DNA of 63,883 bases, filler included, from Choristocarpus tenellus KU-1152 (Eukaryota; Protista; Phaeophyceae), in assembly GCA_964200185.2 (NCBI GenBank). It is 9 parts of 9 records of this genome, joined end to end, with 100 filler letters (N's around TTAATTAATTAA, not from the genome) between each part and the next. Parts side by side here need not be neighbours in the genome. Positions count along the whole stretch, not along the records: positions 41,842 to 51,621 come from CAXNAD020003396.1; 8 more parts are not named here. One strand, given 5' to 3'. Below the pieces are notes generated by a model that worked only from the letters and a program-made list of their open reading frames with translations, had not been told where the DNA came from and ran no database searches. A program made the position numbers and the translations under genes. Below, one piece after another: positions 1 to 63,883 of the stretch. Position 1 is the stretch's first letter; each line of letters starts with the position of its first letter.

Positions 1-157
1 GGGTCTACACCAGGGTGTCCATTTGGCCCAAAATCAGGAAAGGTGCATTTACAGTATCCATCCGAGGTATGCAACCAAATCAGCCAAAAATCGCGACATG
101 AAAAAATCGACCCCAACTGGACAGCCGTCACCCCCCCCCCCCCAGATACTTTGAGCC
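1..157 (+). mobile_element. MITE family A, left end cut by the window, inserted into a family B copy
   Basis: Matches 19255-19433 and ends cccagatactttgagcc. The right half of a family B element follows immediately. Confidence 0.8.
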
Positions 158-303
158 AAAACGTATATGTTATGAAAACGTGTGCCCGGAACGAGGATAT
201 TGACATCTCCTAACAAATATGATAGCCAAAATGAATCAAAATCGCAACGTTGGATTTTGTCCCCCAAATGGACGCGGCTCTACCCTCTAAGATACTTTGA
301 GTC
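158..303 (+). mobile_element. MITE family B, right half
   Basis: Ends ggacgcggctctaccctctaagatactttgagtc, as in the other B copies. Confidence 0.8.
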
Positions 304-364
304 TCTACCTCATATTCGTACGATGCCAATGGTGACTTGAGGGGCAATATTTTGAAGCATTTTC

Positions 365-1005
365 AGAGGTGTCAGTTAGACCCTGCCATGATGAATCCAA
401 AACTGTTGTTCGACCAGTTCGCCGGCCCAATATATAGCCCACATCCATAATATACCAACAGTGAATTGAGTGACAACATCTTGGTGTAATCAGTCACACA
501 TGGCTTAGATGGATACAGCACTATTTTTTTAATTTTTTTGCCTACCCAATAACTGCCTGATATCAATATGATTGTCAGCTACACATTGCTTAGATGGACC
601 CAAAACTGTATGTTTTGCTCAATTGTCCTGCCCAGTGACGGCCCCATCTCAATAAGATAATAATATTGACTTGGGCAATAGTTTGCAACCATTTTGCGTA
701 AGCGTCAGTTACACATTGCTTACATGGATCCCAAACTGTTGTTTGACTGTTTCTCCTGCCAATGACCGGTGAATACTAATACGATACCAATGTTGGTCCG
801 TAATGATTTGCAAGCATTTTGCATAAGTGTGAGTTGCACATGCTTGGATGGATCCCAAACAATGATATTTAACCGTTTCTCTTACCCAGTAGCTGCCCCA
901 TATCCATACAATACCGATTTTAACTTGAGCGGCAACATTTTGAACTACTGTGAACAATTGTCAGCTATATACATATTGGTTGATATCTATTCCAAAATTT
1001 GTTTC
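365..1005. repeat. Degenerate tandem array, about 6 units mostly 120-130 bp
   Basis: The motif gtcagYtacacattgcttagatggatccaaaac recurs near 371, 491, 574, 704, 829 and 960. Confidence 0.7.
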
Positions 1006-2538
1006 CTATATATTCTACGAAGTACTCCATAGTATATATTTTCAGCATCCTATGCTAAAGTGGGGCGTTTTGAAGTAGTTGGGGCCCCTTGCGGTACGTA
1101 TTATTCTCGCACTCTGAAGAGCACAGTCTCACGATGTTCGTCTTCGCTTTCGCAGTCATGGTCTCGTATAAGGGGTCGGCTTTACTCTAGGCATGGGAAT
1201 TGGGTGTTAGGCTGAAGTATTAATAGCGCTCGAACTCACAAGAGTCAAATAAATTGACCCCTCTAACATAGAATGGCTCTATTCCAGCACCTTTCACTCT
1301 GGAGAATAATATTCGTCATTTTACGTCCCTAGTAGTTTTTGCTATCCTTCGAAAGTATTCTTTCTTCAAAATTTCATGTTTTGAACTGTATTACATCAAG
1401 TTACAGCTAGATAGATGTCTTGACCGCAATTCATGGTAAACTTTGAAGTGTCGCATTATTGCTATTACTCCAGAGTATGGTATATTGAACAGTCCTACAA
1501 CGAAAGGGAAACACATTAATGCGCTGATAAGCTGAAACAAATACTCATGAGGTCAAGTAGCTATCTTTTGGATAAAGGACCATTTTCGAGCACCAAGTAT
1601 CACGCTGGTTACATCTTTCAAATATGTGATATATTCAATTTCTCGAAGCGTGCAACTAATATTTCATACCCACCAACTATTTGCCGATGTTGTGATAGAA
1701 GAGGAACACAAAGAGAATGTATGAAATACCACAAAACAGAGTTTTTATTGCTTCAAACCCAAGACAATGTATCGCTATCATAATACAACCTAACGTTTTA
1801 TATTAATGTTACGCAGGGAAAAACGTTTTCCAGACTACAGACGTTAGAGCGCTTGCCAACTCCATCACTGATGAAATGGGGTGGACGTTTTTGTCGACCA
1901 ACAAGCGTTGCAGACCTAATATCGACAAAGGTTGTCCCGGATATCAAACATTGTAGGGCAAATGGTTCCATGTGTGTGCTCAACAATGCAATAGAGATCA
2001 ACAGACGCTTAGCTTAGTGTTTGCTGGACGGAGGACTTGAAGAGTGAGAGTCGTCGATATCAAAAGTTTCCCTTTTTGATAAATATCTCCTCTTTACTTT
2101 GAAGGACTTCTTTCATTACAATTGGTTTCTCCACCTTTCAACTTTTGACCATGGGTTTGAGAAGATTGGACTAGTATGTGAAACGCGAATAAACGCACAA
2201 ATGCCATAGGCGTTGTTCTGGAAAAGCATTATGTTACACAGCAATAGAGGTGCTCAATCGTTTTCCAGACAATAAGCATTAGAGAGGAAATGACACCGAG
2301 TTTTACCCTTCCAACGGATTTCAGGTGCGAGCGTACCTAGTGCTCGACAACAGACGTTGAGCAAATTGACTGCCATTGTTATGCGGAAAACAAATATTGT
2401 TACTGAGCAACTTGCTCCTGGAAGGTTATCCTGATAGCAACAGATGCTACAGAGCAAATCAACCCTAACGTTGTCCTATATAAAAGGCATTAAGGGCTAA
2501 ATATAACAGCCTCTCACCAAAATTGAGGATGGAGCATA

Positions 2539-2638
2539 NNNNNNNNNNNNNNNNNNNNNNNNNNNNNNNNNNNNNNNNNNNNTTAATTAATTAANNNNNN
2601 NNNNNNNNNNNNNNNNNNNNNNNNNNNNNNNNNNNNNN
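2539..2638. other. Artificial 100-nt contig spacer; also at 16909-17008, 26056-26155, 33394-33493, 41742-41841, 51622-51721, 58251-58350, 61164-61263
   Basis: Identical 44N-TTAATTAATTAA-44N at all eight gaps. The 12-mer places stops in all six frames. Confidence 0.99.
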
Positions 2639-5600
2639 ATACGAGTGTCGTGGGGGGGGGGGGTTTAGGCGTGGTTCTCTCCCCTCCGTTGCCCCCCCCC
2701 CCCCCCCCCCACTTTGCCTGCCTGCCTGCCTACCCCCAATAACCAAGAGTTCTCACCCCACTATCGACAGGGTGACAAGGCTAAAGTAAGACCTTTCACC
2801 CTCCACCCCTTTGGTCCCACTGTCTTCCTCAACCCCTGGAAAAATGACATGCAAGAGAAATCCCACAGCAGCGAACCAGCTCGCCTCAAGCAGAGCCTGA
2901 AAGCAAAGCAGGAGGAGCAGCCAAAAAAAAAAGAAACAACACAACATTTTTTTTGTTTTCAAGGTCTTGGGGGGAAAAGAAAAAGTATGTTTTTTTTATT
3001 GTCATTGGAAATTGAAGAAAAAAAAGGTGATGCTCATGAGCTGTATGCTCCCTACATTTGAAGAAAGTGTTGGATAAGAACATAGGAAAGGACAGAGATA
3101 GGGAGGGAGAGACAACAAGCGGTATAGGTAATGGCACCCCCTAACTATGTTTTGATTTCAATCATGTGGTTTTTCAGTTGGTAAAGCTAGGGTGTTCTCC
3201 TCAGTATCTGATCTGTGGCATCAAACACGATTTATTTGGTGAATGAGGTGACAAAAGCTCCAAAACAAACATGGAACTAGTCAATTAGACTATATTATCT
3301 TAACTGTTCCATCCTCAAGTGAAAACAACACATGAGGAGTTTTAGAAGGGCTTTTTGAAACAGCCCGAGATATGCAAGTGCTCCGTAGGAGATGGTTTAT
3401 AAATAAACCAGCACTACCAAAACATCCAGCCTTGCAAAAACCCCAATTCAATAAGGTGTACCTCCAAGGGAAAAAACCCCTTAACCTTCAGTCCCCAATC
3501 ACAATCCAGTTAAACTCCCTATGGAAAATCGATCTTTTCAGGCATTTTCCGCATTGCCCTTGATTGTCAATCAAACACACAAGTCAAATCGTTCTATATC
3601 TAAGTGTAGAAGTGGGCATTTTTTTTTTAAATGACAAAAATCAACAGATGGACTATGGCCCTCCTGCGTAAACGGCCTGACATCTTTGCAGGCAATTAGT
3701 GACACTATGATTCACCCCATCACTCCCTAACCCTAAGTCCACTCTGCGTCTTCCACTGCTAAGTGTTATTCTACCAGAAACAGTTGTGGGAGGGCCTAAA
3801 CTTAGCCGTACCCTCCCCTTCCTCTTTCTTGACAAGAAAGTCACAATTTTTACCTTTATTCAAAAAAAAAAATCAAACTAAACACATTTGCTTGCAACAC
3901 TACACACACAACAAGGTGCAGGTGTAGACACCCATCTCATCAACCTTGAGATAACTATCCCATCAACACTTCTGCTATATCGTGTCACAATATGCAATAC
4001 ATACAACTATGCACACATAGCATACCCAATTGACAGTGACGCGGGCATCAACACTCACACAGGAACGTGACCAACACGCAAAAACATGTACAACGAGTAC
4101 AACACACAAAAGAACATGAAAACCCCTCTTCCCCTCTCCCTCACCATCCTCAGGCGTGCAAGATCATCTCCTTCAAATCCCTTGCGCTGGAAATAGAAGT
4201 CCCAATGATGATTGGCACAACATCAGCACAAGAGGTTGTGTTCATACCCACAGTATCACAATAGATTTGCCAAGCGCAGGAAGGGAGGGGTGTGATATGA
4301 GGAACAGGGGGAAGGTGAGAAGTGGATTGATCTGCTTGCGGGAGATTGATGGCAGTGCACAGATAGGTCTCCTGCAGAGAGCTGTAAGGGGGTACAAGAG
4401 TCTATTAATTCCGAATTAGCTGCCTGTCAAGATTGTTTCTTGTTTACTCTAGCAGTGCAATTGGGAATTGGTTGGGTTATTAATACTGGATAAGACCGTA
4501 TGACTGTGATGAAGGACACAACACATAGAGGCATGTGTGTCAATAGCAAGGTGTTGTCTTTTTAGGGTTAGGGTTAACTTGATGATGTGGATGGACGAGA
4601 GCTGTCTCTCGTCCCCACCTGGTTCACCCTCTTGTCAAGGATACAGATAGGAGAGGAAGTCATACAACTACTCTGATATTGAGATTTACCTGAGGACACA
4701 TCAGTTCACTTGGGCATTGTCGCTGTGTCCCAATCGCAGTAAGGAGGAAGTGCAAAATCTGCACCATTGCTATTGTAGTCAACTGTACTAAATACATACC
4801 AAAAAAAAAAAGTAGCGTGTGGAGAGCGTTTTTTAGATATGGACAAGAAGAAAGAGTAAATAAAACGCACAACTAAAACCATAGAGTACTTTTGAAGCAC
4901 ATTTACATTTTTTCGGAGACCTTGAGTCTCTAACACTCTGCAATTATCCAAAAAAAACCCTTGATGAGTGGGAAAGTCCATCTCAAGAGGCAAGCAAGCA
5001 CGACAGTATTGGATGCGAAGTGAGCAATCATACGATAGGTTTCGGTACTAGAAGGAGTGCTCCTGCATGCAACCGCAACATTGAACTAGCAAATGGTATC
5101 CTAGGGTGTAATCACAACTATGCAAAGGTTGGAAACTCAATTTCCCCCCTTCCCCCCTATACTGTCCAATTTAGGAATAGGTTTCAGGCTGTTAGGGTTA
5201 GGAGGAGAGACCTAGCTCCAAACGTTCATCACACAAAAACCCATAAAATAACCCACATTTTCTACAGGACAGCAGTCACGTACCTTGTGAATTGATACAA
5301 GGTGACCGAAACAACCAAATTAGAGTTGTTCAATATGCACACTCTAATTAGAGCAACACAGTTGTAGTTGTAGTTGCAGTCACACCACATAAGTACACGC
5401 CATAGGAGTGGATAAAACCTGATTTGTATGTTAAGTGTGTAAAATAATCTATCATCCACACTACAGTATCTTTTTTAAATCAAACCTTCTCTCACCACAT
5501 AGTGTCCGCGCTGCTGTCTGCACTGTTCTACTTTTAAAAGAAGATAGAAATGGGACAAGTGGGACGTATGTAGGAATGCATGAGGCCCCTCTGACATTGA

Positions 5601-7074
5601 GGCAACAAGTGGCAGGCAACAGCTAAGCACCAATCACAATCCCACCCCGAAAGTCGCTCACCTGGTGCAAATTCATCATTCCACTGCCTCCATCTCCTGA
5701 GCCCCGCAAACTAGTCGTGATGCTGGGTGCGGCTAGTGCGAGGAAGCAAACCAGCACCCTCCCAAAAGGACTTCCTGGGGTGACCTCCCAAAGTGTACCC
5801 TAGAGTGTAGAGGGGTGGATATAGTGGCCGACGGAGGACATACAAGTGTGACAAGAATGAGGGAGACGAGGCTCGTTCTGGCAGAAGGTCGAGCTCTAAG
5901 GCACTGGTGAATCAGTAATGTTATGGGCAGCAGCAAACAGTGAAGAAAGCTAACCACTCTCCCCTACGAGTGAAATTGCTTCGATTAGACCCTAGCCTCG
6001 AGGAGAGCGGAGGACCAAATAAAGGATATTTCGTCTTGAGAGCCATTACAATCCAGTTCACATCACCTTCTCGCCCTCAACTTTGATCAGCCCGTCAGTC
6101 TCCCAGACCCCCAACACGGCACCAGGTCCACCGAGGATAAATGCGCACATAGCTGCTCTGCCGAGATGTCCATTCAGTACAGAATCCTGGGATCCGACCT
6201 ACAGGCGTGACGAAGATGCCAAGATAACGGCGGCATTGAAGGTGTAAAGAGAGAGGAAATAAGAAATATTTAGGGCCCTGGAAACACTAATGGTGGAAAC
6301 CATGCAATCATAAAACAAGGGGATCATACAGATGTCATGAGCAATCAGTGCGAACTCACTCACAGTTGCAAGAACAACCACCGTCAGGTACGCGGCATCG
6401 AGGTACCCCCTGCCTTCAACAATCCAGACCGAAGCCGATCCCAGTAAGATGTAACTCCCCAGCTCTGCAAGAGACCAACAGTAGCCAGGCGCACAAGATA
6501 GGCACGGCAACGGGAGCAACCTAATAGCAAAGAAAATCCGGAAGGGGGAATGCTTTCATTTAACAACGCGATTGACGTGTTGAGGATCGACCATGAATCC
6601 CTCTTTTCAATGATTCCACATTCTACGCTTCGGTTTCATATTTTTCGAATACTCCTGCTATGAAGGCCTTACGCACTCACCTCAAGATCCTGTGTAATGC
6701 GACCGTCACTACCACCCAGCAACACCGTGCCCCCATTACACCAATCAACAATAACCTAGCGTTGCGGGCAAGGCCCTCGAGTGGCGGAAGCCTTGACCAT
6801 AAATTCATAAGAAAACATATTTCAATTGCGCAGAGAAAAGCAGCATGGGCTTTGCCCCCATTCAGGTCCAGCATGTTTTGAGTCTGGTGGTGCTGTGTTT
6901 GCCTTATCTTTGGTCGTGTGTTTGGCTTATTTTGAACATCACTCATGTACATACTTTTTTTATAAATTGAACTGTTGTCAGAAATAACGTATAATAATAT
7001 TTTTATTTTTTGTTACTGATGTACTCAGGGTCATCGAGTCAATATCACCTTCAACGATGAGTGTCAACAACTAA

Positions 7075-7555
7075 GTAGAGTACTTCTTCAATCGTTGAAA
7101 AACATTCATGGACACTTCCCTACCATATCCACTAAGAAGCTTCGCTCCCATCATCACAAATCCCTCCTATCCAGCATTGGATTTCGCAGACGGGAACGCT
7201 CCAATACATAGATGATCCTTTGACCGGGTGGGAGAGAATCAACAGTGTTTAGCTATCGTGGGACGGCGGAGACACCTATTCGCAGTGTCAGTTGCACGCG
7301 TATGGATGATAAGCGACTTCCTAAGGTGTTGGTGTTTGGGGAGCTTGCAGCTCAAAAACGGAAGAAAGTAGACAGAGGAAGAACTGGTGGATTTACGTCT
7401 GATTAAGGGCTGGAGGAGGTGTGAAGGCAACCAACTAACACAAGTGGTGCAAGTGTGTGGTTAACGCCACAACGAGCTTCATGACAAAGTGGTATTCCAA
7501 GGAAGTTGCGATAGCTGATGTATACCGTGCGAAAGCAACAGCTATGATCACCTAA
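7075..7555 (+). mobile_element. Degenerate RTE-like non-LTR retrotransposon, 3' part of ORF2; second fragment at ~7810-8100
   Basis: Frameshifted translation KLRSHHHKSLLSSIGFRRRER ... IVGRRRHLFAVSVAR/MDDKRLPKVLVFGEL matches the RxxxxRLPKxxxxGEL C-terminal motif of RTE LINEs. The second copy reads DGLPKVLIFGKL. Confidence 0.7.
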
Positions 7556-10500
7556 GTCACCAGCACCACTAACATCACTGTATTTTTAATATTGCTTTGT
7601 CGTTTTCTTTCTCTTTTTGGATTTATTTTCTTCCACTCATTGTTCATCTTCCTCTTTCTTCTCTTTCCCTTGTGCTATTTCTTGGTAGAATAACACAGTA
7701 GTCCTTTTTCTTCCATTTTTTTTTTCTTTTCACAGTCGTTTGTGCCGTTCCTCGTTTCAACCCTTGCGTATTGCCTTCTTTCGACTACTTTATTCAACCA
7801 CAAGTCTGGGATCCCTAGGGTCAGTTAGAAATGTGGGGAATGACGGACTCCCAAAGGTGTTGATATTTGGGAAACTTACATATAGAAAGTGGAAAAAATC
7901 TTGGCAGGAGAAAAGCACTGGTGTGTGTGTCTGTAAGACGACCTTCGCAGGTTTAGCATCACTGTCAAGGGGTGAAGTACGAGGGCAAAAAACAACACAG
8001 GTGATATTTTGTGTTACGTATGTGTGGTTGATGAAACAAGTGGAATGCGAGGGGAGTCGTGGTAGGTGGTGTACGTCATGCTGAAGCTGCAGCTATGGCA
8101 ACCCAAGCAGAATAGGAGTAAGGTCTTAAGGTGGTGAAGATCTTTCCCTTATTAGTATGTGGGCAATGAATGTGATGGGTGAAGTGCGATTTTGCTAGTT
8201 GATACAATTGTAAGATTAGGACTTAACGCTTAGGGTACTGTTTCTCTCATTACTCCATGGGTGTCCAATTCACGTTGAACATTGTGAGGGACCCTAACTC
8301 TACACTACCTGATGCTTTCGAAATGTCTCTATTGCATTGGACAGCGGACGAAATACAGCTTTAAGGGATCAAAGTGCTTCATCCCTGCCGGAGAGATGTT
8401 CCTGTGGGATGAGGAGGTACAGGCCAAAAAAATATCGTGAATGAATGGGAGTCAGCTGTGTACCGCTGTGCTTGGGCAAAGAATCCCCTGTGCGGTATCT
8501 AAATTTCATTGTGTGTAAGGCCTACGCCCCCAACCCAGTGGTCAATGATGCAGGTACCAGGCACTATAAGAAATTGTTGCGTTGGGTCGGGTAGCACTGT
8601 AAGGGTTAGTTGCCGTAGTTTGAAGGTTGACTGGTATGGGGGTCACCTGCCAAGATGATGGATACATGCTGCTTCAGGGATACTGTAGTGATACTGCAGT
8701 GATACTGCAGTGGATCGTGAAAGCTTAATCAGTATATAACTTGTTGTAGTGCAGGTGTGTGAGCAGCAACAGTACACTTGAGTAGAGTGTGGAAGTTAAT
8801 TGATTCCCCATGTCTTGTTGTATAGGAAAGAGTTAAAGATATGAAGGGGATGATCGATGCTTCGTGTGTATCACTGTGCAGAAAAGTTAAGAAATGCATG
8901 GGATAGGCGCTACTTATTTTGTAGTGCCGTATGAGTGATGCTCGATATAGTCCTGATGTATCAAAAGGTTTGTGGGCACACAGCGGGGTTTCATAAGCGT
9001 AAGTGTCAAACATCACCCTAATCCTATGTGCCCGTTTTGCCAAGTGTATAGTAGAGGTAAGTGTATGAATGGGAAAGGTGGTAAGAGATTAGTGTTGCTG
9101 TGCGAAAGGGGTAAGGTCATGAATGACACTAGGGAGTAGTACACTGCAGAGCGGGGGTGAATTTATCCGCCAATGAGTGGCACTTAGCGCGTATTGCTGT
9201 GCAGAAGAGGTGAAGGTATGGACAAGGGAGGAGGAAGTTCATATTAATATATGTGGGAAATAGGTTGTAGTATGAGTGGGCTGATTGGAACTTGATATGT
9301 GCAGCTGTCGAATATAGGTGAAGCTAAAAATTAATTGAGTGCTCCTCAATGCGTGTTGTTGTGATATCCACTACTTTTGGTACAGTTGCGAGAGAAGATG
9401 CTAGGGGACGGATGGGCTGAGTTGCACTTAATGCCTATATAGGTGTAGAATACGGGGGGGAGTGTGAATGGGGTTATTCCCATTTGATCTGCAATGTTGC
9501 GCAAACAGGGCAAAGACATGCATGGCATTAGGGGAAAAAACGAATATTGGTGCACAGAAAGGGATAAGAGTAGGAATGGGTTAGTGGTACTGGATTGGTG
9601 TTGTAAATAAATGTAGAAGACCAGAAGTACATGGAGGAAATTGGGGAAAAACATGAGTGAAGGTAGATATCAATGAGTCGTACTTGATGTGTATCACTTT
9701 GCAAAAGAAGTCAAGGTATAAGCATGAGAGGTCGTAGTAAACCTGTGCGAATATGCGAAAAAGGTTGTGGTATGATTAAGCTGAGTAGAAGTGATGTATA
9801 CAACGGAGTATAAATTACATTAGTCATAGTCGGTATATCGCTCCATAGAGAGGTTGAGTTCTGGGTGGGATAAAGTGTTACAGGCGAAAAGCGCGAGCAT
9901 TTCTTTCTGCGTGCCAAAATGCGCGAACAGTATGCATTCGTAAGAATTCATATAAGAGGAACTTTGAATTGATAGAAGACGCAGAGTAAGATTCGAAATG
10001 CATACATAACCTTACAGAGTAGACATCAATTCCTGAAAGTTGGAGAACAAATTTTTATGATTGGAGTATTTACACAGCAGTTGGCAGACGTCGTTTAACT
10101 CTTTGGCTGTAGAAAAACGGCGAATGACGTTAATAACAGGCCGACTTGTTGTGGACCACACGACTCAGTTCTTTGATCCTTACCCTCTTTTGAAAAAGCA
10201 AAAAGCGAGACATCGACTGAGCTAAGCATCAACTGACACCATACGTGGTCATCATCTGTAGACCCCATCAGCGTCGTTTTAAGGTCGTTGGGTTTGAGTT
10301 GCACATCCTGTCTGTGGAGGTGAGTGCTGGAGCGTGCTGTAACATAAGTGGGAGTTTACGTACAGATGTGTAGAAAGGAGGATGTCTGAAAGAGGTGAGT
10401 GCCATCATACATCACACCAATTGCTCCACAGGAGGTTAAGGTATGAATGAATTGGATGATTGGCAATTAATCCATAATGTTGCACAAATGGGGTTGAAGA

Positions 10501-12379
10501 CATCCATGGAATAGTTTGTGGATAATGTGTGTAAATTTACACTGGGGCTCAGGTGAGAAATATAGGATGATTGCTGTATTATGGATTTGCTCAATAGGTG
10601 GAATTATATTCTCCGATGTGGCGGCACTAGTAAGGAATCGATCAAATATGAGACGAGAAAGAAAAAACAATGGAAATGGCCAATGTGAATTCAGTGGATG
10701 TAATGTAACGATAATGGTTGACCATGACTTCTGGATAAAGCATAATGCAGAGGATGTGTACTGTAGGTATTGTTGAGGTGAGATGTGCATGAAGAGAGGA
10801 TATGGAATAATGAGGTAGGTATAGGTAACCTTGTCCACGTTGCCGATTAAATATATCAAGGATATCGTCTGGGGAGGTGGAAGACATGGTGAAGCGTACA
10901 AATGACAGGCAGGCTAGAAGCAAGCGTCTATCCAAGTATCTGCCAGCACATCGTTGTCTTGGCTTCTTTCCGTACATGTTTAAAAGAAAGACCAACGAGG
11001 TAAAGCGAGTATAACATCAGCGAGGAAGAGAATAAAGGAGGTAGACCATGTAACACTAAGTACTAGCGTAAGTAAGATTTCAATGAGACGATGGATGAGA
11101 AAGTAAAATTGAAAATTGGACCAGTTATTTTTTCATTATCACACCTTGCACTTGGAAGTATTCCAAAAGATAGTGTACATTAATAATAGTGTAATAATTA
11201 TTGGCAGTATCATTTATTATTACCCATCACAATTGTATATTTTATTATTATTGTATATCAATTTTGGAAAATTTTATTGAATTGGTATGTACTCTAATCC
11301 ATTTATCGCCTTCTATATTTGGTGCTTACTTCAAACAATATAATTTTCCCCTGATACATCTGCAAAATGTCAGAGGCATAATAATATATATATTCAATTT
11401 CAAGTTTGGTGTTGCACTTTATGGTTGTATCAATATATTCCATTGTTGACGTCTGGATGGGACCATTTTAAGTCTTGATTGTTCTCCGATTTTTTGAGGT
11501 TGTAGAGTGAAAGTAAGGAGATTATAAGTTTTGAAACAGAAGAGTAGACGTAGGTAGAAGTCTGTAGGGATCAGAACAATACTGCTTTGTAATCACATTA
11601 ATAATAATAGAAGTAGAAAAAATATATTTATTATTACTCTCATTTTGTACTTCAATGAAGACCAAAGGAATGCAATTTTTCATTCTCAATTTTGATACCC
11701 TACACATTTCTAGAAGTAGTTTTGTTTCTTGTTGATGAACAGTGTTGGGTCACGGAGGAACTGCCTGTTTGACGTAGGGACCAGATAGGTTCAGATATGT
11801 CTTCCTTTGTATATATTCGATCCTGAAATGTCAAATTACAAAAATAATATTAGTGTTATATGTAAGCGAACTTATGATTTTGTTTCTTAGAGTAATGTTT
11901 TAGAGTATTTTTTTAGAGTAGTTTTTTAGGAGAGGTTTGGTGTATTTTTCGAAATACAAGTTTAGGAGTTTTTCTTTTCAAATATGAATCAAATAGTACA
12001 CCATATCTAATATATATATATTGTACAACATGTGGAAATTATTGGATCATTACTACTTTTACTACACTACATATTATTAAAAAATATTTTTTAAAAGTAC
12101 TTACAGACCACCAGTATATTACAACTACTACGGCATTGTTGGTAAACACACAAGGGACGAAGGACCCACTTGACATACTCCTCGGGAAAAGGGCCCAGTA
12201 TAGTTTGACAAGGGTCGAAAAAATCTTTGTGAGTGCAAAGGTTCTCAAGTGTCTAGAGCGATAAGCCAGGTTCAAGAGAGTCTCGCCTTGAGACCTCCTT
12301 TGGACTCGGGGGTCTATCAGTAAGCCTAAAAAGTTGACCGAGTGTGTGCAGTTTGGGGCACCAACGAAAGTTTCACAGC

Positions 12380-15300
12380 ATGCTTCGCCTTCCAACAGTT
12401 ATTACCGAGGTCGTTACCTCCAGGGTTCTTCGGGCAAGTGGGTTGGGACTTCGAAAAGCTTGTGGGGAGAGGTGTGTAGCATCCTGGGCTTCATCCTCCG
12501 CTTCAAATGTGACCAGAGATACTTTAAGGTCTGCTGGTAGCTCTGGAGAGGATGGCCACCTCAACGGCGCCATTATGGCGGCGATTGCGACACTCTCTTT
12601 GACAGGTATGGGGGAGATTGGAGTATATCATGGGTTGCCCAAGGTGGTGTGACTTTGACAATTGAAGTGCTGTGTTGAAAACTTTGAACCGTTTGGGACG
12701 AGCAGTGGAAACAGGTAAAATACCTGGCTCTTGGGCTGGTTGTCAGTGATCAATACGTGTAAATATAGACGCTCAATCCTTCGCTACTGCATAGACAAGA
12801 GTTTTGTGGTTTTCCCGAATGGAACGGTCGAGGTCCTCAGCATCTTTTACTTTGAAGTTGAAGGCGAACATCTCAACTCTTTGTCCTTAAACCTTGAATC
12901 TATGCTGCTACCTCCACACAGCAATGTGTCTCCACTGAAGCGATACTTTGTGTTCTTTGCTGTGATCTTTCTCCAGGGGCTACTGTGACCACTGCCAAAT
13001 CAGAACCCGAGAACGTGGAGAAGGGGGTTGAAGGACCAGATCGGGGGGCCACCAGGGCAAAGGGTGAGATCGAAATTTCGCCACAGTTCTTTGCGTTGAT
13101 TGCGGGCAAAAACACCTCTCGTGTGAACGATGTAGGTTGTTCCTTTTACAGTTTCCAGGTCTTGGACCTAAGTTCTTCTGGTGTTGACTTCTTTCAATGT
13201 ACAGTTGCCATTAAGAAGTCCTTTTTCAAATCGTGATTCCACTCACAAGCCTTAGCTCCCAAATAACACACGCTGACCACTGGCATCTCTTCTTCAAATA
13301 TCAAACGCTTGGGAATATCTTGCACTCTGGGAACCACTTTGTACCCATGCAAAGACCCCAATGCCACAAATACCAATGGGACTGGGGGAGCAGGAACTGA
13401 AAGGTTCACCCTTCGTGAAGCAAGAGATCACCTTCACGAGGGACTGAAGCCATTCAGGGAGAAGCTTGCATTCAAGGTGGGAATACTAAGGAAACAAGCC
13501 AGTGTGAGTCCCCCCCCCATTTCCACTTTTTCAACTCTCAAGATAGAAGAGTAGAACAGTTGGGAGGATCAGGAACTACTTTGTAGAGTTCTTTTCGAGT
13601 TAAATTTTCCCTTTTCTTTGCTAGAAATCGATTTTGTTGCAGCAGTTTTTCTCTGTTTACTACTCTTCACACACAAATTGAAGCTCTCCCCTCATTTTTG
13701 ATGTTATACCTAAGAAAGGTAGCTTGGCAACATCAGGTTTGCCATCTGTAACATAGACTTTAAACCGCTGTGTAAATCGGGATAGCATAGTGATGGTTAC
13801 AAGCACAGCAGCAAAGAGAGAAGAGAGAGAGAGGGAAGGAGAGAGGGAGGGAGAGAGAGGGGGAGAGAGAGAGAGTAAGAGAGAGAGAGACCAATCAGGA
13901 GTTGAGTTATGGAACAGTGGCAATGATCACTGGACTCTGCTTGCATCTACTGAATATAAGTCTTGTCCTTGAGGTGGGATTGCCATAGCCACCAAGCCAC
14001 GACTTTGCAACCATTTTACTTCCCAAAAATTATTGAGGGAGGAGAGGATTTGCATCCCAGGCAGGTTCTTTGTTTTTTTGGTCAACTCACTGCTCTTCCC
14101 TGTGGGTTAGTCCTTGAGTACGGACCAATATTCTCATTGCTGTCCCTATATGAAAATCTTGATGTGCCAAGATCCTGGGCATGAAGAAGATACTCAACAC
14201 TTGGGATACGCATGCATACTGACTGAGCTCTTGTCACAACAGCAGCCAATTGGAAGAAGAGGTTTAACCTCAACGCACCCGTGTTCCTCAATTGTGCGCC
14301 TCTACTTAGTTTTTTTTTTTCCTAGGTTGCACTCTTGAACCCTGTTCTCTTTCCCTGCCAATCACACATTCTCACAACAGGGAGTAGTATGCCCTGGCAT
14401 AGACCTCCGGGAAGAACCGGAGCCTGCAGTGGCTGCAGCAGGTGTAGGAGGCACCAATAGCAGGGATGGGACAACCAATGTTGGGGCTGATGCACGGCAC
14501 ATAAACAGGGGTACCCACAGTGCCAACTTCAACCTCCCACGGTCTGTGAACGTTATCAAGGTCCTGAGCACGATCATTGGGGCGAGAGACCTCTCTAAAC
14601 AGGTCTGGAGCTTTTCTTTTCTTTCTATTTTTTTTTCAACTGTAGTGATACTGCTGCCTAAAGTGGATGTGTACCTTTACTTGTGTTACATGTCATCATG
14701 TCTTGCTCCATTTGAATGCAAAATATTTTGGTATGATGTCCGCACCCCCCAAAAGCCGTAAGACCTGTTGATTATAGGAATGTGTTGATGTATCAATCAA
14801 TTTGTTTTTGATGTTCTGTTGCTATGTCTGTTGAGCAGGTGCTGGATGTGCATTCTGCACACAACACTGGTGAGGAGGCGGCTGTTTCGTTCTGTCATCA
14901 GGTGTGAACTCACTCTCTCCCCCACCCTCCCCCCATCTTCACATCACTGCCCACTAGTGCACCCCCCTGCCCCCCCTTCCATGGTATGTAGAAATGGTAG
15001 AATTTGTGTCCTGATGGGTGAAAGTTAGGTAGGAGTGGAGAAGGAAATGTGTTTAGTGATCAGTGTCATGAGGAAGATGGCTGAAGAACTTGCATCTGGT
15101 CTTTCACATAACTTTTTTTGCTCTTCCTGAAAGTCAATAGTTTGCATGCCTTGCTGGCTTTGCGAGTAACTGTTGGATGTTTGGTGAGTGTGTTACATGC
15201 ATCCCCGTTGTCTATATGGTAAGAGAGCTCCCAAAGTTTCGTTGCCCCCTTGTACCCTTTTCTCAGTGAGAAATTTGATCACACTACGTAAGAAGTGCAA

Positions 15301-15676
15301 TCTTGTGTATGTCACCTTCTGGGTAGGTTGCATTGCTGCAAACAAGTCTGCCCACACCTTTTGCTCCTAACGCCTGAAAGGCATTTTGTGAAGCAGACTT
15401 GAGACAAGAAGCCACCCGTGAGTTCCTCCCTGAGTTGTCGCCCCTCCCCTGTGTTGCCTCTGTCCCTTGGCTGCCCTGAATTAAATGTCTGACCTCTACT
15501 TCCAAGGATGGCACCGGTAGCCTGCTCATCCGACAGGGACCCCCTGGTCCGTTTGGCTCTGGTCCTAGTGTGCATGTGTATCGTGATGGTGGTTTCACCA
15601 AGGATGATCTAGAGGTTGTGGTCAAGGGGTACCAGGAGGCTTGGTCTGGCTCATGGGCCAATGATGATTACTACCG
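12380..15676 (+). CDS. Probable mitochondrion-targeted protein, 5' part, possibly the N-terminal region of an At4g04180-like AAA+ ATPase. Exons 12380-12605, 12977-13063, 13355-13476, 14381-14602, 14839-14901, 15507-15676
   Basis: Six GT-AG exons with compatible phases (1,1,0,0,0) form one open frame. The N-terminus MLRLPTVITEVVTSRVLRASGLGLRK is Arg/Ser-rich. ANFNLPRSVNVIKVLSTIIG and SVHVYRDGGFTKDDLEVVV recall that family's N-domain from memory only; no Walker motifs are present in this contig. Confidence 0.6.
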
Positions 15677-18159
15677 GTGGGTTGTAATTTGATCCTGAAA
15701 ATGTTGTCCAATGTGGTGCGTGTGTAAGTTTTGGTGTGTGGAATAAATGTTTGTGTACTGGGTTCCTCTTGTCTGTATGACATTTTTGTGACTGTTGTGT
15801 ATTGTATGTGCAAGGTGAGTTTTGTACAGACATGGGTTGTTATTGTTTTTGAGAATTGTGCTTTTTAAATTTCTTTCTTACATAAGCTGCCTGCCAGTAT
15901 TCTGAAATTTTGTGTGTGTAGTGTGTGTTCGGACTGATTTATTTCGAGGATTGGGGGTTGTTTGTAGTTTTTTGGTACTGAGGCACACCTGTTGTCATTT
16001 TTACACCAAATCTACTGCATCCATCCATCCATCCAATATATGTGTAGAAAAGGGGGAGTGACTCTGTCATCACCAGAGGTACAAGTGCGATACAAGCTGA
16101 TCAAATAAAAGAACACTAAATGACGTTCTATCTCAATTTTCTCCTGATGGAATGTCAGTATCAATGACTGACTGATTGATTTTATGGGTCGTAGTTGGAT
16201 GGAACAGTTTCCATGTATTGATCAATGGTATGTAGTGTATATATTTGGCGAAGTGAAACTGTTCAAAAAATCAATATGTAACTAAAGAGGTCTTCCAATT
16301 GTACTCTGGGGATTTTTCACTTTTGTTGCTACTGGTGGTTCTAGTTTGCAACTTTGTCCCCGAGAGGAAGTTCTCCTTTGAAGTGATCCAAGAGTTGTAT
16401 GTGGTACTGACAACGGTGTGTGGTACTTCATCTTGTGACAAAATCAACCTTGCACATCCACTTTTTTTGCTTGACGAGGAAATTTTGAGGGTGGCTTCAT
16501 CTTGATTTGAAGCAACAATCACTGAGGCACAGATAATTAGAAAAGAAATTCTGACCTGTCAAAATGCTGAGTTTTTGAGTTCTATGAAATCAGAATAGAG
16601 CTTTCTTGGCTGATAATTTTATTTTTTTCTGATGCTTTGCTGTATTTGTGCTACAATTCAAGGCGAATCCACCCTCGATATTTCAAGTCTAAATTTGAAA
16701 ATTTAAATTGTCAGGCTTAGTTAAGTTGAATGAAATGTTTTCTTGTCAGTTGGATCGGCTTGCAGTTTTTGTAAAGGTAAGAATGGAGGCTGCAATTAGA
16801 AGGAAGTGCAAGGAGTCACTAAATATATACTGAAGATGATGAAATCTTACCGTGATCCCACCCACCCCCCCCTCCCCACCCCAGCCCACTCTACTCCTTC
16901 ACGGATACNNNNNNNNNNNNNNNNNNNNNNNNNNNNNNNNNNNNNNNNNNNNTTAATTAATTAANNNNNNNNNNNNNNNNNNNNNNNNNNNNNNNNNNNN
17001 NNNNNNNNTTTTTGGCCCCCCTCCCCCCCCCCCCCCCCCAGATACTTTGACCCAAGGAATACATCATTACATACTTGCTTGGGAGTGAACGGATGATATT
17101 ATATATTAAACAAACACTATCAACAATGAACAAGGAATGATAGACTTGGGTGGAGAGTGGGGTGTGTTGCTGAGCGAGATATTCCTGTTGGCTCAGGGTG
17201 ACAGTTACAACATTATTGTCTTAATCTCAATCAGTTTTCTGTTTATTGTACACCTATCACAGCACTATAAGAAAATCACCCACCCGTCAATGATCTACTT
17301 TGTTTTTACGATTTTCTACACACGTGTGTGTGTTTTTTTTCTGGGTTCATTATTTAGCATCTCTGAGCGTTCTGAGTCGTTTTTTGGGAGGATTTTGCTG
17401 AAATCAACAACTTTTTCAGCAGGATTCTGAAGCCACCCTCACACTTGGTAAGCACATGAGACCAGAAACCCATTGTATTTAGACATCCACAAAGGAAGCA
17501 GGGTCATGCACCTTCAAGTTACTCCTGTAGAGGACGGAAGAGGTCAACCTCCTCCACTAGATGCAAAAACAAACCCTCCAAAAAAAAGAAGCCTCTGGAA
17601 AGGTCAGAGGCCCTCCTTCACTATGCCCAACTCAACACACTTCAGAAAAGGTGAATGGCCACTCTCCTTTGAAACACTGCTTCAAATCGCCATACATTAT
17701 CAAGCACTGCATATAAAACAATGTTAAAGACAAGAGCACTGTTGTGACAAACCTAGAAAGGTGATGAGATTCAAGACCCATTTGATGGAAATCATTGGGT
17801 AGGACAAGGGCACGCGTTACTTGCAGGGTCCCAAAAGCTGAATCTTCCAGAGGGCATCCGAGATGGTGTCACAACAACCCCAAGACTAGGCCTCAAGAAA
17901 ATGATCAACCCTCTATCACTGACCTCACTCACTCAGACATCAATTTTGAATAGAGACAACATCATCGATAAGTGAGAGGGTTCCTAAAAGAAATATGTTA
18001 TCAGAAAGAGATGGTTGCAACAACCAATGCGGAAAAAAAGAAGGGTTGACTGGGGGGAGGTGGGAGGTGGGAGGTGGGAGGTGGCAGGTGGGTGGGCGTG
18101 GGGGTGGGGGGAGAGTTGTATCATCTGTCTCCTCAATTACCAACAGCATACAAACATGC

Positions 18160-21100
18160 CTCGTTTGTCTTCTCCTTTGTACCGCTGACTTCCTCCAGCT
18201 CTGCTTCTAACTCTGACACTTGGCGATCACGGACCTTGAGTTTCTCCTTTGCGCACTCAAACGTTTGTCGGTACTGGAGGTGAACCGGGCCAAATAAGCA
18301 GAATGAATGAAGAGCAAAGCAGGGAGGAGAGCGGAGGAACCCAACCCCACCTAACGGAGGTAGGGCCAAGGGTTTGAGATGGTTCGACCTGATCGATCAG
18401 ATGAAAGGTGATGAGTGCTCTGGTGCACCAAGAAAAAGCTCACTCAGGTTTGATCGTTTCGACCATTTCAGCAATTCTTGGTGTGGCCTTGAGTATCTGA
18501 CCTGAATTGAACCACGGATTTTGGTCCTCCGCATTTTGCCCCTGTTCTGAATCATGGGCTGATTCTGTAGAGTAAATATTACACTTATGTTGGCATCTTT
18601 CTTAAAAGGCGCCATGGACGAAAAAACGAGAAGCGATATAATCAAAGGTATTTTAACCATCAAGACTTGTGGAATATCCACTAAAACGATGGTGAAGGAC
18701 GACATGCTACAGAACTACATCAACACATCGCATGGCACTACGGAAAAACGATAAAACAAAAGTACTACTGCTCTACTAATATAAATGCTACCGTTTGCTT
18801 TGAAACGTTTCACGTTTCTTCACTGCTTCTGTAACTGCTATTACTGCGCATCAGTCCCTCTCGAATCTGTCGGTCAGAAGCATCAACGAGAAAAAAAATG
18901 TAAGAAGCAAAACTCATAGCATCAAAAAACAATAATGCAGGCACATGTGCATTTGGGTTGGGCAACCCGCAACAAACAGGTATGCAACACCATGACCAGG
19001 TAGGCACACACCAAAAAGGCACATGATGCATGTCGAATCACTCATTGCCTTTTCTCCTACCTCTGAGGTCTCAAACCGGATCCGACAGTGGATCTGGTGG
19101 AGGTAATGATGCCGACTTTTCGGCAAAGAGACGTCAAATGTCGAAGTCTAAGATCATTGGAGTTCCACCTTCTGCTGCTGTGGAACTAGGTCCTATACAT
19201 TGAGGTCTGTACCGGCATACTATTGGTTGAATCAGTAAGAAATCGTCACATATTGACCCAAAGTATCTGGCGGGGGTGGGAGGTCTACACCAGGGTGTCC
19301 ATTTGAACCAAAATCAGGAAAAGTGCATTTACATTATCCATCCAACGTATGCAACCAAATCACACACGAATTGCGAAATTAAAAAAAATGACCCCAAATG
19401 GACAGCTGCCACCCCCCCCAGATATTTTGACCCTATCATCAACATACCAATGTCCTGATGCTTGGCAGATCTTGGTCCTTGGAGTGTGGTGGCCGCCTTA
19501 GGACACATCAAATATTGTGTACTCTATGCACGTGTTCTGTACGAGAGGAACTGCCAGGAAAAAATGAATGTGTTTCTGATCTTTGTTGTGTTGATGCCTC
19601 CACACCAGTCTCTTACCCAGCAACCTTTTCTCTCCAGAGTGCTCAATGCCAACTCAGATCAGAAATATAGAATTGGAGCAGATGACGAGGTCCTCAGTCA
19701 TTCTAGTCCTTCTACTCTATACATACATACTCGGGGCATAGTATATATATATATGAAACCAATAATTCTGAGCTGACTATCTATACAATTACTTTGATGT
19801 GCTGCCTCTGCTATCACTTCACAAGTATTCCATTTACTGTTCCAGAAAAAAGTTGCTACAAAGCACATGTACGACATGTTTTACGCCCATATGACGTTTG
19901 CACCAGTCTTGTCTTCACTCATGGTGTGCACCATTCTGGGATGTGCACAGTTCCAATTCTCAATTGACCTATCTCAAAGAGATCAGACATTGAGTGTGCT
20001 TTCTATATAATGTATGTGACCCAGCCTATGGGACTCAACACCACAATCCCAGAGAATGGGCCAAACCATGTTCTGCACATGGGCATGAGATCATCGTCAT
20101 GAATTAACCCTATGGCCCGTGCTTCCAATAACCTGCTGGGCTTGTCTTCAAAGAACGTTCACTCTCAGAGGGTTGAAACAATCGCCTTCCAGAGGTCGCA
20201 TGTGAAACATAGATTTATAGGTTACAAGCACTGTTCAATGACCAGAAATCAAGTCAGAGAAACCATCAGCAAGCGTCAAAGGTATATCAATCTTGGAAGA
20301 ACTTCCCCAGTGTCAAAGTATCTTAGAGGGTAGAGCCGCGTCCATTTGGAGGCCAAATCCAATGTTGCAATTTTGATGTAATTTTGGGTATCATGTTTGT
20401 TAGGAGATGTCAATATCCATGTTGCGGACACACCTTTTCATAACATACACATTTTACATACTCCAAAACATTTTGGAGAAGATAAAATGTCATTAATAAC
20501 CCGTGGGAAGCCAAGCCCCAAATGGACAAACAGGGAAAAACTCGTACCCTCTAAAATACTTTCAAACCCAGTCAAGAGTGAAGAAGCCGGCACAGTCAAA
20601 ATAGTATCGCTGGCATGTACTATTTTATCTTTCTGCTTGGATGCCACAGGCGCTCAACATAGTTAGGTGCCAAGGGATTCATAGCAAACGACTTGGAGAG
20701 AGAACAACAGATCGCAGATCAACAGCCAAACAAAGTATCCTTGACAGGGTTGTTGCAGCACCATAGCTAACAGAGCACCCAACACACACTAGGTGTCAGT
20801 GGCACCTACTCAACGCCTACCTTCTTGCATGCGGGTGTCTGTACCCTCTACTCCGACCTCGATCTGGCCCCCGGGGAACAGAAATTTCGGTGGTCAATGG
20901 GCTCCACATCTTGCCCTCATGAATCGATGTGACCACATCAAGTTCTCAAGTCACTTGTTGCCAGTTCTTGGTCCAAGTTAACCATGTCAACATGTTAACA
21001 TTTCAAATGTGGACTCTTCTTCGTCCACCCTTTGACAAGATCGAATTGTCCTAAATCTTTACCCCTCCCAACACCTATTGTCCTGAACCCTGAGACAGCT

Positions 21101-22798
21101 CTTCCAACACAATCTTTCTCTCTGAGCCAGACTGCTTGAGGGGTAGGCAGGTTTGAACCCCTCTTGCATTCTAAGCTTCCATTCTTCCCTATGCAATGAA
21201 CTCTATTCCACTCCCTTATGTGCACAATAGTGTACGAAAAAATCGGTATTCCCTGTTTCCATACAGAAAGTGACACCAAAACTCAGCAAAGGATTTTTCT
21301 ACATCTGTACAAAATTGCATCCTTTTACCCTTTCTTGGGATCCTCCAAATGCAACCCTGCCTACCTCTCAGTTGGTTTGAGTTGCTGCTATCCTCCTCAT
21401 CAGCCATATCCTCATTGGAATGTTTATCTCCCTCTTCCTCAGAATCTCCCTCCGAGTCACCATCCCCACACTCAGCAGAGTTCTTCTCCTCAGCAGAGGC
21501 TTGTGAATCTTTAACTAGGATAACCATCAAAGATCTGCATGCCACATCCTTGTGGAGGGTCACTCCACTCACAGTGAAGAACAGAACCCACCTCTGATGC
21601 TTCTACACCACTTGAGGGTGTTTGGCCAGTGAAACTACTCCACTCAAGGCCTTGGCCTTTAAAGCCTTGGTGACCTAAATGGGGTGTAAGACTTACCCTG
21701 CATGAATCAATGGTTAACTCCATATGTGTTGACATGGGCGCTCTTGCCACTTCGGCTCGATTCACAGGGAATGAATATCCCAATACAGACTCCGCTTCAG
21801 AGAACTAAGGACGCAGAACAAGGTGTCTGCTGTGTTAGGTATGAATTGGCACCAACCATTTACCTCCGTTCAAGTCCTTCAAAATTCAGTTACCACTAAA
21901 TTGAGGAAATGATTTTATCTACTACGATATCTTCGCAAAGGTTCTCCTTGCAGAGTTCTACATTAAAGCTTAGAACGAACAACATTGGTGAACACAGTGC
22001 TGAGACTGCTTGTCTCCTTTAGCATTGTGTTCTATGGTGTGTGCAGCTTCGTCTATCTCTGTAACGCAGAGAGATCAAAATACAAAAGTGCATAACTCTC
22101 AATTAGACATACTATCTATGACCAAGCTCTAGAGTCATATGATTGCTTTTCAAGACAGATTAATTGTGGTTGGTCTCACTCCCTTGGTTTCATCGATTCA
22201 CCTGCAAGCACAGCTGCACTGCCCTGTCCCTGCTGATGATCACCTCCGCCAGTTTCCTTGGCGTCCCAAACTCCGATATGGGTATACCATCTTTCCCCAG
22301 TCGCCAGCATTTTCCTGACAAAATATCTCTCTCCATTCTAAACGGCGTAACCTCCCCTCCAATCGCTACCTCTCCCGAAGCTTGAGGTGCTCCAATATTT
22401 CCTTCCTCTCGATTTGAACTCCACTGAAGGCTCTTTCCAATCGCAGTCCTCGGTGACTGTTCTGTCTTATGTTCCCTTGTCTCACCTTTGTCATGGACTA
22501 CTTCTCCCTCCAGTCTGGGACTCCCTCCAGATATTATTGTGGGGGTAACATCCAAGTCAACGTTATCATCGTTTTGAGGTATCACCCCAACCACTGTTGA
22601 ACATTTATTTCCTATTTCCACTCCGATAGCGCGTGGAACAAACTCTGTACTTCCTTTCGACGCAAGACCTTCCCTTGGTGACCAAAGTCCTTTCCCTTCC
22701 AGGGTGGCAAGAGCGGATTGGAGGGAGGTCATCGCTTGGAGGCGACGGTCTCTTGCTCGCCGTAGCTCCAGTGGAAGCGGTGTGGTTGTAGATGCCAT
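18160..22798 (-). CDS. Hypothetical coiled-coil protein, 5' part. Exons 22798-22202 and 18273-18160
   Basis: A 199-codon first exon ending CAG|gtgaat joins in phase 0 to an exon reading YRQTFECAKEKLKVRDRQVSELEAELEEVSGTKEKTNE, giving a continuous heptad pattern. The second donor is probably GC. Confidence 0.55.
19255..19433 (+). mobile_element. MITE family A, full length (~180 bp)
   Basis: TIRs caaagtatctgg-G-run and C-run-ccagatattttg, with subterminal gtccatttg/caaatggac. Flanks TATT/TATC form a near-perfect 4-bp TSD. Confidence 0.85.
20310..20567 (-). mobile_element. MITE family B (~260 bp)
   Basis: TIRs tcaaagtatcttagagggta / taccctctaaaatactttca, with CCAG on both flanks. Confidence 0.85.
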
Positions 22799-23062
22799 AA
22801 TAAATCCCCTTTGGAATCAACCTTAGGTCTCTTCAATCCCATTCGGAATGAGGAGACTGGAAAAATGGGGAAATTGGGATGTGGACACTTGTTCAAGACG
22901 TCCTGTAACGTTGATATCGGCAGTTACTGACAAAAATCAATCATTTATCAATAATATTGATCGTATTTGGAGGACCTACAACAAATACCTATCACAAACT
23001 GGTCGACCAAGCAACAGGACTATTCGTAGAACCAGTATACCATCTGCCTTTTGTAGAGTGTG

Positions 23063-23176
23063 ATGCCTGAATTGGAGAATGTCAGCCAAAACTTTGTAAG
23101 AGACGTCATAGCTGCATTCGGGGCATCGTTTGGGGTTGCGCCCTTCATCACAATAGTCGATCGCGCCATTGTCCAG
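23063..23176 (+). CDS. Coding exon of a small membrane protein (mitochondrial-carrier-like hypothetical)
   Basis: MPELENVSQNFVRDVIAAFGASFGVAPFITIVDRAIVQ|gtagg. Hydrophobic helix with a PxxxxxDR motif; later exons were not identified. Confidence 0.5.
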
Positions 23177-25847
23177 GTAGGCAAGGCACCCTTCACGCAA
23201 TTTTGTCTCCCAGACTCATGTTTATACTATAAAATATGTAGTTCTATACCGCTAGCCTTCAACATGAAAGAGATGTTATTCTCGCTGTGTGTTGACCTTG
23301 CTCTATATTGGTCCGAATGCGCAGAATCCTTTCATCCTCGAGACTAAATTTGGCTCAAGGGGGAAGATGATGTCTACTTTGATGCAATGACGATGGTATC
23401 AATATCAATTCTAGAAGGGAGAGACTCTAGGAGTATATATTTAGAGACTTCTATCCGACTAGATTTCTTCGTTGTTGGTGTAAGGAGGGTTCGACTTCAG
23501 GCTACTGCGAATGTGTGGTCTGGATGGCGGTGGAATGAGGTGGATAGATGTGTGACCTTGGTGAACTACGACGTCTTGTAGAATCTCTATGACATAGAGT
23601 TTACGGTAGAATAAGATAGGATATACCTTATTTTATTTTGCTACTTACACCCCTATGTGTTGATGTGCCAATTTGCCGACTTTTCGGTGCCCGAATGAAG
23701 TTCTCTCTACAACTATGGTGTGAAGGACAAGAGGGAAGATTACCCTATCTGCATATACTCTTTTCCTTGACTCCTACATATCCTATAGTAGCTGAATCTT
23801 TAGAGGAAGTACACCTTTCGTTCTTCCCATTTTTTTCTCGGGAGTGGGACAAGTCCTCGATGTCCTAGCGTGGTGTCTGAGATAAACCCAATTGACCGCA
23901 GGTGCAGTTCATGCGACACCTCGTGTCGACGTAACTCTTAAATGAAACGAGGCAGAGTCAAGACTCCTGCGACTGATGAAAATATTGGAACTAGTTTGAT
24001 GTTACAAGAAGGGAAGAAACACCTAAGGAGTGTTCTGAGCAAAAAAATCATACCCAACAACCTATTCTTTGCCCATAATCAACAGCGCGTATCTATTCTG
24101 ACTGTAAGTAGTTATGCCTTTCTTTCTTGTATTACCAGAGAGCGAGACTGTTACAAATGGCAGCAGCGACTACATCTCAATATTTGGGTGAAGTCAAATG
24201 CTTGAAAATCGAATGTCTGGCTCAGTGGAATGACGAGACGAAAGCCATAGACAATCGGACGAAACACCGAAACACTCCAAATGTTCTTGTCTGCAAGAGT
24301 CCGAAAATGGCAGGAAGTAGTGTAAAGCAAGGGGCATTCAGATAGAAGCCAGAGAGGAGACGCATTCATGGGGCAAGGATACATCAGTAGTGGCAAACAT
24401 TGGAGGAGGACATGCTCATACCACAAGGTGTCATATACATTGGTACATCTTTTGTACTATATATGGAGTGAAGTGGTATTCATCTTTTTTTATCTTCTGG
24501 AATTTTTTCGAGTTAGAGTACAAACAAAATGTGGTCGGAATGTTGGCTGCAAATCGGATGTAATGCAGTTGGTTTGGGGTCCGAATTCCACGTGGAACTC
24601 AAGATGTGTTACGTTTTATACCAAATTTCGATCATTACTTCAGTCCTACAAAGTCGACTGGAGGCATTCAAAACGCGATAAAATCTGCTACAAGTCGATT
24701 CATGCCATGGAATATATACGGAATGAAGGCTAGTGTCCTAATGCATTGATCAAAGCTACAGTAGCAACTTCGATTCATGATACAACTTGCAATGGGGTGC
24801 ATTATCCGTATAAGGGAAGTGTTTCTGTTGGTATTCTTCTTGTTTTCATAGGTACGCGATTGTCTTACCTACTCATGATGTGAAACCTATGCCATTGGAA
24901 TGCTGATGTAGGACTCATAGGATATATACTAGGTGGCTCAAGTCGTTTTGGTTGGCAGTCCAGAACATTAGAAGAAAAAAATGTTTAGTGTATTCTGAGT
25001 GTACTTGGAGTACTCCGAATGTTACTGGATCATTTTTTGATATTCATCATTAAATTTCAGGCTCAGGTTCATCAGCTTTGACGTTGACATAGTTACCATC
25101 TTCCACGATGAGTTCCACCTCATATCCTCCTCCAAAATGTCCTCAAGTGCTCCCTCCTCTACAGCATCCGTTGGTCTCGCAATCTCATCCACATCTTTGA
25201 GTTAGTCCAGATCATTTATCGGGTTGAAAATATCTCCTTCCAATGTCCTGTCCTCCGTTGTGATGTGTTTTGTCATCTCCCTCCGAACATGGGCAGCCAG
25301 CTTGTCACAGTCTGCTGGTTTCCATCCACCCTCAATTTGATCCCGATTAGGTCACCGTTCCGCCCCATCCTTTTCTGGTCTCTAACTTGGGCAATCATTT
25401 TACCCTTTGCCATGAGGACCCCCCAGTATTCAACCAGGAATCTGTGAACATGTCCTTTCCTCTCCTCTGTCAAGGTTAGGATCTTGACTCAACCCCTTCT
25501 CTGCACATAATCCAAGCGCTTCAGTATAGTATCCAGACCCCTCAATGAGAGTTTCACCCCAAACCTTGCCTTTACCCAGGTCACCAAATCTTGACGGAAG
25601 ACCTCATTCATTTTCTCAATAAGTGCTGTGCAAAGATGAAGAGTTCCATCTGGTCAAGCTGCGATTAAAAGAGCTTTCACCTCTTATCGGAGTCCACTTG
25701 GACAATCCCCCTCCTAGTCCCAGAGGTGAAAAAGATCTCCCCTATCTCCTTCCAATTTTTCATGGTGCAAAAATTATTCTTGTATCCCACTCCCGATGCC
25801 AGGCAGACATCCTCCACCGCCCAAGTTTGGCCCGCATAGTTGAAGAT

Positions 25848-26001
25848 AGGCTCAAAGTATCTGGGAGGGGGTGGTAGCTGTCCATTTGGAGTCAACTTTT
25901 TCATGTCACGATTTTTGGGTGATTTAGTTGCATATGTCGGATGTTTACTGTAAATGCACTTTTCCTGATTTTGCCCCAAATGGACACCCTGGTGTAGACC
26001 C
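25848..26001 (-). mobile_element. MITE family A, reverse, one TIR missing
   Basis: Reverse complement of 19255-19433. Further A fragments lie at contig ends 17018-17053, 26024-26055, 26156-26227 and 51542-51621. Confidence 0.8.
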
Positions 26002-27480
26002 AGGAGTTTCCTGAGACTGCTTGGGGTCAATGTATCTGGGGGGGGTTGTCGGCGTNNNNNNNNNNNNNNNNNNNNNNNNNNNNNNNNNNNNNNNNNNNNT
26101 TAATTAATTAANNNNNNNNNNNNNNNNNNNNNNNNNNNNNNNNNNNNNNNNNNNNACAAAAAATCGCGACATGAAAAAATTGACCCCAAATGGACAGCCG
26201 CCACCCCCTCCCAGATACTTTGAGCCCATCATACAGTGTTACTAACTGCAATATACAGAGAAACATGTGGAACACCAATCAAGAGTAAATATACTGCATC
26301 AATGGATGACTACCAAATCAACAGGATACCTTTACCAAAAATTCTCGAATCTACTTCATTAATACTCTGGAATACCCAAGCATTGCTATAAAATGCTCTC
26401 AAAGATATATATTTTTTCATAATAGTTTAATCTCGGGGTTCTTTCGGTTGATCATATTTTTTTGTACATGGATTAGGTTTAGGCTATGCTATACCATGTG
26501 GTATCCCCTCACCTCAGACCCACGATCTACCGGTTCAGAACCGTTCAAAGATGCAATGGAGGTGGTCTGATTCATTGCACCTGGCAGTTCTAGGGGCCAT
26601 CGCCCTTCCCCCAAAATGTAGTCTCTTAATTCGCAGCCATCAAGAAAGGCTGCAACCTGTGCATCAAACGTTCAATGATCGTTCTGGTGTTTGTGTCTTG
26701 TAGGTGCTCATACTGGTGCCATGGATGAGGCCATTCTTATGACACGTTTTGTCGGCTTGTGTTGGAGATACTACTTGTTCCACTATTCCATCTTGTAGAA
26801 AAGGGCTCCGTGCTGATCGCCGGCCTACATCACAGGGGTTATATGCATGCTACCAGAGAGCATAGCTTTGAGGTACTCGCCAGATACACGATTACTTAGC
26901 GGTACAATACATGTGACTTAATGGTGGGTTCCAATGCCATCGACGTCATTATTCTTTTTATGGAGATCTGATTTGATATCCATCTTCACATGGCAAGGTA
27001 TATATGGGTGGTAATCCTTCTCTCTACAATTATCTCTGGCAATATCGCCAAAGCGTTGGGCCAAGAAATGAGGTGCCAAGTTTTCATTGCTCTGTGATTC
27101 TGAGTTTGGTACGGCACAAGATTCAAGGGAGGAGGTGGAGCAAAGAGAATGCGGAGTAATAATCAGTAGAAGTACTAAACCCAATGCATGTGAAGCAAGG
27201 CACAGAAAAAATGAGAGCAGTGGAAATAGCAGTAGTGCAATGGTTTGCTACAGTAGGTGGTATGAGAAGTGATGTGGTGTGCAGTGCCTCTGACAGCAAA
27301 GCGAGATACCTCCTGACAAAATAGCTAACAGCATTTAGAGTAGAAGTAGTACCAGTAGTACCAGTAGTAACAGAAGTAACGGAAATGGTAATACAAATGA
27401 CAGCACACTCTGGTACTGATCCACAAGATAGTAGACATGTGCGAGGGGCGATGGAGGCAAAGGGAAAAAATGTAGGGCAC

Positions 27481-30400
27481 CTGCTCTTGTTCGGTGTCCA
27501 TCTCTGTCGGATTTTTCTCGCCGCTTTGGCATGCTCCCTGCCTTCTTTGAAGTACATCTAAAGAAGTGACTCCCAATTCCCTGTTGACTGATGTGTCCCT
27601 TCCGGACATGCTTATCAAAGAGCCGCCCCTTGAGAAATTTAGAGTTGGAGGGAAGCGAACATTAGGAGGTAAGTGTACCACAAAGAAGTTTCTAGCACCT
27701 GGAAATATATTGGGACAAAAAAAACACACTTGCATATGTGCTGGCACACACACACACAATACCAAAACTATGTGCACGTTAGAAAACAAGTCCCAAACAA
27801 GAAATACTGGAACATATGATACTCCCTGAAATGTAGTTGTTTCTAATGTCTTTTTCATGTTCCTGCACCTCACAAAGCTCCACTTCAAGTCCTTCCACTG
27901 TTGCATTGGTATTGGGTCCTGGTGGGAAGCTGTGGAGTCGGCCTGCCGACTGTACTCATTGTACTCACGAAATGCTGCTGCTTCCATTGAGAGTGATACT
28001 ACGCCTTCCAAGACTTCACGGCACAGCTTTTCCACCCTGAGGTACAACAATTGAAACACACCAGGCGGTGTGATGTTGGCGAGTGCCACTTGTGCTTTTT
28101 TTTTTTATCCTTGGCTTCTTTTTTTTTTACCCATCCATGTTTAGAAAAGGATGCATGTGTGGTGTGTATTCATTCAGCTGGGTGAAAAAGAGGGTTATCA
28201 TGACGTAGTTATCAGACGTAGTGTTTTCATCTCGGGGCTGAAACAACTCCAATTGGTAGGGGGGTGGAAGTATCTCAATTCAATTTCAGTGAAATACTGA
28301 CTCCCCTTCGAGTAATCGCAGTGGGAGCAATAGCTTGTCGCACCCTTTTTGATATGCTAAACTACTATAAATAACTGCTATGGTGTGGGGTTGTCTCTCA
28401 AATATTGATGGAGGAAGAAGGAACACTTGGGGATCTCTTTCTGCCGGTAAGCATCTGTGGATGATTTTTTCTCTGATATATTCAACCATAGTTTATTTTG
28501 TGACAAAAAAAACTTGAACTACACAGGTCTGCAAGAGACACCCACTGCCCCATGCTTGAATCCTACGTAGGATAGGTTCAACTCCACTGTGCTAGATTGA
28601 TTGTTGGTGAAAACTACATTGAAGAGGAGATGGTGGAATTGCCTCAGAACAAGCCAAACTGCCTGACTTTCATGGATAGTCACCGCAGAAGAGATTACCC
28701 GTAAGACCAACAACTTGACGGTTTTATGTTATTCGTGGCAATAGCAGGCTGTTTGATGCTGCAGTATGGATGTTGATAGCCTACCCAACACATAGATAGG
28801 GCCCATATTCTGCTTCAGTCATGGAGCACCGGTCTGCATTGGCTGTGAAAAGTTGACCCCTTTTTCCAATGAAACATGTTTTTCCTTGAATTGACGCCAC
28901 CATAATCCAAGAGTCAATTTACATCATCGCCCCTCTGCCTAGATGACCGTTATGAGCACTTTTTTCTGGCCCATCCATCATCATAATCCGATACTCACCT
29001 GAGAGAGGCTGCAGTGCTCCTGGCCTCTAGGCTCGAATTGAATCGCTCCAATTGTGCTTTGACATCCAGCAGGTACACCTTGCGGTGGGCTTCCATACTT
29101 GCCTGGTCGCGCTGGCAAATTAAAAAAAATCGGAGGGAACAAAAACATACTGCAAAATGATATTGACCGATTTGCAATAGTCCAATGGGTGAACCCGAAC
29201 CCTAACCCTAACCCTAACCGTAAGGTAGGTGCTGGTACTTGGGGTGCTAATCGACAATAAGTCCCTTCCCATTGCCCCTTCATCTGCGAAAGTGTTGTTG
29301 CTGTTTGCATTTCCTTGGGGAGGGGGAGGGGGAGGGGGAGGGGCAAAAGTAGTATTTCGTCCTCCACTTCAGTACCAAGTCCCAATACCTTGAGGAGGTC
29401 TTCTGCATCCACTTCTGCTCGTGCTTTGTACTGCTTGTTTCGGAATGCTCGATTTTCTGTCATGACTGCCTTGTACCTGTAAGCAAACCATGCGTGTGCA
29501 GTGGTGTAGACAGAATGAACAAACTTGTCCACAGGTCACTACTGTGAGCATGACGCATGTATCCAATCAAATGTATCATTCTGTGCGTCGATGAAGGAGT
29601 CAGGGATTGACTTCTGATGTTGAACCTCATGCGGTGTGGTACTTACTTTGTTTGAGGGGAGAGCTTGAGGTGGGCCTTTTCTGACTTTTCTACTCTGTGG
29701 TATTTCCCTTTTGAGCGAGAGTATCTTAGGGTTAGGGTACGAGTTTTGCCCTGTTTGTCCGTTTGGGTCTTGGCTTCCCATGGGTTCTCTTTATAACATT
29801 TTCCTACTCCAAATTGTTTAGGGTTAGGGTAAAGTGTGTACGTTATGAAAAGGTGTGTTAGGAATATGGATATTGACACTTCGTAACAAATGCGATAGCT
29901 AAAATTACATCAAAATCGCAACATTGGATTTTGGCCCCCAAATGGACGTGGCTCTACCCTCTAAGATTCTTTGCCTCAAACTGAGAAGCAAATGCAGGCG
30001 ATGTCAAGAAATCTACTACTTTTGTCTGTTTGTCCCTTCCCCGCTTCACAAGCTGGCTTGCATTCCATAATACTTCCCAACATCTGTTAGAGCATCACTG
30101 GCAAAGGTACAAATCTCACTGCTTTTGCTTTTCCTATCACAAAAGCTCTCAACCAACTCATCAATGTTGTACTATTTATTCCAACCCCCCCCCTGACAAA
30201 TTCAAACAACAAGAGCAACTGCCCTTGGTCACTTGAGTGCCTCTGTTTCTGTTCTATTTTCATATACTCTAGAGAAGGGCTCACTTTAGGTTGGGTTTCT
30301 CAGACTAGAAATCACAGGGTTATCAGGGTAAGAATTGAAAAAAATAGGATCTTGCTGTATTGTACACTGAACAAGATTCAAATGGAGCAATGCCATTGAA

Positions 30401-33021
30401 GGAGCAAAAACATTTTACCTATGTCTGTCTGTTTAGGGCTTGAAACATTGTGATGAAAAGTGACTATTATTAGCTATTTTGTTGTCTTTTTAATCTCTGT
30501 TTTGGACCTGTTTACAGTACAAGAACTGTTTGTTTGAAGTTCATTTTTTATTCAACTCTGTTCCGGATTTGGTGACATCAAAGTCACAGCATTGAATAAC
30601 GACCCCAAACAAACGGATGCCCTCAACTCCCTGCAAAATGGTATGGCTCATCATATCTATCTTCATCAAACTTACTTGAAAATGGCGTTGATATGATTGT
30701 CCACCTCCTCTTCGGCCTGGCAACGCCTCTTCAGCTTTTCCTCCAGAACTGATCTGCCCTGCATAAAGTGCAATAGCCGTTGAGCCCCCTGCTTCTGTGC
30801 TATGAACTTTCTCCTGTGGTTGAGAGATAACAAATTAATCCATCAGGGCTGAGAATTGCATGTTTTGTAGCTCAACACGGGAGGATAGAAAGGGACCAAA
30901 CCCATACCTGCTTCCAGGGATGTTGCGGAAAATTTCCCACTGTAACATGTTCTTGCGCAGGCTCATGATGTGTACCTCCCTGTGCCTCCCACTAGATCAG
31001 TCTTTTTGAACTAAAAAACCATGGTAAATATTCAAGACATAACCAGCTTACGTAGGTTCTCAGAGGCATCACCAAGGAGGGAAACACGCACATCCTATGT
31101 CATGTGATCCACCACAGCTAACAGCACTAACATAGCAACCACCCAGCACAAGCTGACCTCCTCCTCTCCTTTTCCCCAGTTCTTTCCTCTGCCCTGCGCT
31201 CCATCATGCGCAACATCTGTGCTTTGTGTCCCTTCTCCAGGGAGTCCTTATCCAAAAATCCCTGCTCAACAGCTGGTGCAGCCCAGGTAGCTGCATCATC
31301 GTCCTCCTGGTTGGTGCTTCTTACTTGCCAAATTGTTCAGTGTTGGAGAGGAGTGGATGGGGCGGGGTTATGTAGGGTGGTGTTCTGGTATTGGTGGTGT
31401 TCTGGTATTGGTGGTGTTCTGGTATTGGTGGTGTTCTGGTATTGGTGGTGTTCTGGTATTGGTGGTGTTCTAGTATTGGTGGTGTTCTAGTATTCTAGTA
31501 TTCTAGTATTCTAGTATTCTAGTATTCTAGTATTCTAGTATTCTAGTATTCTAGTATTGCAGTCTCGAAGTGAATATTTTGCTCTGGAATCTCTGCTGTC
31601 AAGCCTGACTTGGGAGGATATGACCTCTTGCTGCCTATCCATTGAGCAGCCAGCTAGCTCACCCTCCCTCAAGAGTACACTGACCTTCACTTGAGTCATA
31701 CTTTGAATGATTGTGCAATGCTTGCGTTCTTGTGAAAATCCCTAACCCTGCAGCTACTCAGATTTGGCCCACACTAGCAGTGAATAGGACGAGAGATTTT
31801 ATGAGGGATAGAAACAAGATTTAGTACTTGCCCTCCCCCTGCCTTAGACTGCAAGTCCCATCATTATCAGGTCTGACCTAACTTGCTGGCCTTGGCCTCA
31901 AACTCAGATAAGTCCTCTTCCACGGCACGTCTACCATCTTCAAGAGTCCTCCCTAGGCGAGCCATCCGAACCAAGTCCATCTTCTTGAAGAATTTTCTTT
32001 TCCGATTTTGTCTGCTCCCAGGCAAAAAAAGGTACAACCGAAAAGGGTATGCAATGATTGGGGTTGCACAGAGGTTGGGGTTTGAGGGATTAGTTTGATT
32101 CTTTTGCTGGCGGGTTCTAATGATACCAATTGTGTACCCTTGGGCAAGCTTGTTTCATTGAGGAACTTGTTCACTTATTGAGTCAAAGAGTGAAAGTATC
32201 TTAGAGGGTACGAATTCTGACGTATTTGTCCATGTGGGGCTTGGCTTCCCACGGGTTATTAATTACGTTTTACCTAGTCCGAAATGTTTCTGAGTAGGTA
32301 AAATCTATACGGCATGAAAAGCGGTGTCCAGCCAATAATATTGGCATCTCCTAACAAACATGATAGCCAAAATTACATCAAAATTGCAACATTGGACGTA
32401 ATGTTGGCTATCGTGATTGTTAGCAAGTGTCAATATCCATGTTCTGGACACACCTTTTTCATAACGTATAAATTTTATCTACTCTGAAACATTTCAGAGT
32501 AGGAAAATGCCATAACAAACGCGTGGGAAGTCAAGCCCCAAACGGACAAGCAGGGCAAATCCCATACCCTAACCCTAAGGTACCTACACTCATTTTGCAA
32601 AGATATCTACATGTTTGTCATACACATTTGAACAAGCTAGCTGCTCTGAAACCCCTGCATATCCCCCGCCTGAAGGATCCTTCCTATAACCATTACTCTT
32701 GATTTGCAATGCATATACCTCGTATACCTCATATACCTCACAAACATTGAAGGCGCCACCAATTCCACTCGCTGCACAAAAAGTATTCTTTATAATATAC
32801 ATATATATATATATTAAATTTTCTTCTACTATGAACTAATTAATGCCTGTAGTGGTGGAAAAAAGGCAAAAAAAAAAATCTGTAGAGTCAGGAAGTTGCT
32901 CGGTGTTGCATCGAAATTATTATGAGTTGATTTCAATAGCGTACCTTGCCCTTGCTCGTGTCATGTTCTGGAACCAAGCCTCCACATTGTTGTTTTCCCA
33001 GTGAGTACTCAACGCCTTCCT
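27481..33021 (-). CDS. SPEF2: SPEF2/CPC1-like flagellar central-pair protein, internal part. Exons 33021-32945, 32011-31883, 31747-31702, 31306-31158, 30813-30676, 29476-29389, 29111-28999, 28036-27869, 27628-27481
   Basis: Nine GT-AG exons join in one open frame. Segments EKERRRRKFIAQKQ, EEKLKRRCQAEEEV, KAVMTENRAFRNKQY and LCREVLEGVVSLSMEAAAFRE...IPMQQWKDLK resemble, from memory, the SPEF2 coiled-coil region (EKRRRK..., xNRIFREKQ, ICxEILDQIVDLS...IP...WKELF). Confidence 0.65.
29713..29977 (+). mobile_element. MITE family B carrying two telomeric-repeat edits, in a SPEF2 intron
   Basis: Colinear with the other B copies. TTAGGGTTAGGG occurs at 29726 and 29818. Confidence 0.85.
31376..31558. 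repeat. Compound minisatellite: (ggtggtgttctRgtatt) x7 then (ctagtatt) x8
   Basis: Read directly from the sequence. Confidence 0.97.
32188..32580. mobile_element. Fold-back of two inverted left portions of MITE family B
   Basis: 32188-~32398 is a forward B copy and ~32399-32580 is a reverse B copy. It is preceded by an 8-nt TIR stub gagtcaaa. Confidence 0.75.
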
Positions 33022-33859
33022 CTGAAGGAATGAAGGGTTGTGGTGGTGAATGCGGAGAATAGAGTTTACAAGGGATGTATGTATGTCTGAGAATGGGTGA
33101 GAGCGGGTGGGAATAAATAATATTTTTCCTCGCCCTTCGCTTGTACTCATGATTGCAAGTACATACGCACGAGTGCTATGTGGGAAGAGTTGTCAGGATC
33201 ATAATTGTGGAAAAAATCGTAACAGCGAGAACAGCATGGATAATAATGGTGGTTAATACATCCATATTTTCAAGAAGATAAGGAATGACAACCAAGATAC
33301 CTACCACACTGAGCTTTAGTGACTACGCTTATAGGTGTCAATGAGATGAGATCCCTTTCTTTCTGTAGTGGACACCCCCTGACCCCCCCCAACNNNNNNN
33401 NNNNNNNNNNNNNNNNNNNNNNNNNNNNNNNNNNNNNTTAATTAATTAANNNNNNNNNNNNNNNNNNNNNNNNNNNNNNNNNNNNNNNNNNNNCCCACAA
33501 ACCTCAGAGTAGCCTAGGACACATGTGCATCAATAAGATCCCCCCCCCCCTTCCCATTACAAGAACAAGGTATTTACCAGACACTCCTACACAATAATTC
33601 TCTCCTCATTGGTCACTCCTCATTGGCAGTTGCAAGAGTATCGATCAATTCCACGGCTACTACCTGATTCAACAGCTAATGCAACCCCTACATCCTTTAG
33701 AAACCACATCACTGCTTACACGCCATCCATGTGTTTGCAACATCCAGCAATAAAAATAAAAAATCATTCACACGATACCCACACGCAGGGAATGACAATC
33801 CAAGGGACCATCTTCTTATCGACAAAAACATAAAACCAATGGCCGTTTCACTCAGCATC

Positions 33860-33895
<36 letters not shown>

Positions 33896-36800
33896 AACAA
33901 AATAAAAGCACCGTTGATGTTGCAATGGTTATTATTCTTAAAATATATTTTTTGAAAAAAAAAATGCACTGTTGATGTTGCAATTTTTATTTTTGTTTTT
34001 AAATTCATTTTGGAGCAAAAAACACACTGTTATAATTGTTGAACACCAATCACCACTGTAGCGATCGTACATCAACTACAGCCGTACTGATTGTACACCA
34101 AACATGTCAGCATCTAATCTTGATATAATCTCAAACAAGACATCCGACACTCATGATCTTAGACCCTCCTCCCTTGTGCCTCTCTAGGTACAGGAAGACA
34201 AAAAATAAACAAATAACGGTTTTATTTTCTTCGCATTAATGACTCATCGAGATCAATTACTAAAAACTGGCTCTATTCTACTCTGTCAGAAGACCTACCC
34301 AGTCGCATCACTTCCTGCTTGGGAGTCACTCCACAATTGTGCATCAACAGATACACACACCAAAGCACGCCAATCCATCCCAGCCAAAGAAAGAGTTCAT
34401 GAACAGATACACACACACACACCAAAAAAAGATACACCTCCCGAGAGTCATCTTGAACGCCTCACTACACTTTACAACAGTGACACCGTCAGGCTGACCT
34501 TTGTAACCCCGAGGTAGAGAGATCAAAAAAAAAAATCACAGCATTTTCCTATCCTTTTCCTGAACACACACTACAAACACAAGTAAAAACCGCCTCAAAA
34601 AATGGGGTTTCTGTAACCTTGGCAAGCGTTCTCTACGTAGTACTATGTAATACTTCATCTGCGCCAGTATTTACGGAGCATACATAGGCACACAGTGAAC
34701 ACACTTGACATATATTGACTTTGTTTGACTCAGCACTACCGATAGCCACAACAAAAATGTAATTGTGGAACGTAACTGTGGAACCCTCTGGTAGACCTTG
34801 CCAATATTAACATGATGTTTTATGCTAGTAAAGGCGGGAGATAGGTTTAGGGTTTGGGACTGATTCACCACAATAGGGATACTCAAAATGTTCATTACTA
34901 AAGCTATCGATATTACCATTGTATTGCTGTAACTACAAATGCCATCATCATTGTAACAAAATTAATGTAAGTACAAATATGATTATACTTTATTATTACT
35001 ATCTTACCATTTGTTTGCTAAAACTATAAAGATAAACATCACAATACTATTGCCATAAATTTTATCACATGCTAACACTTCTAAAAATATTATAATGCTA
35101 AAAATACAAACTTGATCATATTGATATTCTTGCAAGTACCACTATCAATTTATCACTATAACAACAAACACTATCATCACAATGTTGCTATTAATAAAAA
35201 ATTATGTGACTTGTATTACTGGAACTATAAATAAATCACCATTGCATTAATACTAGAATAACTTAACTACAATCGCAGCAATCATAAAAATAATATTAAT
35301 AATATTACACAACAAAACTACATTATTGTAACAAATTAAAAATCGTTACATAACTACAAATACAGTTACTAGACATACCTGCAACAAGATAGGTCCACCT
35401 GGTCCAGCAGTCATGGATTCCGTAATGGACTCCAGTGGCCGACCATTGCTACCTGTCATGACCTATCACAGTCATCACATTTGTTGTTCACAGAGGGGAA
35501 GTAGTTGCTAGTTGAGGGTATCAAAAACTCCACAAGAATGAAGGGAAAGAAGAGAGAACACTGTTGTTCAACTCACCTAGCGCTCACTGGGAACATCAAC
35601 CACTCCCAGGCATTTTTATTTTTTCTTGGAGTGGAGGGCCAATGCTAACTTCCGTCAATATTTTCAACAACTTGGGCGAAGTGCAGGATGAAAGCATGTT
35701 CATTTCAAGAATACACACACACACACACACACACACATGAGTAGGTATAGCCCTGTTGTTATCTAAACATTTGACGGAAGAAGGTATCCACATCAACCCC
35801 AAACAAAAATATACTCTTTATATAGTTCACTTCACTTCGCTTCACTTCAATATTGACCAGCCCAATCATTCATCGGCCTCTTTCAATACATACACATGCA
35901 CAGGTGGATGTACAAAGGTGTGCATTCAATATGACAACAATAAAAAAAAATCCTTAATCTTCTGGTAAATTTAAACTCACGGAAAAAAAAAAGAAAGGGC
36001 ACTGTTGCATTTTCTTTTTCTCTGCTGTAGATACTTCTCGACAATAGCGTTTTTTTCCACAGAGAGGAGCACTTGTTGCAACAATAGAAGATATTTATTT
36101 TTCTATATTTTGTGGTTCCTATTGAGTAAAATAGTCCTTTTCTTGGCACTTCGAAATTGTGACCCTCCACACTTTCACCTCCTGGGGGTGATAGGAATGC
36201 AAAAACGATATCAGGACTAACCAGCTGGGAAAAGAGTAAGGTAGTCGAGGCACAATCCCCAGAGGGTATGTTTAGGGAAAGAGATAGGGGGAGAGATGGG
36301 GGGAAGGAAAGGGGCGGAGAGGATCTCATGAAACGCCTAACGGAAATTATTGTCGCTGGATGGCATCATTTCCTCCAATTACCAAAGAGACGTCCATTTG
36401 GGGGACTGGAAAGATGTCTAGCCATCAGAGCCAACTAAACCATAAATGAGGCAAGTCTGGGCTACAGGTAAGGGCAGGTGTCCCGACAGAGGTATCTCCC
36501 ACATTCGAATTCATCGGTCGCGTCACAGAGATGACTCCCACGTGCACAAGAACAGAAACACTAAGCCCATGCACCTGAACAAGAACGGTGCACGCTGGAA
36601 AGTCGGATCTAACTTGTGAGAGTTGGTACATCCGACAGATGAACTGTGAACGGAACGCAAAGTTAGAATATTAATGCACCGCCTCCCATTTGAGTCCTGT
36701 CAAACAGACCCTAAGCACAGCAATAGATAAAAAGAAGTATTCAAGCGTAGTCATCGCAGATCTTTGGATGTTGTATGGAGGCAAGATATGACTGTTCTGG

Positions 36801-37582
36801 AAAATGACTTTGTTCGATCTTTGTGGCGTAGGGTTGACAATCAAATCACTTGGGATACTTGATTAGGTCGAGATTCGACTTGGAGGAAAGGGCCACACCG
36901 GGAGCAGTTGCCATCTATCCCGTGAAGTCTTCCCAGTTAAATAGGATCGTGTGGGAGCTGGATCGAGGGTTGGATGATGCTTAGTAAGCACGATTTGAGT
37001 TAACAGTCTCGACCCTTGACGATGGGCCCAACAGAGATGCGTGCGTACGCCTAGATCTTTCAATGTGCACCATGGTACCTAATATGCCATGCTATAATTT
37101 TCAAGCCACACGAGCACATTCAAGAAAAATACATCCCAACATATTGCACTTACCCCGCTTGATGTCTGACTTTTGGCATAGTCATCTATCTGAGATGTAG
37201 CCTTGTCCCTAGCCATGTTGATATGTTTCCAGAAATACCCCGCCTGTCTTTGCAAAAAAGGAACTGTCCAGTGCGCTGAGTGTGCAAACTTTGTAGGTTC
37301 AAGATGACGCTAGAATGGATAGGTCTTTGATGCAGGTGCTCCGTACTTGTGACTCAGGATGTGAGAGGGCCAGTAGTGTTGTACGTATCTATCTTGAACC
37401 ATTTCTGTAACATGTGATGAGTAATTCATTTTAGGCTCTGTGGCGCTACAAAGCTTCTTGGTGGCTCTTGTGGCCGTTACCACCTTCTCAAATCTCACCC
37501 GACTCCTATATCAAGAGAGTAACTCAATTTCGAGTGTCCTGGATGTTAAATGTGTTTGAGGCTGTAGAAGATTTGGATGCTC

Positions 37583-39789
37583 ATGAGAAAATCACTATAC
37601 CTGTCATTCTTGGTGGTGACTCATGTATCGAGAGGAGTTACTGCGGCTGGGGGTGACTCATTGTCAGCCTATGACGATGATGATCACGGCAGCAGCTGTG
37701 GCCATCACAACCTCTTCGCCCTCGGGACAGATTTAGACCTCACTAAGGTATGAGGATATTTTATGATTGCTAGATCAGGCAAAGTAGAGTAGGATTGCAT
37801 TCCATGACGTTTCGGGGTATTATGTTAATACATAGGCAAGTGTTGATCATGATCACAACATATTTACGTAAGGATATGCATCCATATCCACTCGCGCACC
37901 TGCGGAGTACGTCATTTCGTAAGTCCGCTTTGACTCTGTTACTCGTACACAAATAGCACCTGAACTTATCTTGTTTCCATCCTGTAGTTCAAGCATGCGC
38001 AAATAGTCGGTAAACTGGTGGAATTGGTGGGAATGGCGAGTAATATGGTTGTCATACGATTGAAGGATGGTCTTCTCATCTTCGATCGTATAATCATGTC
38101 CTCGAGCAAGTGAAATCTTCACTGCCCTGTTCTCCGTCCCTTTCTGTCCATCGCAGGCCTCATTGTGTTTTTTGTCGCTTATATTCTTTACGGTGGTGAT
38201 CGAGTATATTCTAGAGAGGCTGGAGCATGCTCTGAGAAATTCCGAACACTACCAGGCCATGCTCGACAAGGTGAATTTGAACTCACCTGCTTCTTCCCTC
38301 CACTTTCAAATGTTGACTTCTATATGTGGTCTTCTCTTCTTTCTTTCTGATTGTACGCTTCTTCGTCAGAGTGCAAGTATAGCCCAGCTCCCTTAAACAT
38401 GTGGTCCGAATACCAGTCACAAACCCTTCACAACTCTCGTGGTCCATGACTTCACCCATTATAGAGTACTCACATGGGGTTTGTTTTTGACCACCAAAGG
38501 CTCAGATCACTGAGTCGTAAGAGAGTACTCTATCTCTCAACTCCCAACGACATTTCCAATTGTGCTGACCATCAAGGTCAGGACCAATGCACCTCTCCAG
38601 CTCGTTGCCTCTCCTTCTTGTGCAGTTGAGAATATAGTACAAGATAACCAACCCTTCAAGGATGACTCCAATACTGAACACTCTTCTAATTTCATCTGAT
38701 TCCAAATACCCAACACCATTATGTTGTAATTTTTTTTGTTGTACGCTGTTTCGCCACTGATAAATCTCTCTTTTTTCTCACAGGTTGTGAAGGAACTCAT
38801 GATCCTCGGTCTTATTTCATTCACCCTCTTTGTGTTGGAAACTATTGGAGCTATGGAGGAATTGGGAAATGTTTGGCTCTTACCGTTTGAGTTCTCACAC
38901 ATCTTGATCTTCTTTGTGGCCATTGCATACACCCTCCAGGCATTCTTGCTGGCGATCATGGTACGTGGTATGTTGCAAGTTGAACTCCATCCTCCCCCCC
39001 CTGTGGTCCAATGTGATGATCTAGAGTCATAGATATACACACTACGTAGTACATCCTCAATCACTTGCAGCAATCATAGGGATGATGATAACCTTAGGTT
39101 CTTTTGTTCATTCCACAACACTCAACTACCCCCAAAAAGATCACTTTTGTTCACAATACGTATCACTACTGAGAAACAGGCCAACCACGTCAACAAATTT
39201 GAACAAAGGATTCTCTTTGCGCCAATGTTGCTTGGAATATTGCCGACTCAATTTAGTTTAGAGCTGACTTGGGCTTTGCAAGGAGTGAAAGTATCTTAGA
39301 GGGTACGAGTTTTGCCCTGTTTGTCTATTTGGGTCTTAACTTCCCATGGGGTTTTTTAATTACATTTTACCTACTCTGGAACGTTTCGAAGTAGGTAAAA
39401 TGTATATGTTATGAAAATTTGCGTCCAGATAATAAGGACATTGACAAATCACCTAACAAAACACAATAGCCAAAATTACATCAAAATTCCAACATTGGAT
39501 TTTGGACCCCAAATGGACACGGCTCTACCCCTCTAAGATACTTTGACTCACACACACACATATGCAGGTGGTCCAGAGTCAAAGGTATTGGGTGCGTGTG
39601 GACGAGCATACCAGGGATAGTCTTGTTGAGGGCCTCAGACAAGCCAACTCCTCGTCGTCGGAATGGTGGGGGTCATTGCAAGGAGATCTGGGTCTGTTTT
39701 TTTCAGAGGTGCCTACTCTTACCAACTTCTTCCTCCTCAAGCACCTCTTCATTAGGAGTCACGGCCTACCAACTGGGTTCAAGTTTCAG
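37583..39789 (+). CDS. MLO: MLO-family membrane protein, 3' partial. Exons 37583-37747, 38157-38270, 38784-38960, 39568-39789
   Basis: All exons are phase 0 with GT-AG junctions. Motifs IEYILERLEH...MLDK|VVKELMILGLISFTLF (cf. MLO LEKIKxELMLLGFISLLL), FEFSHILIFFVAI (cf. LHxLHIFIFVLA) and FFLLKHLFIRSHGLPTGFKF (cf. YxxLRxGFIxxH...FDF). Confidence 0.82.
39283..39549 (+). mobile_element. MITE family B, full length, in MLO intron 3
   Basis: gagtgaaagtatcttagagggta ... tacccctctaagatactttgactc. Confidence 0.88.
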
Positions 39790-39919
39790 GTGTGCAGAGA
39801 AAGCTCGTAGGGAGAGGATGCCCGTTTTGTCTCTTATCTGAGAGGTAGTGAGGGTTAGGGTTTGTTAAGGAGGCAGGTGGTGTATGTAGCCACAGTTACA
39901 TACAATATAGTAATTGTGC

Positions 39920-39957
<38 letters not shown>

Positions 39958-40383
39958 TCTGCTGACTCTATTGCAGATATTTTTATACTTTTGACAACGA
40001 CAGACCAGATGTCATGGCTCAAGTCTCAGTAAGACTTCAGGAAAGATAATTGCAACGAATGCTTGATATTACATATTTCAATGCAACCCCCATCCACATG
40101 TTGAATCTACTGTACTGGAACAATCAGAATGTGCACATTTTCAAGAGGATTGCCGTAACCTCTTGTTCACATCTTAAAGTGGGATTCTGAGCAGGCATTA
40201 TCTTTCCTCCTCTTACACAGTGTCGGAGACTGCTCGCTCAGAGCATTTCAGAGCATTAATGCTATAGACCTTGTAGATAGGAGCAGCCAGCTTACTACTT
40301 CTACCCACCTTCTAGAAAGGTTGACTATCTGTGAAATAAACTTGCCCCTGTTTTTATTTTACGTAGAAATTTAAATGAGAAGT

Positions 40384-40647
40384 GAGTGAAAGTATCTTAG
40401 GGTTAGGGTACGATTTTTGCCCTGTTTGTCCGTTTTGGGCTTGGCTTCCCATGAGTTTTCTTATGACATTTTACCTACACATACGTACTTCGGGGTAGGT
40501 AGAGTGTGTATGTTATGAAAAGGTGTGTCCAAAACATATATATTGACACTTCCTAACAAACCCGATAGCCAAAATTGCATCGATATCACAACATTGGATT
40601 TTGACCCCCAAATGGACGCGGCTCTACCCTCTAAGATACTTTGGCTC
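40384..40647 (+). mobile_element. MITE family B, full length, TSD AAGT
   Basis: GAG...CTC termini with a perfect 4-bp direct repeat AAGT at 40380-40383 and 40648-40651. Confidence 0.9.
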
Positions 40648-40842
40648 AAGTATTGTTTTAAACTTCAATATATAGAACATACGGAATCTAGATCTGTCTA
40701 TTCATTTGTGTTGTGGTTCAAATATATAGGAAGAAAATTCAATAGCATATAAGAGGGAAGGAGTTTTGCCCTGTTTGTCTGTTTGGGGCTTGGCTTCCCT
40801 TTTTTTTTATGCCCTTTTTCGGTTTTCTATGTGAACATATTT

Positions 40843-41113
40843 GAGTGAAAGTATCTTAGAGGGTACAAGGTTTTCCCTTCTTGCCCATTTGGGACTTGGC
40901 TTTCCACGGGTTTTTATCGACATTTTAGCTACTCCAAATGTTTCAGGGTGTGTTAGGGTTAGGGTGAAATGTATACGATATAAAAAAGGTGTGTCCGGAA
41001 CAAGAATGTTGACATCTCCTAACAAACATGACAATCAAAATTACATCAAAACAGCAACATTGGAATTTGGTCCCCAAATGGACGCGGTTCTACCCTCTAA
41101 GATAATTTGACTC
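40843..41113 (+). mobile_element. MITE family B, full length; partial copies at 40761-40799 and 41119-41305
   Basis: GAG...CTC termini with flanks ATTT/ATTA. Confidence 0.85.
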
Positions 41114-41436
41114 ATTAACCTGCTCCAAAACATTTTGGAGTATGAGAAATGTACACAACTATGAAAGGGGTGTCCGGAGCACTATGATATTGAAACTTGC
41201 TAACAAATGCGATAGCCAGAATTCATCAAGATCACAACATTGGACTCATGACCCGGAACGGACGCAACCCTCCCTACCCTAACCCTAACCCAGATACTTT
41301 GGGTCCCTACCCTCTTGAATGCTTTGGGAGAACTAGCTCACTCTAATTGAATAAGGCTATATTGGAGCAGATCAAATGTATCTGGTACACCAAGAATTGT
41401 TTCAAAGGGGATATGTATCACTTGTACGGGATATAC

Positions 41437-41741
41437 AATATCATACGATGGTCGATTGTAATATCATACAATGGTCGATTGTAATATCATACAATGGTCG
41501 ATTGTAATATCATACAATGGTCGATTGTAATATCATACAATGGTAGATTGTAATATCATACAATGGTAGATTGTATTATCATACAATGGTAGATTGTAAC
41601 ATCATACAATGGTAGATTGTAATATCATACAATGGTCGATTGTAATATCATACAATGGTAGATTGTAATATCATACAATGGTAGATTGTATTATCATACA
41701 ATGGTAGATTGTAACATCATACAATGGTAGATTGTAATATC
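41437..41741. repeat. 23-bp minisatellite (aatatcatacaatggtMgattgt) x13+, running into the gap
   Basis: Direct head-to-tail units with no spacers. Confidence 0.97.
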
Positions 41742-42049
41742 NNNNNNNNNNNNNNNNNNNNNNNNNNNNNNNNNNNNNNNNNNNNTTAATTAATTAANNN
41801 NNNNNNNNNNNNNNNNNNNNNNNNNNNNNNNNNNNNNNNNNCCAACCAGTCCCCAACAAGAAAAACTGAAAAAAAGTATAAAATAACCCAATTCATCCAA
41901 ACACAAAGTGAAATCAAGTATAGAAAGCCTGAAATGCATGCATAGCAACAACTCCAGAAGGGACAAACCGAAAGTCAGAAACAGGTGAAATGAATCTCCA
42001 ATATGCACTGCAGACGTGATACAGTCAACTCCTTTTAATTTCACTTTGC

Positions 42050-42950
42050 ACCACCAAACAAATTCACCACCACAATAATATCAAATCAAATGTCTTCCTC
42101 AAAATCAAATCATGCCATCATTCTACAAAACCCTCTCGTTATTTAATAAGTTAATGTACCCCTGGTCTTGATGAACTCAAGTGGATAAAAAAATCAGGAC
42201 ACACTTGACACAATTGTCATGAACCTATAAAATAAAAATAAATTGGAGAACTTGCAACATGAAAGTCAGAACTACTAAGTAAACCAACCCAAATTCTTTG
42301 AAAGGTTGCAAAATCAATCTTTATGACAATGTTAAAACACATATCCTACCCAATCTCAAGATTAATGTTTCATAAGCATGGAAATCCAGTAAACCAACTT
42401 TTGACACCACTTTCCACTATAACAACTCATTTGCACAAAAATAAAATATAGCAGTAGCAAGCCTTCCTTAATGACACAATATACTATCATTCTACTAAAT
42501 TCAATCTTGTTACTTATCGGTTACCTTTTTCAACAAGATAACATCAGTCAGCTGTTCATGAAAGGGACAGTAGGAGAAGTTCCACAAAAGTTTAGAAATA
42601 GATCTAGTGATGTCTCACGAGGTATAATTTTTTTCAATATCAATATTAAAGGTTGTAACCCCTTTAGAGGGTTTATACTTATAGAACCTGTACAACAGAT
42701 ACATTCAAAGATTACAGGAAAGTAGATGTCGCATTGCACTGCCAACACAACAGTTTCACCTTGTTTGACATGCTACTATTTCTTATAGAGAGTATCTTCA
42801 TATCAAGAACATGCAATTTCCTCAAGTAAAATTTCGGGAATCAAAAGTTTGGAGGGTAGAAACAGAATTGACTAACTCTCCGTTTAATCCATATAATGTC
42901 AACAGTGCATCGTGTCAAATACAATTCAAAAATTACCCTCACACTCTCCT
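42050..42950 (-). mobile_element. Possible very old copia RT/RNaseH remnant
   Basis: Only scattered motif-like traces, such as LYGL at ~42885, with no open frame. Confidence 0.25.
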
Positions 42951-43187
42951 CCATTTTCTCAAATCTTAGCTCTCTACCCGACTTAGAAATCAACATTCTC
43001 AGATATTCTAATTAGACAGTAAGATTAAAAATAAAATAATATCAATATCACCTTATTACCCCTTGTAGAATCCTTAATGAACACATGGTTGGTAAGAAAT
43101 ATCCCTAACAGTACAATAATCCATAAATAAAAATACATAATATGTTGGATTAAAGGGTAGGTTCTCTTTCGTATCAAATTAAATGTA

Positions 43188-43368
43188 CCAAAAAAATATA
43201 TAGACTCTTCCAAGACATATATTAACCCTAACCCTAACCCTATAGCGAAAAGATATATAAAATCTTCCAAGACATATTAACCCTAACCCTGACCCTAACC
43301 CTATAGCGAAAAGATATATAGAATCTTCCAAGACATATTAACTCTAACCCTAACCTTAACCCTATATA
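43188..43368. repeat. ~60-bp tandem repeat x3, each unit containing 3-4 AACCCT telomeric units
   Basis: aaaagatatata..tcttccaagacatatt(aaccct)n atagcg repeated three times. Confidence 0.92.
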
Positions 43369-43470
43369 TTATATATATATCTTATGCTAAGAGTAGTTTA
43401 TCCTTAGGATAAGTTAGAAATCAAACAAAATTCGCCATTGATAGTGACCATAACAGAAACGGTTGCATAC

Positions 43471-44564
43471 CTTCAGATACGAAGTGACAGCAGCATCTTC
43501 TGCATCACCCTCCCAGTTTCCCTCCTTCCAGATACCTTTCCATTTCCCAACAGCATCTTCCAAATGCAAATACGGCAACATCGTTTGACCTTCAACCTTG
43601 GCATGTGACACCTCACCCGGTTTGAGTGCTGCCATCATGGGATCCAATCCATCACGTAGGGCAACCATCACAGCAGATGATCTTGCCCATCCCATTGGGA
43701 TAACCTTACCCACAGTGGGAAACAAGCGAGTTCCATCCGGGCCAGGTCTAACTCCATGCATCACAAGCTCCACAATCTTCTTTCGAATAGCATCCATCCT
43801 TTCTCCTCCTGACCAGCATGATACAACCATCACTCCTAGGATGTAAAGATCCGCAGGTGGTTGAACCTCCTTGATTTTATCCACACCCAACTCCTTCTGC
43901 CGCTTAGAAAATATATTTTCCATCTCTTCACGTTTGACTTTCAAATGTTTACCAATAAAAAGATCAAGCTTCTTCATCGCACATTCAACCTCATCATCAC
44001 CCTTCATACAGTCGATATGCGTCCCAACAACCAAAACAGAGGAACCAGGCACCTTGCACAGCAGCAGATCAAGCCAGCTGCAGACAAGCTTACCTTTGTC
44101 TGACTCTTCATGATAGAACTTGTAAAGATCAACCACAAGAAGGTTTAAGGCGCCCATAGTAAGAAAAAATGGACGCATGGAGTCGTACTCCTTGTGTGCG
44201 CCAAAGTCCCACATCATCAATTCTAGCAGCTCTTCACCATTCGGCTTCCAGGAGTGTACATCTACTCCACGAGTGCGATCTTCAAGAGTGGTCAAATAGG
44301 GCCGTCCATCCAACAAACTCCGGGCAAGGCTAGTCTTGCCTGCAAAAATCTCGCCAACAAGAACCACCTTCAGCCTGTAGGACTTAGACGACCCAGAAAG
44401 TTCAACAGCCTCGTAATATCGAACAATTGCCTCCAAACCAACCGACACAACCTCTGTTGGAGGACTAACCCATGGGTTGAGGGAAAAAAAATGGCTTATT
44501 GCTGCCCCCTTACAAAAAAAATACATGCATGACATAAGCTGTATTGCTGCCTCCTTCGAGAAAA
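43471..44564 (-). CDS. ROCO Roc GTPase exon (Roc domain and start of COR)
   Basis: 373-aa ORF 43414..44535 carries the G1-G5 motifs. A phase-1 acceptor ttttttcttatcag| at 44564 is in frame; the donor is at 43471. Confidence 0.93.
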
Positions 44565-47500
44565 CTGATAAGAAAAAAGTAAAATATAACCGACACGGAA
44601 GGAGGAGACATTAAGAGTTAGATGAAAGATTATAAAGCAATGACACAAAACAAAGAGTTATAAAAAGAACTTCCACCGCATTCAACATCTTCCCAACTTC
44701 ATATACTACATAATATATTTCTTAACTGTAGAATTATTATTAGCAAGTATCACCGACAAAATATTGTCCAACTAAGAAATAACCACAAATATCAATCAGG
44801 AGTGGATTGACAAAGGATGCAAAACGAAAAACACATCTATTCTTACAATCACAAATTCTCAATCACCTTCTATCCTCAGACTAACCAAACATCTTCAACA
44901 CACCTATCCACAACAACACCATACACAAACGAAAGCAAAAAAAAGGACTTACCACAAAACAAAATACCTCCTCAACTATCCTGCCCTGACTAATACAACA
45001 ACTAATATGCCTACACTCTTGTCTACTACAAATATCACCTCCAGGTACACAACAACCCTCATGCGCACTACATACATCACTCTCCTGTCAACACATCTAA
45101 TTGTCACACTAATCAATATCAAACCATCATACTGCTCTATTACTGATAAGAAATTGGATTCGATCATCTCTAAATTGCACCAGTCCAACATTCTTAGGGC
45201 ACACATCAAAAATATAGATTTTTGACCACACTAGGGTACTTCAACAGGAAACCAAAAAAGAAGACGATACCTTACAATTCAACAAATGTCCAACTTCACA
45301 CTCACCGCTGAGTTGATTTCGTCCCAGATATAGCTCCTGGACACCAAAGAGATTCCCCAGTGTCTCCGGAACGCTCCCTGTGAGGAAAAGAGTTGATTTA
45401 CAAAAACCATTCAAGTTTTGCAACACACAAACAACCATCAGTCCAGAGTGGAATAACAAAGCATGCAAAACGAGAAACACATTTATTCTTACAATCACAA
45501 ATTCTCAATCACCTTTTATCCTCAGACTAACTAAACACTTATTCTCAACAACGCCATACACAAACAAGAGCAAAAAGAGGGACCTACCACAAAACAAAGT
45601 ACCTCCTCAACTATCCTGCCCTCAATAATACAACCACAACTAATATGCCTACACTCTTGTCCACTACAAACATCACGTCCAGGTGCACAACAACCCTCAT
45701 GCGCAAAACACACATCACTCTCCTGTCAACACATCTAATGGTCACACTAATCAATATCAAACCAACCATCATACTGCTCTTATTACTGATAAGAAATTGG
45801 ATTCGATCTCTAAATTGCACCAGTCCAACATTCTTAGGGCACACATCAAAAATATAGATTTTTGACCACACTAGGGTACTTCAACAGGAAACCAAAAAAG
45901 AAGACGATACCTTCAAATTCAACAAATGTCCAACTTTACACTCACCGCTGAGTTCATTGTCGTCCAAACATAGGTCCGTGAGAGCAGAGAGATTCCCCAG
46001 TGACTCCGGGATGGATCCTGTGAGGAAAAAGTTGATTTACGAAAGCCATTCAGGTTTCACAGTACACAAACAACCATGAGTGGGGTGACAAAGCATGCAA
46101 AACGAAAAACACATCTATTCTAACAATCACAAATTCTCAATCACCTTCTATCCTCAGACTAACCAAACATCTTCAACACACCTATCAACAACAACGCCAT
46201 ACACAAACGAAAGCAAAAAGAGGGACCTACCACAAAACAAAATACCTTCTCAACTATCCTGCCCTGATTAATACAACCACAATATGCCTACACTCTTGTC
46301 CACTACAAACATCACCTCCAGGTACACAACAACCATCATGCGCACTACATACATCACTCTCCTGTTAACACATCTAATTGTCACACTAATCAATATCAAA
46401 CCAATCATGGTCTTGCCATAGCAATGATAAGAAATTGGATTCAATCATTTCTATATTGCACGAGTCCAACATTCTTAGGGCACATATCAGAAAAATATAC
46501 ATTTTTGACCACACTAGGGTACTTCAACAGGATACCAAAAATGAAGAATATACCTTACAATTCAACAAATGTCCAACTTCACACTCACCGCTAAATTTAT
46601 TGTATCCCAAATTTAGGTAACTGAGAGCGGAGAGATTCCCAAGTGACTCCGGGATTGTCCCTGAGGAAAAGAGTTGATTTACGAAAGCCATTCAGGTTTC
46701 ACAACACACAAACAACCATTAGTCCAGAGTGGGATGACAAAGCATGCAAAACAAAAAACACATCTATTCTTATAATCACAAATTCTCAATCACCTTTTAT
46801 CCTCAAACTAACTAAATATCTTCCAACTAACCTATCCACAACAACGCCATACACAAACGAAAGCAAAAAAAAGGACTTACCACAAAACAAAATACCTCCT
46901 CAACTATCCTGCACTCAATAATACAACCACAACTAATATGCCTACACTCTTGTCCACTACATACATCACCTCCAGGTACACAATAACCCTCATGCGCACT
47001 ACATACATCACTCTCCTGTCAACACATCTGATTGTCACACTAATCAATATCAAACCATGGTCTTCTTCTAGCAATGATAAAAAAAATTGAATTCAATCAT
47101 CTCTAAATTGCACCAGTCCAATATTCTTAGGGCACACATCAAAAATATAGATTCTTGACCACACTAGGGTACTTCAACAGGAAACCAAAAAAGAAGACGA
47201 TACCTTCAAATTCAACAAATGTCCAACTTCACACTCACCGCTAAATTTATTGTGTCTCAAAACTAGGTAAATTAGAGCAGAGAGATTACCCAGTGACTCC
47301 GGGATGCTCCCTGTGAGGAAAAGAGTTGATTTACGAAAGCCATTCAGGTTTCACAATACACAAACAACCATTAGTCCAGAGTGGGGTGACAAAGCATGCA
47401 AAACGAAAAACACATCTATTCTTACGATCACAAATTCTCAAATCACCTTCTATCCTCAGACTAACTAAACATCTTCAACACACCTATCAACAACAACACC

Positions 47501-50479
47501 ATACACAAACGAGAGCAAAAAGAGGAACCTACCACAAAACAAAGTACCCCCTCAACTATACTGCCCTGACTAATACAACCACAACTACTATGCCTACACT
47601 CTTGTCCACTACAAACATCACCTCCAGGTACACAACAACCCTTATGCGCACTACATACATCACTCTCCTGTCAACACATCTAATTGTCACACTAATCAAT
47701 ATCAAACCAATCATGGTCTTGACCTAGTACTGACAAGAGATTGGATTCGATCATCTCTAAATTGCACCAGTCCAACATTCTTAGGGCACACATCAAAAAT
47801 ATACATTTTTGACCACACTAGGGTACTCAAACAGGAAACCAAAAAAACAGAAGATACCTTCAAATTCAACAAATGTCCAACTTCACACTCACCGCTGAGT
47901 TCATTGGTCATCAAAATTAGGAACTTGAGAGAAGAGAGATTCCCCAGTGACTCCGGGATGGCTCCTGTGAGGAAAAGAGTTGATTTACGAAAGCCATTCA
48001 GGTTTCACAACACACAAACAACCATTAGTCCAGAGTGGGGTGACAAAGCATGCAAAACGAAAACACATCTATTCTTACAATCACAAATTCTCAATCACCT
48101 TTTATCCTCAGACTAAACTAAACATCTTTAACACACCTATCCACAACAACGCCATACACAAACGAGAGCAAAAAGAGGGACCTACCTCAAAACAAAATAC
48201 CTTCTCAACTATCCTGCCCTGACTAATACAACCACAACTACTATGCCTAAACTCCTGTACATTCATGAGCAACAAATAAATATTAATGAAAACAAAAAAA
48301 AATCACAAAATTAGTTACTTGAACATGGTTTACTCACTGCACAGTTCATATGAAAAAGTGACACTTCTCACAATATATATTCTAGAAACACTATCAACGG
48401 GAGTGTATCACCTCAAACATAAAAGTTTTCAACACAAATTAAAACAAAAAATCTTAAAGTGCCACTAAAATGCATTCTTTTTTTCACAAATAAAAATTTA
48501 TTTGTGTTCTATTTATTTTAATGGTTAGCTTTCACTACACACTAAAATACAGTTAATCATACCAAGAGCACCTTTGATCACATATGGCAACAAATTCAAA
48601 AATAAATTATGTTGGCGAGAAAATCAAAAATCTCTCCACAGAAAGCTAAAATGATACTATTTAACCTAACTTACCTAAATTGTATCAATTGATATCAGTG
48701 CAAATCTACATGTTCCTATAACTCGACCACTTCAGAAGCATAGCCGCACTTGTTATGTTCCTCTATTGGTTTTGTAATCCCTACTGGACTCCTAATATTT
48801 AGAAACACCCTTCATGTTGCCATTTCTCAACATGTGGTGCCAGTGACTTATCAAAGAATACAGAAACTATAGAACATTTTGTTTTGGGATACTGAAGGGC
48901 AGAAAAATATCATATTTTCAACTGGGCACTATAGTGTGAGGTTTAAACGTAGCAATGCTGGTCTGATTCTTAAGTGCCAGACATAAACATTCTGTTTGCA
49001 ATCATATTAGGGTATGCAATAAAGTAAATATGATCAAATCAATTCATAGAGATTTCAAGAAACTTGAAATATGACAAATCTAAACGACAAGCCAGAGATA
49101 AGCTGGTAATCAATGCCTTTCAACAGATGCTCTAAAAAATTTCATCTCAATTACCAATCCCTCGGAGAGGATGGTATGCTTTTGCTCATTCACTGATTTA
49201 ACAAAAATAATAATTTATACTCTGCTTTCAGCAATATATTATGTACACAGAACATTTTAAAGTAGAAAAGGTTTTGTTGAGGGAGTGTAGCAGAATTCAT
49301 CTCAGGAAGTTACAATTTGCACAGAAATATGTTTTATCGGATTTTGAATACATGTGCCAACATATTTCACTTGTAAACATCACATAAACACAAACAGGAT
49401 AAAGAATGGAACACCAATCTACCGGTACTGCATGTTCTGTCCGAATCATTCTGTTCACAAATACTTTAGTGCAAGAGGTTACTCGCAATCACCACTTCAA
49501 GATGGGGTAATCTAAAGCATAAACCAAAGCCTGACGGACGCTTTTCAGAGATAGATGTCAAAGCTGAGACACACCCAACCAATCACAACGACAAAATGGT
49601 CCAGTTCTCGCACAGCTTCGCTCTTGTACAGTTTTGTCTACCCCACCTCAAAAGACCTTTCGATATAGGTTGTGTTCCATCTACCTTCACAAGAATCCCC
49701 AAAATCAAACCTTTGAAGACGAGCCCTTGCGTCATCGTAAAAATCAATTTCTTGTCACTTACAAAAGGAGTCGAGGTGCCATATTCCCCTACAAATGTTA
49801 ACACACGCCTCATCGTTGACCTTCAAAAACGGCAGAAGTCAAATATGACCTCATGTACACATACCACATTCTTTCCTAGGACCACTAATGCGGACAAAAC
49901 CTCGACCAATACTATTTGACGTTAACCTCACAGCCACTGTCCAATGTGTCAACACACATGCACGAATGCTTAGTGTAAACTCCTTGATCATTCACATCTG
50001 TAAAACACCTCTACGAGCAAGTCAACACTATTGCGCCCTTCGATATACACATCACAAATTTGAAGCCAACCATACAAGAAGCCACCAGGAAATGGACGTG
50101 CACCACACAAAATTGGAATGTAAAACACCACAGTCAAAACTTACCCTTGAGATTGTTCTTGTTGAGGTTTATCTTCACCACGTACCCTTCATCGTCGACT
50201 TCAACCCCGTACCACGTTGACAGATCATCAGCATTGGAGTTCCACCCGGTATTATTCTTCCACAGATGTCCATTCGTGGAGACATAGAATTCAAGAAGAA
50301 TCTCCCGTTGCGCGACTGTAGTCGAGAAGCGAAGGGCAACAAGCGACAAATGCGACACCAAATTTATTAGTTGCTGTTCTCTGTTTGGCATTTTCATTCT
50401 CAACCCATCACCGAAAACACCATGAAAACAACTCACCTGCTCTCCGGAATGATTCCAACCTGCTAGTCGCCGTCGCCAT
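43471..50479 (-). CDS. LRR-ROCO (Roc-COR) GTPase, multi-exon, 3' partial. Exons 50479-50437, 50315-50145, 47964-47893, 47310-47239, 46660-46589, 46017-45946, 45377-45306, 44564-43471
   Basis: The spliced model reads MATATSRLESFRRA|VAQREILLEFYVSTNGHLWKNNTGW...LSTWYGVEVDDEGYVVKINLNKNNLKG (LRR N-cap), then five 24-aa LRRs, then NPWVSPP...LKVVLVGEIFAGKTS (P-loop), RTRGVDV (G2), WDFGAH (G3 variant), VGTHID (G4), VSC (G5) and IPMGW (start of COR). All junctions are GT-AG and phase-compatible (phase 1 until the Roc exon, which ends AAG|GTATGC). Downstream COR exons were not found before the gap. Confidence 0.93.
45306..45377 (-). CDS. ROCO 72-nt LRR exon 5: (G)SVPETLGNLFGVQELYLGRNQLS
   Basis: cctcacag| 72 nt |gtgagt, phase 1/1. 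Also visible in ORF 45241..45498. Confidence 0.92.
45946..46017 (-). CDS. ROCO 72-nt LRR exon 4: (G)SIPESLGNLSALTDLCLDDNELS
   Basis: cctcacag| 72 nt |gtgagt, phase 1/1. Confidence 0.92.
46589..46660 (-). CDS. ROCO 72-nt LRR exon 3: (G)TIPESLGNLSALSYLNLGYNKFS
   Basis: ttttcctcag| 72 nt |gtgagt, phase 1/1. The acceptor has lost 2 nt relative to the other units but retains CAG. Confidence 0.92.
47239..47310 (-). CDS. ROCO 72-nt LRR exon 2: (G)SIPESLGNLSALIYLVLRHNKFS
   Basis: cctcacag| 72 nt |gtgagt, phase 1/1. Confidence 0.92.
47893..47964 (-). CDS. ROCO 72-nt LRR exon 1: (G)AIPESLGNLSSLKFLILMTNELS
   Basis: cctcacag| 72 nt |gtgagt, phase 1/1, LxxLxLxxNxLxGxIPxxLGxL consensus. Confidence 0.92.
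50145..50315 (-). CDS. ROCO exon 2: LRR N-terminal cap plus first partial LRR
   Basis: Acceptor ...gactacag| and donor AAG G|gtaagt, 171 nt. Translates to AQREILLEFYVSTNGHLWKNNTGWNSNADDLSTWYGVEVDDEGYVVKINLNKNNLK. Confidence 0.9.
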
Positions 50480-50704
50480 GACCGCCCGTGAACGAGGACA
50501 ATCACACGCCCCAGGACGACAACAAACGCAATTTGAGTATAATCTACTTGTTGTATTTACCTCTTTGGCACATGATAACCATCTACCATCGATGAGTGAG
50601 TGTCGTGTGAGTAAGGTGAAAAATTCGTCACTGAAAGATGAATTGCCAAGACAAAAAATATATACTAAAAATAATAATATTTCAATCCTTCAAACTCTCT
50701 ATAA

Positions 50705-50970
50705 ACACCTCACCTCTCCAACCAAAGGGAAAGTTTATGAAGTAATATGAGTTTTGTAGATGATATCAAGGAGGGAAGGAAGAGTTCAGATTGAGGGGTT
50801 AAGAAAATAGGTGGCAGATGGAGGCACAAGGGGAGAAGGAATGAACAGTATTGAATCGAATGAAGAATCCTGAGGCTGGGGGACAAGACGAGGAGGGCTA
50901 GATCAAGAGGAACCTCGAATAAGCTTCCGTCGGAATGGATCAAGGAAGAACCAGAGCAATCTTCTCTACA
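50705..50970 (-). repeat. Dispersed repeat homologous to 63230-63550, just upstream of the ROCO start codon
   Basis: The reverse complement aligns by eye with 63230-63550, e.g. acaaaactcatattacttcataaactttc vs acaaaactcagattacttcataaactttc. Confidence 0.7.
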
Positions 50971-52367
50971 CCTAACCCATATTGTACTTATTCGACCACA
51001 ACCTTGATAGAAGATTATATAATTTCACTTTCAACTTTAAAGGCCTCCACCATTCCTCTATGACCCCTTCAGCAGACAAATCAAGAAGTTTATGGAAATG
51101 AACTCCATGACGCTGGCTAATGAGATGAATCAATGACATATTGTTCCTGCCAATAAACTACCACCAACCAAAACGAACAAGGATATTCTAAAGATATTGG
51201 GGAAGCCGTCCATTATTTGACAGAAAAGTACAGCTTCTCAATTCTGTGCCAAATACTCGTAAACACATGATGTGAATATTTTCCGTTCGTGGGATCTACA
51301 CCCATGGATACTATGTGGAACATGAATTGCAAATAAAGATATACTTGCTAAATTCTCCACCTAACCCTAACTCTAACCCTAACCCTAAAATGGTATCTTG
51401 ACTGCATTTAATCATTAGTTCCTCTAAAACATCACTCTCTTGGTTGAGAGGAGATGGGGCAGCCACAAATCGTGCAAGAATGAACAAATCCGTTGAGAGA
51501 AGGCGATTGAATGGTGGGAACGTATTCATAAAAAGACAAAAGGGTCAAAGTATCTGGGGGGGGGGGGTGACGACTGTCCATTTGGGGCCATTTTTTTCAT
51601 GTCGCGATTTTTTGTTGGTTTNNNNNNNNNNNNNNNNNNNNNNNNNNNNNNNNNNNNNNNNNNNNTTAATTAATTAANNNNNNNNNNNNNNNNNNNNNNN
51701 NNNNNNNNNNNNNNNNNNNNNGTGTAGATGTTCTCCCCTACAGTCCTTCTGATATACTGAAGAGTTCAATATATGTGCATCCACATATACCTGCTGTCAT
51801 CACTTTTTCTTTTTTAGTGATTATAGTTCTTGAGTTGGGGGGAGATTTATGTCAACTTCAAATAATGTTGAGGGAGTGGTGTCTTCAAATGGTTGGGATT
51901 TATATTTTGTTATGCCATTGCAAATGTTAAGCGAAAGACACGATCTATCCCTGTCAAACCTACACACTTGTTTAGTGCGGGGTGACTGCCTGAACCTTGG
52001 TGCATTCATACATGTGCCTTGTTCATCTGTCAACGCACCCGTGGTTGTATCATGGAAGATCATATGTCTGAGGGGAGTGCTCTGGGAGGTTTTTCGATTC
52101 ATGTTCACGTTTTTCTGGTGGTGATGATCGAGGTTATCTACTCGAGGAAAAACATGTCTTGGAATAGTTCCATCAATTTGATTGGTTTTGTCGTTCCCAC
52201 AGCTTGGTACAGTAACCCCTTCCACCTAATGCCCTTCCCCCTGTACACTGTAATCGTTAGATTTCGTGCTCATCGCTGTTTATGTAGTTGGGCAGATTCG
52301 TTTATATAAAATATTTGAGCATAGATATGGTGGTAATATCCTCCTATTATTTGTCAATGTGCAACCA

Positions 52368-52626
52368 GAGCCAAAGTAACTTAGAGGGTAGGGCCGCGTC
52401 CATTTGGGGACCAAAATCCAATGTTGCGATTTCAATGTAAATTCGGTTATGGTGTTTGTCAGGACGCATCAATATTCTTTTTCTGGACACGCCTTTTCAT
52501 AACATACACATTTGACCTACTCCGACACATTCTGGAGTAGGAAAATGTCGCAAAGAACCACATGGGAAGCCAGGCCCTAAATGGACAAAGAGTGAAAAAC
52601 TCGTACCCTCCAAGATACTTTTACTC
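52368..52626 (-). mobile_element. MITE family B, full length, TSD ACCA
   Basis: GAG...CTC termini with a perfect 4-bp direct repeat ACCA at 52364-52367 and 52627-52630. Confidence 0.9.
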
Positions 52627-55046
52627 ACCATTTGTTGTTCAGAGGAAGGGTGACTTTTAGGCCAAGGTTGAAATTGTAAATGCAATTCCTTACTCTTTGT
52701 ATTTGTTTAGAACTGGAGTCTTGGCATAAAACTGGTTCAGGTGACATTTTTATCCAAGATATAATTGGCCCGGTAGCTCTTAGTTCATGTAGAAAAACAG
52801 CAATTCACTCTTTTTTGGAGTTGTGAGCTGAGAAGATTTTGATATGCAGCTATGATTGGTTCAGCTCTCGGTTACTACTCATGATATAGCTTGGGTCATA
52901 AAACACGTGGACAGCAAACTGCAAAGCCACAAGAAAGTAATCCCCCCAGCATTTGAGGGGCCCTGCCAGAGGACAATTCTTAGCTACCCCCCATTTTGCT
53001 CTCTTACTTCGCAAACTTGATCACATTGCTGTATTTGTTTGCAATGAGGGGACGATCGTTTTAGGAATTATTGCAAATTAGTTGGGATTACACAAAATGA
53101 TATACCTGTCCTCTGGTATAAAGTGTATCACCTTTCACCTGTTCTAGCGGTTGCTAAAATCATGCGCTAATCACAGTAGTAGTAACAAAGCAATAACACA
53201 AGCAAGCTTGACCTAAAATTGTAATCTTTGTTTCTTCCCCTGCCAGTGGTTGTTTGAAAGGAAGGATGATAATGTAAGAGAGGTTGAAGAGAAGGTCATA
53301 GAAGAGTTCCAGGCAGAGAATATCTTAGACTCCCCTTCCCTGAAAGAGAACAAGAGAAAGATGAGATATGTCTCTGTAGTATGAAACATACATGACATTC
53401 AAATTCAAAGTCTGTTTGTTTGGTAGTGTTGCAAAACTGCCCTGGCGAACTTTTCAAAATGTGTATGTTCTATCTATTTTTTGTTGCCATGAACAACATG
53501 ACTCCAGGTAGTTAACTGCCCGACAAAATTACAAAACGGATAGCCCACATAGATTGATGTGGGTTCTTCATCTTCATGGGTTCACAAAATCAGACAACAG
53601 ATGACAAAACCTTTCTTGTTACTGGGTACTTTGGAGTAGTTAACTCTTTGATCTCTACAGTATGAGCAAAACATCTTGACTCTTTCTGATTGAGCGTTTT
53701 GTGTCCTCTGAACCTTTAACCAATCGTCAACCTTGAGCCACACAGTACGTATAAATACAGGGAGGAGGGCCACATGCTCTGAATCCAGACAGTTGCGCTT
53801 CAGCTATACTGTAAGAGCAGTCGTAGAAATCTCCCTCTTAGTCGGACTGTGTCTCAGTAGCACGGGTAGTGAGTACCTGATAAGCAAGCTTGGCAAGTGC
53901 AGCAGCTCTGCAGCATATTTGAGCCATGACTATAGTGGACTTGAGGGCAGGTCCCAATATCGATCCAACTTATCCACTACAACCCTCTTGATACATATGT
54001 TGGAGAGGGGTAGGGTCCTCCTCATCCTGTGGGTGATAGGTGACCCCCACGTTTGCTCTTAATGCCCCAAATCCTGACTGGGCGTTATCACTCCTTGGCA
54101 TGTGATGGAGTTGCAGGAGGGGACTCAGGATTTCCATATATTGAAGCATCTGCATCCACCTCCTCTGGAGATTTCTCCGTAAAGGTGTTTGTGGTTGCCT
54201 GAACAATCGTTTCCCACACCTTGTTGTGTAGAGTGTCTGGAATACCGTTCAGGATCTTGTTACAATTGTCCAGAGCAATAGCAATGACTTGCAGGGGCTT
54301 GAAGCCATGTTTGCCTGCAGGGGCCCTCCCTGTACGTCAAGAGGTCTCTTTTTTACCCTTAATGCCTCTTGAATTAATTGAGTGTGATATGGACAAGTCC
54401 TCCACAGACCTTCTTTGTCTCTGTCTAAACGATTATTGCGCACCTCCTCAAGCAAGACAGTAGTTGTACTTTCCCCCACATATTTCCACAAAACATGCAC
54501 ATGGTAGATTTACGGGGTGGCAATGGGGAGCTTGTGACACAAGGCCCCCTCCAGTCTCCTCTTCTATTCCTCAATGACTGACTCGAGTAATATAGTTGAT
54601 GATAGCCAGGTTCTCCCAATCAAGGGGTGTCAGGTAGGGGGTTTAAACCATCATCAGTGGTCTCATTGTGGTCAAGGATAGCCTTCTTCATGTAGAGAGT
54701 GTGATCAGTAATGATCCAGTTAGAGCACCGAAGGGTTGACACGTTCTGCGTTTTCATAATACATACTTATGTTCATGCCATCTGTGCAATACAAAGAAGA
54801 CCTTCTGGAGGCATATGCACGCAGGTCGCTCGTGGAATAACCAATAATTGGTCCAATATTATTCAGCGATCAGCTATAATCGCGATTCATTGGATGTGTC
54901 CATCTCTAACTGGTGCCGATTCATAACCCTTCTCTTTCTACTGCATGTAATGCCCTGTTAATACACAAACCCTGTTGCCCTTTATGCAGGAGACAGAACT
55001 ATTCTCCTCCTTATCATGATGTTCTTTTTTCTTAACCTCTTTTCAG

Positions 55047-55335
55047 GGCCAGGGAGGGTGCCCTGATTTCAACCCCAGAGGTGATAGTGCAACGCATCCT
55101 TCCTGCGATTGGAAATGCCTTCCTGGTTTTAGGCACTGATGGTCTATGGGGGGGCATGTCACCAGCCAAGATTATAAAGGCGGTACAGTCAGGTGCACGA
55201 CGGCAGCGCAATAGAAAGCATGCAGCTAAAGAAGTGCAAGTGGCTGCAACGATCACGCGGGGAGCTATATCACCTGAGCAACGCGATGATACCACGGCTG
55301 TAGTGGTGATGATTGGGTGTCAGGGTCGATCATGA
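55047..55335 (+). CDS. PP2C (PPM) family phosphatase, terminal exon
   Basis: Acceptor ctctttttcag|. Translates to ...LISTPEV...FLVLGTDGLW...RDDTTAVVV followed by a stop, matching the metal-binding DG and final D motifs of PP2C. Confidence 0.72.
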
Positions 55336-55814
55336 TAGAAGGACTTTCACATATCAAGGCAAAGGGGAGAGAAATGGGTGGGTGGAGTTGCACTTTGCAG
55401 ACCCTCTTCTGCAGCCCTTTCAAACTAAAGTTTCTATTTCACAAAAGGACTTAGCAGGTATCATACTTTCTAGTGTGCCAAAAGAGTCCCTTGAGGAAGT
55501 ATTATGTGTAACTATGTGATTGCCTTTGCTAAATATTTTACAAGGCAGTAGTAAGGAAAGTATACACGTTTTACCTCAGTGAATAGGAACTTCTTGTTTA
55601 TATTCTTTAGTCTAGTTTTTATATCTTTGTGAATACTACACTTGGTAGACTTGATGCTTCTCTTTGTGAACAATTGAAAATTGATGGCAATGAATGAGAT
55701 AGGTAAAGAGGTATAGATACATACTACATGTGATTTTTGTTGTGGCACAGTCTCTTTCCCACCTCGTTAGGCTCCTGTAGTGAATATATGTATGTACTCT
55801 TACTCTTTGATGTA

Positions 55815-56029
55815 GAGTGAAAGTATCTTAGAGGGAATGAGCTTCCTGTTTGCCCATTTGGGCTTGGCTTCCCACGAATTTTTGGTGGTTCGTAGTCATT
55901 TGACCTGCTCCAAAATGGTTCGGAGTAGGTAAAATGTATGCACTATGAAAAGGAGTGTCTGGAACAAGGATACTGACATCTCCGAACAAACGTGATAGCC
56001 AAAATTACATAAAAATTGCAACGTTGGAC
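55815..56029 (+). mobile_element. MITE family B, right end truncated
   Basis: Starts gagtgaaagtatcttagaggg and stays colinear up to aaattgcaacgttggac. Confidence 0.8.
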
Positions 56030-58350
56030 TCTAGTAGTGGTATCACAAAGTGTTCCCTTTTCCTTGTTAAAGAGGATTATTTAGAGTGTATCTGCTCCGT
56101 GTGGAATTTTGTATGTGCTGTTTGTATGTACTTGGTCTGCATGAAAAACGTGAATGTTACAATTGCGCACAATTGTGGTTGAGTGCAGTGCTTCCTCTTG
56201 CTGGTGGCATTGTTTCTTGTTCGTTAATTGCCATTGGCGATGTTTCCCTGAAACTGTATTGGGGTGCTCGCAAACGATTTTATGTGTATATGTTAGCGTT
56301 GTGTTGGGCGTATCAGAACAAACGATATGCAAGTACTGGTGCTGCAAGTGGTGAAACACCCATGCCAAGATAATCATTTTTGATAAAAACAATATGATCA
56401 CTTCAAGGGGTAAGGATCTACTCTCTGAAATTATTTCCACCTTTTGACCTTCTACTTGTGTGTGATAAGTGTTATGCGAGTATACCTTTGGTGAAGCATC
56501 ATGCGATCTAATGAAGCATCAAATCAAGCATTCCCCAGTACCAGTATTCCAGATATAATATGCTGTGCCTCAAGACATATTCTGTACTTCATAATGCAAT
56601 GTTCTATACCACCAGATTTTATCACCACTCTTTTGGGCTTTGAAAGGATAATCGTATTTGTGGCAAGTTTGAACCTTCCATTAAGAAACGGTCGGGGAAG
56701 GGGTGGGTGATTGGGGGTGACGAGGGGAGGGAGATTTAGTGACACACTTTTGCATCGATTTACACTTTGGTGGACTGCTGTACCAGGGGGGGGGCAGCCT
56801 TGACAGGAACGATGTTGGATTGATGAGCACTGTCAGTGCTCAAGTTGAGGTAAGAGACTCATCAGTGCCATGATTGAAGGTCAATAGGGGCGTTTGGAGG
56901 GCAAATACATTCTACTCGGAACAAAAGTTTGACCTTGAGGCTACTCTTGCCGATGCAAAGTGCTTTTAATATGTCTCATGTCCATCCCGCAATCTTAGTT
57001 GGATCACTGGGATAGTTCAGGGAGAAAACTAGGAGCTGTATTCAACAAGCTGGCGAAATAAGACATTGCCGGAAATCAGTAAGGAGCTGGGAGATGATGG
57101 TGGGAAGGGCACGTGAGAGAGGAGAGGAAGGATCTTAAATATTTGTTTCAAACAAGATAGCTTTGAAGCGTTTAGTAGTGGTTAGTATTGTTCGAAGTAG
57201 TTTGGCAAACTAAAGCAAGTTGTGCATACCACCCCACTTACTGGTTTATTTCTCGTGGTGACCAAGGAAGTTCCTGTTTGAGTTCATTCTCGGCAAGTGC
57301 TCTGGTCGTAGTAAGAGCTGCTTCTCATGCACAGGGTAGGCAAAGAGCAGTACAGTTTGGCGAATGTGTAGTACCAGTAAGATGAGTGACGATGAGTCCA
57401 TGCGTAAGGTTCCCCACTTTGGTCTGTTTTGTGAGCTGTGATAACCAGTATATACAAAAAAAAATGATACTTGAGGTAGCTAGTGGTGTTACAGGAGGGA
57501 GAGACGACCTCAGAGTGAGGTGTCCCTAATCGGACCAATCGAGGGGTCAACGTGGCTATGAGAATAATCCCTGGTACTTCCAGCCGGTAGCTAAGTAAGC
57601 AAGCCATAAGTTATAGCCCTATAATCTTTCCCTCAGGGAGTAGGGACCTCTCCGGAGTATTTGGGGATTTGTACTATAACTAATTGTGGTTAATTCCACC
57701 CAGAAGTCTTCAGTAATCTGTTTGTTTATTGTTGTACAGGCATCGGAACTGCAGAAAGTGGGGCTTACAGGGAATGTCAAGGAGATCTCTTGTCTTGTTG
57801 CTGTAAAGAGTAAAGGTATAATGTGGAATTGACTCCGTTCGTATATTTTCTTTCATACTGTGGTCATATGATCTGCATACATGCAGCACCTTATTCTCAA
57901 TAGAACGGGGGAGGTTGGAGGTGTCGGATGTGACATTCTTGTACATACAATTTGAAGTTTATCCTTTGATTAGCGAGATTTTTCCTCATCTTCCATCTCT
58001 GCACCGTTGTAACCCGTGTCTGATCCAAGGAGGAGGTTATGCCCTCAGAACAATACACATTGTGCTTTGAGCATGACTTGCACACCAATCAAGGGTGCAC
58101 TAGTCTATTATTGTATTAGATACAGCTCTATTTTGTTAGTATTATTCCCCCCTTGAGGGACAAGGAGACAAAATTCTACCTCAGTGTAATCCTGTTTGAT
58201 GCAAAGTTGACTCAAACCCTCTCGCCCCATACATTAGCCTGCAGATCTACNNNNNNNNNNNNNNNNNNNNNNNNNNNNNNNNNNNNNNNNNNNNTTAATT
58301 AATTAANNNNNNNNNNNNNNNNNNNNNNNNNNNNNNNNNNNNNNNNNNNN

Positions 58351-60170
58351 CTGTCGTGCCCCGCCTTGATGTAGTGTCATTGCCCCCAGTCTGAGTCTCC
58401 ATACCTGACCAGGCCCCAATTGTCCATTGTTTCTTTTGTTGACGTAGCACTCACTCCCCCAGGCTTGAAGCCCATCATAATTGAATGTCTTATACATCCT
58501 CTTGTTGAGTGAAGTCCTGTGCCACCAACCTGGCCTTGAATTGTTCAGTGGTCTCCTCAGCGTTGGCTTTGTCTTAAATTAAGATTTAGTCTTGACCGGA
58601 TTTCTTCCCCATTTCAAAACCTCTCCCTCTATGAATTCTCCTTTCATCCATTGTTGCTCCAGGATGTGCTCTGGGTACCTGGTCTAGTTAATTCCTCCGC
58701 CTCTTTAGACGGTGTTGCTCTCCTCTGGCGACAAATGATCTGAAGGTCTCATTTACCTCCACAGTTGTAGCATATTCCTTGGAAGAATAAGGTCCAATAT
58801 GCTTGATCAGACCACAGTTTAAACACCTTCTGTTGGACCTGATCTCGTCTCTGGTAGGTAATCCTGTTGCAATATGGTCCGCACATTGACCAGTTGTACC
58901 TTGTCCACCTCCTCCGCTGACCTTCTGTTTTCTCTTCCACGAGTATATAGTCCCAGCAGCTAGAGTGCTCCCAGGCTCCCTGAGGTTAACTCCTCCTTTC
59001 TTTCTGGTGAAGGCTTAGTTACTGATTGTACCATATCCCATGTCTGCTTAGCTTCCAACTTCCCATTTGTGTCAAAGGTGCAGGTCCACTCTGTTGGGAC
59101 GACAATGATGATGCTATTGCCCGTTTCAGTTTGCTGTAGCTTGTATCGGGTCATGTAATGAACTGTACGGGAATCTCATCCTCCGCACGTCCTCTGTTGA
59201 GCTGCACCTGGATCTAATCCTATACTCGTCTTCCGGTGAGCTGCACGGGGGTCTCTTGTCCTCTGTGCATCCCTTGTCGAGCTGCATGGGGATCTCTTGT
59301 CCTCACACGGACACATCTGCACAAATACCTGCGGCATGCTGTCCCTGATGCCTATGATCAGAGCTCCTTTCTTGTCGAGCTGCATGGGGATCTCTCGTCC
59401 TCCACACGGACACACCTGCAAATACCTACAGCATGCTGTCCCTGATGCCTATGATCAGAGCTCCTTTCTTGGCATGATCTTGGCTGCCTCAAGCTGCTCG
59501 TACTCTTGTCCAGATATGATCAAGAACAATGACGAAATCTGCAGTACCTTCCACAGACGAGCAATACATGTCGCACAATTTCATCTCTGGAGTTATGAGC
59601 TGCATGGGACGCTGAACAGTAGCGCGCCCACCATAGACCTGCTCTAGTTCGAGACAGGCTGCCCTCCTGTCGGGGCTGCCTCCTCTCGTACGTGTTGACC
59701 ATACAAGCTGACCACCATAGCTGCAGCACCCCTCGTGGCCTGTCCCAGCAGGAACCACAAGGCTTCGCGATGCCTGACGTATTCATCATACGTGCAGCGT
59801 TCCTCGAATGATGTATCAGCTGTGGGAGGTGCAGGAATGCGGTATGCTGGTTGTAGGATGAAGTACAGTCTCTTGTGCGCCCGCATAGCTTACCAGCGCC
59901 ATCCGCCATTCTGCACACTTCTCCCTTGTATGCCCCCGCGCTCCACTCCATAGTGGCAGCATACGGGGGTCCGCTTACATACCAATGAGGCTCATAACCT
60001 ATTCCCTTGCGAAGGGGAACCGTGTGAGGCTCATAACCTATACAAAAGAGAGCTACTCAAGTAGAGTGTTTGCATTATGGTGTATGGATGTATTTATTAG
60101 CGGAGTGAGCACTACCCTCTAGGTGGGGGTTGTGCTCTCCCTTGTTATCTAATGTATACATCATCAAACA
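58351..60170 (-). mobile_element. Degenerate Ty1/copia LTR retrotransposon 5' half (short LTR ~60040-60170, PBS, gag, zinc knuckles, protease start)
   Basis: PBS-like GGTTATGAGCC on the minus strand. Gag-like ACLELEQVYGG...FVIVLDHIW. Decayed knuckles CLNCGLIKHIGPY and CYNCGGK. A frameshifted WxLD(S)GA-like motif lies near 58390. Many stops and frameshifts. Confidence 0.65.
59272..59471. repeat. ~98-bp tandem duplication inside the copia gag remnant
   Basis: cttgtcgagctgcatggggatctc...gatcagagctcctttctt occurs twice. Confidence 0.88.
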
Positions 60171-60349
60171 CGTCAGAAATATGTTTAAAAATGTTTGTGA
60201 CAGTTACACTACGTCAGTCACTTATAAGTTCAAGTTACATTACTTCATCCACTTTACACTATAAACCATATAGACTACTAGTCTATATTGCACAGAAACG
60301 TATTAGATCAATTAAGTATGTGGTTTGTATTTTTATTTATTGAAATTAC

Positions 60350-60795
60350 GAATATAATCTAATTTTTAATTTCAAAAAATCCGGAATACACGTATTTTCC
60401 GGATCTTGGATTTCAGGCTGGTCCGAAGGATCACTCGAAACTCAAACATCGTTACGCCGTCTTCGAATTCAATTCTATCGTGCCCAAGACCGCCTGTTGT
60501 CTGAAACCAGATTAGAATCTAGTTTTTATTTAATCGCAGCGAGAATAAACGCCTTTTCCATAACATGGATTTCATTTTGGTCCGACGGATCACTTGAAAC
60601 TCAAACATCGTACCCCCGGCTTCGAATTCAATTCTATCGTGCCCAAGACCGACTGTTGCCTGAAACCAGAATATAATCTAATTTTTATTTCATCACAGCG
60701 AGAATAAACGTGTGTTCCAGAACACGGATTTCATTTTGGTTCGACGGATCTCTTCAAACTCAAACATCGTACGCCCGGCCTTGAATTCAATTCAC
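60350..60795. repeat. ~159-bp tandem repeat, about 3 copies
   Basis: ctcaaacatcg recurs at about 60441, 60600 and 60759, with colinear flanks including gaattcaattc. Confidence 0.9.
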
Positions 60796-63229
60796 TCCTA
60801 GACCTTCTCACTGCCCAAGACCGCCTGTTACCCGAAAACACCATGACAGTTGCTCCCACCGCAAGGGGGTGGCTTTTGTCACCTTCGCCGCCCCCTGCGT
60901 TTCCCCCTCATCAGCCCGCCAACAATGATGTGCAGGAGCTTTCTACCAATGACCCTTCAGCGACCGGCGCCAAGCTTCACCAAGATGGGCTGAACCCATC
61001 CTGGTCAATGAACAGGGTGATTGCTGCAAGTGCTTAGCCTGTGTGAAGAAGTTCGCGGCAAATAGCGAGCCCTTCGTTGCCCGCACATTGGCCAAAGAGT
61101 AGGACATCATCCGGGCGTGTGAGAACCGCCGCGATCGCAAGCGCTTCATTGTTGACCATGTACNNNNNNNNNNNNNNNNNNNNNNNNNNNNNNNNNNNNN
61201 NNNNNNNTTAATTAATTAANNNNNNNNNNNNNNNNNNNNNNNNNNNNNNNNNNNNNNNNNNNNGAAGATATACATACATACGTTAAAGACAAGTCTGCAT
61301 TCTAAGCGTGCTGGCGAACGAGAAACTCTCACCGTTGTCTGTTGTATCCTGTTCACTTTATACATACTTTTTTTCACTACACCAATAATAATGTCAAAGT
61401 GTAGGTTGACGCCTCCTCTGGTATGAAGATTGGCCGCTACGTACACACGTACCGCCTCTAACAAGAAAGATGATCACGAGATCTTCCCAACGTAGTAACT
61501 CCTTTGTGACTAACCTTCCTTTCTAAGTGTGCCAGAACTACACGATAATAACAGCCATTAAAACCAAACATATACACGAAGTACAAGCTTTTCATGTATG
61601 TATTATAGAGTGAAACATCTGTTCGTTCTTCTTTGTGGACTTGGTTGGGTGAGTGTTTTTGGTGGATGTGGCCTATCAATCCCTTACTTATACAAACCAC
61701 ATATCACTCCAATAAATATTTATAACTAGTAGTAGAAGAAGACGAATGTATGTATGTACTGTATAGTACAATCTATAGCGTACCATACATATTATAAGAA
61801 TACCAAAACCGTTACCGGCTCCCACCCGGGGGGGCCTGTCTATCCTTATACCTTTGACTTGGTCAAGGTCGCTTCCAAGTCGTTTCAGTGCTCTCCACGA
61901 GCACCGAAATAGTTTTGAACGAAAATATATCCATTTCAAAAAGGGGACATTAAAAAGTGCCGCAACCTTTACAAAAAAAATATATCGGCACTTTTTCAGC
62001 ACCATTTTGGGTCAAACCCATCCTCAATAGTACGCCCCATCCTCAATTTTTATAATCCCCTTTTTTTATCTGCATATTTCTAATATGTTCTCGCCCAGTC
62101 CATTTTTCTTTTAACTATCGCATCTTGTTTTTTTTTGCATACATAAATCTACTGCTAATCCCCAGTTCTTACTTCCTTGACATTCACTCCACCCAAAATT
62201 CCCACCTACTGCGTGCCCATCCGGGACTCTGCCACTACCTGTACTTAATCTCGTAGCGGTGACTCCACCGAGAATTCCCACCTACCTCGTGGCCTCATTC
62301 AGTACTCTGGAATACCTGTACATGTTTTCTTGTTTTGTTTGTTTCTTATAACGAGATTTCTCCCAGTTTGTATCTATAATGCATAAATTCTATGGCTACT
62401 CATATTGACATAACCACTCATTCACAGGGTGCCTTCGCTTAGTAAACGTGCCATCGCTGGCCTCGTAACTTCCACTCCTTACCCTTAAACAGGGTGATCC
62501 CCTCTACATCATCCTACAGTGAGCCCCACACTATTCGATATCCTTTTGTCCTATGGGTTAGGTTGAACGATGTAAGCAGCGGAAAACAATCCACGCGCTC
62601 TATCACCGATCGATATAAACCTATTATCAGTCCCGGTCCTACCTTTTGAGTGATATCTAAACTGCACTTACTCTACAAAATTAACGCAGGTACACTACTC
62701 CTACCCTGACCCATTAACGTTTGCATTTTTATTGTGATCTCCATGGGATAACCATGCTTGTGGCATAAACGGTGCACTCTACTACTAGTTCCCGTCTACC
62801 CCTTAGACTGTAACTCTGCCAGAACCCTCAACCCTTTCCCGCTCTGCTGTGTGTAGTAACCTAAAACGTATTAGTTGTTATAACTTACCGAATTAGCATG
62901 TACTCCCATCTCTACCGGGGCCACTAGCGTGGGAATCGGTCGATTCGTCATTTACACGTTGAACAACATTTTTTCACTCCACCATAACATCGTGGTCAGC
63001 CTTTCGTAATTTCTTGTTCTATGGATTTCCCCAGATACCCCTTGTATTATGTCTGAATCTACCCACTTCACTACCTATATTCCATTCCTACCCTACACCT
63101 ATCCACAATGTCTTTCATCATCTCAGTCACCAGCCCCCTTACCTTGTGGATCTTTTCTTACCATTTCAATATCCGGTTCTCAAGCATCCCCGCCTTTTCT
63201 ATCAGACCTTTCTCTCTTCCAGCTGTCGG

Positions 63230-63550
63230 AAAGATTGTTTGGATTCTGTCTTGATCTACTCCGGCGAAAGCTTGCTTGGAGGTTGTCGTGTTCTCACCCT
63301 CCTTGTCCTGTACCCCTGGTTCTCAGCCCTCTTATCAGATACTGATCATTCTTCCCCATCCCTTTTCCTACCATTCATTTCTATTAAACCTTCTCTCCCC
63401 TCCCTTAGTAAGTCATTCCTTAACTATTCGTTCCCTTCTTGGTTACATCCTTTTCTTTTATCTACCCGCCCTTGTCCTGTGCCCCCAGCCAACCAGAATT
63501 CTTCCGCCCACAAAACTCAGATTACTTCATAAACTTTCACCTTGGTTCGT
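63230..63550 (+). repeat. Dispersed repeat homologous to 50705-50970
   Basis: Reciprocal similarity to 50705-50970; lies in a CT-rich degenerate region. Confidence 0.7.
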
Positions 63551-63883
63551 ATCAGTCGGAGAAACGTATTGCCTTGCAGAGCTGCGCGCATCTCAAGGAT
63601 GTCACGATTATTTCTGAGTATATTGAACAATTTCGAAATATGATTATGCTTCCTAATCATAATTATCTCAAACGATGCTAAATAAATAACACATTTTAAG
63701 ATTCTTAAATACTGCGAACGTATTGCCTCGCAGCGATGCGTGCCTCTCGAGCACGCGACGATAAATTTCGAGTGCATTTCTAAATACGTGTGCTATCTTG
63801 TAAGGGTCACTCCCCCCCACCTGGCACGCTCCACCATGGAGCAAGCGGACAACACCTCCCTGTGGACACTAGGGAGTATAATG

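Follow-up and report, generated by a model that had tools for sequence, protein, structure and literature searches.

Tandem intron and exon cassettes with divergent LRR exons in an LRR-ROCO gene of the brown alga Choristocarpus tenellus

Introduction

An LRR-ROCO gene of Choristocarpus tenellus raises the question of how a gene comes to have LRR exons that differ far more from each other than do the introns around them, the inverse of what is seen in normal genes. The original prediction had answered it with homogenised introns that act as recombination arms swapping variable exons, in a repertoire-generating system loosely analogous to lamprey VLR assembly. From the sequence, we consider it likely that this is a candidate ligand-sensing or defence GTPase, a type-I-exon LRR-ROCO gene shaped by inherited cassette turnover and diversifying selection. 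Ligand binding and an immune role are candidate functions of this gene, taken from the literature.

Genes of this kind have been described before. In Ectocarpus, Zambounis et al. (2012; PMC3341825) reported ROCO genes with one LRR per 72-nt exon and exon shuffling, as the prediction had noted, together with inactivated and inverted exons, homologous fragments rearranged between recent paralogues, and positive selection on the concave face. The same study drew the analogy with jawless-fish receptors and, while leaving the mechanism uninvestigated, made the case for targeted somatic recombination rather than simple homologous recombination. The exon structure and four selected sites (14, 16, 18, and 19) were confirmed in Saccharina and other species (Teng et al., 2024; PMC11378527). 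The 72-nt-exon ROCOs, the selected sites, and the VLR analogy were thus known already; the features that set the C. tenellus array apart are the regularity and the orientation of its exons.

Gene structure

The window, i.e., the whole stretch of DNA that was analysed, is 63,883 nt long. Positions 41842-51621 comprise the whole 9,780-nt contig CAXNAD020003396.1 of C. tenellus assembly GCA_964200185.2, and this contig, whose record reads as the reverse complement of the piece, carries the gene (L001) on the minus strand, in the order N-cap exon, five 72-nt LRR exons in intron+exon cassettes of ~645 bp, and Roc exon. The exons were searched and examined singly, not as a joined spliced model. The predicted first coding exon (50437-50479, minus strand, 43 nt) starts with ATG, has an open frame and ends in a phase-1 GT donor that fits the phase of exon 2; its start and splice sites are preserved in the paralogues L009 and L002. 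The LRR N-terminal cap exon follows at 50145-50315 (minus strand, 171 nt, phase 1/1). It has homologues in P0173 and P0174, and the NCBI model of P0174 has the cap spliced to the first LRR exon. At the end of the N-cap (approximately 50160-50175), the final strand, equivalent to LRR sites 18-19, varies among paralogues (NK, PK, PE), while elsewhere this exon is ~97% identical among them.

The tandem array spans about 44785 to 48261 on the minus strand and contains ~5.4 cassettes arranged head-to-tail with a period of 635-654 bp; both its ends are intronic. The five predicted LRR exons, all on the minus strand with AG/GT borders and phase 1/1, are located at 47893-47964 (exon 1), 47239-47310 (exon 2), 46589-46660 (exon 3), 45946-46017 (exon 4), and 45306-45377 (exon 5). 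The predicted design of five units with one LRR exon apiece was thus borne out. Exons 2 and 3 have weak LRR_8 matches, exons 3 and 4 are within the NCBI model P0001, and exon 5 is both the last and the most divergent, with at least 18 differences to every other exon. Each exon encodes one 24-aa LRR of the form GxxPxxL...LxxLxLxxNxL with equal phase on both sides, which fits the published type I definition. By its sequence, the gene belongs to the brown-algal LRR-ROCO type I exon class. Every intron up to the Roc exon is in phase 1, so gain or loss of any LRR exon leaves the frame intact.

The Roc exon (43471-44564, minus strand) is a stop-free stretch of 1094 nt that encodes a capping LRR, the Roc GTPase, and the start of a post-Roc (COR-like) region. 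Its Pfam Roc match (1.5e-13) confirms the assignment to LRR-ROCO genes; it also matches LRRK2 and Chlorobium Roco in PDB, the best matches are brown-algal ROCOs, and the NCBI protein P0001 is a 100% match. As for the region downstream of Roc, the C-terminal part from a paralogue shares 37% identity with a full-length ROCO of Cladosiphon without having a Pfam COR match, which is usually absent in brown-algal ROCOs. The G3 motif at 44194-44211 (minus strand) is WDFGAH, with DxxA for DxxG. The DxxA-H variant is present in all five proteins of the C. tenellus subfamily, while other brown-algal ROCOs have WDFAGH; judging from the motif, GTP hydrolysis is possibly altered or lost.

The intron after the Roc exon (41842-43470, minus strand) runs to the contig end, before the last large coding exon that is present in paralogues; in the colinear locus L008, the next exon begins ~200 nt past this point. 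This intron contains three 61-bp tandem units with telomere-like CCCTAA runs (43186-43366), whose copy number appears different in paralogues, and a further, short run of CCCTAA precedes the gene (51360-51388). The search of Rfam matched no family. A candidate cassette remnant in the last intron, within its unique tail, scored no better than shuffled sequences (p about 0.2) and was rejected.

Divergence of introns and exons

Among the five units, pairwise divergence is 6.9-10.6% in introns and 15-33% in exons, with mean identities of ~92% and 75%, respectively. To call the introns near-identical was therefore an overstatement; still, the predicted inversion of conservation holds on alignment, as 83 of 495 intron sites and 33 of 72 exon sites are segregating (Fisher p=1.6e-7). 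The exon differences are concentrated in codons 13, 14, 16, 18, and 19, where 14 of 15 sites segregate. The predicted counts proved exact: exons 4 and 5 differ at 20 of 72 nucleotides, and exons 1 and 4 at 12 of 72, all in amino-acid-changing codons and 10 of them in the same five codons. Introns more alike than exons reportedly have a precedent in the lettuce RGC2 genes.

The most extreme intron pair belongs to the last two units. The claimed identity of 45171-45273 and 45811-45913 (103 of 103 nt) is in fact part of an exact match of 108 nt between the introns that follow exons 5 and 4 (45166-45273 and 45806-45913, respectively). It begins about 32 nt from the donor, stays outside the exon, and is significant in a Sawyer-type permutation test (0/2000, p<0.0005), while PHI-like recombination tests were marginal (p 0.04-0.08). 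We read it as a gene-conversion tract, with a local mis-assembly as the alternative.

A more distant C. tenellus ROCO (L004 2580-6045) has an older six-unit array whose intron shows weak homology to the one studied here (E about 3e-6, 3' part). In that array, introns and exons have decayed alike, with divergence of 20-38% and 15-39%, respectively, so the inverted conservation is a property of young arrays. Judging from these comparisons, our gene would come from a young subfamily of LRR-ROCO genes, whose flanks are 4-16% divergent.

Youth could, in principle, explain the intron similarity by itself, if a recent burst of tandem cassette duplication had been followed by positive selection with little ongoing conversion. 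The divergence of the flanks and the decay of introns in L004 are consistent with such a burst, as is a star-like intron tree with near-equal distances. However, the significant tract shared by units 4 and 5 speaks against it, and so do two observations described below, namely the synonymous excess beside the selected sites and the behaviour of the last units. Overall, we consider the burst rather unlikely.

Selection on the concave face

The prediction of diversifying selection on the x positions of the concave face was upheld. For sites 14, 16, 18, and 19, fixed beforehand from the published set (PMC11378527), the codon model on 20 exons yielded dN/dS of about 4.7 versus 0.65 elsewhere (LRT 44, with an optimistic p-value, as recombination can inflate dN/dS and the tree was built on the same 69-nt exons). 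Pairwise counts on the five exons of our gene gave dN/dS of 2.2. Over all 20 exons, the structural residues P, L, G, L, L, and N are invariant and the x positions of LxxLxLxxN vary.

Strict synonymous divergence is 0.11 in codons 2-11, which is intron-like, and 0.36 in codons 12-23 (LRT p=0.018). This excess fits selected sites shielding their neighbours from homogenisation; the alternative is local mutagenesis.

Hypervariability is not confined to cassettes. The Roc exon contains one copy of the capping LRR, which lies outside any cassette, and yet the hypervariable strand of this LRR (approximately 44475-44520, minus strand), which carries an 18-nt in-frame insertion, has a diversity of 0.45 versus 0.05-0.14 in the Roc-coding remainder (five paralogues).

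Paralogues and cassette turnover

The cassette is also present on four further contigs of the assembly (L003, L009, L002, and L005). L003 has four units, our gene five, and L009 seven, and the array ends match between these genes. This means that the copy number changes inside the array, and the intron+exon cassette is the unit of gain and loss, as had been supposed. L005 has one unit, interrupted by the contig end, and L002 has two units and an orphan in a rearranged, frameshifted copy.

Several peculiarities of these paralogues were recorded. In L009, the in-array LRR exon of unit 3 (6245-6316) has an open frame and a donor changed from GT to TT, and is probably skipped; the orphan exon of L002 (3806-3877) likewise has an open frame and a dead donor. 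In the rearranged region of L002 (1831-6262), there are two 5' gene ends, one older (79% identity) and one inverted and upstream of two cassettes (94%), as well as the orphan fragment of a cassette. The hypervariable strand of the capping LRR is interrupted in L002, at the start of the Roc exon (about 8340-8375), by 16 inserted nucleotides of telomere-like TAACCC sequence, and the 18-nt insertion of our gene is near the equivalent site; together, they are perhaps a trace of breaks repaired here.

Given the broken L002 and the non-canonical G3 motif, some copies may be decaying. One could go further and regard the whole pattern as neutral decay or an assembly artefact, that is, a pseudogene array or collapsed reads, the more so as the assembly is fragmented. 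This is extremely unlikely: the exons of our gene are all open, in phase and bounded by canonical splice sites, the structural residues are retained while the x sites vary, the units differ by about 7-11%, and the same design recurs on four other contigs.

In the tree of 19 cassette introns, the five introns of our gene form one side of a branch (support 92/88), and so do the seven introns of L009 (94/96; label shuffles 0/500), with both branches below the strict cut-off of 95/80. The introns of L002 and L003 do not cluster by gene. The intron distance is 0.099 within genes and 0.107 between genes (permutation p=0.046), so the clustering is weak in absolute terms. Positional orthology is rejected both when the last units are forced together (AU p=9e-5) and when the first units are (5e-5). 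In particular, a unique 3' junction is common to the last units of the different genes, and yet the intron bodies of these units do not group, contrary to what a simple burst of duplication would leave. With the introns grouping by gene and positional orthology rejected, we conclude that cassettes have turned over within genes since the genes diverged, most likely, as far as the sequences tell, by unequal crossing-over and conversion.

Possible exchange of exons between genes

For most exons, the closest relative is an exon of another gene; the introns, by contrast, show a tendency to cluster gene by gene. Such a pattern would be expected if exons were exchanged between loci. The decoupling of exon and intron genealogies is suggestive but non-significant (Mantel r=0.21, p=0.13), with low power for 72 nt, as most 72-column intron windows are also non-significant.

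The contrast between exons and introns nevertheless agrees with programmed, possibly somatic, repertoire generation, proposed by Zambounis et al. (2012), where introns would be homology arms for copying variable exons, silent donors included, comparable to VLR assembly or VSG switching. The two open-frame exons with dead donors, in L009 and L002, could be counted in its favour, and the raised synonymous divergence by the variable strand could reflect local mutagenesis. The remaining observations point the other way. Any two of the 20 exons differ by at least 5 nucleotides, so that there is no near-identical donor and recipient pair among them and no trace of recent donor copying. Crudely tested, the exons have no C>T/G>A excess of the kind expected as a deaminase signature (5/33 at variable codons versus 89/316 in introns). 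No inverted repeats of at least 25 nt were found, which also leaves a MITE-type origin of the cassette unsupported. Cassette introns are no more conserved than ordinary introns, as they differ by ~10% between genes, versus 9% for the unique part of intron 2 between L001 and L009. Finally, the capping LRR has become hypervariable outside any cassette, and the decoupling is low-powered and non-significant. Hence, we regard programmed repertoire generation as very unlikely. Very unlikely, too, is its more specific form, in which, while a thallus lives, homologous recombination via the shared intron would rearrange LRR cassettes or copy them from one locus to another; exons with dead donors would serve as a silent reserve, and break-induced mutagenesis might also act on the binding strand.

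The idea of introns as recombination arms therefore survives in part. Recombination within introns is supported by the conversion-like tract and by the rejection of positional orthology; the introns as the source of variability, or as special arms for swapping exons, are not, given the hypervariable capping LRR and the ordinary level of intron conservation.

Discussion

In our preferred explanation, whole LRRs would be added or deleted as misaligned cassettes undergo unequal crossing-over and gene conversion, both of the ordinary, inherited kind. The same processes would homogenise the introns, while diversifying selection would keep and accumulate point changes on the binding strand and resist homogenisation there. 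The inverted conservation would then result from homogenising recombination and diversifying selection acting together. Cassette turnover plus selection would thus be a sufficient explanation for at least one ROCO subfamily, and the gene would resemble other genes with repeat exons, on which concerted evolution acts together with diversifying selection, rather than an antibody-like system.

How LRR exons are shuffled in brown algae was left open in 2012, and a young, regular array provides direct sequence evidence for the sufficiency of cassette turnover plus selection. Moreover, unique flanks and units divergent by about 7-11% make this locus an easy long-read target for the question of germline versus somatic change. 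If somatic change were true, it would mean a repertoire-generating receptor system in an alga.

Comparison with known systems

Like other brown-algal LRR-ROCOs, the gene has an N-cap, LRRs, and Roc, with one 24-aa LRR per 72-nt exon and codons at nt 3-71. Also shared are selection at sites 14, 16, 18, and 19, an LRR number varying between recent paralogues, inactivated exons, and rearranged homologous fragments in the LRR region. It differs from them in the regular head-to-tail cassettes that include the whole intron, and in the G3 motif (DFGAH versus DFAGH). Across six C. tenellus loci, a small sample found via similarity to our gene, the 26 LRR exons are without exception sense and head-to-tail. 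By contrast, loci of Laminaria digitata (L006 3155-7391) and Ectocarpus sp. 6 (L010 1064-9646) have 7 sense and 10 antisense, and 7 sense and 6 antisense LRR exons, respectively, with short duplicated fragments in both orientations. In these two loci, the LRR exons alternate between the strands, and the flanks of the fragments are in many cases better conserved than the exons. Antisense exons are common but not universal: antisense intronic LRR exons are found at 19 Ectocarpus loci, and a Pylaiella locus has none; membership of the class does not depend on them. The inversion of conservation is not unique to C. tenellus, as Laminaria flanks, too, are more conserved than exons (12/72 differences versus 3/80 and 3/71).

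In lampreys and hagfish, the germline VLR gene is incomplete and is filled somatically from flanking cassettes with the participation of a deaminase, and there are no introns between the assembled LRRs. Our gene shares with VLRs the 24-aa LRR modules and the variable concave face (PMC3341825). Unlike them, it already has five predicted spliceable LRR exons in place in the genome, and no deaminase signature was found. The testable features of a VLR-like system thus appear to be absent from the sequence of this gene; the analogy suggested in the original prediction, itself published in 2012 (PMC3341825), finds no support here.

Closer parallels are found elsewhere. The LRR genes of Tetrahymena have arrays of exon/intron repeats that expand by unequal crossing-over (PMC6564038). 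As in C. tenellus, there is one LRR per exon, a single intron phase, tandem exon/intron units with copy-number variation, and exons closer to those of other genes; the differences are an exon length of 90 bp instead of 72, thousands of genes, and an association with a retrotransposon, of which there is no sign here. In the MaSp2 silk genes of Argiope (PMC9779670), introns are homogenised within a gene and have been proposed to guide unequal crossing-over, although silk exons are homogenised as well. In the SSSGP genes of the Hessian fly (PMC2955719), the repeats are whole genes rather than single-repeat exons; still, they have the same combination of conserved introns and non-coding regions with hypervariable coding sequence, which has been ascribed to positive selection and concerted homogenisation.
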